From an uncultured virus (IMG/VR IMGVR_UViG_3300042274_000333) (lineage: Duplodnaviria > Heunggongvirae > Uroviricota > Caudoviricetes), in IMG/VR virus record IMGVR_UViG_3300042274_000333: a stretch of DNA of 20,000 nucleotides; one strand, given 5' to 3'. The notes under the pieces are model-generated. The model ran no database searches. It saw only the letters and a list, made by a program, of their open reading frames with translations, and was not told where the DNA came from. Numbering within the stretch: the first letter of the stretch is position 1; every line of letters starts with the position of its first letter. Shown piece by piece: positions 1 through 20,000 of the stretch. A program made the translations under genes and the position numbers.

Positions 1-36
1 CCTTCGGGTGTGAGGGTTCAAATCCCTCTTGAAGCA
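1..36 (+). tRNA. 3' part of a long-variable-arm tRNA (probably Leu), truncated by the window edge
   Basis: Variable hairpin CC-TTCG-GG, T arm GAGGG-TTCAAAT-CCCTC, acceptor 3' strand TTGAAGC-A. Confidence 0.75.
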
Positions 37-42
37 AATAAT

Positions 43-124
43 GTTTCGGTGGTGGAAACGGTAGACACGGTAGCCTCAAAAGCTATTGCCGCAAGGCGTG
101 AGGGTTCAAGTCCCTCTCGGAGCA
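43..124 (+). tRNA. tRNA-Leu(CAA)
   Basis: Anticodon arm GTAGC-CTCAAAA-GCTAT, long variable arm GCC-GCAA-GGC, T arm GAGGG-TTCAAGT-CCCTC. Confidence 0.93.
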
Positions 125-132
125 AAAAATAA

Positions 133-161
133 TTGTTTAAAAATTAAAAAAATTCTATAAT
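133..161 (+). promoter_or_regulatory. sigma70-type promoter (TTGTTT-17-TATAAT)
   Basis: Same A-rich 17-nt spacer as the repeated promoter family. Confidence 0.6.
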
Positions 162-188
162 AAAGTATAGTCAATAAGGAGATTTTAA

Positions 189-515
189 ATGATTATTAAA
201 ATGGGAAGTCCAGATAATTTTGTACATGCTTTTTTTAAAAACGAAATGTATAATGAAGATTATCCATTGGATTTTGGCGTATATTTTTCAAAAGAAAAGC
301 CTATTAGTTCAAATGATGATACTTGTTTAGAGTATGAGTTTGATACAGAAAAAGATTATATTCTAACATCTACTGATGCATCTATAATCTGGATTTGGAA
401 GGATAAAAAGCCGACTATGATAGCAGATTATGGATATTTTTGGGAAAAAGGAACTGCTATTGATTTTGAAGCTAAGGAAACTGGGTTTTATGTAGTTTGT
501 GGCGAAAAATATTAA
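189..515 (+). CDS. hypothetical protein
   Basis: 108-aa ORF with AAGGAG RBS. Confidence 0.8.
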   Translation: MIIKMGSPDNFVHAFFKNEMYNEDYPLDFGVYFSKEKPISSNDDTCLEYEFDTEKDYILTSTDASIIWIWKDKKPTMIADYGYFWEKGTAIDFEAKETGFYVVCGEKY

Positions 516-533
516 ACAAATGGAGGTAGCAAA

Positions 534-1085
534 ATGAAATTAGAAGAAATTCTTGAAAGCATAGAACAAAAAGCCAAAGATTTTGCTACCGAAAAACACA
601 AAGGGCAAAAAAGAAAATTTGAAGGAGTCCCTTATGTGGAGCATCCTAAAAGAGTTGCTGAAATTGTAAGAAAATACAAAGACAGTCACAAAATTGATGA
701 ACTTATTTCTTCTGCTTTACTTCATGATACTATTGAAGATACAAATACTACAGAAGAAGATTTAGAGAAATTGTTTGGTGGTTTAGTGGCTTCTTTAGTA
801 AAAGAACTTACCTCTGATGGAGAAGAAATAAAGAAGAAAGGCAAAGAGACGTATCTTTCTGATAAAATGATTGGTATGTCTGATTGGGCTTTAGTTATAA
901 AACTAGCAGACAGACTTGACAACGTAAGTGATTTAGAAGTGGCTGATAAATATTTTAGAGATAGATACATTAGAGAAACAGTATTTATCCTTAATAAACT
1001 TGAATCAGGAAGAAAACTTTCAGGCACGCAACAAAAGCTGGTTGATGTTATTAGGGGTAAGATAAAAGAGTTGACAAAAAACTAA
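534..1085 (+). CDS. stand-alone HD-domain (p)ppGpp hydrolase-like protein (small alarmone hydrolase/Mesh1 type)
   Basis: Motifs HKGQKRK, PYVEHP, ALLHDTIEDT, VKELT, IKLADRLDN; GGAGG RBS. Confidence 0.9.
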   Translation: MKLEEILESIEQKAKDFATEKHKGQKRKFEGVPYVEHPKRVAEIVRKYKDSHKIDELISSALLHDTIEDTNTTEEDLEKLFGGLVASLVKELTSDGEEIKKKGKETYLSDKMIGMSDWALVIKLADRLDNVSDLEVADKYFRDRYIRETVFILNKLESGRKLSGTQQKLVDVIRGKIKELTKN

Positions 1086-1099
1086 AAAAATTGTATAAT
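1071..1099 (+). promoter_or_regulatory. consensus sigma70 promoter
   Basis: TTGACA-17 nt-TATAAT with extended TG. Confidence 0.85.
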
Positions 1100-1113
1100 A
1101 AAAGAGTAAGATG

Positions 1114-1198
1114 GGGAAGCGTTAGGATAACACTTATGAGGGGACTGACCGAGTAACGTTCAGGTTTAAGTAGATGACAAGTCCTGCTAACGCTTTCC
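1114..1198 (+). ncRNA. putative small structured RNA
   Basis: 12-bp terminal stem GGGAAGCGTTAG/CTAACGCTTTCC, inner GGACT/AGTCC, directly after a promoter. Confidence 0.5.
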
Positions 1199-1216
1199 GA
1201 TTAAAATAAAAAATAT

Positions 1217-1288
1217 GGTGGTATGGTATAATGGCTATTACGGGAGATTGTCGATCTCCAAATCGGGGTTCAATTCCCCGTATCATCG
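1217..1288 (+). tRNA. tRNA-Asp(GTC)
   Basis: GGAGA-TTGTCGA-TCTCC; acceptor GGTGGTA/TATCATC; G73. Confidence 0.93.
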
Positions 1289-1293
1289 GAAAC

Positions 1294-1375
1294 GCCTTCT
1301 TAATCCTCTAAAGACGAGGGGCAGACTGTAAATCTGTTGCAACACGCTGGGTGGGTGCGATACCCACAGAGGGCA
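1294..1375 (+). tRNA. tRNA-Tyr(GTA), atypical D and T loops
   Basis: GCAGA-CTGTAAA-TCTGT; long variable arm; T loop TGCGATA; acceptor GCCTTCT/AGAGGGC. Confidence 0.85.
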
Positions 1376-1516
1376 AATGTCTCGGATAGCAAAAGACGTA
1401 AAACAAACCCGCTAGTGACACACCGGAATGCGAAGACGGTGCGTAAGACCGACTCGTTGCAACGAGGGATTATATGTATCGGTATAATACAGGTTGAATT
1501 CCGACCTGTATATTAT

Positions 1517-1588
1517 GGTCAGGTAGCAAATCGGTTTTGCAACACACTTTTAATGTGTCCCAGGTGGGTTCAACTCCCACCCTGATCA
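1517..1588 (+). tRNA. tRNA-Lys(TTT)
   Basis: ACACA-CTTTTAA-TGTGT; acceptor GGTCAGG/CCTGATC. Confidence 0.9.
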
Positions 1589-1590
1589 AA

Positions 1591-1677
1591 TGGAGTAGAG
1601 AAGCATAGGGGATATGCGCTTGCCTGCTAAGCAAGAGGTTATCATAGATGGCAGAGGGTCGGAACCTCCTTACTCCG
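1591..1677 (+). tRNA. tRNA-Ser(GCT), atypical T loop
   Basis: CTTGC-CTGCTAA-GCAAG; long variable arm; acceptor GGAGTAG/TTACTCC; G73. Confidence 0.85.
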
Positions 1678-1849
1678 TAAATATCATTTTGATTTGTTAG
1701 TTGGTTTATGGGACTATACGAGAGACCGACTATATGTGGCTGAAATAGTCTTCAGCGTAGTAAGCAGATCTTACTCATTTCAAAAATGATATAAATTTCA
1801 GTGTGTAACTTGATTTGAAAATACTTGCTTTTCAAATCATATATATATT

Positions 1850-2266
1850 ATGGAAAAAACACAATGCTTAAAATGCGGGGAATGGAAGAGCGTAGAAGAT
1901 TTTTCAAAAAATAAAAGAAAAAGAGGCTATCACAATTGGTGTAAATCTTGTGTTAAAGAATATGACCACGCTAGATATAAAGAAAATAAAGAAAAAATAT
2001 CTAAACAAAAAAAAGACCGCAGAAAGTCAATAAAAGAATGGTTTTTTGACTATAAAAGTTTTTTAAAATGTGAGATTTGTGGAGAAAGCCATATAGCAAC
2101 ATTAGACTTTCATCATTTGGATAAAACTTCAAAAGATTTTAATGTTAGTAATGCAGCTAAGCAAGGGTTTAGCAAAAGAAGAATTCTTGAAGAAACGAAT
2201 AAATGCATAATTCTGTGTGCAAATTGCCATAGAAAATTGCATTATGAAGAAAACAACTCTCAGTAG
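1850..2266 (+). CDS. HNH endonuclease (putative homing type) with N-terminal CxxC zinc-binding domain
   Basis: CLKC...WCKSC, CEICG, LDFHH, LCANCHRKLH; paralogous to 3874..4296. Confidence 0.88.
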   Translation: MEKTQCLKCGEWKSVEDFSKNKRKRGYHNWCKSCVKEYDHARYKENKEKISKQKKDRRKSIKEWFFDYKSFLKCEICGESHIATLDFHHLDKTSKDFNVSNAAKQGFSKRRILEETNKCIILCANCHRKLHYEENNSQ

Positions 2267-2330
2267 GTCAGTGGTAGACCGCCTGTTTTGGGAACAGGAG
2301 ATTTCGCAGGTTCGAATCCTGTCTGGGAGA
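2257..2330 (+). tRNA. tRNA-Pro(TGG), overlapping the end of the HNH ORF by 10 nt
   Basis: CCTGT-TTTGGGA-ACAGG; acceptor CTCTCAG/CTGGGAG. Confidence 0.92.
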
Positions 2331-2397
2331 TATAAGTTAGCAAACTATTGACGTATCAAGTCGGTAGAAATTCTAGAATTTTTGCTAACTTTTCAAT

Positions 2398-2469
2398 GAC
2401 TTCGTAGCTCAACGGTAGAGCATCTGGCTGTTAACCAGAGGGTTGGGGGTTCAAGTCCCTCCGTTGTCG
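2398..2469 (+). tRNA. tRNA-Asn(GTT)
   Basis: TCTGG-CTGTTAA-CCAGA; acceptor stem has two U-U mismatches. Confidence 0.9.
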
Positions 2470-2503
2470 TATTGTAGTTTAAATAAAAAAAGAAGGTATA
2501 AAA

Positions 2504-3766
2504 ATGAAAGAAATTGACATCGTAAAAAAACTACAAGAAAATGGATTTGAAGCCTACTTCGTAGGTGGATGCGTAAGAGATATGATTTTAAGGAAACCTC
2601 CAAAAGATATTGACGTAGTGACTTCCGCTACTCCTGAAGAGGTTTCAAAAATTTTTGAAACCTCTTTTTTTGTGGGAGAAAGTTTCGGCATATCTCTCGT
2701 AAGCGGGGTTGAGGTAGCTACTTTTAGAACTGAAAGTTCTTATGACGGTAGAAAGCCTAAAAGTGTTCATTTTAGTTCTTCTCTTGAAGAAGACTCTAAC
2801 AGAAGGGACTTTACTTTTAATGCATTATATTTTGACCCGATTAAAGATAAGATTATAGACCTTCATTATGGAATTGAAGATTTAGAAACTGGAACTGTAA
2901 GGTTTATTGGAAAAGCAGAAGATAGAATTCTAGAAGACCATTTAAGAATTCTACGTGCTATAAGATTTGCTTCTGTTTACGGATTTACTCTTGATAAAGA
3001 GGCTGTTTCTGCCATTAAAGAAAACAAACATTTACTTCATAGCATTAGTGCAGAAAGAATAACGGCAGAGATAAAGAAAACAGGAAATAAATTCCATAAA
3101 TTTGTAGAATTATTGTATGACTTACATGTTATAGATGAAATTTTTCCGTATGCTTCTGCTTTGAAAAATGTTCCACAGGATGCTGTTTGGCACCCAGAGG
3201 GAGATACATGGATTCATACTTTGAAGGTTATCAAAAACCTACAGACTGATGATTTTGTATTGAACTTGGCTGGACTTTTTCATGACTTTGGAAAGTTAAC
3301 TACCACTAAAAATGAAGATGGGAAAATAACTTCTAAAGGTCATGAAGCTGATTCTGTTATGCTTGCTCTTCCTATATTAAAAATGCTTAAAGTTTCCAAC
3401 AAGGAAGCAGAAGATATTCTATGGTTAGTTGAAAATCATATGAAAGTAAAGCATTTTCTTGAAATGAAAAAAAGTAAGAGAATAGCTTTAGCAAAAGACG
3501 AAAGAGCAGTAAAACTTGCAGAACTTTCTGTTGCAGACAGCATGACTGAAAAAGCATTAGAGAAGAACACTGAAATAAAAGATGCCATACTGGAACTTCG
3601 TAAGGATGAAAAAACCTTTGTAGCTCCTTTGGTAACTGGAAATGATTTGATAGCTTTGGGAATGAAGCCTGGAAAAGTATTCAAAATAATACTTGATGAT
3701 TTATTTGATAAACAGATAAACAAAGGCATTACGTCAAAAGAAGAATTGTTAGAATATGTATTATAA
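2504..3766 (+). CDS. cca: class II tRNA nucleotidyltransferase (CCA-adding enzyme) with HD domain
   Basis: VGGCVRD, DIDV, RRDFTFNAL, EDHLRILRAIRFA, HPEG...FHDFGK, VTGNDLIALGMKPG. Confidence 0.93.
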   Translation: MKEIDIVKKLQENGFEAYFVGGCVRDMILRKPPKDIDVVTSATPEEVSKIFETSFFVGESFGISLVSGVEVATFRTESSYDGRKPKSVHFSSSLEEDSNRRDFTFNALYFDPIKDKIIDLHYGIEDLETGTVRFIGKAEDRILEDHLRILRAIRFASVYGFTLDKEAVSAIKENKHLLHSISAERITAEIKKTGNKFHKFVELLYDLHVIDEIFPYASALKNVPQDAVWHPEGDTWIHTLKVIKNLQTDDFVLNLAGLFHDFGKLTTTKNEDGKITSKGHEADSVMLALPILKMLKVSNKEAEDILWLVENHMKVKHFLEMKKSKRIALAKDERAVKLAELSVADSMTEKALEKNTEIKDAILELRKDEKTFVAPLVTGNDLIALGMKPGKVFKIILDDLFDKQINKGITSKEELLEYVL

Positions 3767-3774
3767 TTTATTAT

Positions 3775-3806
3775 TCATGTATAGTAATTGATTTTACTAT
3801 ACATGA
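3775..3806 (+). terminator. 13-bp hairpin after cca (terminator or processing site)
   Basis: TCATGTATAGTAA/TTACTATACATGA inverted repeat; no clear U tract. Confidence 0.45.
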
Positions 3807-3811
3807 TATAT

Positions 3812-3847
3812 GGGTGCTTGGTGTAATGGTAACATAAGAGTCTCCAA
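3812..3847 (+). pseudogene. 5' half of interrupted tRNA-Trp(CCA)
   Basis: GGGTGCT-TG-GTGT-AATGGTA-ACAT-A-AGAGT-CTCCAA, then the cloverleaf breaks off. Confidence 0.85.
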
Positions 3848-3873
3848 CTGTAAAGATATATTTGGAGACTAAC

Positions 3874-4296
3874 ATGGAAACAAAAATTTGTGGAACTTGT
3901 AAAAAAGAATTGCCATTAACTTATTTTAGGAAAAATATAAGAAGAAAAGATGGATACCAAACAGATTGTATTAAGTGCAGAAAAGAATACAATAAAAATC
4001 ATTATATAAAAAATAAAGAACTTTATAAAAAAAGAGCAAGTAAAAGAACAAAAGAATTAAGGCTTTGGTTCAAAGAATACAAAAAAGAATTAAAATGTGA
4101 GATTTGCGGAGATTGCAGATTTTATGTTTTAGAATTTCATCATAAAGATCCTACAGATAAAAAAGAGTCAGTTTCACAATTGATAAGACTTTCTTCTAAA
4201 AAATATTTATTAGAGGAAATAGATAAATGTTCTGTTTTGTGTTCTAATTGTCATAAAGAACTGCACTATCTTGAAAATAATGGTGGCGTATGTTAA
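3874..4296 (+). CDS. HNH endonuclease (putative homing type)
   Basis: CGTC...CIKC, CEICG, LEFHH, LCSNCHKELH; ATG 3874 preferred over TTG 3862 because GGAG lies at 3864-3867. Confidence 0.88.
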   Translation: METKICGTCKKELPLTYFRKNIRRKDGYQTDCIKCRKEYNKNHYIKNKELYKKRASKRTKELRLWFKEYKKELKCEICGDCRFYVLEFHHKDPTDKKESVSQLIRLSSKKYLLEEIDKCSVLCSNCHKELHYLENNGGVC

Positions 4297-4354
4297 ATGG
4301 TAAACTCTTTCGCTCCAAACGAAAGTTATGTGAGTTCAAATCTTACCGCCATCG
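4282..4354 (+). tRNA. tRNA-Trp(CCA), overlapping the end of the HNH ORF by 15 nt
   Basis: TTTCG-CTCCAAA-CGAAA; acceptor GGTGGCG/CGCCATC; G73. Confidence 0.9.
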
Positions 4355-4360
4355 AATAAA

Positions 4361-4388
4361 GTTAAGGGTTCGATCCCTTTAGCACTCG
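4361..4388 (+). pseudogene. 3' half (T arm and acceptor strand) of interrupted tRNA-Trp
   Basis: AAGGG-TTCGATC-CCTTT-AGCACTC-G; AGCACTC pairs with GGGTGCT at 3812. Confidence 0.85.
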
Positions 4389-4434
4389 TTACGTTTCTCA
4401 TGCTGAAAAGAATTTACTTCATAAGGGGAGAAAT

Positions 4435-4632
4435 ATGCTATTTCGTCATAATGAAAGAAAGAAAAGGATAGAAGTTTATAAACTTCTACCTTGTGGGGAA
4501 GAGCGTTTGGTAAAAGTGAAGGTAGGTGTTATTCGCTTATTTGATGAAGAGAAAGTATTTCTCCCAAGAGAAGGGTCAAGGCTTACGCCAGAGAATCTTA
4601 TTGATATTGCAGGGTATATTTTGGAAGAATAA
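4435..4632 (+). CDS. hypothetical protein
   Basis: 65-aa ORF, GGGGAG RBS. Confidence 0.7.
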   Translation: MLFRHNERKKRIEVYKLLPCGEERLVKVKVGVIRLFDEEKVFLPREGSRLTPENLIDIAGYILEE

Positions 4633-4635
4633 ATG

Positions 4636-4664
4636 TTGACAAGAAATTAAAAAAGGTATATACT
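4636..4664 (+). promoter_or_regulatory. sigma70-type promoter
   Basis: TTGACA-17-TATACT. Confidence 0.7.
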
Positions 4665-4687
4665 TTCTCTATAAAGAGGGAAGTAAA

Positions 4688-5137
4688 ATGGAATGGTTAG
4701 ATTTATTTGATAATAATGTAGAGAGAATCTGCATATCCCACACACGTTTGGGAACCTATTATGTTTCCCATCTTGTGATTTATGGTAGTGAAGTTTCTGC
4801 ATGGGGAATGTTAAGTGAGAATGAGCATATTTCTTTTGAAGAATATGTAGATGAATACGATTCTTATGAAGGCATACTTACTATGAAAGGAATGGCAGAA
4901 GAAGATTTTTTAGAGAGAACTGGAACCCCTGAAAATTATAGGTGTAGTTTTTGCTGTGCAGGAAAAGAGAAAAAGTATTTTGAATATACCACAGAAGAAG
5001 GCACAACACTAACAATGGCTATAAACGGAGATTGTTCTTGCCTTAATTTAAAAGAAACTTCAAAAGAAGGGATTTTAACAGAGGAATCTTGCCACCCTAT
5101 AAGGTTTTGTCCTATCTGTGGAGCAAAGTTAAGTTAA
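4688..5137 (+). CDS. hypothetical protein with zinc-ribbon-like cysteines
   Basis: CSFC...FCPICGAKL; GAGG RBS. Confidence 0.8.
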   Translation: MEWLDLFDNNVERICISHTRLGTYYVSHLVIYGSEVSAWGMLSENEHISFEEYVDEYDSYEGILTMKGMAEEDFLERTGTPENYRCSFCCAGKEKKYFEYTTEEGTTLTMAINGDCSCLNLKETSKEGILTEESCHPIRFCPICGAKLS

Positions 5138-5138
5138 T

Positions 5139-5212
5139 GCCTGTTTGGGCTAATGGATTAAGCCAGTAGTCTTCGAAACTATTAAGTGGGGGTTCGAATC
5201 CCTCAACAGGCG
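5139..5212 (+). tRNA. tRNA-Arg(TCG)
   Basis: GTAGT-CTTCGAA-ACTAT; acceptor GCCTGTT/AACAGGC. Confidence 0.92.
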
Positions 5213-5218
5213 AAGTAT

Positions 5219-5290
5219 GCCCGAATGGTGTAATGGATAACATGTGAGTTTCCTAAACTTTTGATAAAGGTTCAATTCCTTTTTCGGGTA
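5219..5290 (+). tRNA. tRNA-Arg(CCT)
   Basis: TGAGT-TTCCTAA-ACTTT; acceptor GCCCGAA/TTCGGGT. Confidence 0.88.
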
Positions 5291-5301
5291 AAGAGGTATT
5301 T

Positions 5302-5571
5302 ATGTTTATTTTTGGCATTCGTTTTGAAGATGTAGAAAGAAGATACGGTATAAAAAGAGAAAATTTTCAAGTTGAAAATATGGGAGAAATGAAAGATCTC
5401 GGTATTTTCATAAACGATGATGTTCTTGGATGGTATTCAGATTCTCGGTATTGGTTTAGGGGTAGTAATATCACAGTAGTAAAAAGGTTTATAGCTGATT
5501 TCATAAATGAAAATTTTATAATGAAAGCTGAATGTATAAAAGACAATGATATAAAGTTGATAATGATATGA
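5302..5571 (+). CDS. hypothetical protein
   Basis: 89-aa ORF, GAGG RBS, ATGA overlap with the next gene. Confidence 0.75.
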   Translation: MFIFGIRFEDVERRYGIKRENFQVENMGEMKDLGIFINDDVLGWYSDSRYWFRGSNITVVKRFIADFINENFIMKAECIKDNDIKLIMI

Positions 5572-5936
5572 GTACTTTTTCTTTTAAACATATAAAAACC
5601 CCAGGGTGGGCAAAAAGCAGTAACGATATTTATTTTCTCGTTTTAGACGAAAATAATAATAAATTTGGCTATATCGGATTACAAAGTATGGATTTTTCAA
5701 GGGGAATATGTGGAAACCTTTGCTATAAAACTCATGTAAAATACAGAGGGCAAAAAAAGTCAAAGTATTATGTCAAACAATTTATAGAAGAATGTATGTT
5801 TGATATAGATATTTGGAGAGCATATACCAGTGAAGAAAACATAGCAAGTATAAAAATATTAGAATATTGTGGATTTATTGTTGAAGATATTTCAAATGGT
5901 AAGATATATTACAAGTTAAGGAAGTTTGATTATTAA
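5568..5936 (+). CDS. GNAT-family acetyltransferase (RimJ/RimL-like)
   Basis: GYIGL, KYRGQKKS, ENIASIKILEYCGF. Confidence 0.8.
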   Translation: MSTFSFKHIKTPGWAKSSNDIYFLVLDENNNKFGYIGLQSMDFSRGICGNLCYKTHVKYRGQKKSKYYVKQFIEECMFDIDIWRAYTSEENIASIKILEYCGFIVEDISNGKIYYKLRKFDY

Positions 5937-6312
5937 TATGTATAAAGAAAGATTTATATTTCATAAAGAAGTAAAAGAAATTAGAGAAAATTCTATTGAT
6001 GATGAACATTTTTTAGACAATCTTCAAGAATATTTTAATGATTATATAGATGAAGCACTTGAAAAAACCGGAAAAGCAGATGAATATTATAACGAAGGTT
6101 TTGAAGATGGAAAAGATGAAATGGAAGACCATATAGAAGAAGAGTGTCAAAACTCTTATAATGAAGGTCTTAAAGATGGAGTACGTAATTTTTTAAAAGG
6201 GTTTAAAAAGTATACAGATGAAATATCATCTTCTGTAGAAAAAGCTAGAAAATATCTTATAGAAACAGGCATATATACAGAAAATGGTGAAATAAGCGAA
6301 GAATATAAATAG
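5926..6312 (+). CDS. acidic hypothetical protein
   Basis: ORF with YNEGFEDG/YNEGLKDG repeats; start may be ATG 5938. Confidence 0.75.
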   Translation: MIINMYKERFIFHKEVKEIRENSIDDEHFLDNLQEYFNDYIDEALEKTGKADEYYNEGFEDGKDEMEDHIEEECQNSYNEGLKDGVRNFLKGFKKYTDEISSSVEKARKYLIETGIYTENGEISEEYK

Positions 6313-6317
6313 AACTT

Positions 6318-6390
6318 GTCCGTATAGTGTAATGGATTAGCACAAGACTCTTCTAAAGTTTTAGTATAGGTTCGAATCCTATTATGGACA
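6318..6390 (+). tRNA. tRNA-Arg(TCT)
   Basis: AGACT-CTTCTAA-AGTTT; acceptor GTCCGTA/TATGGAC. Confidence 0.92.
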
Positions 6391-6393
6391 TAT

Positions 6394-6478
6394 GGGTAGT
6401 TAGGTAAGTGGTTAAGCCGACGGTCTGCAAAATCGTTCAATCCTTTTTAGGACGAGGGTTCAAATCCCTCACTACCCT
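6394..6478 (+). tRNA. tRNA-Cys(GCA) with long variable arm
   Basis: ACGGT-CTGCAAA-ATCGT; variable hairpin TCCT-TTTT-AGGA; U73. Confidence 0.88.
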
Positions 6479-6487
6479 TAACTTTGG

Positions 6488-6516
6488 TTGACAAAAAAGT
6501 AAAAATTTTGTATAAT
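6488..6516 (+). promoter_or_regulatory. consensus sigma70 promoter
   Basis: TTGACA-17-TATAAT. Confidence 0.85.
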
Positions 6517-6641
6517 AAGAGAGTAAGTTAGGCGGTATATTGCCTTACATTCTAACGATAGAACTAACAGTACCTAATGGATAAAGCTGGTTTTAGTTAA
6601 GTGGAATAAAAAAATATACATTGTTGCAGTATTGAGTTCAA

Positions 6642-6714
6642 GGGCAGTTAGCAAAGCGGTTGTTGCAAAAGACTCTTAATCTTTCCTAGGTGGGTTCGAC
6701 ACCCACACTGCTCA
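6642..6714 (+). tRNA. tRNA-Lys(CTT)
   Basis: AAAGA-CTCTTAA-TCTTT; acceptor GGGCAGT/ACTGCTC. Confidence 0.9.
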
Positions 6715-6989
6715 ACAAAAGAAAACCTTAAAAGTTTTCTCTCGTATAAGAGTTATTTTAAAGTTATTGGTTTCTTTAAAAAAACCTACGCTCGCCTGTA
6801 CAGAACGTTTAGCATATCAAGTGTAGAGCACCCCTTATAATATTAGTGGATATGCCTTGTTGAACGTTAGGGTTACTTCTCCTAACTTCTACTCGTAAAT
6901 ATAAGGCAAAGAAGGTGTCTTTTCTTAGTAGGTTTGACTCGTTGAGCCATTTTGAAAAGAGAGGGAGGGGTACAGAACCCCCTCATTTT

Positions 6990-7066
6990 GGGCTGTGGGA
7001 CTGCAAGGCGTGGTCGCCTCGTTTGCACCGAGGATATTCAGGAGGGTTCAATTCCCTCACGGTCCA
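6990..7066 (+). tRNA. tRNA-Ala(TGC)
   Basis: CCTCG-TTTGCAC-CGAGG; G3:U70, A73. Confidence 0.9.
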
Positions 7067-7208
7067 CAAAGCGTAACTGTGGACACCCCTTTTACGCTGA
7101 AACCCATGACGTTTAAAGCGCTTTCGTACATGGTGTGCTTTTTGGTGGCTACAGGAACCAACGCTAGTAGAGCGAGACCTACCTTGGGTGTGCACACCCA
7201 TGTTTTAT

Positions 7209-7281
7209 GTTGCGGTAGCTCAGTTGGTAGAGCGCCAGGCTGAAAACCTGAATGTCGCCAGTTCGATTCTGGCTCGTAACA
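7209..7281 (+). tRNA. tRNA-Phe(GAA)
   Basis: CCAGG-CTGAAAA-CCTGA; acceptor GTTGCGG/TCGTAAC. Confidence 0.92.
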
Positions 7282-7287
7282 AACAAC

Positions 7288-7359
7288 GCAGGATTAACTC
7301 AATGGGAGAGTGTCTCGTTTACACCGAGAAAGTTGGGGGTTCAAGTCCCTTATCCTGTA
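7288..7359 (+). tRNA. tRNA-Val(TAC)
   Basis: TCTCG-TTTACAC-CGAGA; acceptor GCAGGAT/ATCCTGT. Confidence 0.92.
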
Positions 7360-7386
7360 TATTTTTTTTATAAGGATGGAAAGAAA

Positions 7387-7983
7387 ATTAGTCAATTAAA
7401 AGAACAGTTAAAAGAACAGTTAAAATCAGGTTTTCAAGAATTAGATATTCTTACTAATGGAGGGTCTATTCGTCAAAAAAGTGGAGAGTTGGTTGAAAAT
7501 CTAAACAGATTTATCTGGGATGAAGTATCAAAAAAATATGTAAACTTAAAAAGTTATATAGTAAAAGGCGATAATGATAAAAAAAGAGTTTATTCAAACA
7601 GTGGGAAAAACTATATAGATGAAAGTGTAGATCTTCATTGTTACATAAATGATATTTTTGTTCTAGCAATAGAATGTAAAACATATCTTGACAAGCCGTA
7701 TTTGCAAAGAGCTAATGATGACTTTCGCCTGATGAGAAAATCAACAGAAATAAAAAATACTGTTGTGTTCTCTATAGAAGATTCCATAGCTACAAATTCT
7801 TTAGAGTTTTTTCTAGAAGAAGAGAATGGAGTAGATAAAGTATTTTTTATAGCAGATGGAAAAAGAAATTCATTATCTAAAAGAAGAATCTATAGAGAAG
7901 AAAGCTGGAAAAGGATTAATGAAACGTTAATAGAAAATTATATTAATTTTATTAAAGGTATTTTTGATGAATATAGTTCGTGA
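7387..7983 (+). CDS. PD-(D/E)XK restriction-endonuclease-like protein; start uncertain (possibly ATT 7387)
   Basis: GELVE...VDLH...AIECKTYLDK; the track start at 7252 runs through two tRNAs; adjacent to an MTase. Confidence 0.7.
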   Translation: MSQLKEQLKEQLKSGFQELDILTNGGSIRQKSGELVENLNRFIWDEVSKKYVNLKSYIVKGDNDKKRVYSNSGKNYIDESVDLHCYINDIFVLAIECKTYLDKPYLQRANDDFRLMRKSTEIKNTVVFSIEDSIATNSLEFFLEEENGVDKVFFIADGKRNSLSKRRIYREESWKRINETLIENYINFIKGIFDEYSS

Positions 7984-8701
7984 TTTAGAAGAAAGAAAAT
8001 TAATCAATAATGATTGTATGAATATTTTACCTAAAATAAAAGATGGTTCAATAGATATGATTTTTGTAGACCTTCCATATGGAACCACTCAATGTAAATG
8101 GGACTCTATTATACCAATTGATGATTTATGGAAAGAATATGAAAGAGTAATAAAAGAAAACGGAGCAATGGTATTTACAGCTTCCCAACCTTTTACTTCT
8201 TATCTTATTATGAGCAATCCAAAGTTGTTTAAATATAGCTGGGTATGGGAAAAGTCAAAAGCCACTGGATATTTAAATAGTAAAAAAATGCCTTTAAAAG
8301 CACATGAAGATATTTGCATTTTTTATAAAAAGCTACCAACTTATAACCCTCAAATGACAGAAGGGGCTCCTTATAATAAAGGTACAGCTTTGAGAAATAC
8401 CGAAGTTTATAGAGAACAAACAGTTACTACGGTAAAAAATGATACAGGCTTAAGATACCCAAGAACTGTTCAATATTTTAAAACTCCAGAAAGTGAAGGA
8501 AAAACTTATCATCCAACACAAAAACCTTTACTTTTAGTAGAATATTTTATAAAAACTTACTCCAATGAAGGAGATTTAATACTTGATAATACTGCTGGTT
8601 CATTTACTACTGCTTTAGCTTGTGAAAATTTAAATAGAAGATGGATAGCTATTGAAAAAGAAGAAAAATATTGTATTGAAGCATTAGAAAGATTTAAATA
8701 A
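7964..8701 (+). CDS. N4/N6 DNA methyltransferase (beta class)
   Basis: DLPYG catalytic motif precedes HPTQKP and ILDNTAGSFTT SAM-binding motif. Confidence 0.92.
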   Translation: MMNIVRDLEERKLINNDCMNILPKIKDGSIDMIFVDLPYGTTQCKWDSIIPIDDLWKEYERVIKENGAMVFTASQPFTSYLIMSNPKLFKYSWVWEKSKATGYLNSKKMPLKAHEDICIFYKKLPTYNPQMTEGAPYNKGTALRNTEVYREQTVTTVKNDTGLRYPRTVQYFKTPESEGKTYHPTQKPLLLVEYFIKTYSNEGDLILDNTAGSFTTALACENLNRRWIAIEKEEKYCIEALERFK

Positions 8702-8711
8702 GGAGATTTAT

Positions 8712-9026
8712 TTGTTCGGAAAATTCTTGGATAGTAAGAACTGGAAAGGAAGAAAGGAAAGAAGAAAAAAATACTATGATTCAAGGGCATTTGACTGCAC
8801 TTGTAGAAACCATGGAACTTGTGAATGGTGCGTAGAAAACAGAACTTTCTTTGATAAGAAACAAAGAGATTTAGCAGACCTTCAGTTGGATATTTCAGAA
8901 GAAGAACTGGATATGCTTGTTCATAAAGAAAAACTTCAAGAAGCCATTGATTTAGAAAGATGGGAAGAGGATGAATTTTATTATGAAGAAGCATATTGGA
9001 GAGATGCAAAAGGGAAATTTACGTGA
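8712..9026 (+). CDS. hypothetical protein, basic N-terminus, Cys/His motif
   Basis: TTG start with AAGGAG RBS; DCTCRNHGTCEWC. Confidence 0.75.
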   Translation: MFGKFLDSKNWKGRKERRKKYYDSRAFDCTCRNHGTCEWCVENRTFFDKKQRDLADLQLDISEEELDMLVHKEKLQEAIDLERWEEDEFYYEEAYWRDAKGKFT

Positions 9027-9547
9027 AACTATTAGAGGATGAAATCATAAAAGATTTAATAAACTCTGAACAATTTAATCCTTGGCAAGGAACTCCATTT
9101 GAAGGGTATAAGCAACTAAATAACGTTCAAAAGGGAAATTTTGGCGAAAAAGTTGTAAAGATTTTTATGAAAAATTCTGGACATATTATTGAAGAAAGAA
9201 AATCAATAACAGATGGATATGATGCTATTATAGACGGTATCAAAACAGAGATAAAATTTTCTTTGGCTCAAACAGATAACGTAAATAAATGTATAAAGCC
9301 AGATACTTTTGTCATAAACCACGTTTCTTATGGGAAGGATTGGGATAGACTTATCTTTTTAGGGATAAATCTTGACGAAAGTTTTTACTTTAAGTATTTT
9401 ACAAAGGATGAATTTATAAAGCATTTTAAAGATACTTACTTTAACACACAGCAAGGAGGATCTTCATCGTCAAATGATGATTATATGTGCTCTGGAAATA
9501 AATTAATAAGTATGCTACACGAAATGAAGGATATTTCTCAATGGTAG
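9023..9547 (+). CDS. PD-(D/E)XK restriction-endonuclease-like protein
   Basis: KGNFGE...GYDAIIDGIKTEIKFS; GTG 9023 overlaps the upstream TGA. Confidence 0.72.
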   Translation: MKLLEDEIIKDLINSEQFNPWQGTPFEGYKQLNNVQKGNFGEKVVKIFMKNSGHIIEERKSITDGYDAIIDGIKTEIKFSLAQTDNVNKCIKPDTFVINHVSYGKDWDRLIFLGINLDESFYFKYFTKDEFIKHFKDTYFNTQQGGSSSSNDDYMCSGNKLISMLHEMKDISQW

Positions 9548-10530
9548 AAGATTTTTTAAACAAAAAAAACTCAACAAGAAATTTATCAGAAGATAGTTTT
9601 AAAAAAATACTACCGACACTGGCGGAGGAATTGAGTAATGTAGATTATCATTATTTTTACACAGACAAAGAACTTTTAAAAGATTGGGATAAGTTAAAAA
9701 ATTTTGAAACAGAAGAAGCTTTTACAGCTTCTACAGTAAGAGTTGGAATGAAACTTTGTGAATATTTTTTTCCTAACTTTTTTAAAATAAAAAACAATAA
9801 AGGTGAATCTTTTAATGATTTTTGGAATAAGGAAAATTTACAAAAAGTATTAAAGTGGAATAGGTCTTCACATTCAACCCCATACTTATCAGAATTAAGA
9901 AGAGGAGTTTATTTTTGTAATGGGTTAACAAAGAATACTATGTATAGACCGCATATAGCAAAAATGATATGTGATTTTTATAAACCTAAAAGAGTTTTAG
10001 ACCCATGTAGTGGATGGGGTGGAAGATTATTAGGAGTAGCGTCTGGTAATATAGAATACGTTGGATTTGAAACAAATAAAGAAACTTATAATAATTTATT
10101 GGAGTTAATACATTATTTGAATCTTGAAAATTTAGCAACTGTATACAACAACGGAAGCGAAAATATAAATTTTCAAGAAGAGTTTGATTTAGTAATTACT
10201 TCTCCTCCTTATTTTGATTTAGAAGTTTATAGTGATGAAAAAACACAAAGTGAAAACATGTTTTCTTCATACGAAGAATGGGCTAATGGATGGTTAACTT
10301 TAGTTATAGAAAAAAGTTTAAAAGCTTTAAAAAAAGACGGTGTTTCTTGTTGGAATACTCATAACATAGGAAACTATAAATTGATTGATGACGTTAAAAA
10401 TATCCATGAGAAAAACGGATTTCATTTAGATAAAGAATTTGGTTTAGTTTCTTCATCAAGACAGGCAAATCAAAACAATAACAAGAATAAAAAAACAGTT
10501 GATTTAACTATGTGTTTTATAAAAAATTGA
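9541..10530 (+). CDS. amino (N4-C/N6-A) DNA methyltransferase
   Basis: VLDPCSGWGGRLLG (motif I) then TSPPYF (motif IV). Confidence 0.9.
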   Translation: MVEDFLNKKNSTRNLSEDSFKKILPTLAEELSNVDYHYFYTDKELLKDWDKLKNFETEEAFTASTVRVGMKLCEYFFPNFFKIKNNKGESFNDFWNKENLQKVLKWNRSSHSTPYLSELRRGVYFCNGLTKNTMYRPHIAKMICDFYKPKRVLDPCSGWGGRLLGVASGNIEYVGFETNKETYNNLLELIHYLNLENLATVYNNGSENINFQEEFDLVITSPPYFDLEVYSDEKTQSENMFSSYEEWANGWLTLVIEKSLKALKKDGVSCWNTHNIGNYKLIDDVKNIHEKNGFHLDKEFGLVSSSRQANQNNNKNKKTVDLTMCFIKN

Positions 10531-10592
10531 CAAAAAACTAAAAATTTTGTATAATAAAGTATAATCAAATGGATGCTAACAGCAATTTAAAA
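10527..10592 (+). repeat. promoter plus start of ACAGCAA element; near-identical copy at 16396..16461
   Basis: TTGACA-17-TATAAT-AAAGTATAATCAAATGGATGCTAACAGCAATTTAAAA; 2 mismatches between copies. Confidence 0.9.
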
Positions 10593-10631
10593 AATAAAAA
10601 ATCTGTAAACTTTTTTAACCAAGGCATCCAG
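10570..10631 (+). ncRNA. ACAGCAA scaffold element 1 (minimal; Tyr-type CTGTAAA loop)
   Basis: TGGATGC-TAACAGCAA...GCATCCA-G. Confidence 0.7.
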
Positions 10632-10638
10632 AATTTAC

Positions 10639-10715
10639 AGTCGAGTGGAAACAAACAGGTGAAGTTACCTGTCTTATAAACAGGGCATTTGTGGGTTCGA
10701 AGCCCACCTCGACTA
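10639..10715 (+). tRNA. tRNA-Ile(TAT)
   Basis: CCTGT-CTTATAA-ACAGG; acceptor AGTCGAG/CTCGACT; A73. Confidence 0.88.
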
Positions 10716-10718
10716 TAT

Positions 10719-10833
10719 TGGCTACTAACAGCAAAAAAATTTAGGACTTGTAATCCAGAATTGTTGGTTCGAATCCAACTTGTTTAGAAATAAACAATAG
10801 TTCAATTGGTAGAACGCTTACAAATGTAGCCAG
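10719..10833 (+). ncRNA. ACAGCAA element 2 containing a circularly permuted tRNA (TGT loop)
   Basis: GGA-CTTGTAA-TCC, T arm GTTGG-TTCGAAT-CCAAC, closed acceptor TTGTTTA-GAAA-TAAACAA, D arm GTTC-AATTGGTA-GAAC; outer stem TGGCTAC/GTAGCCA. Confidence 0.82.
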
Positions 10834-10839
10834 TTTTAT

Positions 10840-10911
10840 AGGTGCGTGGTCCAAGGGTGAAGACAAAACTCTGATAAAGTTTAAATGACGGTTCAACTCC
10901 GTCCGTGCCTA
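10840..10911 (+). tRNA. tRNA-Ile(GAT)
   Basis: AAACT-CTGATAA-AGTTT; acceptor AGGTGCG/CGTGCCT. Confidence 0.9.
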
Positions 10912-11104
10912 AAATCTTCTGACGAGAAGGACGTAGAGCTTCCTCTGATATATTATATCAGTAGAAAAGGAAACATGACGAATCGTAGGTCGCAAGTTGT
11001 AACAGAAAATGGGGTACAACGCAGTGATGTGAAAAGAAATCTTATAAATAGAAGAATTGATCTCCTTCTATTCATAGAGTGGTTCATTACCACGCATCAC
11101 TTTT

Positions 11105-11233
11105 TGGATACGAACAGCAATTTAAAACCAAATACAATTAGGATGTAGAGGTATAGGTTCAAATCCTATTGTCCCTCCCTAAATTCATGAGGGACATGGT
11201 GTAATGGTAGCACGTTTAAAAGGACGTATCCAG
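11105..11233 (+). ncRNA. ACAGCAA element 3 containing a circularly permuted tRNA (TAG loop)
   Basis: TACA-ATTAGGA-TGTA, T arm ATAGG-TTCAAAT-CCTAT, closed acceptor TGTCCCTC/GAGGGACA, D arm GTGT-AATGGTA-GCAC; outer stem TGGATACG/CGTATCCA. Confidence 0.82.
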
Positions 11234-11237
11234 TTTT

Positions 11238-11309
11238 GCACGTATAGTATAACGGCTATTACCACAGCCTTCCAAGCTGAGGACGAGGGTTCAACTCCCT
11301 CTACGTGCT
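11238..11309 (+). tRNA. tRNA-Gly(TCC)
   Basis: ACAGC-CTTCCAA-GCTGA; acceptor GCACGTA/TACGTGC; U73. Confidence 0.92.
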
Positions 11310-11317
11310 TTTGAAAA

Positions 11318-11346
11318 TTGACAAAATTTTAGAATTTTGTTATAAT
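11318..11346 (+). promoter_or_regulatory. consensus sigma70 promoter
   Basis: TTGACA-17-TATAAT. Confidence 0.85.
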
Positions 11347-11362
11347 AAAGTATAAGTTTTTT

Positions 11363-11914
11363 GGAATCATTAAATGTTATACCCAAGTGTATGAAGGCTA
11401 ACAACCTTGCTTGGACTGTCTTGAATGCTTTGGTGAGTTATCACGGATACGTGCTGACTTAACCAACTGTCAAAATCGTAAGATTAGATGGATAAACCTC
11501 AAAAAGGTTAAAGCAAGAGACAGGTGCTTGAAAATACGCTTGAAAAGGTCATTATGCTGACCCCTTCGCAATAGGCGATACGCTAGCCATCCAGTAAGTC
11601 GGGCTTGACAACTTTGATACTGCTGGAAAAGTCAAAAGCAAGAAGGGACTGTGGTTGAAACAGAGAAATCTGTGTATAAGTTGTGCATAATCGTAAAGTA
11701 GTCCAATTCCACAGGTTCTTAAACATATTGGATGATTAACAACCTGAAAGTCGGATGAAATTTGTGGGTAGCCATTCCCACCTTGAGTTCGGGAGAAATC
11801 CCCTTTAGAAATGCTAAGGAGTAATTACCCATAGCACAGGTTCTATCGTCAAGTAACCTAATATTCAAGAAGTATTGGATAGTAAGATGAAGGTCTATAA
11901 TTTTTATTGGTTCC
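11363..11914 (+). ncRNA. large (~550 nt) structured RNA, ROOL/GOLLD-class candidate
   Basis: No ORF in the track, own promoter, ends pair (GGAATCA/TGGTTCC) before a U tract, many internal hairpins, located in a tRNA array. Confidence 0.6.
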
Positions 11915-11922
11915 TTTTTTAT

Positions 11923-11994
11923 GGCGATGAAACCAAATGGCTAGGTGCAACTCTCATAAGGTTGATTTAGTTGGTTCAATTCCAACCATCGTCA
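11923..11994 (+). tRNA. tRNA-CAT (elongator Met or Ile2)
   Basis: CAACT-CTCATAA-GGTTG; acceptor GGCGATG/CATCGTC. Confidence 0.88.
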
Positions 11995-11997
11995 CTT

Positions 11998-12121
11998 TGG
12001 TTACTAACAGCAAACAAAATCCGTGTAAAACGACAGACGGTGGTTCAAATCCATCTGTTCCCAAAATTCGTGGGAATATCGTCTAGGGGTTAGGACACTC
12101 GTGGAGAAAAGATGTAGCCAG
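11998..12121 (+). ncRNA. ACAGCAA element 4 containing a circularly permuted tRNA
   Basis: T arm GGTGG-TTCAAAT-CCATC, closed acceptor TGTTCCCA/TGGGAATA, D arm GTCTAGGGGTTAGGAC; outer stem TGGTTAC/GTAGCCA. Confidence 0.8.
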
Positions 12122-12126
12122 CAAAT

Positions 12127-12197
12127 GCAGATATGGTATAGTGGTATTACACGACCTTGCCAAGGTTGAAATGAGGGTTCAATTCCCTCTATCTGCT
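12127..12197 (+). tRNA. tRNA-Gly(GCC)
   Basis: CGACC-TTGCCAA-GGTTG; acceptor GCAGATA/TATCTGC. Confidence 0.92.
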
Positions 12198-12287
12198 TGA
12201 GGGAGCGACAGGTGCCAAAAGGTAAACCGTTGCTTTAAACTGGAAGAGGGAAAGCTTCTAGCCCGCTTTACGATAAGGAGGTTGACT

Positions 12288-12377
12288 ATGACTACACAGT
12301 TTGCCGTTCTTACCATTAGCGGACTTGTTCTCGGAACAGTTATCACATGGCTAAGAATATTAAGCGATGTGAAGTAA
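12288..12377 (+). CDS. 29-aa single-helix membrane peptide (Ldr/Fst type I toxin-like)
   Basis: AAGGAGG RBS; MTTQFAVLTISGLVLGTVITWLRILSDVK; 11-bp hairpin across the stop. Confidence 0.65.
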   Translation: MTTQFAVLTISGLVLGTVITWLRILSDVK

Positions 12378-12430
12378 GTTATTTTATAACTTACTTGGGT
12401 TTTCAGTTGTACCGTAAACAACTGGTATTT

Positions 12431-12502
12431 GCACCCTTAGCATAATGGTAATGCACGAACCTTGTAAGTTCGGTGATGTCAGTTCAAATCCGATGGGGTG
12501 CT
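12431..12502 (+). tRNA. tRNA-Thr(TGT)
   Basis: CGAAC-CTTGTAA-GTTCG; acceptor GCACCCT/GGGGTGC. Confidence 0.9.
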
Positions 12503-12521
12503 TAATAACAGGAGATAAAAA

Positions 12522-13127
12522 ATGATTAAAAACCTTCAAATAAATGAAGAAAGTTTCCCGTTTCAAATTTTAAGAAAAATGTATGATTGGGAAGGAAGGT
12601 TTTATCATACCATATATCATATTCAAGATATGATGCACTTTGCTTCAAAAGAACCTGATTTTACTGTAAATGTTGCTCTTGCAATATTATATCATGATGT
12701 TATAATCATTACTGGTAGCGAAGAAAATGAATTAGCATCTGCTGTGTTTTTCAAGTCTATGTGGGAAAGTGGTTTAGTTGATTCTTTGTTTATAAACAAA
12801 GAAGATTTAAACTCTGTTGATTCAGATAAAGTATTTGACTTAATCCTTGCTACAAAATATCATAGATTTACAGGAGACCCTGAAAACGATTTACTTATGA
12901 AGGCGGATTTGCTATGGTATTACAAAAATAACAACGGATACCAGTTAGTCAATGAAAATCTTATAAGAAAGGAATTTCAGAGCAAAAGCACTTATAGATA
13001 TTTAATCGGAAGAATAGAGTTTTTAGAAAATCTAAAAAAGACGCTTGAAGAGGATGGAGTTCTTGAAGATTATGTAAAAGGAATAGATGAAAATATTCTT
13101 TATCTTAAAGAGCGTTTTGAAAAATAA
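12522..13127 (+). CDS. HD-superfamily metal-dependent phosphohydrolase
   Basis: RFYHTIYHI, AILYHDVI, NELASA, ILATKYH, ADL, IRKEF...GRIEFL. Confidence 0.85.
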   Translation: MIKNLQINEESFPFQILRKMYDWEGRFYHTIYHIQDMMHFASKEPDFTVNVALAILYHDVIIITGSEENELASAVFFKSMWESGLVDSLFINKEDLNSVDSDKVFDLILATKYHRFTGDPENDLLMKADLLWYYKNNNGYQLVNENLIRKEFQSKSTYRYLIGRIEFLENLKKTLEEDGVLEDYVKGIDENILYLKERFEK

Positions 13128-13179
13128 AGAAGGATAAATGATATTGAACCACATGGTAAAATATAACCCAAAAAAATAG

Positions 13180-13208
13180 TTGCTAAAAAACTAAAAAAAT
13201 TGTATAAT
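13180..13208 (+). promoter_or_regulatory. sigma70-type promoter
   Basis: TTGCTA-17-TATAAT, same spacer as the promoter family. Confidence 0.8.
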
Positions 13209-13256
13209 AAGGTATAACGAAAAGAAGAAAAATAAAAAATGAACTAAAATTCATTA

Positions 13257-13354
13257 AAAGGAGGATAAGCCCATGAAGTAGTTTAGATTATCATTACCTC
13301 CATAAGTATAGTCGGTTTCTTAAGAAAAAACTGACAACAACATACTTATAGGAG
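13257..13354 (+). promoter_or_regulatory. leader mini-ORF with amber codon and RBS-sequestering hairpin (putative translational attenuator)
   Basis: AAAGGAGG; ATG AAG TAG TTT AGA TTA TCA TTA CCT CCA TAA (13273-13305); CTCC-ATAAGTAT pairs with ATACTTAT-A-GGAG (13342-13354). Confidence 0.75.
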
Positions 13355-13363
13355 AAAAGTAAA

Positions 13364-13714
13364 ATGGAAAAGATTTTTGATACGATTGAAGATTATAGAA
13401 ATGTGGTTTCTATGATGAAAGACTATTACAAAGAACTCTCTGCAAACATAAGAGAGGAAAAAGTAAAATACAAGAATTTACTCAGGGGAAGAGTATACCC
13501 TGACTATATGAATGTAAAATATCATCTTGATGATAACAGAAGAAATGCTAGGATTTTTAATGTAGTATATTCTATATTAAAAGGAAAATCGTATAAGCAG
13601 ATTGAACCCAAGATACGGGAGAAAAATGAGTTATACGGCGGTGAAATAAGAAAATTTTGTGAAAAATGGAATTTGCCTTCTGATCCTTTCGTAAAGGAGG
13701 TAAATAATGCTTAA
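13364..13714 (+). CDS. hypothetical protein translationally coupled to pth2
   Basis: 116 aa, AGGAG RBS, overlaps the pth2 start. Confidence 0.85.
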   Translation: MEKIFDTIEDYRNVVSMMKDYYKELSANIREEKVKYKNLLRGRVYPDYMNVKYHLDDNRRNARIFNVVYSILKGKSYKQIEPKIREKNELYGGEIRKFCEKWNLPSDPFVKEVNNA

Positions 13715-14090
13715 ACAGTATTTTTTGGTAAGGAAAGACTTGGGAATGTCAAAAGGGAGGATTGCTTCTCAAGTGGCGCACAGCGCTATTATGTGTCTTT
13801 TATCAAGTGGAGAGTGGAACGACAAAACAGTAACCTTCTCCCACTTACCGGATGCTATTCTTAATGATTTAAAGAAAGGATAGCCATTTACAAAAGTAGT
13901 TCTTTCAGCAAACTCGGAAACTGATTTTTATAATGTAGTAGAAAGTGTTAAGAAAACATCATTACCGTTTTATGTAATGATAGACAACGGATTCTATGAC
14001 AGCAATGGCATAGAAAAGGAAGAAGCAACTTGCTTGGCAATAGGTCCTTGCGAAGGGCTTCGGGAACTTGAAAGGTTTAGACTTTTGTGA
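13707..14090 (+). CDS. pth2: peptidyl-tRNA hydrolase Pth2 with in-frame TAG at codon 59 (13881-13883)
   Basis: MLKQYFLVRKDLGMSKGRIASQVAHSA...KKG*PFTKVVL...MIDNG...TCLAIGP...FRLL; AAGGAGG RBS; missed by the ORF track. Confidence 0.88.
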
Positions 14091-14095
14091 TTTTT

Positions 14096-14135
14096 GACTG
14101 GGAGGGTGCCAAACATCTTCCCAGTCCTTTTTTGA
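14096..14135 (+). terminator. intrinsic terminator after pth2
   Basis: GACTGGGAGGGTG/CATCTTCCCAGTC hairpin followed by a T tract. Confidence 0.7.
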
Positions 14136-14195
14136 CTTTGCCCCACGAAAGTGGGATGACGGTTTCGCTGTGCCAGCCTATGCAAAACAGTGGGT

Positions 14196-14408
14196 AGAGA
14201 AGTGGTGAAAAATACGGGAGTTATGTTGTCGGTCGCTGCAGAGGCGGTGACTTTATTCATAGCTCCAGTTGGCAGACACCCATATCTGTCGCCAGCTAGG
14301 CGCTGGAGAAGACGTAGAGCAAAATCAGAGAGTTAAGTGTACATAATACTCTCTTTCGTGCACGATAAGAGTCAGGCATGAATGTAGGTTCAAATCCTAC
14401 CTTCTCTA
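14196..14408 (+). ncRNA. tRNA-like RNA with large insertions (213 nt)
   Basis: Acceptor AGAGAAG/CTTCTCT-A, T arm GTAGG-TTCAAAT-CCTAC, D arm TGGTGAA...GGCAGACAC split by hairpin GGAGTTATG/CATAGCTCC. Confidence 0.7.
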
Positions 14409-14438
14409 AAAAGAATATTATGTAAAGAGGTTCGTTTT

Positions 14439-14711
14439 ATGAAAGTAGAAGAAGTATTAAGTTCTTTTAAACAATATTTTAGAAAAAATACTGTTCGTTT
14501 CAGAGAAAATCAAGAAGTAACTGCCTCTATTGGAAGGTTGTTAATTGACTTTAACAAGGAAAGGATGCTAATTATAGATGATAATTCTTTATCTTCTATA
14601 AAATATGAAGATATAGAAAGTATTGCTTTCTATGCTGGAGACGGATGGGATTATCCTAACGATATTAAAATAATTATTGACAAAGACAATTATATAAAAA
14701 TACATGTATAA
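14439..14711 (+). CDS. hypothetical protein
   Basis: 90 aa, GAGG RBS. Confidence 0.75.
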   Translation: MKVEEVLSSFKQYFRKNTVRFRENQEVTASIGRLLIDFNKERMLIIDDNSLSSIKYEDIESIAFYAGDGWDYPNDIKIIIDKDNYIKIHV

Positions 14712-14717
14712 TAGAAT

Positions 14718-14788
14718 GGGTTTGTGGTGTAACGGTAGCACAGAAAACTCTAAATTTTCTGGTGAGGGTTCAATTCCCTTCTTTCCCA
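14718..14788 (+). tRNA. amber suppressor tRNA (anticodon CTA)
   Basis: GAAAA-CTCTAAA-TTTTC; D arm GTGT-AACGGTA-GCAC; T arm GAGGG-TTCAATT-CCCTT; acceptor GGGTTTG/CTTTCCC has three U-U mismatches. Confidence 0.85.
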
Positions 14789-14800
14789 AAGGATATAAAA

Positions 14801-16381
14801 ATGAAAAGTACAAAAGAGCAAATTTTAGATTTACTTAATTTACTAGGAGAAGGTCAGCCTCAAAAAACTGGAAACTTTATAGAATATGAATTTAACCCTT
14901 CTCACATTGTTATTGAGCATGATAATGGAGCCAGAGAAGTACGTGAAGACGTTGGAATCACTACTTTTATTGTAGGTGTTAATAATGACCACCTTTCTTT
15001 TGAAACGTACTATGGGGTCAATAATAGACTTAAATATATCCCTGATAATACTTTTTCTATCCGTAGAATAAAGAAGAAATTTTTTATTAATAATTCAGAA
15101 AGAGGAAAATATCATGATGATTACATACTTGTAGAATTAAAAAGAGATTTTTTTGCTAAAGGTTCAAATTTAGGGTATTATATTCCAATAGAAAGGGAGA
15201 ATGACAACGTGTATGATTATGAAGAAAATAGTTTAGAAGGTAATTTTAAAAAAGCAAGAATGAAACTAATTCATTTTAATGATTTTAAAGAAGAAAGTTT
15301 TAGCAACAAAAAAAACATTGAATTTTCTTTAGATGAAAGCACGCCTTTTAAAGCATCTATGTATGAAGAAAGTTTAAGAGAACATGAATATTTGACAGCA
15401 AATGAATATATAAAGTCAGAATATTCTATATATGAAATCTTTAAAAGCTATAGTGATAAAGCTCTTATAAGCATATATTCTTCTGTTCCTGGAAATGTAA
15501 GAATAAAGATTTCAAGAGATGGTGTAGCATTATTTGATGTATATGGAAGATGTATAAATTTAGAAGTAAATGATGAATATGTAAATTTTCTGATAATTGA
15601 AAATAGAACAAATAAAAACTTCATTTGTAGTTTTTTACTACAGCCAGAGGAAATGCCTCCTTGGATTAAAGATCTTACAGAAGAAAAAGTAGATTCAGAG
15701 CAGATACTTATTAATAATGCTTTTAAGGAATTTAGAGAAGAAATAGATAAAGAAATTATTTCACAGTTATATAATAAAAAGGAGAATAAAATGAACAAAG
15801 CACTCAACGCATTTATGCCATCGTCTATCCCAAGTGGAACGATTGCACTTACTATGAATGGAACTATTGCAGTAAAAGCAGTAGATGAATCGTATGTTTC
15901 TTTTGATAAGGAAACTAAAACACTGGTAAATCACATGAATCTTGTATTTGGGCAAGATAAACTACACGAATTTAGTGCAGTTATGCCAGTAAACAAGGAA
16001 CAAGTAAAGATTGGAGACATCCTCCATACTGGACTTGGATGGGCTTTTGTTTCTGATATTGTTTCTGGAGAAGATGGTATTACCTCTTTGAAGGTAGTAA
16101 ATATTAACACCGGAAATGAAGAAAGCCAAGTAGACACAAAGAACGCATTTATCAATGCACCTACTGTAAAGAAACTTATCACTTTCTTCGGTGATTCTTT
16201 CTCTGGTGGAATGGATAATCCTAATGGCTTTAACCCTTTGATGTTCCTTATGATGGGAGACAGCAAGGGCGATAAGAACGATATGTTCAAGATGATGATG
16301 TTTTCTCAAATGATGGGAAATGGAAATCAAAGTGGAAATGGATTTAACCCACTTATGATGATGATGTTCATGGATAAGTAA
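14801..16381 (+). CDS. hypothetical protein with probable internal start at 15791 (Met-rich C-terminal product)
   Basis: ATG 14801 lies after the tRNA; AAGGAG-ATG at 15791 is in frame; NPLMFLMM/NPLMMMM repeats. Confidence 0.75.
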   Translation: MKSTKEQILDLLNLLGEGQPQKTGNFIEYEFNPSHIVIEHDNGAREVREDVGITTFIVGVNNDHLSFETYYGVNNRLKYIPDNTFSIRRIKKKFFINNSERGKYHDDYILVELKRDFFAKGSNLGYYIPIERENDNVYDYEENSLEGNFKKARMKLIHFNDFKEESFSNKKNIEFSLDESTPFKASMYEESLREHEYLTANEYIKSEYSIYEIFKSYSDKALISIYSSVPGNVRIKISRDGVALFDVYGRCINLEVNDEYVNFLIIENRTNKNFICSFLLQPEEMPPWIKDLTEEKVDSEQILINNAFKEFREEIDKEIISQLYNKKENKMNKALNAFMPSSIPSGTIALTMNGTIAVKAVDESYVSFDKETKTLVNHMNLVFGQDKLHEFSAVMPVNKEQVKIGDILHTGLGWAFVSDIVSGEDGITSLKVVNINTGNEESQVDTKNAFINAPTVKKLITFFGDSFSGGMDNPNGFNPLMFLMMGDSKGDKNDMFKMMMFSQMMGNGNQSGNGFNPLMMMMFMDK

Positions 16382-16395
16382 GGTAAAGATAATAC

Positions 16396-16424
16396 TTGAC
16401 AAAAAACTAAAAAAATTGTATAAT
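16396..16424 (+). promoter_or_regulatory. consensus sigma70 promoter
   Basis: TTGACA-17-TATAAT. Confidence 0.85.
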
Positions 16425-16438
16425 AAAGTATAATCAAA

Positions 16439-16493
16439 TGGATGCTAACAGCAATTTAAAAGTACTTTTTTGGTGTAAAGAAAAAGCATCCAG
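16439..16493 (+). ncRNA. ACAGCAA element 5 (minimal)
   Basis: TGGATGCT-AACAGCAA...AGCATCCA-G. Confidence 0.7.
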
Positions 16494-16497
16494 TTTT

Positions 16498-16580
16498 GGG
16501 CGATTAAGCAATGGTAGCGTTAGTGTAGTAAAACCCACAGTGGAGCCACTAAAATAAGGGTTCAATTCCCTTATCGTCCA
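16498..16580 (+). ncRNA. tRNA-like RNA with 21-nt anticodon loop and Ala-type acceptor
   Basis: GGGCGAT/ATCGTCC-A (G3:U70), stem TAGTG/CACTA, T arm AAGGG-TTCAATT-CCCTT. Confidence 0.7.
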
Positions 16581-16582
16581 AC

Positions 16583-16678
16583 GGTGTCGTAGAGAAATTG
16601 GCAAACTCCGCAGACGACCAAGAGAGTGCAGGCATCGTCTGCAATCCTGCTATGTAGGTTCGAATCCTACCGACACCA
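16583..16678 (+). ncRNA. tRNA-like RNA with 8-bp anticodon stem and 17-nt loop
   Basis: GGTGTCG/CGACACC-A, GCAGACGA/TCGTCTGC, T arm GTAGG-TTCGAAT-CCTAC. Confidence 0.72.
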
Positions 16679-16681
16679 CTT

Positions 16682-16730
16682 TGGAAACTAACAGCAAACA
16701 ACTTGAATGAGTAGCTTTAAAAGTTTCCAG
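16682..16730 (+). ncRNA. ACAGCAA element 6 (minimal)
   Basis: TGGAAACT-AACAGCAA...AGTTTCCA-G. Confidence 0.7.
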
Positions 16731-16982
16731 TTTTAATTTTAACTTATGTAGATAAAAAACGTTAGCAACGAAAAAGCATCTACTAAAGTATTATATGCGC
16801 TTACCCCAGTAGCTCTGGTAAGTAGCGCTAGTGCTGGCAAAGACTGCGAATCTAGTCAGCGAGCAACAACAAAGGCTTTGTCTTCGCAGGACAAAAATGG
16901 CGTAACCTCAAGTGAGAGGGGGAATCGGGATAATAAAGCCTTCCGATGCAAGGCGTTGTAAATGTTGTTGTCTTTTTATTTT

Positions 16983-17053
16983 GGTCTATTCGTCTAATGG
17001 TAGGACACCTGGTTCTCAGCCAGAAAACATCGGTTCAATTCCGGTATAGACTA
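16983..17053 (+). tRNA. tRNA-Glu(CTC)
   Basis: CCTGG-TTCTCAG-CCAGA; acceptor GGTCTAT/ATAGACT. Confidence 0.9.
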
Positions 17054-17055
17054 TT

Positions 17056-17116
17056 TGGATACTTACAGCAATCTTAATAAGGATAAATTTGGTTCGATTC
17101 CAAGAAAAGTATCCAG
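17056..17116 (+). ncRNA. ACAGCAA element 7 (small hairpin plus T arm)
   Basis: TGGATACTT-ACAGCAA...TTGG-TTCGATT-CCAA...AAGTATCCA-G. Confidence 0.72.
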
Positions 17117-17123
17117 CATTCGT

Positions 17124-17197
17124 CGCAGGGTGGACTGGAGAGGCTCCAGCTCGGTCTCATAAGCCGAATCACGAGGGTTCGACTCCCTCCTCTGCTA
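17124..17197 (+). tRNA. initiator-type tRNA-Met(CAT)
   Basis: C1xU72 mismatch; TCGGT-CTCATAA-GCCGA. Confidence 0.88.
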
Positions 17198-17202
17198 TTA
17201 AT

Positions 17203-17354
17203 AATGAAGTGGCGGAAACAGACGCAAGGTAGAAAAAGGATAGAGCAAACTGTATTAACAGGGGCTATCCCAAATAACAGAATACACACAGCTAGCTTAA
17301 GTGTATCACTGTTAACCTAAATGCTCATGTAGGTATTAAACCCTACCTTCATTA
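17203..17354 (+). ncRNA. tRNA-like RNA with expanded anticodon domain (152 nt)
   Basis: AATGAAG/CTTCATT-A, D arm TGGCGGAAACAGACGC, T-like arm GTAGG-TATTAAAC-CCTAC. Confidence 0.65.
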
Positions 17355-17780
17355 TTATTTACTTCTTGGTAAGATAGAGGTAAGAGCCTTTACTCGGGAT
17401 GTCCCATAAATGTATTATTTATTTTGTGGGAATGTAAAGGTTGGCTTTTCTGTTGAGCCACATAATAAAATCAGCAGACCTTGTTTGGGGAAGCAAGGTT
17501 ACGGTGATGCCAATGGCACCAATCTTACTAAGGCTTCAAATCCTTGCCGTACAAAGTTTTGACACGCCTCTACCGTTTGAGCCAGTGCGTGTAGCAATCT
17601 TCTAAAACCTGAATAAAAGAAGATTTGTATTAGTAAAAACGGTTCAGGGATAGGAAACACTTACATCCAGCAGTAAGCGTTTAATACGTGTTTAAGGTAA
17701 AGCCTGAATATCCTTAAACCTCTAGGTAAATAGAATAGTTGAGATTGTTTTATTTTCCGCTGGTTCAGGCATCATTTCTT

Positions 17781-17853
17781 GGTGAATGTAGCATAATGGT
17801 AATGCACCAGGTTGTGGAGCTGGTAGATGCGAGTTCAAGTCTCGTCGTTCACC
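17781..17853 (+). tRNA. tRNA-His(GTG)
   Basis: G-1:C73; CCAGG-TTGTGGA-GCTGG; acceptor GTGAATG/CGTTCAC. Confidence 0.9.
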
Positions 17854-17856
17854 CTT

Positions 17857-17885
17857 AAGGCGCACTTTTTAAGTGCGCCTTTTTT
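17857..17885 (+). terminator. intrinsic terminator ending the tRNA block
   Basis: AGGCGCACTT/AAGTGCGCCT followed by a T tract. Confidence 0.85.
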
Positions 17886-17923
17886 GTTTGAAAAGATACA
17901 TATATACTTGTATAGGAGAAAAA

Positions 17924-18340
17924 ATGAAGAAATTTAAAGTGGCTAAAAAGCCATATTCAATTGAAGAAGATTGCCCTAACTGTAAAGCAAAAGGGTATAT
18001 AGAAGTAGAAGTATTTGACAAATATACACAAGAAAATAAAAAACTTGCTTATATTTGCCCACAATGTGAAAATACAAAAAAAGTAAAAAAAGAAGAAGGC
18101 GAACGATACGAAATTGAAGAAGTGGAAGTTGTAGGAAACTGCCATTTTGAAAGTGGGGAAAACTTTGTTATTGAAACTATTCCCGAAGGTGGTTCTTCAA
18201 ACACTATTTTTCTAGAAGATGGAACTGTTTATTCCCTGGAAAGATTTCCAGTAAATGTGTATTTTGATTCTGTTGAAGAAGCAGAAGAACATCAAAAAGA
18301 TTTAGAGCAAAAAGATGAAGAGATAGAAACAGATAAATAA
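17924..18340 (+). CDS. hypothetical zinc-finger protein
   Basis: CPNCKAKG...CPQC; AGGAG RBS before ATG 17924. Confidence 0.8.
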   Translation: MKKFKVAKKPYSIEEDCPNCKAKGYIEVEVFDKYTQENKKLAYICPQCENTKKVKKEEGERYEIEEVEVVGNCHFESGENFVIETIPEGGSSNTIFLEDGTVYSLERFPVNVYFDSVEEAEEHQKDLEQKDEEIETDK

Positions 18341-19029
18341 TGGCAGAAACATACATCACAGGTGATTTACATGGAAGGTTTCCATTATACAAAAAAAACA
18401 TACCAGAATTTACCAAAGATGATTTTCTTATTGTCTGCGGTGATTTTGGTTATATATTTTCAGAGAAAGAAACTTCTTTTGAAAAAGAAAGACTTGATGA
18501 ACTCCAAAGTAATACTAATGGATGTACCATTTGCTTTGTGGATGGAAACCATGAAAACTTTGATAGGCTTAAAAACCTTCAAATGGAATACCGATTTGAT
18601 AATGAAGTTGGTGTAGTAAGAGAGGGCATTTATCATTTACGAAGGGGAAGACCTTATGTGATAAATGGTGATACTATGCTTACTTTTGGAGGAGCTATCT
18701 CTACTGATAGAATGAGTAGAATTCCTAATATAAACTGGTGGTATGATGAAGTTCCTAATGATGATGAAATAATATTGGCAGAAAATGTTATTAAGAGTCA
18801 GCCGGTTGATTACATCATTACACACACCTGTCCGTTTTCCGTGCGGAGACGTATAAAGAGTAAGAAGTTATATAACCTTCATTGTCCTACTGAAGTTGCT
18901 CTTGAAGGGATTAAACGTCAAGTAAAAGGTGGTTTCAAAAAATGGTATTTCGGACATTTTCATGCCGATGAAATAGTTGACAATAATTTTAGATTATTGT
19001 ATAATGATATTATAAGAATCGGAGAATAA
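18340..19029 (+). CDS. calcineurin-like metallophosphoesterase
   Basis: GDLHG, GDFG, DGNHEN, ITHT, GHFH. Confidence 0.92.
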   Translation: MAETYITGDLHGRFPLYKKNIPEFTKDDFLIVCGDFGYIFSEKETSFEKERLDELQSNTNGCTICFVDGNHENFDRLKNLQMEYRFDNEVGVVREGIYHLRRGRPYVINGDTMLTFGGAISTDRMSRIPNINWWYDEVPNDDEIILAENVIKSQPVDYIITHTCPFSVRRRIKSKKLYNLHCPTEVALEGIKRQVKGGFKKWYFGHFHADEIVDNNFRLLYNDIIRIGE

Positions 19030-19030
19030 T

Positions 19031-19351
19031 ATGGAAATCACTTATGACGAAATTTACGCTATGTGTTGGAAGTCTTTAAAAAAATCTATGGATCGACTTA
19101 AAGAAAATCCGTTTACCTATGAAGTGTGGAAAACTGTTGACAGTGTAACTTCTTCTATTGAAAATACTATTTGGGATGAGGCTCAAAAAAAAGATGCAAA
19201 GATAGTAAAAACTAAAAAAGAGCATTTTGATGGAATGAGGTGGAGTTCTTTAATAAAATCGTTAGAGGAAGTAAAAGAAAAACGACCAGAAGAATTTGAA
19301 AAGCATGTTAAGTTCTTTTATAACTTAATGAAAAATCTTGAAAGTTTATAA
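19031..19351 (+). CDS. hypothetical protein
   Basis: 106 aa, GGAG RBS. Confidence 0.78.
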   Translation: MEITYDEIYAMCWKSLKKSMDRLKENPFTYEVWKTVDSVTSSIENTIWDEAQKKDAKIVKTKKEHFDGMRWSSLIKSLEEVKEKRPEEFEKHVKFFYNLMKNLESL

Positions 19352-19356
19352 ACAAC

Positions 19357-19425
19357 GGGGTATACTGGATTAGATTGGTATTCTATAGAATAGCCAAGAC
19401 GAGGGTTCAACTCCCTCATACTCCA
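19357..19425 (+). ncRNA. miniature tmRNA-like RNA (tRNA-like domain only)
   Basis: GGGGTAT-ACTGGATTAGA, short hairpin, GAC-GAGGG-TTCAACT-CCCTC-ATACTCC-A; G3:U70; unpaired D loop. Confidence 0.7.
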
Positions 19426-19441
19426 CAACAGGAGATTACAT

Positions 19442-19657
19442 ATGGCAAGTGAATTTGATGCTACTAATGCCGTTTGGGGAGAAGACCTCCAAGACATATT
19501 TTTTGAAGAGCCATATGTATATATGGATAATAGAATAACTCTCATGTTTGACGAAAAGGGAGAGGCATCTTTGTTGATGCCTATATATTATAATACACCT
19601 TTAGAAATTATACTTGAGAGCTTAAAAGAGATAGAAGAATATTTTTCTTCTTTATAG
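19442..19657 (+). CDS. hypothetical protein
   Basis: 71 aa, AGGAG RBS. Confidence 0.75.
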   Translation: MASEFDATNAVWGEDLQDIFFEEPYVYMDNRITLMFDEKGEASLLMPIYYNTPLEIILESLKEIEEYFSSL

Positions 19658-19681
19658 AGTGGTTTTTACCACTCTTTTTTT
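19656..19681 (+). terminator. intrinsic terminator
   Basis: AGAGTGGT/ACCACTCT followed by a T tract. Confidence 0.8.
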
Positions 19682-19693
19682 ATTAACAAAAAA

Positions 19694-19722
19694 TTGACAA
19701 AATTTTAAAAAAATAGTATAAT
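19694..19722 (+). promoter_or_regulatory. consensus sigma70 promoter
   Basis: TTGACA-17-TATAAT. Confidence 0.85.
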
Positions 19723-19748
19723 AGTGATATACGAAAAAGGAGAAAACT

Positions 19749-20000
19749 TTGATTGACAAGAGCAGTAATAGATATAAAAAATTTTTATTGTTAACTTCAT
19801 ATATTATTTCTGGAAGAAAAGCTTATTGTATTTTTGAGAGTGAGAAATATATTTTTGAAGGGAGAGCTATATCCTCTTGCAATAGCATCTTTCATAGTGG
19901 TTGTAATAATTGCCCTATGCGTATAAACTCTTTGGAAAAAATAAAGAAAATTATAATAAGAGAAAACACGATAAAAAGTAAAGACCATGGCTATATTATT
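19749..20000 (+). CDS. hypothetical protein, 5' part (runs off the window)
   Basis: AAGGAG RBS, TTG start, open frame MIDKSSNRYKKFLL... to the window end. Confidence 0.65.
   Translation, partial: MIDKSSNRYKKFLLLTSYIISGRKAYCIFESEKYIFEGRAISSCNSIFHSGCNNCPMRINSLEKIKKIIIRENTIKSKDHGYII

Follow-up and report, generated by a model that had tools for sequence, protein, structure and literature searches.

The window, by which we mean the whole stretch of 20,000 nucleotides that was analysed, carries a tRNA-Trp gene in two parts, between which lie an HNH endonuclease ORF and a second, intact tRNA-Trp (Table 1), all within the tRNA array of a large, uncultured phage. The older gene is readable to 3847/3849 on its 5' side, where the acceptor 5' strand, the D arm, the anticodon-stem 5' strand AGAGT and the loop CTCCAA are found, with the anticodon CCA at 3844-3846. 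Using the Rfam tRNA model, this part is matched as a 3'-truncated tRNA (model positions 1-38, 13.9 bits) and 4356-4387 as a 5'-truncated tRNA (model positions 40-71, 13.1 bits). All seven positions of the two acceptor strands (4381-4387 with 3812-3818) pair, one G-U among them, and the anticodon-stem 3' strand of the old tRNA-Trp is missing. The sequence-only reading of this DNA had described these fragments, a tRNA-Trp 5' half stopping just past CCA at 3847 and a T arm and acceptor strand resuming at 4361 and running to 4388, and both are present as stated. The intact tRNA-Trp was called at 4281-4355 by ARAGORN and at 4282-4354 by Rfam (49.3 bits, full length), and its nucleotides 1-15 (4282-4296) are at the same time the final four codons and stop of the HNH ORF, in agreement with the complete, divergent tRNA-Trp(CCA) sharing 15 nt with the HNH C-terminus that had been proposed. 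Identity between the new and the old tRNA-Trp is 52-58%, the background level between unrelated tRNAs of the window, so the new gene is not a local duplicate; its anticodon stem and variable loop are unlike those of the old one. All four elements (old 5' part, old 3' part, nuclease ORF and new tRNA) are thus confirmed as real, far above chance. The CCA end is encoded by neither tRNA-Trp copy. Directly upstream lies the gene for a CCA-adding enzyme (Pfam PolyA_pol head 1.1e-32, PolyA_pol_RNAbd 1.1e-11, HD 8.5e-06), for which we detected no relatives in the viral contig collection.

Table 1. Coordinates of the features at the split tRNA-Trp locus and of the neighbouring genes discussed in the text
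Feature	Position	Strand	Basis or detail
Paralogous HNH ORF, 138 aa, 44% identical	1850..2266	+	PHROG 2255, E 6.1e-35
CCA-adding enzyme gene, directly upstream (context)	2504..3766	+	Pfam
Old tRNA-Trp, 5' part	3812..3847	+	ends one base past the anticodon
Hairpin	3839..3870	+	RNA fold
Inserted cassette, 519 nt relative to the empty-site allele	3848..4366	+	X10 joint 3847->4367
HNH endonuclease ORF, 140 aa + TAA	3874..4296	+	PHROG 2255
New intact tRNA-Trp(CCA)	4282..4355	+	ARAGORN and Rfam
Right junction	4356..4366	+	AATAA (5 nt past the new tRNA), then diverged old variable loop and T-stem start
Old tRNA-Trp, 3' part	4367..4388	+	T stem, T loop TTCGATC, acceptor 3' strand AGCACTC, discriminator G

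The HNH ORF begins with ATG at 3874, ends with TAA at 4294-4296 and does not continue the reading frame of a host gene. Its match to PHROG 2255 'HNH endonuclease' at E 7e-34 bears out the proposal of an HNH ORF between the tRNA halves, and PHROG 3106 is matched at E 4.9e-23. The protein is laid out as an N-terminal CxxC...CxxC zinc ribbon, a helical linker and a C-terminal HNH domain. The conserved His...Asn...His catalytic motif is present (H89, H90, N125, H127 and H131) and is framed by two CxxC pairs (C75, C78, C123 and C126), all of these residues being invariant among 10 relatives. Two CxxC pairs make up a structural zinc site in many phage HNH enzymes. The AF2 model (mean pLDDT 91.4) places strands at 86-90 and 119-123, followed by a helix at 124-135, and the motif region aligns with the HNH domain of McrA (PDB 6ghc) at E 8e-4. 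Structure searches with the model yielded little: Foldseek against the PDB returned nothing at E<=0.001, VIA-align scores for Gme HNH (4h9d, Z 3.7, residues 59-140), GVE2 HNH (Z 2.9) and T5 SciA (Z 2.8) are all in the noise range, and the best score of a wide VIA-align comparison (Z 5.4) is confined to the zinc-ribbon part of Hpy99I. A Pfam scan at E<=0.1 found no HNH model; DUF7296 (0.028) and a family of the CXXC type (0.084) alone came up, and neither reaches the cut-off for acceptance. The absent Pfam HNH match is a limit of the Pfam profiles, and the motif and PHROG evidence stand. Membership of the GIY-YIG/SegB family was considered and rejected, as the named PHROG matches are all to HNH, endonuclease VII or zinc-ribbon families.

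The sequence-only reading had suggested looking among relatives for an uninterrupted allele. Comparing the window with contigs of other runs, we found one in a landfill run (X10), where a single contig (record 4, 612 nt, depth 6.27), the only one from which the empty allele is known, carries the whole old tRNA-Trp and joins 3847 to 4367 through 13 different letters. The flanks of this empty site are 94-99% identical to the window, with 7 differing letters in 111 on 3737-3847 and 6 in 488 on 4367-4854; on the right, similarity picks up again only from 4367. Coverage of 3848-4366 in X10 is low, but we leave this out of the argument and count the bridging contig. Within its 13 letters X10 contains ACTTT, which pairs with AGAGT and restores a 5-bp anticodon stem, and the modelled empty allele is called by ARAGORN as a tRNA-Trp(cca) of 73 nt. 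Because these letters restore the missing anticodon-stem strand, we conclude that the empty-site allele exists in nature, and hence that the 519-nt cassette is an insertion and not an intron. Measured against the empty allele, the cassette takes the place of 13 nt of the old tRNA, which run from position 38 through the 3' strand of the anticodon stem and the variable loop into the first part of the T stem. The inserted block holds the HNH ORF and the new tRNA-Trp together, that is, a co-transferred flanking marker. The X10 comparison thereby supports the earlier claim that the cassette wrecks the old gene and brings with it an intact tRNA of the same identity overlapping the ORF end. Searches of the viral contig collection with a pattern of the old halves and a gap, designed for the empty allele, gave 0 matches, and 0 matches were obtained with the exact old 5'-half pattern.

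The junctions of the filled form are bridged by contigs of other runs, X6 (3290-3898) and X7 (4274-4513), which are identical to the window, and X8 (3806-5300), which comes from a different study and has the filled allele with 46 differing letters over this span. The locus is thus polymorphic between close relatives, the insert being absent in X10 and present in X8, X6 and X7. At the right junction X8 has 4361 G>T, 4365 A>G and 4366 G>A, which gives it TAGA in common with the empty allele. X8 also has 468 letters in place of 3767-3805, and this second indel lies just 40 nt upstream.

In bacterial and plastid tRNA-Leu and tRNA-Ile, the anticodon loop can house a group I intron that carries a homing-endonuclease ORF. 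The insert resembles such introns in its anticodon-loop site, in the nuclease ORF inside it and in a helix running from the exon end to the start of the insert, but it differs in that the cassette has no ribozyme core, 13 exon nucleotides are replaced and function is restored by a second gene. Rfam on 3700-4500 at E<=10 gave the inner tRNA alone beyond chance-level rows, with no Intron_gpI or other ribozyme. ARAGORN with introns of up to 1500 nt found no spanning tRNA, and none of the direct joins tried across the insert yields a tRNA-Trp. A group I intron was rejected because there is no ribozyme core and the exons give no complete tRNA upon excision. The intron-less nature of the cassette, as originally proposed, is upheld by the same results together with the small amount of DNA outside the ORF and tRNA (26 + 11 nt, 37 nt in all). 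One might still suppose that the phage goes on producing the old tRNA-Trp, whether through splicing (autocatalytic or helped by proteins) or by putting two half-molecules together, given that the anticodon loop is the classic tRNA-intron position and that a hairpin linking the last 9 exon-side bases to the insert recalls a P1 helix in outline. However, the anticodon-stem 3' strand needed for such a product is absent, the join, ARAGORN and Rfam searches just described speak against it, as do the mere 37 nt available, and the hairpin lacks a junctional G-U pair and recurs without an upstream half in a related locus on another large contig (L016). We consider continued production of the old tRNA by any of these routes extremely improbable.

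When integrase-borne islands and prophages enter tRNA genes, the tRNA is made whole again by a second copy of its 3' part at the attachment site. The cassette is like them in being inserted in a tRNA gene with tRNA function preserved, but it brings a whole unrelated tRNA and has neither an integrase nor att repeats. An integrase-mediated tRNA island was rejected because the HNH ORF is the sole ORF of at least 60 aa on the + strand inside 3848-4366 and the new tRNA, at 52-58% identity, is not a duplicated segment.

The hairpin lies across the left boundary of the cassette. Its 5' arm AGTCTCCAA (3839-3847) is the old anticodon stem/loop, and its 3' arm TTGGAGACT (3862-3870) contains the Shine-Dalgarno GGAG (3864-3867) of the HNH ORF. 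The fold has a predicted energy of -14.6 kcal/mol (z -4.4), with 0 of 200 shuffles as good, and the homologous hairpin of L016 is at -19.9 kcal/mol (z -5.9). The consensus of the two comprises 11 pairs (a main stem of 8 and an inner stem of 3), none of them broken, and includes one compensatory UA<->CG change between these two sequences. A strict search with the hairpin motif gave 0 matches. A looser motif gave 31, and because 0 of the 31 occur with an HNH gene of the window's family and 2 of the 31 with any tRNA, we take these matches to be chance.

In L016 the HNH protein is 60% identical to that of the window, its stop lies inside a tRNA-Trp and the same hairpin is present, directly following a tRNA-Asp, with no split halves. 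The tRNA-Trp behind the L016 HNH gene is 47-58% identical to the new tRNA of the window and 62-64% identical to the old one; being no closer to the new than to the old, it indicates that nuclease and tRNA have not simply co-diverged as a unit. The window itself holds a paralogous HNH ORF (61/138 identities to the cassette HNH, BLASTP E 1e-34), whose final codons and TAG stop lie inside a tRNA-Pro(TGG) at 2257-2330. No split tRNA-Pro remnants were found around it by eye, by Rfam on 1585-1860 or by a join test filtered to remove chimeras of neighbouring intact tRNAs. Among 76 distinct ORFs of the HNH family, 22 end within a downstream tRNA and 13 more have a tRNA within 100 nt, which brings those with a tRNA overlapping the ORF end or at most 100 nt downstream to 35 of 76; other tRNAs are present in the locus for 16 of 76, and 25 of 76 have none. 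Split tRNA halves were detected by the filtered join test in just 1 of 60 testable family cassettes. The usual state in the family is an HNH gene directly 5' of a tRNA with no split halves, and the rarity of the split makes it look like the footprint of one imprecise repair event and not a regular mode of integration. The family is nearly absent from bacterial genomes (2 weak loci, with HNH fragments in MAGs). The phage GenBank collection yielded one weak match, to an uncultured phage of 636 kb. It spans 151 nt (72.5%) of the HNH C-terminus, and the HNH gene there follows a tRNA-Met, with no split.

That the hairpin arm copies an anticodon loop raises an alternative, in which the element is targeted by tRNA identity and regularly inserts at the anticodon loop of whichever tRNA gene matches its own anticodon, the spare tRNA compensating for the loss. 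In 5 of 30 cassettes the 80 nt preceding the ORF include a word of at least 6 nt that matches the anticodon loop of the cassette's own tRNA, where 2000 permutations give an expectation of 0.91 (P about 0.002). The five positives are not independent, however, since the window is related to L016 and among the Asn cassettes many are near-copies. The word forms the 5' arm of the hairpin in the window and L016 (both Trp) and in L105 (Arg). With words of 5 nt or more, in contrast, the excess is weak (10 versus 6.3 expected, P 0.055), no anticodon-loop word lies upstream of the paralogous HNH gene at tRNA-Pro, and the scarcity of split halves described above also counts against a regular habit. Moreover, any hairpin that covers a GGAG Shine-Dalgarno is necessarily complementary to the CUCC of the Trp anticodon loop. 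We judge such regular, identity-directed entry unlikely; it is equally unlikely that the 5' arm, as a copy of the anticodon loop, serves as a homology guide or as an operator of the nuclease, and we would give no better chance to the idea that halves are seldom seen because they are soon deleted. The existence of a class of three-part homing cassettes, in which an HNH nuclease is joined by a spare tRNA to make good the damage and by a leader hairpin copying the anticodon loop of the same tRNA species, is likewise doubtful, if slightly less so.

The closest functional parallel is SegB of phages T4 and T6, the free-standing homing endonuclease encoded in the T-even tRNA gene cluster. In T4 it cuts tRNA genes and drives the inheritance of itself and of neighbouring tRNA genes (PMC2330249). 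The same account describes a hairpin that occludes the Shine-Dalgarno of segB and a stop codon that is lost when the downstream tRNA-Arg matures (PMC2330249); the stop-inside-tRNA layout and the ribosome-binding-site hairpin of the window therefore have a published counterpart. In the T4 and T6 literature (PMC2330249, PMC13096335), the likeness extends to a nuclease gene within a phage tRNA array and co-carried tRNA genes, to a hairpin-occluded ORF start and an ORF end adjoining a tRNA whose maturation severs the stop codon (PMC2330249), and to homologues statistically associated with tRNAs of many isotypes. There are also differences. SegB is a GIY-YIG enzyme, whereas the nuclease of the window is an HNH protein with a zinc ribbon. 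The cassette sits inside the body of a tRNA and leaves two halves, whereas SegB, as described, swaps a region cleanly between homologous flanks. Finally, the SegB site is the T-psi-C motif at tRNA 3' ends, whereas the break suggested by the footprint in the window would be in the anticodon arm or variable loop. By analogy, then, the HNH cassette would work like SegB without belonging to the SegB family. Other endonuclease ORFs have been described in a phage tRNA gene cluster. It is proposed that processing of the primary tRNA transcript reduces their expression, and the passages that describe them mention no tRNA gene split by them. In a full-text search, with subscription journals outside its scope, we found no published description of a nuclease and spare-tRNA cassette that splits a tRNA gene.

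We consider it probable that a free-standing homing-endonuclease cassette, an analogue of SegB, took its neighbouring tRNA into the resident tRNA-Trp through imprecise repair of a break. We infer that the HNH nuclease would cleave DNA, preferring the old allele and sparing the new tRNA gene; the loss of 13 nt in the filled allele, and the way the new tRNA differs in its anticodon stem and variable loop, are compatible with such self-sparing cleavage. The donor would have been a phage with the nuclease gene directly 5' of its own tRNA-Trp, the arrangement seen in L016. Upon co-infection the nuclease would break the tRNA-Trp allele of a related phage lacking the homing endonuclease gene, in or next to the anticodon arm, and the break would be repaired from the donor without full flanking homology. 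The left junction would have formed in CTCCAA, a word common to the anticodon loop of the target and the 5' arm of the cassette hairpin, and the right junction would be an illegitimate join immediately past the donor tRNA, at the cost of about 9-13 nt of the target. The outcome seen at the locus is two dead tRNA halves flanking a nuclease gene and a spare tRNA. The insertion is tolerated because the phage retains a working tRNA-Trp, and from there the filled allele could spread through ordinary homing, its homology arms being the old halves and their flanks. One observation fits this account less well: the 3' arm of the hairpin pairs also with AGT of the old anticodon stem, which a plain CTCCAA-microhomology junction does not predict (chance 1 in 64). 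The cassette may have resided in the old tRNA lineage for longer, or the hairpin arm may have adapted.

The imprecision of the junctions, where 13 nt are replaced, no target-site duplication is seen and CTCCAA alone is shared, would also suit a rearrangement independent of the nuclease, by illegitimate recombination or template switching in a repeat-rich tRNA array, with the HNH gene as a passenger; the indel of X8 40 nt upstream implies that the spot is indel-prone. Yet the inserted block starts exactly at the translation-control hairpin, ends 5 nt past the tRNA and corresponds to the unit conserved in L016, the HNH family is tied to tRNA arrays, and for SegB it is established that the nuclease drives the exchange of tRNA regions (PMC2330249). 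We regard such a nuclease-independent origin as rather improbable. Under the preferred reading of repair after nuclease cleavage, and by analogy with T4 segB, the HNH gene would be read from the tRNA precursor transcript and its expression would be damped twice, by the Shine-Dalgarno hairpin and by RNase P cleavage at the 5' end of the new tRNA, which would remove the final four codons and the stop from the HNH message.

Phage tRNA arrays are increasingly viewed as a counter-defence against host systems that cleave tRNAs (PMC13096335, PMC11464382). The two brakes proposed for segB, a Shine-Dalgarno hairpin and a stop codon behind an RNase P site, recur here in an unrelated nuclease family, which points to convergence in how a nuclease gene copes with life in a tRNA operon. 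Only the anticodon loop is of necessity common to all tRNA genes of a given anticodon. If the cassette were keyed to this loop, through recombination microhomology or through a nuclease operator, the matching tRNA gene would be open to it in any phage, no matter how far diverged, and tRNA turnover in the arrays would be driven by it; if the anticodon-loop hairpin were the targeting device, this would be a new principle by which a homing element chooses its site. With filled and empty alleles both extant, the locus offers a directly testable substrate pair for an uncharacterised HNH family specific to tRNA arrays. The gain, loss and swapping of tRNAs in phage arrays are poorly understood, and this locus catches one mechanism in the act.

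Each element proposed in the sequence-only reading, namely the two halves of an old tRNA-Trp gene, an HNH ORF and a new tRNA-Trp overlapping the ORF, is present by sequence, ARAGORN, Rfam and PHROG. The 5' part of the old gene comes directly after the CCA-enzyme gene, has its CCA anticodon at 3844-3846 and, searched alone, gives a 3'-truncated match to the Rfam tRNA model (positions 1-38, 13.9 bits). The acceptor strand AGCACTC of the 3' part pairs at 7/7 positions with 3812-3818, and the window lacks the old gene's 3' anticodon-stem strand. The last four codons and stop of the HNH ORF are the first 15 nt of the new tRNA-Trp, and the insert outside ORF and tRNA amounts to only 26 nt (3848-3873) plus 11 nt (4356-4366).

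Features at the interrupted tRNA-Trp gene (window coordinates)
Feature	Position	Description
CCA-adding enzyme gene	2504-3766	Pfam PolyA_pol, 1.1e-32
Old tRNA-Trp, 5' part	3812-3847	acceptor strand GGGTGCT, D arm, anticodon-stem strand AGAGT, loop CTCCAA
HNH ORF	ATG 3874, TAA 4294-4296	140 codons; between the old tRNA-Trp parts
New tRNA-Trp(CCA)	4282-4355	intact; ARAGORN; Rfam 49.3 bits
Old tRNA-Trp, 3' part	4356-4387	Rfam tRNA model, 5'-truncated match (positions 40-71, 13.1 bits)

A search for public runs matching 3300-4900 gave 24 rows from 17 studies, 5 flagged as a possible source, and four runs were aligned to 3000-5300. An uninterrupted allele of the old tRNA-Trp was found in a landfill metagenome (X10), where a record of 612 nt (record 4, depth 6.27) skips the insert, matching 3737-3847 (7 other letters) and 4367-4854 (6 other letters) and joining 3847 to 4367 through 13 letters, AACTTTTGATAGA. 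These supply position 38, an ACTTT strand, a variable loop of short length and the first part of the T stem, and ACTTT forms four Watson-Crick pairs and one G-U with AGAGT of the 3812-3847 part. Mis-assembly could not have produced this complementary stem strand. The window flanks script-joined to these letters, our empty-allele model, were called as a 73-nt tRNA-Trp(cca) by ARAGORN. The filled form was found in a mixed-culture metagenome from a separate study (X8) as one 4029-nt contig covering 3806-5300 with 46 other letters, and identical pieces from two further runs bridge the left junction (X6, 3290-3898) and the right junction (X7, 4274-4513). Together, the empty allele in X10 and the filled form in X8, X6 and X7 establish that 3848-4366 is an insertion, replacing about 9-13 nt of a formerly whole tRNA-Trp gene, and that both alleles are in circulation. 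The right-hand remnant in X8 has changes at 4361, 4365 and 4366 that give it a TAGA in common with the empty allele, which places the right junction near 4357-4362. X8 also has a second indel directly beside the cassette, 468 other letters replacing 39 nt at 3767-3805, the stretch that separates the old tRNA-Trp half from the stop of the CCA-enzyme gene.

An interrupted tRNA gene could also be read as one carrying an intron. With introns of up to 1500 nt permitted, ARAGORN called no tRNA gene spanning the insert; the direct joins of the old parts that were tried gave no tRNA-Trp, only mis-registered 'Gly(tcc)' calls; and Rfam found no ribozyme in 3700-4500 at E<=10. Bases were lost from the target at insertion, without target-site duplication. 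The lack of a ribozyme, the 26 + 11 nt of spare sequence and the lost target bases rule out an intron, and these searches bear out the earlier description of the insert as intron-less. The divergence noted between the two tRNA-Trp genes also holds: the empty-allele model and the new gene share 52-58% identity and, since this is not above the level with unrelated window tRNAs (up to 72% to either gene), the two are not copies of one another. The tRNA-Trp of L016, the contig with the nearest HNH relative, is 62-64% identical to the old gene and 47-58% to the new. General tRNA features aside, the anticodon loop is the sole stretch that old and new genes must share, and the left junction falls exactly in it.

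The 140-aa ORF product had no Pfam HNH match at E<=0.1. It matches 13 PHROG families, of which the top two are HNH endonucleases (PHROG 2255, 'HNH endonuclease', E 7e-34), and the McrA HNH domain (6ghc) aligns with its C-terminal half (E 8e-4). Across 10 aligned relatives, residues C75, C78, H89, H90, C123, N125, C126, H127 and H131 do not vary. In the confident AlphaFold model (mean pLDDT 91.4), a zinc ribbon at the N terminus is followed by two long helices and then a strand-strand-helix; Foldseek with this model returned no row at E<=0.001, and the top VIA-align scores were to the zinc-ribbon part of Hpy99I (Z 5.4) and the Gme HNH nicking enzyme (Z 3.7). On motif and profile evidence the protein is filed as a predicted HNH nuclease.

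The nearest relative outside the window (60% identity) lies on L016, a 211-kb metagenome contig, where the HNH ORF (1501-1920) ends within a tRNA-Trp (1905-1978). Its leader is the same hairpin, with the Shine-Dalgarno (SD) sequence GGAG in the 3' arm and ATG 6 nt beyond. The window hairpin has a folding energy of -14.6 kcal/mol (z -4.4) and the L016 hairpin one of -19.9 kcal/mol (z -5.9), and the consensus keeps 11/11 pairs (8 in the main stem, 3 in the inner stem) with one compensatory UA-to-CG change. As judged from these comparisons, the cassette is a conserved unit. The L016 hairpin begins 1 nt past a tRNA-Asp, no tRNA-Trp halves were found around the cassette, and the arrangement looks like a 'donor' state. 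A second window ORF (1850-2266), 44% identical to the HNH protein, likewise ends inside a tRNA, tRNA-Pro (2257-2330). Its stop is a TAG within that gene; were TAG read through (modelled as TAG=Q), the frame would gain 23 codons, spanning all of tRNA-Pro before it met a TAA (window 1850-2335).

Our family set, from viral contigs, metagenome contigs and one GenBank phage, holds 108 HNH ORFs, 76 of them distinct. Among these 76, the ORF end lies inside a same-strand tRNA in 22, a tRNA starts <=100 nt downstream in 13 more, tRNAs occur only elsewhere in the locus in 16, and 25 have no tRNA in the locus, many such loci being short. Partner tRNAs include Trp, Phe, Pro, Asn, Arg, Lys, Ser, Gly, Thr, Gln, Leu and Asp, and the family, nearly absent from bacterial genomes (2 weak fragments), is tied to tRNA arrays. 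All left and right boundaries were also joined in silico, leaving out pieces overlapping called tRNAs; uncalled tRNA halves flank 1 of 60 testable cassettes, the window Trp cassette, in a test that requires nearly complete halves and that decayed halves escape. In contig L014 (1330-1650), and likewise in L015 and L035, the C-terminal part of a family HNH stands alone, beginning just past tRNA-Cys; at the corresponding position L008 has the full-length form, tRNA-Asn plus an HTH-HNH ORF, and the L014 remnant is a decaying nuclease gene copy in a tRNA array.

The window (20 kb, G+C 33.5%) is a phage-type tRNA array, with 23 tRNA genes called by ARAGORN, all on the + strand, 25 tRNA matches and one ROOL RNA in the Rfam scan, and small ORFs (a CCA-adding enzyme, methyltransferases and phosphoesterases among them) interspersed among the tRNAs. 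One virus record (G001) matches 13013-20000 at 100% identity and does not reach the cassette region. The ROOL RNA is full-length and inside the array (11359-11916; RF03087, 236 bits, E 6e-53), with a tRNA not called by ARAGORN directly 3' of it (11923-11994; Rfam 52.8 bits). The tRNA at 14717-14789 (anticodon CTA, 'Pyl' in ARAGORN) is a TAG-reading suppressor-type tRNA; similar tRNA(cta) genes occur in the related arrays L006 and L043, and this phage may decode TAG as sense in some of its genes. The stretch 1594-1675, flanked by tRNA-Lys and the second HNH gene, is tRNA-like (Rfam 22.3 bits vs a cut-off of 29), with a GCT anticodon, long variable region and odd T arm, and could be a tRNA-Ser that is atypical or in decay. 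Two adjoining tRNA-like genes at 16497-16679 (Rfam 33.6 and 43.8 bits), whose ARAGORN calls need short 'introns' (Ser gga, Gly acc), are probably long-variable-arm or atypical tRNAs, not intron-bearing.

The 5' arm of the window hairpin (AGTCTCCAA) is the anticodon stem and loop of the old tRNA-Trp, and the L016 5' arm also has CTCCAAA, though no tRNA half precedes it. Pairing of the hairpin's 3' arm extends to AGT of the old stem, which fits poorly with a junction made by microhomology alone. In 30 cassettes with a tRNA <=20 nt from the ORF end, we searched <=80 nt upstream of the ORF for a word from the cassette's own anticodon loop. Words of at least 6 nt occur in 5/30 (window, L016, L031 (Asn), L041 (Phe) and L105 (Arg)) against 0.91 expected on average with loops permuted among cassettes (P about 0.002), the cases being phylogenetically non-independent and GGAG necessarily complementary to the Trp anticodon loop; words of 5 nt or longer give a weak excess (10 vs 6.3 expected, P 0.055). 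The L105 word is again a hairpin 5' arm (-9.7 kcal/mol, z -3.5). In L041 (1090-1140), upstream of the HNH overlapping tRNA-Phe, the Phe anticodon-loop word GACTGAAAA occurs twice as a direct repeat, 5 nt apart with GGCA before, and is possibly what remains of the anticodon arm of a tRNA-Phe. The upstream words could be left over from earlier insertions, provide microhomology that directs the left junction, or form an operator similar to the nuclease's target.

It is already known that phage tRNA clusters harbour homing nucleases and that adjoining tRNAs can be co-converted. SegB of T4 targets tRNA genes by their T-psi-C motif and takes adjacent tRNA genes with it (PMC2330249), and a 2026 paper (PMC13096335) reports an association of SegB homologues with tRNAs of many isotypes. 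The portions of papers returned by our full-text literature search held no nuclease-plus-spare-tRNA block inside a same-identity tRNA gene with a known empty allele. Starting from the insertion polymorphism, cassette composition, unit conservation and tRNA-array tie of the family, which are directly established, we propose that the HNH nuclease would break tRNA-Trp alleles free of the homing-endonuclease gene near the anticodon arm, and that repair of the break would copy hairpin, ORF and tRNA from a donor, the left junction forming via the common CTCCAA and the right by an illegitimate join. HNH expression would be limited by SD occlusion and by an RNase P cut at 4281/4282, which would take off the last four HNH codons and the stop. 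The spare tRNA would make the hit tolerable, and the filled allele may now be spreading through ordinary homing.

Follow-up and report, generated by a model that had tools for sequence, protein, structure and literature searches.

The laboratory amber suppressors supE of Escherichia coli and psu of T4 derive from tRNA-Gln. In nature, crAss-like, Lak and jumbo phages reassign TAG to glutamine ('code 15') and carry their own suppressor tRNAs, as set out in the available text of three sources (bioRxiv 10.1101/2021.08.26.457843; PMC9523058; PMC13037316). The accessible part of the first also presents a model in which a low-GC, standard-code phage gains a suppressor tRNA, after which in-frame stops arise, and an Agate phage that combines the standard code with a TGA suppressor tRNA serves there as an example of the step before in-frame stops (bioRxiv 10.1101/2021.08.26.457843). 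Phage recoding is known mainly from extensively recoded genomes, and its onset has been inferred from comparisons. Here we describe a phage locus with one in-frame TAG in a gene for peptidyl-tRNA hydrolase 2 (pth2) and a tRNA with anticodon CUA. The reading we prefer, at a probability of roughly 45%, is that a phage with the standard code tolerates a CAG-to-TAG change in pth2 by virtue of its suppressor tRNA, on which full-length Pth2 would then depend. Our literature search found no paper that connects a suppressor tRNA with an internal stop in the pth2 gene of a phage.

The window, by which we mean the whole 20,000-nucleotide stretch of DNA that was analysed, comes from a large myovirus, distantly T4-like and low in GC (33%), that occurs in wastewater and digester metagenomes, and it covers the tRNA island of this phage. 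It holds 25 tRNAs by Rfam, and the tRNAs encoded by the phage include tRNA-Lys(UUU), tRNA-Lys(CUU) and tRNA-Gln(UUG). Near pth2 lie tRNA genes, a CCA-adding enzyme, an RtcB-like ligase and phosphoesterases. Code usage was scanned over the 59.9 kb assembled, roughly between one quarter and two fifths of the whole genome (CheckV completeness is 21% for a 46.9-kb record, and the longest contigs of the lineage reach ~137 kb). No close relative with DNA context was found in viral contigs queried with the Pth2 protein and with alignment A3, in metagenome or genome contigs, in GenBank phages queried with DNA and protein, or with a degenerate tRNA pattern and the CCA-adding enzyme as queries; apart from the overlapping record G001, the nearest matches in those searches had 33-39% identity.

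Pth2 acts off the ribosome, where it hydrolyses peptidyl-tRNA; it plays no part in reading stop codons. The gene spans 13707-14090 (like the other features mapped from 13180 to 14789, it lies on the plus strand), and its 127-codon frame is interrupted once, by a TAG at codon 59 (13881-13883). Under the standard code the ORF ends there (13707-13883), giving a 58-aa product; past the TAG the frame stays open for 68 codons, up to a TGA at 14088-14090, for a total of 127 aa. The one Pfam match, to PTH2 (PF01981; E 5.7e-19; score 68.9 bits, cut-off 23), extends over residues 2-116 and profile positions 1-101 of 115, and thus crosses the TAG. The protein also matches five solved Pth2 sequences (E 2.5e-9 to 5e-4), and the TAG aligns with the Gln of a GQP motif found both in the nearest homologues and in three solved archaeal Pth2 structures. 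The single in-frame TAG reported by the initial annotation is therefore confirmed, and its proposal that full-length Pth2 needs UAG readthrough holds up as well, given the UAG at codon 59 and a tRNA with the matching anticodon in the same phage. With over half of the PTH2 domain missing from the 58-aa product, full-length Pth2 in this lineage would depend on the suppressor tRNA.

The TAG belongs to a widespread allele. The truncated 58-aa form occurs as three sequence variants on nine contigs, namely P0007 (six contigs, the longest of 136,665 bp), P0008 (two contigs, two substitutions) and P0009 (one contig), and contigs with this form also carry a called 37-aa C-terminal piece. The IMG/VR record is identical, TAG included, and record 11 of the independent run X7 covers 13561-14267, again including the TAG, with 0 differences. 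Together, these observations rule out the assembly error that had been named at the outset as a way for the proposal to fail. Outside the TAG-bearing variants, the nearest full-length homologues all have Gln at codon 59 (5/5), from P0011 with three differences through P0001 at 91% to P0002-4 at 54-61%, and none of 86 other Pth2 loci (long matches, viral or metagenome) has an in-frame stop. On these comparisons the TAG is best described as a young, polymorphic allele and not a conserved recoding site, because the five nearest homologues have Gln and the 86 other loci are free of in-frame stops. The same two results tell against the earlier suggestion of a double-lock sensor of termination efficiency, against which sense codons in homologues had been set beforehand as evidence. 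In more distant phage Pth2 proteins, position 59 is variable (G-x-FTK).

A recent nonsense change in one sublineage could also mean a plain pseudogene, a knock-out to which the CUA tRNA is unrelated or which it is too defective to rescue, in a gene that is being lost; we consider this somewhat unlikely, though a serious possibility. The closest relatives, P0011 and P0001, are without the TAG, and against these two Pth2 differs at 2/116 compared positions before the TAG and at 12/136 after it (Fisher p 0.024), an excess compatible with a genuine stop and weakened constraint beyond it. Moreover, pth2 is an accessory gene, present in some large phages only (PMC7824862). Set against this, the TAG allele is common (9/11 contigs of the 90% cluster) and exists in three variants with no second lesion, the 68 codons downstream are still open, and beyond the TAG only a few differences are seen, most of them conservative, such as N/D at 76 and I/V at 102. 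Likewise, no indels occur among the differences listed for pth2 in strains ~4% and ~7% diverged. Of the single-base paths by which a random nonsense mutation could arise in pth2, only 3-10% lead to TAG at a Gln codon, and the change seen here is to the one stop that the anticodon of a phage tRNA matches. Elsewhere, tRNAs lie within 10 kb of 33/79 phage pth2 loci, and a stop-anticodon tRNA is present at 7/79, three of these being CUA. Proximity of pth2 to such a tRNA is therefore not special, since pth2 usually sits in phage tRNA islands, and this sharing of islands counts on the side of the pseudogene; what stands out is that an in-frame TAG and a CUA tRNA occur together.

How far a pseudogene should be entertained also depends on the tRNA. 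A CUA-anticodon tRNA near pth2, as the initial annotation had it, is found by both programs (ARAGORN 14717-14789, of amber suppressor type; Rfam tRNA 14718-14788, 56.2 bits). Its anticodon loop is normal, with seven nucleotides (CU-CUA-AA), but the acceptor stem contains three consecutive U.U mismatches (U4.U69, U5.U68 and U6.U67), a number that sets it apart among all 25 tRNAs that Rfam finds there, and the minimum free energy structure of the isolated tRNA is not a cloverleaf. The tRNA may thus be weak or defective, as the pseudogene explanation would have it. Pointing the other way, the tRNA gene has changed less than the sequence around it in diverged strains: only one base of the tRNA stretch differs in X13 and X18, and X9 has six differences in 14338-14797 versus 73 in 13300-14364.

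The isotype of the tRNA is ambiguous from sequence comparison. Within its own genome, the nearest core is that of tRNA-Gln(UUG), with 42/56 ungapped matches and a near-identical D-arm. Among 187 distinct tRNAs from other phage loci, however, Lys(CUU) at 75.4% and Trp(CCA) at 75% have the most similar cores, and only one of the top 25 is a tRNA-Gln. Gln identity rests on a weak 1:72 pair, G73, G2:C71, G3:C70, G10 and U35. The CUA tRNA has G2:C71, G3:C70, G10 and U35, and carries G1-C72 and A73 instead of U1-A72 and G73. An origin from tRNA-Gln is thus weakly supported. ARAGORN labels the gene tRNA-Pyl because it goes by the anticodon alone. A tRNA-Pyl has a short D-loop without GG, a 3-nt variable loop and one base between the acceptor and D stems, and it goes together with pyl genes; on architecture the label was rejected, as the gene has a 7-nt D-loop with GG, an ordinary T-loop of TTCAATT and two bases (T and G) between the acceptor and D stems.

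Could pth2 instead be one of many recoded genes in an ordinary code-15 phage, the others lying elsewhere in the genome? We judge this improbable. The suppressor tRNA and the TAG at a Gln position are what such a phage would show, only a quarter to two fifths or so of the genome went into the scan, and recoded phages keep early and replication genes in the standard code, as the available text states (bioRxiv 10.1101/2021.08.26.457843). The same text has structural genes as the most recoded in known cases, and here the tail sheath, major head protein, protease, portal and large terminase genes contain no in-frame TAG. In addition, TAG still acts as a terminator: it closes 7/46 plus-strand ORFs of at least 100 aa, and in both the HNH gene (1850-2266) and the phrog_6927 gene (8996-9547) it falls exactly at the end of the profile. 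The ORFs earlier described as ending normally at TAG are indeed seen to do so at 2264-2266, 6310-6312 and 19655-19657. Furthermore, the strain with three residue differences has a sense codon at site 59. Of the features of code 15, the phage therefore has an encoded CUA tRNA and an in-frame TAG at a Gln position (a single site), but within the 59.9 kb it has neither many TAG-interrupted genes nor a rarity of TAG as terminator. We conclude that the phage uses the standard code and is not broadly recoded within the 59.9 kb seen.

The TAG of pth2 is the sole convincing in-frame TAG in these 59.9 kb. A second candidate, at 23943-24539 of the merged sequence, was rejected as two same-frame genes, with an HNH-like match only before the TAG and a Shine-Dalgarno (SD) sequence plus ATG starting an 87-aa ORF after it. 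The remaining candidates were rejected for overlapping tRNAs or longer ORFs, and an ATG-TAG followed by 70 open codons (16746-16961) is unsupported, with a fold z of -2.2 and odd composition. Extensions after TAG terminators run from 1 to 99 codons, with a median of about 13; they are not shorter than composition predicts, and so give no sign of adaptation to readthrough. Since TAG is not depleted as a terminator, strong suppression would be costly, and the undepleted TAG also means that the 'rare stop first' step, part of the published model in its available text (bioRxiv 10.1101/2021.08.26.457843), is not seen here.

Upstream of pth2, the initial annotation had proposed a TAG-gated leader. 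There is indeed an ATG AAG TAG mini-ORF (13273-13281) with a strong SD, AAGGAGG (13258-13264), 8 nt before its ATG. Statistically, though, it is unremarkable: ORFs of no more than three codons with an SD and start number about six in the 59.9 kb, which places the mini-ORF at chance level, and two of the seven AAGGAGG sites on the plus strand start a long gene. Under the standard code, translation of the mini-ORF stops at 13281, 17 nt before a hairpin at 13298-13354; with the TAG read through, it would continue to a TAA at 13303-13305, giving 10 aa and ending within the 5' arm of the hairpin. This hairpin is stable (dG -17.7 kcal/mol, z -4.5, as stable in 0/200 shuffles) and contains a perfect 8-nt inverted repeat (13302-13309 / 13342-13349). 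Its 3' arm holds GGAG (13351-13354), the SD of the gene for a 116-aa protein (orf116, 13364-13714), and CUCC in the hairpin pairs with it. The stop of orf116 overlaps the ATG of pth2 at 13707 (ATG/TAA), and an intrinsic terminator with a 13-bp stem followed by a T run lies after pth2 (14096-14133).

These elements could be arranged into an evolved operon gated by amber suppression, with the TAGs of the mini-ORF and of pth2 as two checkpoints, a scheme in which we place little confidence. Ribosomes reading through the UAG would terminate in the 5' arm of the hairpin, freeing orf116, and with it the coupled pth2, for translation. The leader would then act as a translational attenuator that senses amber suppression, switching on orf116-pth2 only once the suppressor tRNA is active, with the UAG of pth2 adding a threshold; this, too, we think doubtful, although it would match peptidyl-tRNA recycling to the extra ribosome stalling that readthrough brings. 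The strong SD of the mini-ORF, the pairing of the orf116 SD in a stable hairpin, the readthrough frame ending within its 5' arm, and the orf116/pth2 overlap with a terminator after pth2 all accord with such gating. So does the conservation of the hairpin in X9 (~7% diverged), with one listed difference in the 64 nt of 13300-13363 versus 39 in the next 259 nt (13384-13642). The design is undercut by the unconserved TAG of pth2, with Gln in all five nearest homologues, by the recurrence of similar mini-ORFs, and by an upstream hairpin that would involve the mini-ORF but is not significant (z -1.1). An RNA library yielded a contig of the related strain X18 that covers 13363-14371 at a depth of 123, perhaps from DNA carry-over, and begins 3' of the leader; that it excludes the leader is weak evidence against gating because contig ends are not transcript ends, and it shows neither transcription nor a start site. 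A promoter-like TTGCTA-17-TATAAT upstream of the leader (13180-13208; 10/12 consensus matches) is a candidate only, as the eight promoter-like sites found in the region compare with 7.8 expected from shuffles. Finally, autoregulation of the RF2 kind, with which the initial annotation had compared the locus, does not fit: Pth2 does not act on stop codons, which leaves no feedback loop of that kind, and the site is unconserved. Pth2 is not known to act on termination.

The mini-ORF also invites comparison with the lambda bar minigenes, which are toxic in Pth-deficient cells because peptidyl-tRNA builds up. If it worked in that way, drop-off of fMet-Lys-tRNA would tie up host tRNA-Lys, and the phage would supply its own Pth2 and tRNA-Lys. 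The architecture, in which a single sense codon separates start from stop, agrees with bar as outlined in the available text of PMC8012679, the mini-ORF sits directly upstream of the pth2 operon, and the phage encodes both tRNA-Lys(UUU) and tRNA-Lys(CUU). We nevertheless regard this as very improbable, with the mini-ORF at chance level and pth2 itself carrying a stop, which undercuts the protective half of the scheme.

Neither the 116-aa protein nor a neighbouring 526-aa protein has a usable match in Pfam, PHROG or Atlas. Beyond the terminator lies a GC-rich structured RNA (14135-14408; GC 0.46-0.52 versus about 0.3 in the flanks; fold z -7.1 for 14095-14415), whose 3' end is tRNA-like, with a T-arm and an acceptor-like strand and a sub-threshold tRNA match of 22.1 bits at 14327-14408. 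It belongs to no Rfam family at gathering or E-value threshold, searches for relatives found none, and ARAGORN called no tmRNA. A 90-aa ORF (14439-14711), to which Pfam and PHROG searches assigned no function, lies between the structured RNA and the CUA tRNA.

Returning to the preferred reading of a tolerated nonsense change, the Gln59 codon of the accessory gene pth2 would have become TAG in one widespread sublineage, most simply through a CAG-to-TAG transition, and the resident phage suppressor tRNA would insert an amino acid at this UAG. We infer that the tRNA is charged and that it reads the UAG of codon 59, and also the residue inserted, for which Gln is the leading candidate. As a side effect, Pth2 output would be tied to expression of the CUA tRNA. 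The nonsense change would then be the first in-frame stop on a 'suppressor first, in-frame stops later' route, and the pattern matches the published version of that route. If the tRNA is active, the locus would offer a natural snapshot of the first in-frame stop, captured as a single Gln/TAG polymorphism among near-identical strains, and the costs and benefits of early recoding would become measurable as readthrough of normal TAGs versus nonsense tolerance. If it is inactive, pth2 would be an ordinary young pseudogene. An active tRNA would also warn annotators against taking every split pth2 beside a CUA tRNA for dead.

Compared with known systems, the locus shares single features with several. 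As in ermC/cat translational attenuation, a hairpin sequesters the SD of the next gene (GGAG, 13351-13354), in that system a translated leader ORF overlaps the 5' arm, and here the mini-ORF would reach the 5' arm of the hairpin if its TAG is read through. As in RF2 (prfB), a gene for a translation factor contains an in-frame stop, and synthesis of the factor hinges on how well that stop is read, but there is no frameshift, no product feedback and no conservation of the site. The pairing of a CUA-anticodon tRNA with a Gln-to-amber mutant gene recalls supE and psu, although restoration would here take place in a natural population of wild phages, and the tRNA-Gln origin is weakly supported. With lambda bar, the mini-ORF shares an SD, a start codon, one sense codon and a stop, together with a functional link to peptidyl-tRNA hydrolase, but it reads AAG-TAG where bar, in the available text, has AUA-UAA, and it occurs at chance level (PMC8012679). 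The Pth2 islands of jumbo phages, as far as the accessible text describes them, likewise have a PTH2-family gene adjoining tRNAs, a CCA-adding enzyme, an RtcB-like ligase and phosphoesterases (PMC7824862), and the in-frame stop sets this locus apart from the 86 other Pth2 loci scanned. Standard-code relatives of recoded phages, such as the Agate phage, also combine a standard-code genome with a suppressor tRNA; the Agate example has a TGA suppressor and no in-frame stop reported in the available text (bioRxiv 10.1101/2021.08.26.457843), whereas here the suppressor is for TAG and one in-frame stop is present. With code-15 phages, finally, the phage shares a low GC content, a standard-code host environment, a CUA tRNA, a TAG where homologues have Gln and, if the tRNA works as proposed, a gene whose translation becomes dependent on a phage-made tRNA. 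It differs from them in having one in-frame TAG in 59.9 kb, unrecoded structural genes and TAG still in use as a terminator; the gene hit is a translation-recycling enzyme in a tRNA island instead of a late or lysis gene, and the site is polymorphic among near-identical strains.

The peptidyl-tRNA hydrolase 2 gene (pth2) starts at 13707 on the + strand, overlapping the stop codon of the preceding 116-aa ORF (orf116, 13364-13714), and meets an in-frame TAG at codon 59 (13881-13883), after which 68 codons remain open to the TGA at 14088-14090. Read through, it gives a single Pfam PTH2 match across residues 2-116 (E 5.7e-19). In its 90%-identity cluster, 58-aa forms end at the codon preceding the TAG: six contigs, the longest of 136,665 bp, carry P0007, which matches the window exactly; two carry P0008, which has two substitutions, and one carries P0009. 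The same contigs also have a called 37-aa C-terminal Pth2 piece. Sequencing run X7 has no differences to the window over 13561-14267. Full-length members of the cluster carry Gln at codon 59, including P0001 (91% identical to window Pth2), and full-length P0011 differs at three positions, all after codon 59. The next relatives, P0002-P0004 (54-61% identity), read GQPFTK at this site, three solved archaeal Pth2 structures align the Gln of the GQ motif with it, and the residue varies among phage Pth2 proteins that are more distant (G-x-FTK). Of 86 long Pth2 matches at other viral and metagenome loci, not one contains an in-frame stop. The TAG is thus authentic and common, but as an allele of a Gln codon it is young and confined to one lineage, and the site is not one of conserved recoding. 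Inspection by eye of 24 short or suppressor-linked Pth2 loci found no lone TAG, five appearing frameshifted or truncated by other stops. In the Pth2 homologues of five viral contigs of other phages (L079, L063, L049, L062 and L072) the frame is lost or TGA or TAA is met midway, which may reflect frameshifts, introns or sequencing errors; loci L078, L079 and L085 have long (92-96 nt) CUA-anticodon tRNAs near an intact or disrupted pth2.

We put at about 45% the probability that this TAG is tolerated in dependence on a suppressor, as incipient recoding. Pointing that way are a codon that the phage's own CUA tRNA could read, its position at a Gln codon one transition away (only 3-10% of random nonsense paths), the commonness of the allele and the intact downstream frame. 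That pth2 has simply been knocked out is less likely though not remote, readthrough itself being a prediction from sequence; consistent with a pseudogene, substitutions relative to the two closest relatives number 12/136 after the TAG versus 2/116 before it (p 0.024). In the 54-61% homologues, the halves before and after the site differ equally. The odd acceptor stem of the CUA tRNA (14717-14789, + strand; 56.2 bits, normal anticodon loop) also speaks for the pseudogene. This stem comprises G1-C72, G2-C71, G3-C70, U4.U69, U5.U68, U6.U67 and G7-C66, followed by A73; among 25 window tRNAs, 21 have no acceptor-stem mismatch, one has one, two have two and the CUA tRNA alone has three, so suppression by it may be weak, or the tRNA may be damaged. 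Its near-unchanged stretch in other strains would argue against damage: X13 and X18 each differ by one base, and X9 shows six differences over 14338-14797 versus 73 over 13300-14364.

The closest core within the phage, acceptor stem excluded, is that of tRNA-Gln(UUG) (42/56 ungapped); the two D-arms are almost the same and the variable loops do not differ. However, against 187 distinct tRNAs of other phage loci, one tRNA-Lys(CUU) and one tRNA-Trp(CCA) match just as well, with Gln supplying one of the top 25, so that origin from tRNA-Gln is weakly suggested. The 'Pyl' label assigned by ARAGORN was rejected against the yardstick of tRNA-Pyl architecture: it derives from the anticodon alone, and the D-loop with GG, the T-loop and the junctions are ordinary.

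For a recoding scan, the window was merged with an overlapping record to 59.9 kb and ORFs were listed with TAG as sense. In this sequence pth2 is the only gene whose homology-supported frame is split by TAG; sheath (709 aa), major head protein (577), protease (212), portal (672) and terminase (913) have none in frame. TAG terminates 7 of 46 + strand ORFs of at least 100 aa, and the TAGs at 2264-2266 (HNH gene) and 9545-9547 (phrog_6927 gene) are the exact ends of profile matches. The visible 59.9 kb thereby reads as that of a standard-code phage, and an ordinary code-15 phage with its recoded genes in the ~60-75% of the genome outside is improbable. A second split-gene candidate (merged 23943-24539) resolved into two genes. 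At 16746-16961, ATG-TAG precedes 70 codons that contain neither a stop nor a further start codon; this Ser/Ala/Thr/Lys-rich frame (fold z-score only -2.2) is probably non-coding.

The initial annotation had combined the TAG-split pth2, the CUA tRNA and a Shine-Dalgarno-led ATG AAG TAG into a sensor of termination efficiency. All three parts are present and the observation is real; most of the circuit interpretation lacks support. A promoter-like site (13180-13208) before the leader and a strong terminator (14096-14126 plus a T run) after pth2 suggest that leader, orf116 and pth2 could form a single unit. The mini-ORF (13273-13281, behind AAGGAGG) is unremarkable on its own: about six ORFs of at most three codons with such a site and start occur in the 59.9 kb, and two of seven + strand AAGGAGG sites start long genes. 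Unexpectedly, a hairpin at 13298-13354 (dG -17.7 kcal/mol, z -4.5, 0/200 shuffles) pairs CUCC with GGAG of the orf116 Shine-Dalgarno in the predicted fold, and the mini-ORF frame, its TAG read through, would stop at TAA 13303-13305 within the 5' arm; on this geometry, amber suppression could mechanically drive a leader-peptide attenuator, a reading of low probability. Among differences listed, X9 has one in 13300-13363 versus 39 in 13384-13642. An evolved amber-gated circuit, for which the leader geometry is the sole argument, is quite improbable, since homologues carry sense codons at the TAG site; other readings, including a bar-like minigene, share the small remainder. Within orf116, 13471-13553 is hypervariable (X9 has at least 28 differences in 83 nt; flanks are far more conserved), and in X9 a further 1-base deletion at 13488 and 1-base insertion behind 13494 together restore the frame.

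Between the pth2 terminator and the next ORF lies a GC-rich structured RNA (14135-14408; GC 0.46-0.52 versus ~0.3 in the flanks, fold z-score -7.1) whose 3' end, with a tRNA match of 22 bits that falls below threshold, resembles the T-arm and acceptor strand of a tRNA; neither an Rfam family nor any relative turned up for it. From a related strain, an RNA-library contig spans 13363-14371.

ARAGORN finds 23 + strand tRNA genes in the window, and Rfam 25 tRNAs plus a full-length ROOL RNA (11359-11916; RF03087, 236 bits, model positions 1-574 of 574), embedded in the array with tRNA 11923-11994 directly 3'. That tRNA, 16498-16580 and 16583-16678 were missed by ARAGORN; the latter two are long, at 83 and 96 nt, perhaps because of an extended variable arm or an insert. 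A mismatched first acceptor pair is a trait of bacterial initiator tRNA, and tRNA-Met(CAT) 17124-17197 (33.7 bits, a low Rfam score) has C1.U72. Two paralogous HNH endonuclease genes (1850-2266 and 3862-4296, both phrog_2255) are wedged among tRNA genes, the terminal TAG of the first overlapping the tRNA-Pro start at 2257. Genes for a CCA-adding enzyme (2504-3766), HD and metallo-phosphoesterases and DNA methyltransferases also lie between the RNA genes. Over its final 6,988 bases the window coincides exactly with an end of a 46,887-base IMG/VR record (L001; 21% complete by CheckV), which beyond the window encodes tail sheath, major head protein, prohead protease, portal and large terminase. 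Some 3-4 kb beyond the window lie an RtcB-like RNA ligase (L001 7954-9387; phrog_850, E 4e-137) and, in tandem, genes for tRNA-Gln(UUG) and tRNA-Gln(CUG); with Pth2 and the CCA-adding enzyme they make a complete tRNA-repair set. Given this gene content, ~30% head-protein identity to T4-like counterparts, 33% GC and the presence of the stretch in wastewater, digester and bioreactor metagenome runs, the source is a large myovirus, distantly T4-like, whose tRNA and RNA-repair island holds the finding.

Pth2 has been described in RNA-repair islands of jumbo phages (PMC7824862), and nothing but the lambda bar minigenes is known to connect two-codon ORFs with Pth (PMC8012679). A literature search for an interrupted phage pth2 linked to a suppressor tRNA found nothing. 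TAG-to-Gln recoding by phage suppressor tRNAs is established (bioRxiv 10.1101/2021.08.26.457843, PMC9523058 and PMC13037316); the first of these proposes a path from low GC through suppressor tRNA to in-frame stops and describes a phage of standard code whose suppressor reads TGA. On that path, the present phage fits as the next step after suppressor acquisition, although here terminators show no depletion of TAG and the first recoded gene would be a tRNA-recycling enzyme, not a late gene. The case is best grouped with stop-codon readthrough by suppressor tRNAs in phages, and may capture a first recoded codon.

Follow-up and report, generated by a model that had tools for sequence, protein, structure and literature searches.

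Why should a phage place a strong Shine-Dalgarno (SD) sequence in front of a reading frame that stops at its third codon, and then bury the ribosome-binding site (RBS) of the next gene in a hairpin that begins where the same frame, were that stop ignored, would end in Pro-Pro-stop? This arrangement lies in the window, by which we mean the whole 20,000-nucleotide stretch of DNA from an uncultured virus of the Caudoviricetes (IMG/VR IMGVR_UViG_3300042274_000333) that was analysed here. We consider it likely that the element is a translational switch gated by amber read-through. Translation of the genes that follow would probably require that the UAG-reading tRNA encoded by the phage be at work. 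Judged from the sequences available, the same design recurs in many unrelated large phages, some of which have genomes among the largest known.

The leader and its transcription unit

The unit runs, on the + strand, from a promoter through the leader, a gene for a 116-aa protein and a gene for a PTH2-type peptidyl-tRNA hydrolase to a terminator. The promoter (TTGCTA, 17 nt, TATAAT; 13180..13208) agrees with the consensus at 10 of 12 positions. Its core, AAAAACTAAAAAAATTGTATAAT, occurs in six copies on the + strand of the window with at most three mismatches (0 expected), and the promoter is also kept in the metagenome contig L005, where the same promoter, leader and gene follow a different upstream gene. 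The first gated gene (13364..13714) encodes the 116-aa protein, a member of an unnamed phage family. The start of the second, the PTH2 gene (13707..14090), overlaps the stop of the first, and this gene carries an in-frame TAG at 13881-13883. Behind it stands a terminator-like hairpin (14096..14135) of 13 pairs, 7 of them G-C, followed by the T-run CTTTTTTGAC. An amber-suppressor tRNA gene with anticodon CUA (14717..14789, + strand; found by ARAGORN, 56.2 bits with the Rfam tRNA family) starts about 630 nt behind PTH2 and is presumed to be the input of the switch. As predicted, the acceptor stem of this tRNA contains three U.U mismatches, which makes its activity uncertain.

The window, rich in A and T, comes from a large phage. 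In it ARAGORN identified 23 tRNA genes, to which Rfam adds a ROOL RNA and further tRNAs. Positions 13013-20000 are 100% identical to the IMG/VR record G001 (46.9 kb, rated 21% complete), which extends 40 kb past the window. No GenBank phage gave a blastn match to 12500-14800. At the leader there was no Rfam family at gathering scores, and over 13100-14800 none at E <= 1. A single contig from one RNA-library run (X19) covers only 13325-13800, with the leader at 13273-13305 outside it, and reveals neither a transcript start nor transcription of the leader.

The leader SD, AAGGAGG (13258..13264, + strand), was read directly and lies 8 nt 5' of the ATG at 13273. The mini-ORF itself (13273..13305, + strand) has ten codons and reads M-K-(TAG)-F-R-L-S-L-P-P-stop. 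After the gate TAG (13279-13281) come TTT AGA TTA TCA TTA CCT CCA TAA, with Pro-Pro at 13297-13302 and the TAA at 13303-13305. An earlier note on this DNA had described AAGGAGG, then ATG AAG TAG and a frame continuing to Pro-Pro-stop, and all of these are present at 13258-13305. From the end of the leader ORF it is 58 nt to the ATG at 13364, ahead of which GGAG (13351-13354) is the sole SD.

That GGAG is covered by a hairpin (13298..13354, + strand), as the same note had proposed. The 5' arm (13298-13309) overlaps Pro-Pro-stop and the 3' arm (13342-13354) contains the GGAG. In the outer stem 13298-13309 pairs with 13342-13349 and 13351-13354, leaving A13350 bulged. The inner stem that the note had also described was found to join 13311-13318 to 13328-13335, with one G.U pair, around a loop at 13319-13327. 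The minimum free energy (MFE) of the hairpin is -17.7 kcal/mol, compared with -7.6 +- 2.3 for shuffled sequences (z -4.4), and was equalled by none of 200 shuffles. The window therefore shares two features with attenuators of the leader type, an SD with a short upstream ORF directly before the regulated gene and a stable structure hiding the SD or start of that gene.

The fold of the whole 165-nt leader is only modestly more stable than that of shuffles (z -1.9; 11 of 200 shuffles). This longer fold contained a further hairpin, enclosing the leader's own SD and ATG. The substitution T13245A found in relatives would break its pairing, and this hairpin was therefore left out of the element.

Close relatives offer a first view of constraint. 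Besides L005, the leader is spanned by three Logan contigs (bovine, manure and landfill runs), and 13258-13312 is invariant in all four. With a local divergence of 4.9% this invariance is only weakly significant (estimated P about 0.07), and among close relatives it does not separate coding from RNA constraint. The stem carries three substitutions, C13313T, A13330G and A13334G. Each converts a Watson-Crick pair to G.U, a pattern that fits an RNA helix on the + strand.

Recurrence beside tRNA(CUA)

Five phage records, 685 kb in total, were scanned on both strands for an SD and start followed by TAG at codon 2-4, Pro-Pro and a stop. Four loci were found and all four are leaders ahead of the homologous gene. 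In the 60-kb composite of the window and G001, the window leader is the only such motif. A search of IMG/VR with the pattern AAGGAG-N5-8-ATG-N3-9-TAG-N6-CCNCCN-TRA returned 42 loci, 28 with ATG, TAG and stop in frame and 14 out of frame. A same-strand tRNA(CUA) lies within 1.8 kb of 26 of the 28 in-frame loci compared with 0 of the 14 out-of-frame loci (Fisher p 2.3e-9). When identical copies are removed, so that only distinct loci are counted, the figures become 21 of 23 and 0 of 10 (p 7e-7). The in-frame exceptions without a nearby tRNA(CUA) are L081 and L101, and the latter was rejected as a leader, as it reads ATG TAA and is a false match.

The gate codon was also exchanged within the search pattern. 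TGA in place of TAG gave 13 matches, none of them near any tRNA. With CAA or CAG there were 60 matches, three of which are complete in-frame mini-ORFs, and none was near tRNA(CUA) or a gated family. As neither version yields such loci, TAG is a defining part of the element and not a replaceable codon.

Further cassettes were reached by homology of the gated proteins. L010, L011, L012 and L013 were retrieved from IMG/VR by alignments of the 116-aa family (30-44% identity), L054 and L056 by a PTH2 alignment. All seven cassettes of this set, the window included, have a leader with TAG at codon 2-5. In the order window, L010, L011, L012, L013, L054, L056 the peptides are MK-stop-FRLSLPP-stop, MK-stop-IFTLGP-stop, MR-stop-VIGFI-stop-LKVFKPP-stop, MRK-stop-IHPP-stop, M-stop-IRPIFKPP-stop, ML-stop-IKPP-stop and MKFT-stop-VKPP-stop. 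The six relatives of the window thus end in Pro-Pro-stop in five cases and in Gly-Pro-stop in one, and in all six an arm complementary to the RBS of the gene directly follows the leader. A same-strand tRNA(CUA) is present in every one of the seven. It lies 5-50 nt behind a PTH2 or PTH2-like gene in L010, L011, L012, L013 and L054, and 26 nt behind the PTH2 ORF in L056. In the record G005, tRNA(CUA) is the only tRNA in 81 kb. Together with L126, these seven make up the loci found without imposing TAG, and the TAG gate is present in eight of eight.

The gated families can also be followed into loci that have no suppressor tRNA. Six PTH2 loci without tRNA(CUA) have neither the small protein nor the leader. 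The same holds for L127, a homologue of the 137-167 aa family discussed below. In the 735-kb GenBank record LR756501 the leader M-S-(TAG)-S-R-P-P-stop comes first, followed by the gene and a pair of tRNA(CUA) genes. The homologue in LR756504 lacks a leader, and no tRNA(CUA) lies within 1.5 kb of it.

Selection beyond the amber codon

For comparison of the leaders themselves 26 distinct loci were assembled (L126 included), of which 21 come from the pattern that imposes AAGGAG, ATG, TAG, CCNCCN and the stop. Common descent links many of them (13 fall in one protein family), so they do not represent 26 independent events. Every element of the leader is conserved among them: the TAG, the in-frame Pro-Pro-stop and the arm are kept despite complete sequence turnover. 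The earlier note had claimed that only a ribosome that reads through the TAG would free the downstream start site. This conservation argues for that claim, as do the contrast of in-frame and out-of-frame loci near tRNA(CUA) and the fact that searches with Gln codons or TGA found no version of the element.

The peptide beyond the TAG shows preferences of its own, which the pattern did not impose. The residue directly before Pro-Pro is Lys or Arg in 21 of the 26 loci, and each of the two Pro positions draws on all four Pro codons. Only 3 of 26 loci begin Pro-Pro with CCT, so the pair is more than an anti-SD CCUCC. This also limits a second suggestion of the earlier note, that CCTCC can pair with the leader's own GGAGG: the two are complementary in the window (GGAGG 13260-64, CCTCC 13297-301), but the pairing is not conserved. 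Since all Pro codons are used and a basic residue stands before Pro-Pro, the peptide past the TAG is under selection. Amino acids kept through synonymous change beyond the TAG argue that ribosomes translate past it. With numbering from the SD-proximal ATG, the TAG falls at codon 3 in 23 of 26 loci. A purine directly follows the TAG, also in 23 of 26, and in E. coli a purine in this place is a context that favours suppression. The window has T after the TAG and Leu instead of Lys or Arg before Pro-Pro, both atypical for the class, which makes its leader an atypical member.

The constraint on this frame bears on a quite different explanation. M-K-stop could be a 'minigene' that provokes peptidyl-tRNA drop-off and is tied in this way to peptidyl-tRNA hydrolase, the frame beyond the TAG being irrelevant. 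The strong SD and very early stop do recall two-codon minigenes such as the lambda bar minigenes, and a PTH2 or PTH2-like gene lies in or beside most cassettes. A minigene, however, would not call for a frame kept as x-[K/R]-P-P-stop through synonymous codon changes. Nor does it sit well with out-of-frame versions that are never near tRNA(CUA), or with PTH2 loci that have no suppressor tRNA and no leader. We regard the minigene as very improbable and favour a leader that is translated beyond its TAG.

The masking arm was assessed by folding. In 23 of 25 MFE folds the start region of the gated gene (-14 to +3) pairs with a stretch at most 22 nt after the leader stop. The duplex of arm and start has a mean energy of -12.8 kcal/mol, against -5.6 kcal/mol for shuffled arms (25 loci), and in 19 of 25 loci is matched by at most 3 of 300 shuffles. 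It is no better than shuffles in L067, L071 and L089 and weak in L079, L010 and L086. In the loci folded, the arm begins inside Pro-Pro-stop or 0-3 nt after it, a geometry that would suit a ribosome pausing there and overlapping the arm. The idea in the earlier note that the Pro-Pro-stop codons form the 5' arm thus holds for the window, but the arm of most relatives starts just after the stop. The arm varies with its target. Where the gated genes have an SD it is an anti-SD; in a group of giant phages whose gated gene lacks an SD, LR756501 among them, the arm GUUUCCAUAA pairs with UUAUGGAAAC, which is the start codon itself.

The combination of leader and hairpin is far from chance. AT-rich DNA abounds in short ORFs, and the whole leader folds with a z of only -1.9, which would suit an accidental meeting of a short ORF and a hairpin in AT-rich intergenic DNA. 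The comparative controls contradict this: the 685-kb scan, the in-frame and out-of-frame contrast, the duplex shuffles and the TGA and CAA/CAG patterns together leave an accident hardly credible.

The general use of TAG in these phages was examined with ORFs of at least 150 aa in eight records. Two of these (G003 and G004) are rated 100% complete, while G001 and five others are fragments from which late regions may be missing. Under code 11 these ORFs already reach a high cover of 0.64-0.85, to which TAG as sense adds no more than TGA as sense does. Many long genes end in TAG, and a few contain one internal TAG. In the sequenced parts examined, the phages are not globally recoded, so that UAG in them would seem to be a stop that is sometimes overridden. 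Since TAG is still used as an ordinary stop, the leader TAG would be a real conditional barrier, and a stop that is sometimes overridden is a setting in which a sensor of read-through makes sense.

These findings can be set against the view that the leader is an ordinary constitutive one. TAG would then simply be a Gln codon in infected cells, and the hairpin would open whenever the leader is translated, or according to the supply of EF-P or proline. Pro-Pro motifs do depend on EF-P, and in the PTH2 gene of the window a TAG stands where Gln is invariant, which implies that TAG is decoded some of the time. Against a constitutive leader stand the TAG gate in all eight loci found without imposing it, the lack of any related locus from the CAA/CAG pattern, and the genomes themselves, in which TAG closes many long genes and ORF cover rises no further with TAG as sense than with TGA. 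A strict link to tRNA(CUA) is, moreover, hard to reconcile with a neutral codon. We think a constitutive leader unlikely, and retain the amber gate.

Mechanism, known counterparts and gated products

We propose that transcription from the promoter at 13180-13208 would yield an mRNA whose first cistron is the ten-codon leader with its strong SD. Without suppression, release factor 1 would terminate translation at codon 3 (TAG 13279). The terminated ribosome would stand 19 nt short of the hairpin, which would stay closed, hiding the GGAG of the 116-aa gene and, via coupling, that of PTH2. Decoding of the TAG by the phage tRNA(CUA) would instead carry the ribosome seven codons further, to Pro-Pro-stop. 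Proline slows both peptide-bond formation and release, and Pro-Pro before a stop slows termination, so the ribosome would be expected to dwell there. Going by the general footprint geometry of bacterial ribosomes, the dwelling ribosome would cover the 5' arm at 13298-13309, freeing the RBS in the 3' arm and allowing translation of the downstream genes. We infer both that the leader TAG is read by this particular tRNA and that the response has this sign. As read-through would open the RBS, expression of the gated proteins would report how well UAG is read as sense.

A bolder extension is that leader, gated proteins and tRNA(CUA) form a closed feedback loop that measures and adjusts the fraction of UAG read as sense. 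This is put forward tentatively, and we are more inclined to doubt it than to accept it. Such a loop could take the form of a homeostat that keeps suppression partial where genes still end in TAG, or of a self-reinforcing switch. If true, it would amount to a natural sensor for a stop-codon-reading tRNA, with a gate codon co-evolving with the anticodon.

The output of the leader might also be a different one, in addition to translation of the next gene or in place of it. The leader could protect the transcript from Rho or RNase and so act on tRNA(CUA) itself, as autocatalytic feedback, or the sign of the response could be reversed. The tRNA(CUA) gene lies 5-113 nt behind the gated ORFs in most loci, which suggests co-transcription, and there is an engineered precedent in which a UAG in the tna leader acts through Rho and a rut site (PMC6412442). 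The arrangement is not uniform, however: L079 (of which L080 and L082 are duplicates) and L088 have tRNA(CUA) upstream of the leader, and the window has a terminator and about 600 nt between PTH2 and tRNA(CUA). Direct reading of the sequence finds no T-run behind the window hairpin, and what the loci conserve is complementarity between the arm and the SD or start codon of the ORF that follows. An output of this other kind seems rather unlikely to us, and control of translation initiation at the masked start remains the preferred reading.

Several known systems share parts of this design. In the leaders of ermC, ermB, cat and cmlA, and in secM-secA and mifM-yidC2, the regulated gene is turned on when a ribosome, halted at a defined codon of the leader, opens the 5' arm. 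The short upstream ORF with its own RBS and the hairpin that hides the start are common to these attenuators and the present element. The signal differs: here it would be the decoding of a stop at codon 3, in those systems it is an antibiotic or secretion activity that affects a long nascent chain. Nothing in the loci points to a small-molecule or secretion signal on the nascent chain, and leader peptides of 7-16 residues (from the SD-proximal ATG) are too short to fill the exit tunnel. In prfB, the gene for RF2, an early in-frame UGA with a +1 frameshift within one ORF senses release factor. There, too, an early in-frame stop serves as a sensor of termination efficiency, and competition at the codon sets expression; in the phage leaders the competitor would be a suppressor tRNA and the output the unmasking of a separate cistron.

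The RAPP/RGPP arrest peptides ApdA, ApdP and ApcA have Pro-Pro as their arrest site and lie before a regulated gene (PMC10951233, PMC12992588). The likeness extends to the C-terminal Pro-Pro, the basic residue just upstream and the position ahead of a regulated gene. The phage leaders differ in that their much shorter peptides end in x-[K/R]-P-P (S-L-P-P in the window) in place of R-A/G-P-P, with a stop immediately behind, and carry an amber gate. No RAPP or RGPP core occurs among the 26 distinct loci, and chains of this length do not reach the exit tunnel as arrest peptides do. In tnaC, TnaC ends in Pro-stop and blocks release, and the system senses tryptophan and works through Rho-dependent transcription termination; there is also an engineered tna leader with an inserted UAG, in which the downstream gene needs translation beyond the UAG (PMC6412442). 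The logic is the same, with proline before the stop slowing termination and a ribosome sitting on the regulatory site. The phage element differs in being natural, in its inferred action on translation initiation and in its pairing with a phage tRNA, whereas the UAG version of tna is man-made.

Phages with code 15, as presented in the recoding preprint of Borges et al. (10.1101/2021.08.26.457843), carry suppressor tRNAs, are proposed to time gene expression by the change of code and possess a 'code change module' of neighbouring translation genes. A phage-encoded tRNA(CUA) is common to both. The phages studied here, unlike those, are not visibly recoded and their genes still end in TAG, and they would have a dedicated cis-acting sensor in place of in-frame stops within late genes. 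Across the eight records, mostly fragments, we found neither many TAG-interrupted genes nor raised coding density under TAG=Gln. The word 'leader' does not occur in the preprint. Nor was a description of a natural leader of this kind found in searches of freely accessible full texts.

On this reading the element would exert leader-peptide control with amber suppression as its signal. Phage suppressor tRNAs are known, and the element would be a cis-acting read-out of the suppression that they bring about. As it is built from parts whose mechanisms are known (the leader ORF, the pause at Pro-Pro-stop and the masked start), control of the meaning of UAG can be tested with simple reporters. The element would be a natural counterpart of synthetic switches with UAG in leader peptides, and at about 100 nt could serve as a compact, portable part for genetic-code-expansion circuits.

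Three kinds of product are gated by the leader. The first, in 6 of the 21 pattern loci (by HMM), is the 116-aa family with PTH2 behind it. This family has the motif R..H/N-I/V-x-Y-S..K/R-G..Y.QIEPKVRE, and the window protein has 56 distant relatives at E <= 0.001 and belongs to no Pfam family. Its AlphaFold2 model (pLDDT 92.7) consists of a long helical hairpin and three short helices. A Foldseek comparison of the model with the PDB gave nothing at E <= 0.001, a wide search with VIA gave only generic helical hairpins (best Z 8.0), and the ESM Atlas had no usable feature match. Two further candidates were set aside, a PHROG 'transcriptional regulator' whose match was too weak (E 0.007) and a tblastn match over 40% of the query (E 3e-4) in Agrobacterium phage Atu_ph07, where the context is different and has no tRNA.

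The second kind is a family of 137-167 aa proteins in 13 loci (judged by eye), often with a PTH2-like gene upstream. An alignment of five of the 13 loci (A8) matched no Pfam or PHROG family and showed no detectable kinship with the 116-aa family (hhalign probability 0.3%). The third is a 222-aa protein in L079, the C-terminal half of which is PTH2-like, a homologue (E 3e-12) of the PTH2-like protein in L013. This protein might be a fusion of the 116-aa protein and PTH2, though its N-terminal half matches the 116-aa family only over 14 columns at a probability of 1.9% and has no BLASTP match. If the switch operates as proposed, two unnamed families and PTH2-type hydrolases are marked as products wanted only during UAG read-through, and the gated families would point to undiscovered accessory factors of suppression.

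PTH2 itself offers a second view of how UAG is read. With TAG read as Gln, the window gene matches PF01981 over residues 2-116 (E 5.7e-19; 68.9 bits against a cut-off of 23), and the match spans the in-frame TAG, which is codon 59. In four relatives (54-91% identity) this position is occupied by Gln. A TAG at a Gln position, within a domain that continues across it, suggests that the phage needs UAG as an amino acid for PTH2. Most simply, this UAG would be read as Gln; the alternative is that the window copy of PTH2 is broken. PTH2 genes with an internal TAG occur in three lineages.

The amber-suppressor tRNA and its placement

The window encodes an amber-suppressor tRNA, tRNA(CUA), at 14717-14789 on the plus strand, which is called by ARAGORN. 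In the ARAGORN drawing its acceptor stem carries three successive U.U mismatches with G-C pairs beneath, yet Rfam still scores the tRNA at 56 bits. Comparison of the suppressor tRNAs of five phages found no close homology among them. At loci L079 (with its duplicates L080 and L082) and L088, the amber-codon leader is immediately preceded by tRNA(CUA), whose 3' end falls ~16 nt ahead of the leader SD, rather than downstream of the gated genes.

In-frame amber codons, and apparent interruptions of the gated genes

The gene for peptidyl-tRNA hydrolase (PTH2), the second gated gene, itself contains an in-frame TAG (window 13881-13883), which aligns with a Gln that is invariant among four relatives. 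One in-frame TAG is also present in each of the PTH2 genes of phages G008 and G009, and amber-gated PTH2 is therefore recurrent. Phage record G004 has two very long minus-strand ORFs, each with a single TAG near its C-terminus, at codon 993 of 1169 (9917-13426) and codon 1131 of 1210 (14339-17971). The C-terminal parts past these TAGs may be read-through extensions that are produced only with the suppressor tRNA active.

In phage G002 a homing-endonuclease-like ORF (L010 2668-3753), assigned by eye to the GIY-YIG type, separates the small protein gene from PTH2, and in L054 (~600-1500) both genes are apparently interrupted.

Structured RNAs, tRNA calls and a repeated promoter core

A full-length ROOL RNA (RF03087; 236 bits) occupies 11359-11916 on the plus strand, within the phage tRNA array. 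Between the PTH2 terminator and an ORF at 14439-14711 lies an unclassified, GC-rich structured RNA (14127-14412, plus strand), ~50% GC against surroundings of 30%, with an MFE of -99.2 kcal/mol (z -4.26) that was equalled by none of 200 shuffles. Rfam returned only weak rows for this segment, with E 0.13 for a tRNA-like match at 14327-14408 and E 0.19 for a group II fragment. Three further plus-strand tRNAs, at 11923-11994, 16498-16580 and 16583-16678, are called by Rfam and absent from the ARAGORN output; these may be unusual or intron-bearing tRNAs. The plus strand holds six copies of the phage promoter core AAAAACTAAAAAAATTGTATAAT (139, 1077, 6494, 10533, 13186 and 16402), where chance predicts none, and most of these promoters drive tRNA clusters or structured RNAs.

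Follow-up and report, generated by a model that had tools for sequence, protein, structure and literature searches.

A 69-nt gene at the edge of the tRNA gene array of a large, uncultured phage is supported, by sequence and predicted fold, as a tmRNA homologue reduced to its tRNA-like domain (TLD). The gene lies in the window, by which we mean the whole 20,000-nt stretch of DNA analyzed here; the phage has a G+C content of 33% and 23 or more tRNAs. We favor the reading, with a probability of roughly 0.55, that the gene encodes a functional tag-less mini-tmRNA that would compete with the tmRNA of the host. The features of the gene and its surroundings are collected in Table 1.

Table 1. Coordinates of the tmRNA-like gene, its parts, and neighboring features in the window.
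Feature	Position	Strand	Basis or remark
TLD-only (CDS-less) tmRNA gene, short form, 69 nt	19357–19425	+	RF00023, family model R2, fold
Acceptor stem, 5′ strand, GGGGTAT	19357–19363	+	Pairs with 19418–19424, including G3:U70; sequence and fold
Stemless D region, ACTGGATTAGA, 11 nt	19364–19374	+	RF00023 alignment; tmRNA consensus there is AucuGGaUUCGA
Helix 2 hairpin, 9 pairs, one bulge, loop TATA	19375–19397	+	Fold; family covariation
GAC junction	19398–19400	+	RF00023 alignment and structure line
T arm, GAGGG-TTCAACT-CCCTC, 5-bp stem, 7-nt loop	19401–19417	+	Fold; RF00023 alignment
Acceptor stem, 3′ strand, ATACTCC, and discriminator A	19418–19425	+	CAA follows; CCA not encoded
Sigma-70-type promoter, TTGACA-17-TATAAT	18977–19005	+	12/12 consensus; consensus match only
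Upstream ORF, 106 aa, no family	19031–19351	+	Same unit as the 69-nt gene; internal deletions in relatives
Downstream ORF, 71 aa, no family	19442–19657	+	Ribosome-binding site starts 7 nt past the RNA gene
Intrinsic-terminator-like hairpin and T run, end of unit	19656–19683	+	Sequence pattern
CCA-adding enzyme (tRNA nucleotidyltransferase)	2504–3766	+	Pfam PolyA_pol head domain, 1.1e-32; PHROG, 1.3e-77
PTH2-domain gene	13707–14090		68.9 bits with in-frame TAG read through
Suppressor tRNA(CTA)	14717–14789		ARAGORN; 630 nt downstream of the PTH2 gene

Read from 5′ to 3′ on the plus strand, the gene is GGGGTAT / ACTGGATTAGA / TTGGTATTC-TATA-GAATAGCCAA / GAC / GAGGG-TTCAACT-CCCTC / ATACTCC / A. 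The 7-bp acceptor stem of the RNA contains G1:C72, G2:C71, G3:U70, and G4:C69, with A73 as the discriminator base. The D region includes CTGGATTAGA and forms a stemless D loop, CUGGAUUAGA; the G and A of the GAC junction lie opposite the GA of this region, as in helix 2a of Rfam. The minimum-free-energy fold is exactly the proposed TLD structure (−21.2 kcal/mol, z = −2.35, equaled by 3 of 200 shuffled sequences), and a TLD-shaped pattern has one match in the window versus none in 200 shuffles. No D stem, anticodon stem-loop, or 7-nt anticodon loop occurs in the fold. A 23-nt helix-2 hairpin occupies the place of the entire mRNA-like domain and the pseudoknots, leaving no room between the D region and GAC for a resume codon, a tag frame, or a stop codon; pseudoknots PK1–PK4 and helix 5 are absent from the sequence and from its RF00023 alignment. 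An earlier note on this DNA had pointed out the GGGG start, G3:U70, A73, the stemless D loop, and a helix 2 closed by a short hairpin without a tag frame, and all of these are found in the sequence and its fold, the hairpin having a 4-nt loop.

The Rfam tmRNA model RF00023 aligns to the gene end to end, from model position 1 to 374, with 39.1 bits (E = 7e-14 in 1.2 kb); 15 nt stand in for 316 model positions, and no non-canonical pairs are flagged. A check against tmRNA covariance models, which the earlier note had proposed, thus gave a divided result, the alignment being complete but the score lying under the gathering score of 47 bits. The margin of the gene over genuine tRNA-Ala on this model is only 3–9 bits, with 32.4 bits for a confirmed tRNA-Ala and 30.8–35.9 bits for other 76-nt matches. 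Rfam applied to a 181-nt slice returned a truncated 3′ match alone (16.4 bits), and the permuted-tmRNA model gave 9.5 bits. Neither ARAGORN nor Rfam at gathering thresholds called a tRNA or a tmRNA at the position of the gene.

Separation from tRNA-Ala is wider on a family model, R2, which comprises 100 matches without this phage and whose alignment was guided by a model R1 with the window gene in its 8-sequence seed. On R2 the gene scores 57.8 bits (E = 7.6e-13) and outscores three real tRNA-Ala genes by 25 bits or more, the two bacterial ones reaching 32.1 and 27.5 bits and the window's own 17.5 bits; the other standard tRNAs of the window reach at most 22.4 bits. The TLD-only tmRNA of Mycobacterium phage DS6A, which stood outside the R1 seed, scores 49.8 bits on R1. 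Together with the end-to-end RF00023 alignment and the family covariation given below, the R2 score upholds the proposal, already made in the earlier note, that the gene is a tmRNA cut down to its TLD.

The gene belongs to a family with at least 98 distinct sequences from at least 115 loci in IMG/VR. Among the matches listed, 17 of the 98 have the short form of the 69-nt gene and the other 81 a long form of 75–86 nt. Selection acts on the structure of the family: in an alignment of 86 distinct sequences, 92.7% of the cells pair versus 62.9% after shuffling, each of the nine helix-2 pairs varies on both sides, and the covariation score is 0.653 versus at most 0.100 for slid controls. G1-C72, G2-C71, and G3-U70 occur in 86 of 86 distinct rows, these positions having been preset by the search pattern. 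Conservation across the family coincides with the D-loop and GAC motifs. Compared with the GGAUUCGAC-type loop of tmRNA, the D loop of the 69-nt RNA (GGAUUAGAU) has the conserved C changed and its final C replaced by U. The replacement of the conserved C by A is seen in 10 of 98 relatives among the matches listed, and the GGNTTAGA variant of the D region likewise in 10 of 98 family members listed; the D loop GGATTAGA is found in the 69-nt gene alone among the 98 family sequences listed. Unannotated mini-tmRNAs were also found in the Streptomyces phages BRock, LuckySocke, GiJojo, and Alone3, those of BRock and LuckySocke residing inside tRNA arrays and scoring 72.9 and 75.7 bits on R2. These phages and the IMG/VR family share the architecture of the 69-nt gene, most of them in the long form. 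Predicted TLD-only tmRNAs are common in phages. In the literature we found no broad description of phage mini-tmRNAs, only mentions of DS6A; the AcrIIIA1 work, in the passages available from PMC11662646, deals with host tRNA/tmRNA fragments and involves no phage gene.

Like tRNA-Ala, the 69-nt RNA has G3:U70, A73, an acceptor stem, and a T arm; unlike tRNA-Ala, it has no D stem, anticodon arm, or NGC anticodon. The GAC before the T arm, earlier regarded as a mark of tmRNA, is present but, like the T arm, not tmRNA-specific, since GAC and T arm form a 20-mer, GACGAGGGTTCAACTCCCTC, that recurs unaltered in the tRNA-Gly(TCC) of the phage itself. Over their 3′ halves, the gene and the tRNA-Ala genes of T5-like phages share about 93% identity. 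Both likenesses speak for a functionless, decaying remnant of a tRNA-Ala or tmRNA gene, produced by recent internal deletion or persisting as a pseudogene, and so does the failure to find syntenic relatives of the locus. We nevertheless consider such a remnant very unlikely: the acceptor stem and T arm are flawless, the short design is shared by other family members as counted above, the unit has a consensus promoter and a terminator, and diverged relatives retain the gene.

Contigs from three other studies (runs X10, X11, and X12) hold the 69-nt gene, with no indel inside it among the differences listed. The X10 contig covers the whole of 18900–19700 with 61 substitutions and 8 gaps, a divergence of about 8%. 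Among the differences listed, the changes within the gene are at 19375, 19387, and 19393, all in the helix-2 hairpin; by effect, the three variants comprise a G:U pair turned into A:U, a loop position, and the first helix-2 pair, which 19375 T>C would break in the relatives, barring a compensating change among the 45 differences outside the listing. The upstream ORF, in contrast, carries 296-nt and 174-nt deletions in the X11 and X12 contigs; the promoter is retained in the relative in which 14 other letters replace the 296 nt before the RNA gene (joint 19052->19349). Because relatives diverged by about 8% keep the exact length of the gene and it is the neighboring ORF that suffers deletions, the 69-nt form is not a fresh deletion scar, contrary to the objection that the earlier note had raised against its own reading. 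A contig from an RNA library (run X23) spans 19142–19398 and may reflect DNA carry-over; as contigs cannot reveal ends, strand, or level, we do not count it as proof of expression.

A blastn search with 18340–20000 against 50,697 phage records gave no match. In IMG/VR, the only record containing an exact 28-mer of the gene is that of the phage itself, and relatives of the upstream 106-aa ORF were likewise confined to that record. For the metallophosphatase used as an anchor, no relative exceeds 42% identity among the best 80 of 240 in IMG/VR or the best 80 of 581 in metagenomes. Near relatives of the locus were not found by these searches, and synteny is therefore unusable here. Searching the 80 metagenome anchor loci with R1 gave a single match, an ordinary tRNA-Ala(TGC). 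Three of the 80 IMG/VR anchor loci (L057, L059, and L062) share one and the same 125-nt tmRNA-like gene, placed some 670 nt downstream from the metallophosphatase; this gene folds no better than shuffled sequences (z = −0.05).

Inspection of the surroundings of the gene indicates that the promoter is likely the start of a transcription unit that includes the 69-nt gene. According to parts of PMC10865867, prophages and islands often insert at the 3′ end of ssrA, taking the 3′ portion of ssrA along, and the gene might accordingly be an attachment site (attP) with a piece of host ssrA for integration. This explanation is hardly credible: both acceptor halves and the 5′ D loop are present, which goes beyond a 3′ fragment, no integrase occurs among the 24 ORFs of the window, and the gene is situated within a tRNA array in a unit with its own promoter and terminator. 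None of the 23 tRNAs found by ARAGORN in the window encodes CCA, and the phage CCA-adding enzyme presumably completes the 3′ ends of the 69-nt RNA and of the tRNAs.

The gene does not open a new category, as an RNA of its kind has already been published. A "TLD only" tmRNA is known from Mycobacterium phage DS6A (tmRNA Website tmID 11587; Mao et al. 2009, as cited in passages of PMC4131195 and PMC11915505). We located the DS6A gene, which is unannotated in its record, at NC_023744.1 28478–28557 (L117:1485–1564); neither an SmpB nor a full-length tmRNA was found in the DS6A genome. Both RNAs are phage-encoded, have the standard order, G3:U70, A73, a stemless D loop, a self-closed helix 2, a T arm, and no tag frame, and score similarly on RF00023 (39.1 bits for the 69-nt gene and 43.2 bits for DS6A). 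The DS6A RNA differs in being 80 nt long, in having the long form with an internal loop as well as a small inner hairpin, GAAAACCGCACGCGG, and in its D loop, GGTGGTCGA, and T arm. DS6A itself, a temperate actinophage of 60 kb, lacks a large tRNA array, unlike the large, tRNA-rich phage described here.

Other known systems resemble the 69-nt RNA in part. With bacterial tmRNA (SsrA, RF00023) it shares the GGGG start, G3:U70, A73, the D-loop motif, the tandem G-A at the base of helix 2, GAC, and the T arm, and it differs in the missing codons, tag frame, pseudoknots, and helix 5 mentioned above. CDS-less tmRNAs occur in jakobid and oomycete mitochondria and in two Mallomonadaceae plastids (about 65 bp), as described in part of PMC11915505. 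By that description, they are likewise of similar size, without a tag frame, and close to a bare tRNA-like domain. As described there, however, they are accompanied by a dedicated imported SmpB and arose by reductive evolution of a resident gene, whereas the 69-nt element is a viral gene and an extra one brought by the virus. Engineered TLD fragments (Shimizu and Ueda 2006; Neubauer et al. 2012, as cited in passages of PMC3895274 and PMC8363625) have the same design with helix 2 closed; these are laboratory constructs made from bacterial tmRNAs and are likened to the 69-nt RNA by description.

In the function that we favor, that of a decoy of trans-translation, the 69-nt RNA would be transcribed from the promoter jointly with the two small ORFs, excised from the transcript in the manner of a tRNA, and provided with CCA by the phage or host CCA-adding enzyme. 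The determinants of AlaRS, G3:U70 and A73, are present, and host AlaRS would use them to charge the RNA with alanine. Binding to host SmpB would take place through the elbow formed by the D loop and GAC. The D region holds counterparts of E. coli A15, U17, and G19 (the last at 19373), and the A of GAC corresponds to A334, in an E. coli numbering that we presume to carry over to the 69-nt RNA. These four residues are contacts of SmpB in tmRNA, as stated in passages of PMC8363625. The RNA would then compete with the tmRNA of the host for SmpB, probably for EF-Tu and stalled ribosomes too, and stalling during infection would go without ssrA tagging and the accompanying degradation.

Such a function would depend on the SmpB of the host, since searches for SmpB found none in the phage's 46.9-kb record or in 10 other records bearing a TLD-only gene, of which 3 are complete isolate genomes. 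Full-length tmRNA was found neither in these 3 complete genomes nor, like SmpB, in the window or the 46.9-kb record; this record has a completeness of only 21%, and the rest of the genome may encode either of the two. According to Mao et al. 2009, as cited in passages of PMC4131195 and PMC11915505, a DS6A-like TLD molecule is a strong inhibitor of tmRNA in E. coli in both chargeable and unchargeable form. A TLD-only fragment on the ribosome binds SmpB and EF-Tu and accepts peptide in vitro, as reported in parts of PMC3895274 and PMC8363625. The gain to the phage from blocking trans-translation is not obvious.

The chief competitor of the decoy is tag-free rescue, a possibility that we hold only tentatively. 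Here, the Ala-TLD would take over the nascent chain alongside SmpB and EF-Tu, and the peptidyl-TLD would leave the ribosome to be cleaved by peptidyl-tRNA hydrolase, possibly the phage PTH2. Stalled ribosomes would in this way be released, their product untagged. A TLD-only tmRNA does accept the peptidyl group in vitro (Shimizu and Ueda 2006, as cited in a passage of PMC3895274), and mitochondria have kept CDS-less tmRNAs beside SmpB, with two plastids reported to have them as well (part of PMC11915505). The window, moreover, encodes a PTH2-domain protein, given TAG readthrough, with the suppressor tRNA downstream. However, without resume and stop codons there is no known terminating step, and the published test on a similar RNA gave inhibition instead (as described in part of PMC4131195). 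A TAG at codon 59 breaks the PTH2 gene, possibly a pseudogene. A role for Pth2 had been suggested for this RNA before the gene was located; a PTH2-domain gene is indeed present, with its in-frame TAG, but neither PTH2 nor Pth is encoded in any of five other records bearing a TLD-only gene, three of them complete isolate genomes, so the link to Pth2 is not a feature of the family.

An extended version, which we regard as quite improbable, ties tag-free rescue by the mini-tmRNA to recoding through the suppressor tRNA(CTA). The suppressor tRNA would drive readthrough of TAG stops, ribosomes at mRNA ends would be relieved, untagged, by Ala-TLD and SmpB, and the phage PTH2 would recycle the peptidyl-TLD; owing to the in-frame TAG, the synthesis of PTH2 would itself depend on the suppressor tRNA. 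Of 25 ORFs examined in the window, 6 end in TAG. Global recoding of TAG was considered and rejected: over about 60 kb, the plus-strand ORF coverage rises from 0.487 to 0.56 with TAG as a sense codon and to 0.565 with TGA, and since TGA raises coverage equally, there is no signal of TAG recoding.

The tRNA array contains a further tRNA-like gene, at 16498–16580, that has both G3:U70 and A73 and lacks an anticodon loop; a second odd one lies at 16583–16678. The former was tried as a mini-tmRNA and is not counted as one, its scores of 32.9 bits (R1) and 34.6 bits (R2) being close to the 32.1 bits of a real tRNA-Ala. These odd genes suggest that the phage makes several non-decoding tRNA mimics, and the 69-nt RNA could, in that case, be an alanine-charged, non-decoding tRNA-like RNA outside trans-translation, serving as an aminoacyl donor or as a decoy for host nucleases or defense systems directed against tRNA or tmRNA. 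We judge this unlikely. Unlike a generic tRNA, the D loop and GAC fit the SmpB-binding elbow of tmRNA, the conservation of the family sits precisely on these two motifs, and nothing positive points to another partner.

TLD-only tmRNAs in print come from one phage (DS6A), some mitochondria, and two plastids; standard annotation tools miss them. The present analysis adds a well-supported member of the short form, from a large, tRNA-rich phage of wastewater and landfill-type habitats, together with natural variation that shows maintenance of this form. The neighborhood of CCA-adding enzyme, suppressor tRNA, and PTH2 offers a concrete and testable alternative to the decoy. If phages commonly disable or bypass ssrA tagging, trans-translation would be a host function that phages routinely manipulate.

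The element lies in a large phage genome of 33% G+C, which in the window is dominated by a tRNA array. The 23 tRNA genes called by ARAGORN, among them a suppressor tRNA(CTA), all lie on the + strand; Rfam adds a 558-nt ROOL RNA (236 bits) and three further tRNA-like matches. The ROOL RNA sits inside the array, with tRNA-Gly(TCC) on one side and another tRNA on the other. In IMG/VR, the same phage is represented by record G001 (46.9 kb, rated 21% complete), which is 100% identical to window positions 13013-20000 and extends further downstream. The element itself lies in a 90-nt gap separating two ORFs of no known family.

Its sequence reads GGGGTAT / ACTGGATTAGA / TTGGTATTC-TATA-GAATAGCCAA / GAC / GAGGG-TTCAACT-CCCTC / ATACTCC / A and contains all structural features named in an earlier note, which had proposed a tmRNA reduced to its tRNA-like domain (TLD). 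The minimum-free-energy fold is exactly the proposed structure (−21.2 kcal/mol, z = −2.35, equaled by 3 of 200 shuffles), and a TLD-shaped pattern matched once in the window and in none of 200 shuffles. When the element was searched in a 1.2-kb context with the tmRNA model RF00023, it aligned from the first to the last model position, with the acceptor stem, AucuGGaUUCGAC, GGAC, and the T arm matched and 15 nt standing for 316 model positions. The score of 39.1 bits (E = 7e-14) is higher than that of the tRNA model of the same clan but falls short of the Rfam gathering score of 47. ARAGORN makes no call at the element, nor does Rfam at gathering thresholds.

Features of the window and of two isolate phages
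Feature	Position	Strand	Evidence or remark
CCA-adding enzyme gene	2504-3766		
tRNA-Ala(TGC)	6990-7067	+	unusual D region
ROOL RNA (RF03087), full-length	11359-11916	+	Rfam 236.2 bits, E 6.4e-53
PTH2-domain gene	13707-14090	+	archaeal/eukaryotic-type peptidyl-tRNA hydrolase, 68.9 bits
Suppressor tRNA(CTA)	14717-14789		
tRNA-like gene, 83 nt	16498-16580	+	weak D arm
Odd tRNA gene, 96 nt	16583-16678	+	43.8 bits, tRNA model
Promoter, 12/12 consensus	18977-19005		upstream of 106-aa ORF; consensus match only
Upstream ORF, 106 aa	19031-19351		no known family
Mini-tmRNA element	19357-19425	+	sequence, fold, model alignment
Difference T>C	19375		helix 2, first pair
Difference A>G	19387		tetraloop
Difference G>A	19393		G:U pair of fold to A:U
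Downstream ORF, 71 aa	19442-19657		no known family
Terminator-like hairpin and T run	19656-19683		after 71-aa ORF; consensus match only
Next promoter, 12/12 consensus	19694-19722		consensus match only
Mini-tmRNA, Streptomyces phage BRock	L118:1491-1568		inside tRNA array, unannotated in GenBank
Mini-tmRNA, Streptomyces phage LuckySocke	L119:1501-1578		inside tRNA array, unannotated in GenBank

The RF00023 score alone cannot tell the element from a tRNA-Ala, since a confirmed tRNA-Ala reaches 32.4 bits and other 76-nt matches in three bacterial genomes reach 30.8-35.9 bits. Nor is the 3' third of the element specific to tmRNA, because the 20-mer GACGAGGGTTCAACTCCCTC has an identical copy in the phage's own tRNA-Gly(TCC). 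Among isolate phages, blastn matched 90 records, each over less than 80% of the query; only the 3' half was matched, at ~93% identity to the 3' halves of T5-like phage tRNA-Ala genes.

The family evidence, however, does separate the element from tRNA-Ala. A first pattern scan of IMG/VR yielded 33 loci, whose 17 distinct sequences include 11 that are mini-tmRNA-like (TLD only, tag-less) with a perfect acceptor stem; a broader pattern found at least 120 loci, from 115 of which 98 distinct sequences with a 7/7 acceptor stem were drawn. Most (81, of 75-86 nt) take a long form, in which an A-rich internal loop connects helix 2 to a small inner hairpin, and the other 17 (59-70 nt) take a short form, in which a short loop caps helix 2 as in the element. 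Ten of the 98 have the element's D-loop variant GGNTTAGA, and 35 encode CCA. Because the search pattern fixed G1-G4, U70-A73, and some of the D- and T-loop positions, their invariance is uninformative. An alignment of 99 matches (86 of them distinct), fitted to the model and leaning toward its structure, has 92.7% of cells paired, versus 62.9% for shuffles. Both-sided changes are seen in all nine helix-2 pairs and four of five T-stem pairs, and the covariation score of 0.653 drops to 0.100 or less with partners slid.

A second family model, R2, was built on 100 matches with the window and G001 left out, its alignment being guided by a first model, R1, whose eight-sequence seed had included the element. 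On R2 the element scores 57.8 bits (E = 7.6e-13), compared with 32.1 and 27.5 bits for bacterial tRNA-Ala(CGC) and tRNA-Ala(TGC), 17.5 bits for the window's own tRNA-Ala, and at most 22.4 bits for its other standard tRNAs. Streptomyces phages BRock and LuckySocke have mini-tmRNAs, neither of which is in the model, that score 72.9 and 75.7 bits. The element is a genuine mini-tmRNA gene, tag-less and of the short form.

Several other RNAs of the array are unusual. The 83-nt tRNA-like gene has the alanine identity elements G3:U70 and A73 and carries, in place of an anticodon loop, 21 nt with a small hairpin (AAAACCCACAGTGGAG) resembling the inner hairpin seen in mini-tmRNAs of the long form. The tRNA model gives this gene 33.6 bits and R2 gives it 34.6 bits, no better than a real tRNA-Ala. 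The 96-nt gene has ~22 extra nucleotides in the anticodon loop, with an 8-bp stem. ARAGORN calls neither, and it does call the phage tRNA-Ala(TGC), which Rfam misses at cut-off. The motif CTNACAGCAA occurs six times (10576, 10725, 12004, 16445, 16688, and 17062, +), against 0.18 expected, a count reached by none of 200 shuffles. The three copies examined (16436-16500, 16679-16745, and 17052-17125) are ~60-nt elements beside tRNA-like genes; each is closed by a short stem, GGAxxC...GxxTCCAG, and CTNACAGCAA follows directly on that stem's 5' arm. Their only Rfam match is a weak one to the Dictyostelium Class I RNA (20.2 bits, E = 0.66), with which they have the motif in common.

Protein searches found no syntenic relatives of the element locus. 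Diverged relatives of the phage do occur in public wastewater, landfill, manure, and digester metagenomes, and we compared contigs over 18900-19700 from three DNA runs of different studies (X10, X11, and X12) and one RNA run. A single 3.6-kb contig from X10 covers the whole interval with 61 substitutions and eight gaps. Among the differences listed, three fall in the element, all common to X10, X11, and X12, and no indel does; 45 further differences lie beyond those listed and may include low-depth element variants. All three spare the 46 nt that make up the acceptor stem, discriminator, D region, GAC, and T arm. On the same X10 contig, the 321-nt upstream ORF carries 23 listed substitutions and five indel events, and 11 listed substitutions fall in the downstream ORF within its first 98 nt. 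In an X11 contig, 14 letters replace 296 nt of the upstream ORF, and in one from X12, 174 nt are skipped; both retain the RNA gene. The 69-nt form is therefore older than ~8% divergence and outlasts the neighboring ORF, which argues against the recent deletion remnant that the earlier note had considered. Structure, family membership, selection, and persistence of the element are established.

Promoter and terminator matches bracket the element and both flanking ORFs. A metatranscriptome library contains a 257-nt contig over 19142-19398 with at least 99% identity, which is compatible with a co-transcript and does not prove one. CCA is absent from the encoded 3' end of the element and is encoded in none of the 23 tRNAs of the window, which carries a gene for a CCA-adding enzyme.

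RNAs of this kind are already published, common, and seldom annotated, and the element adds one member. The paper of Hudson, Lau and Williams (PMC4131195) has an entry "Mycobacterium phage DS6A (TLD only)" and, citing Mao et al. 2009, states that a DS6A-like molecule strongly inhibits tmRNA whether or not it can be charged, perhaps by SmpB titration. The 2025 tmRNA database paper (PMC11915505) gives the same account and describes CDS-less tmRNAs also in mitochondria and two Mallomonadaceae plastids (~65 bp). The DS6A gene, which we located, is an 80-nt long form, in contrast to the 69-nt short form of the element; RF00023 gives it 43.2 bits, and R1, whose seed does not contain it, 49.8 bits. 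Further matches occur in phages GiJojo, where the match overlaps a CDS annotated "hypothetical protein", and Alone3. Our search of largely open-access literature found no broad description of phage mini-tmRNAs.

Candidatus Poribacteria chromosomes carry a conserved 82-83-nt TLD-only tmRNA paralogue (at least 20 of 80 listed genome loci, including L373, L381, and L384), whose helix 2 differs among species. All three genomes tested hold it (64-70 bits) together with a normal full-length tmRNA (177-185 bits), and one has three more matches of ~70 nt (38-43 bits on the tmRNA model), of which the one examined, L429, is TLD-like and not called a tRNA by ARAGORN. These paralogues suggest a cellular rather than viral home for mini-tmRNAs. 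Three IMG/VR contigs of 91-139 kb (L057, L059, and L062) share an identical 125-nt tmRNA-like gene at 4334-4458 (+), with a TLD 5' end, T arm, and encoded CCA; a metallophosphatase homologous to that of the window is encoded ~670 nt upstream of this gene. The gene folds no better than shuffles and might encode a very short tag.

G3:U70 and A73 constitute the AlaRS identity set, through which the element RNA would be charged. In the RF00023 alignment, the equivalents of tmRNA A15, U17, A334, and G19, in what we take to be E. coli numbering, are 19369, 19371, 19399, and 19373, respectively, and host SmpB would bind through these. According to PMC8363625, A15, U17, and A334 cradle SmpB Trp122, and G19 is required for SmpB binding. 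TLD-only fragments, as reported in PMC3895274 and PMC8363625, bind on the ribosome to SmpB as well as EF-Tu and accept peptide in vitro. No SmpB gene was found in G001, at 46.9 kb and 21% completeness, or in 10 other TLD-only-bearing records, so that the partner would probably be host SmpB; in the three complete isolate genomes among those 10, no full-length tmRNA was found.

The main rival to competition with host tmRNA is tag-free ribosome rescue, which the earlier note had linked to Pth2. A PTH2-domain gene is indeed present in the window; its single in-frame TAG is codon 59, the domain (residues 2-116) is intact when TAG is read through, and 630 nt farther downstream comes the suppressor tRNA(CTA). 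The link does not extend to five other TLD-bearing records, however, none of which encodes PTH2 or Pth, and ~60 kb of the phage give no signal of global TAG recoding; TAG is the terminal stop of 6 of 25 window ORFs. Judged from sequence, the best-supported and a plausible role is that the RNA competes for SmpB and stalled ribosomes against the tmRNA of the host, which would uncouple stalling from ssrA tagging.
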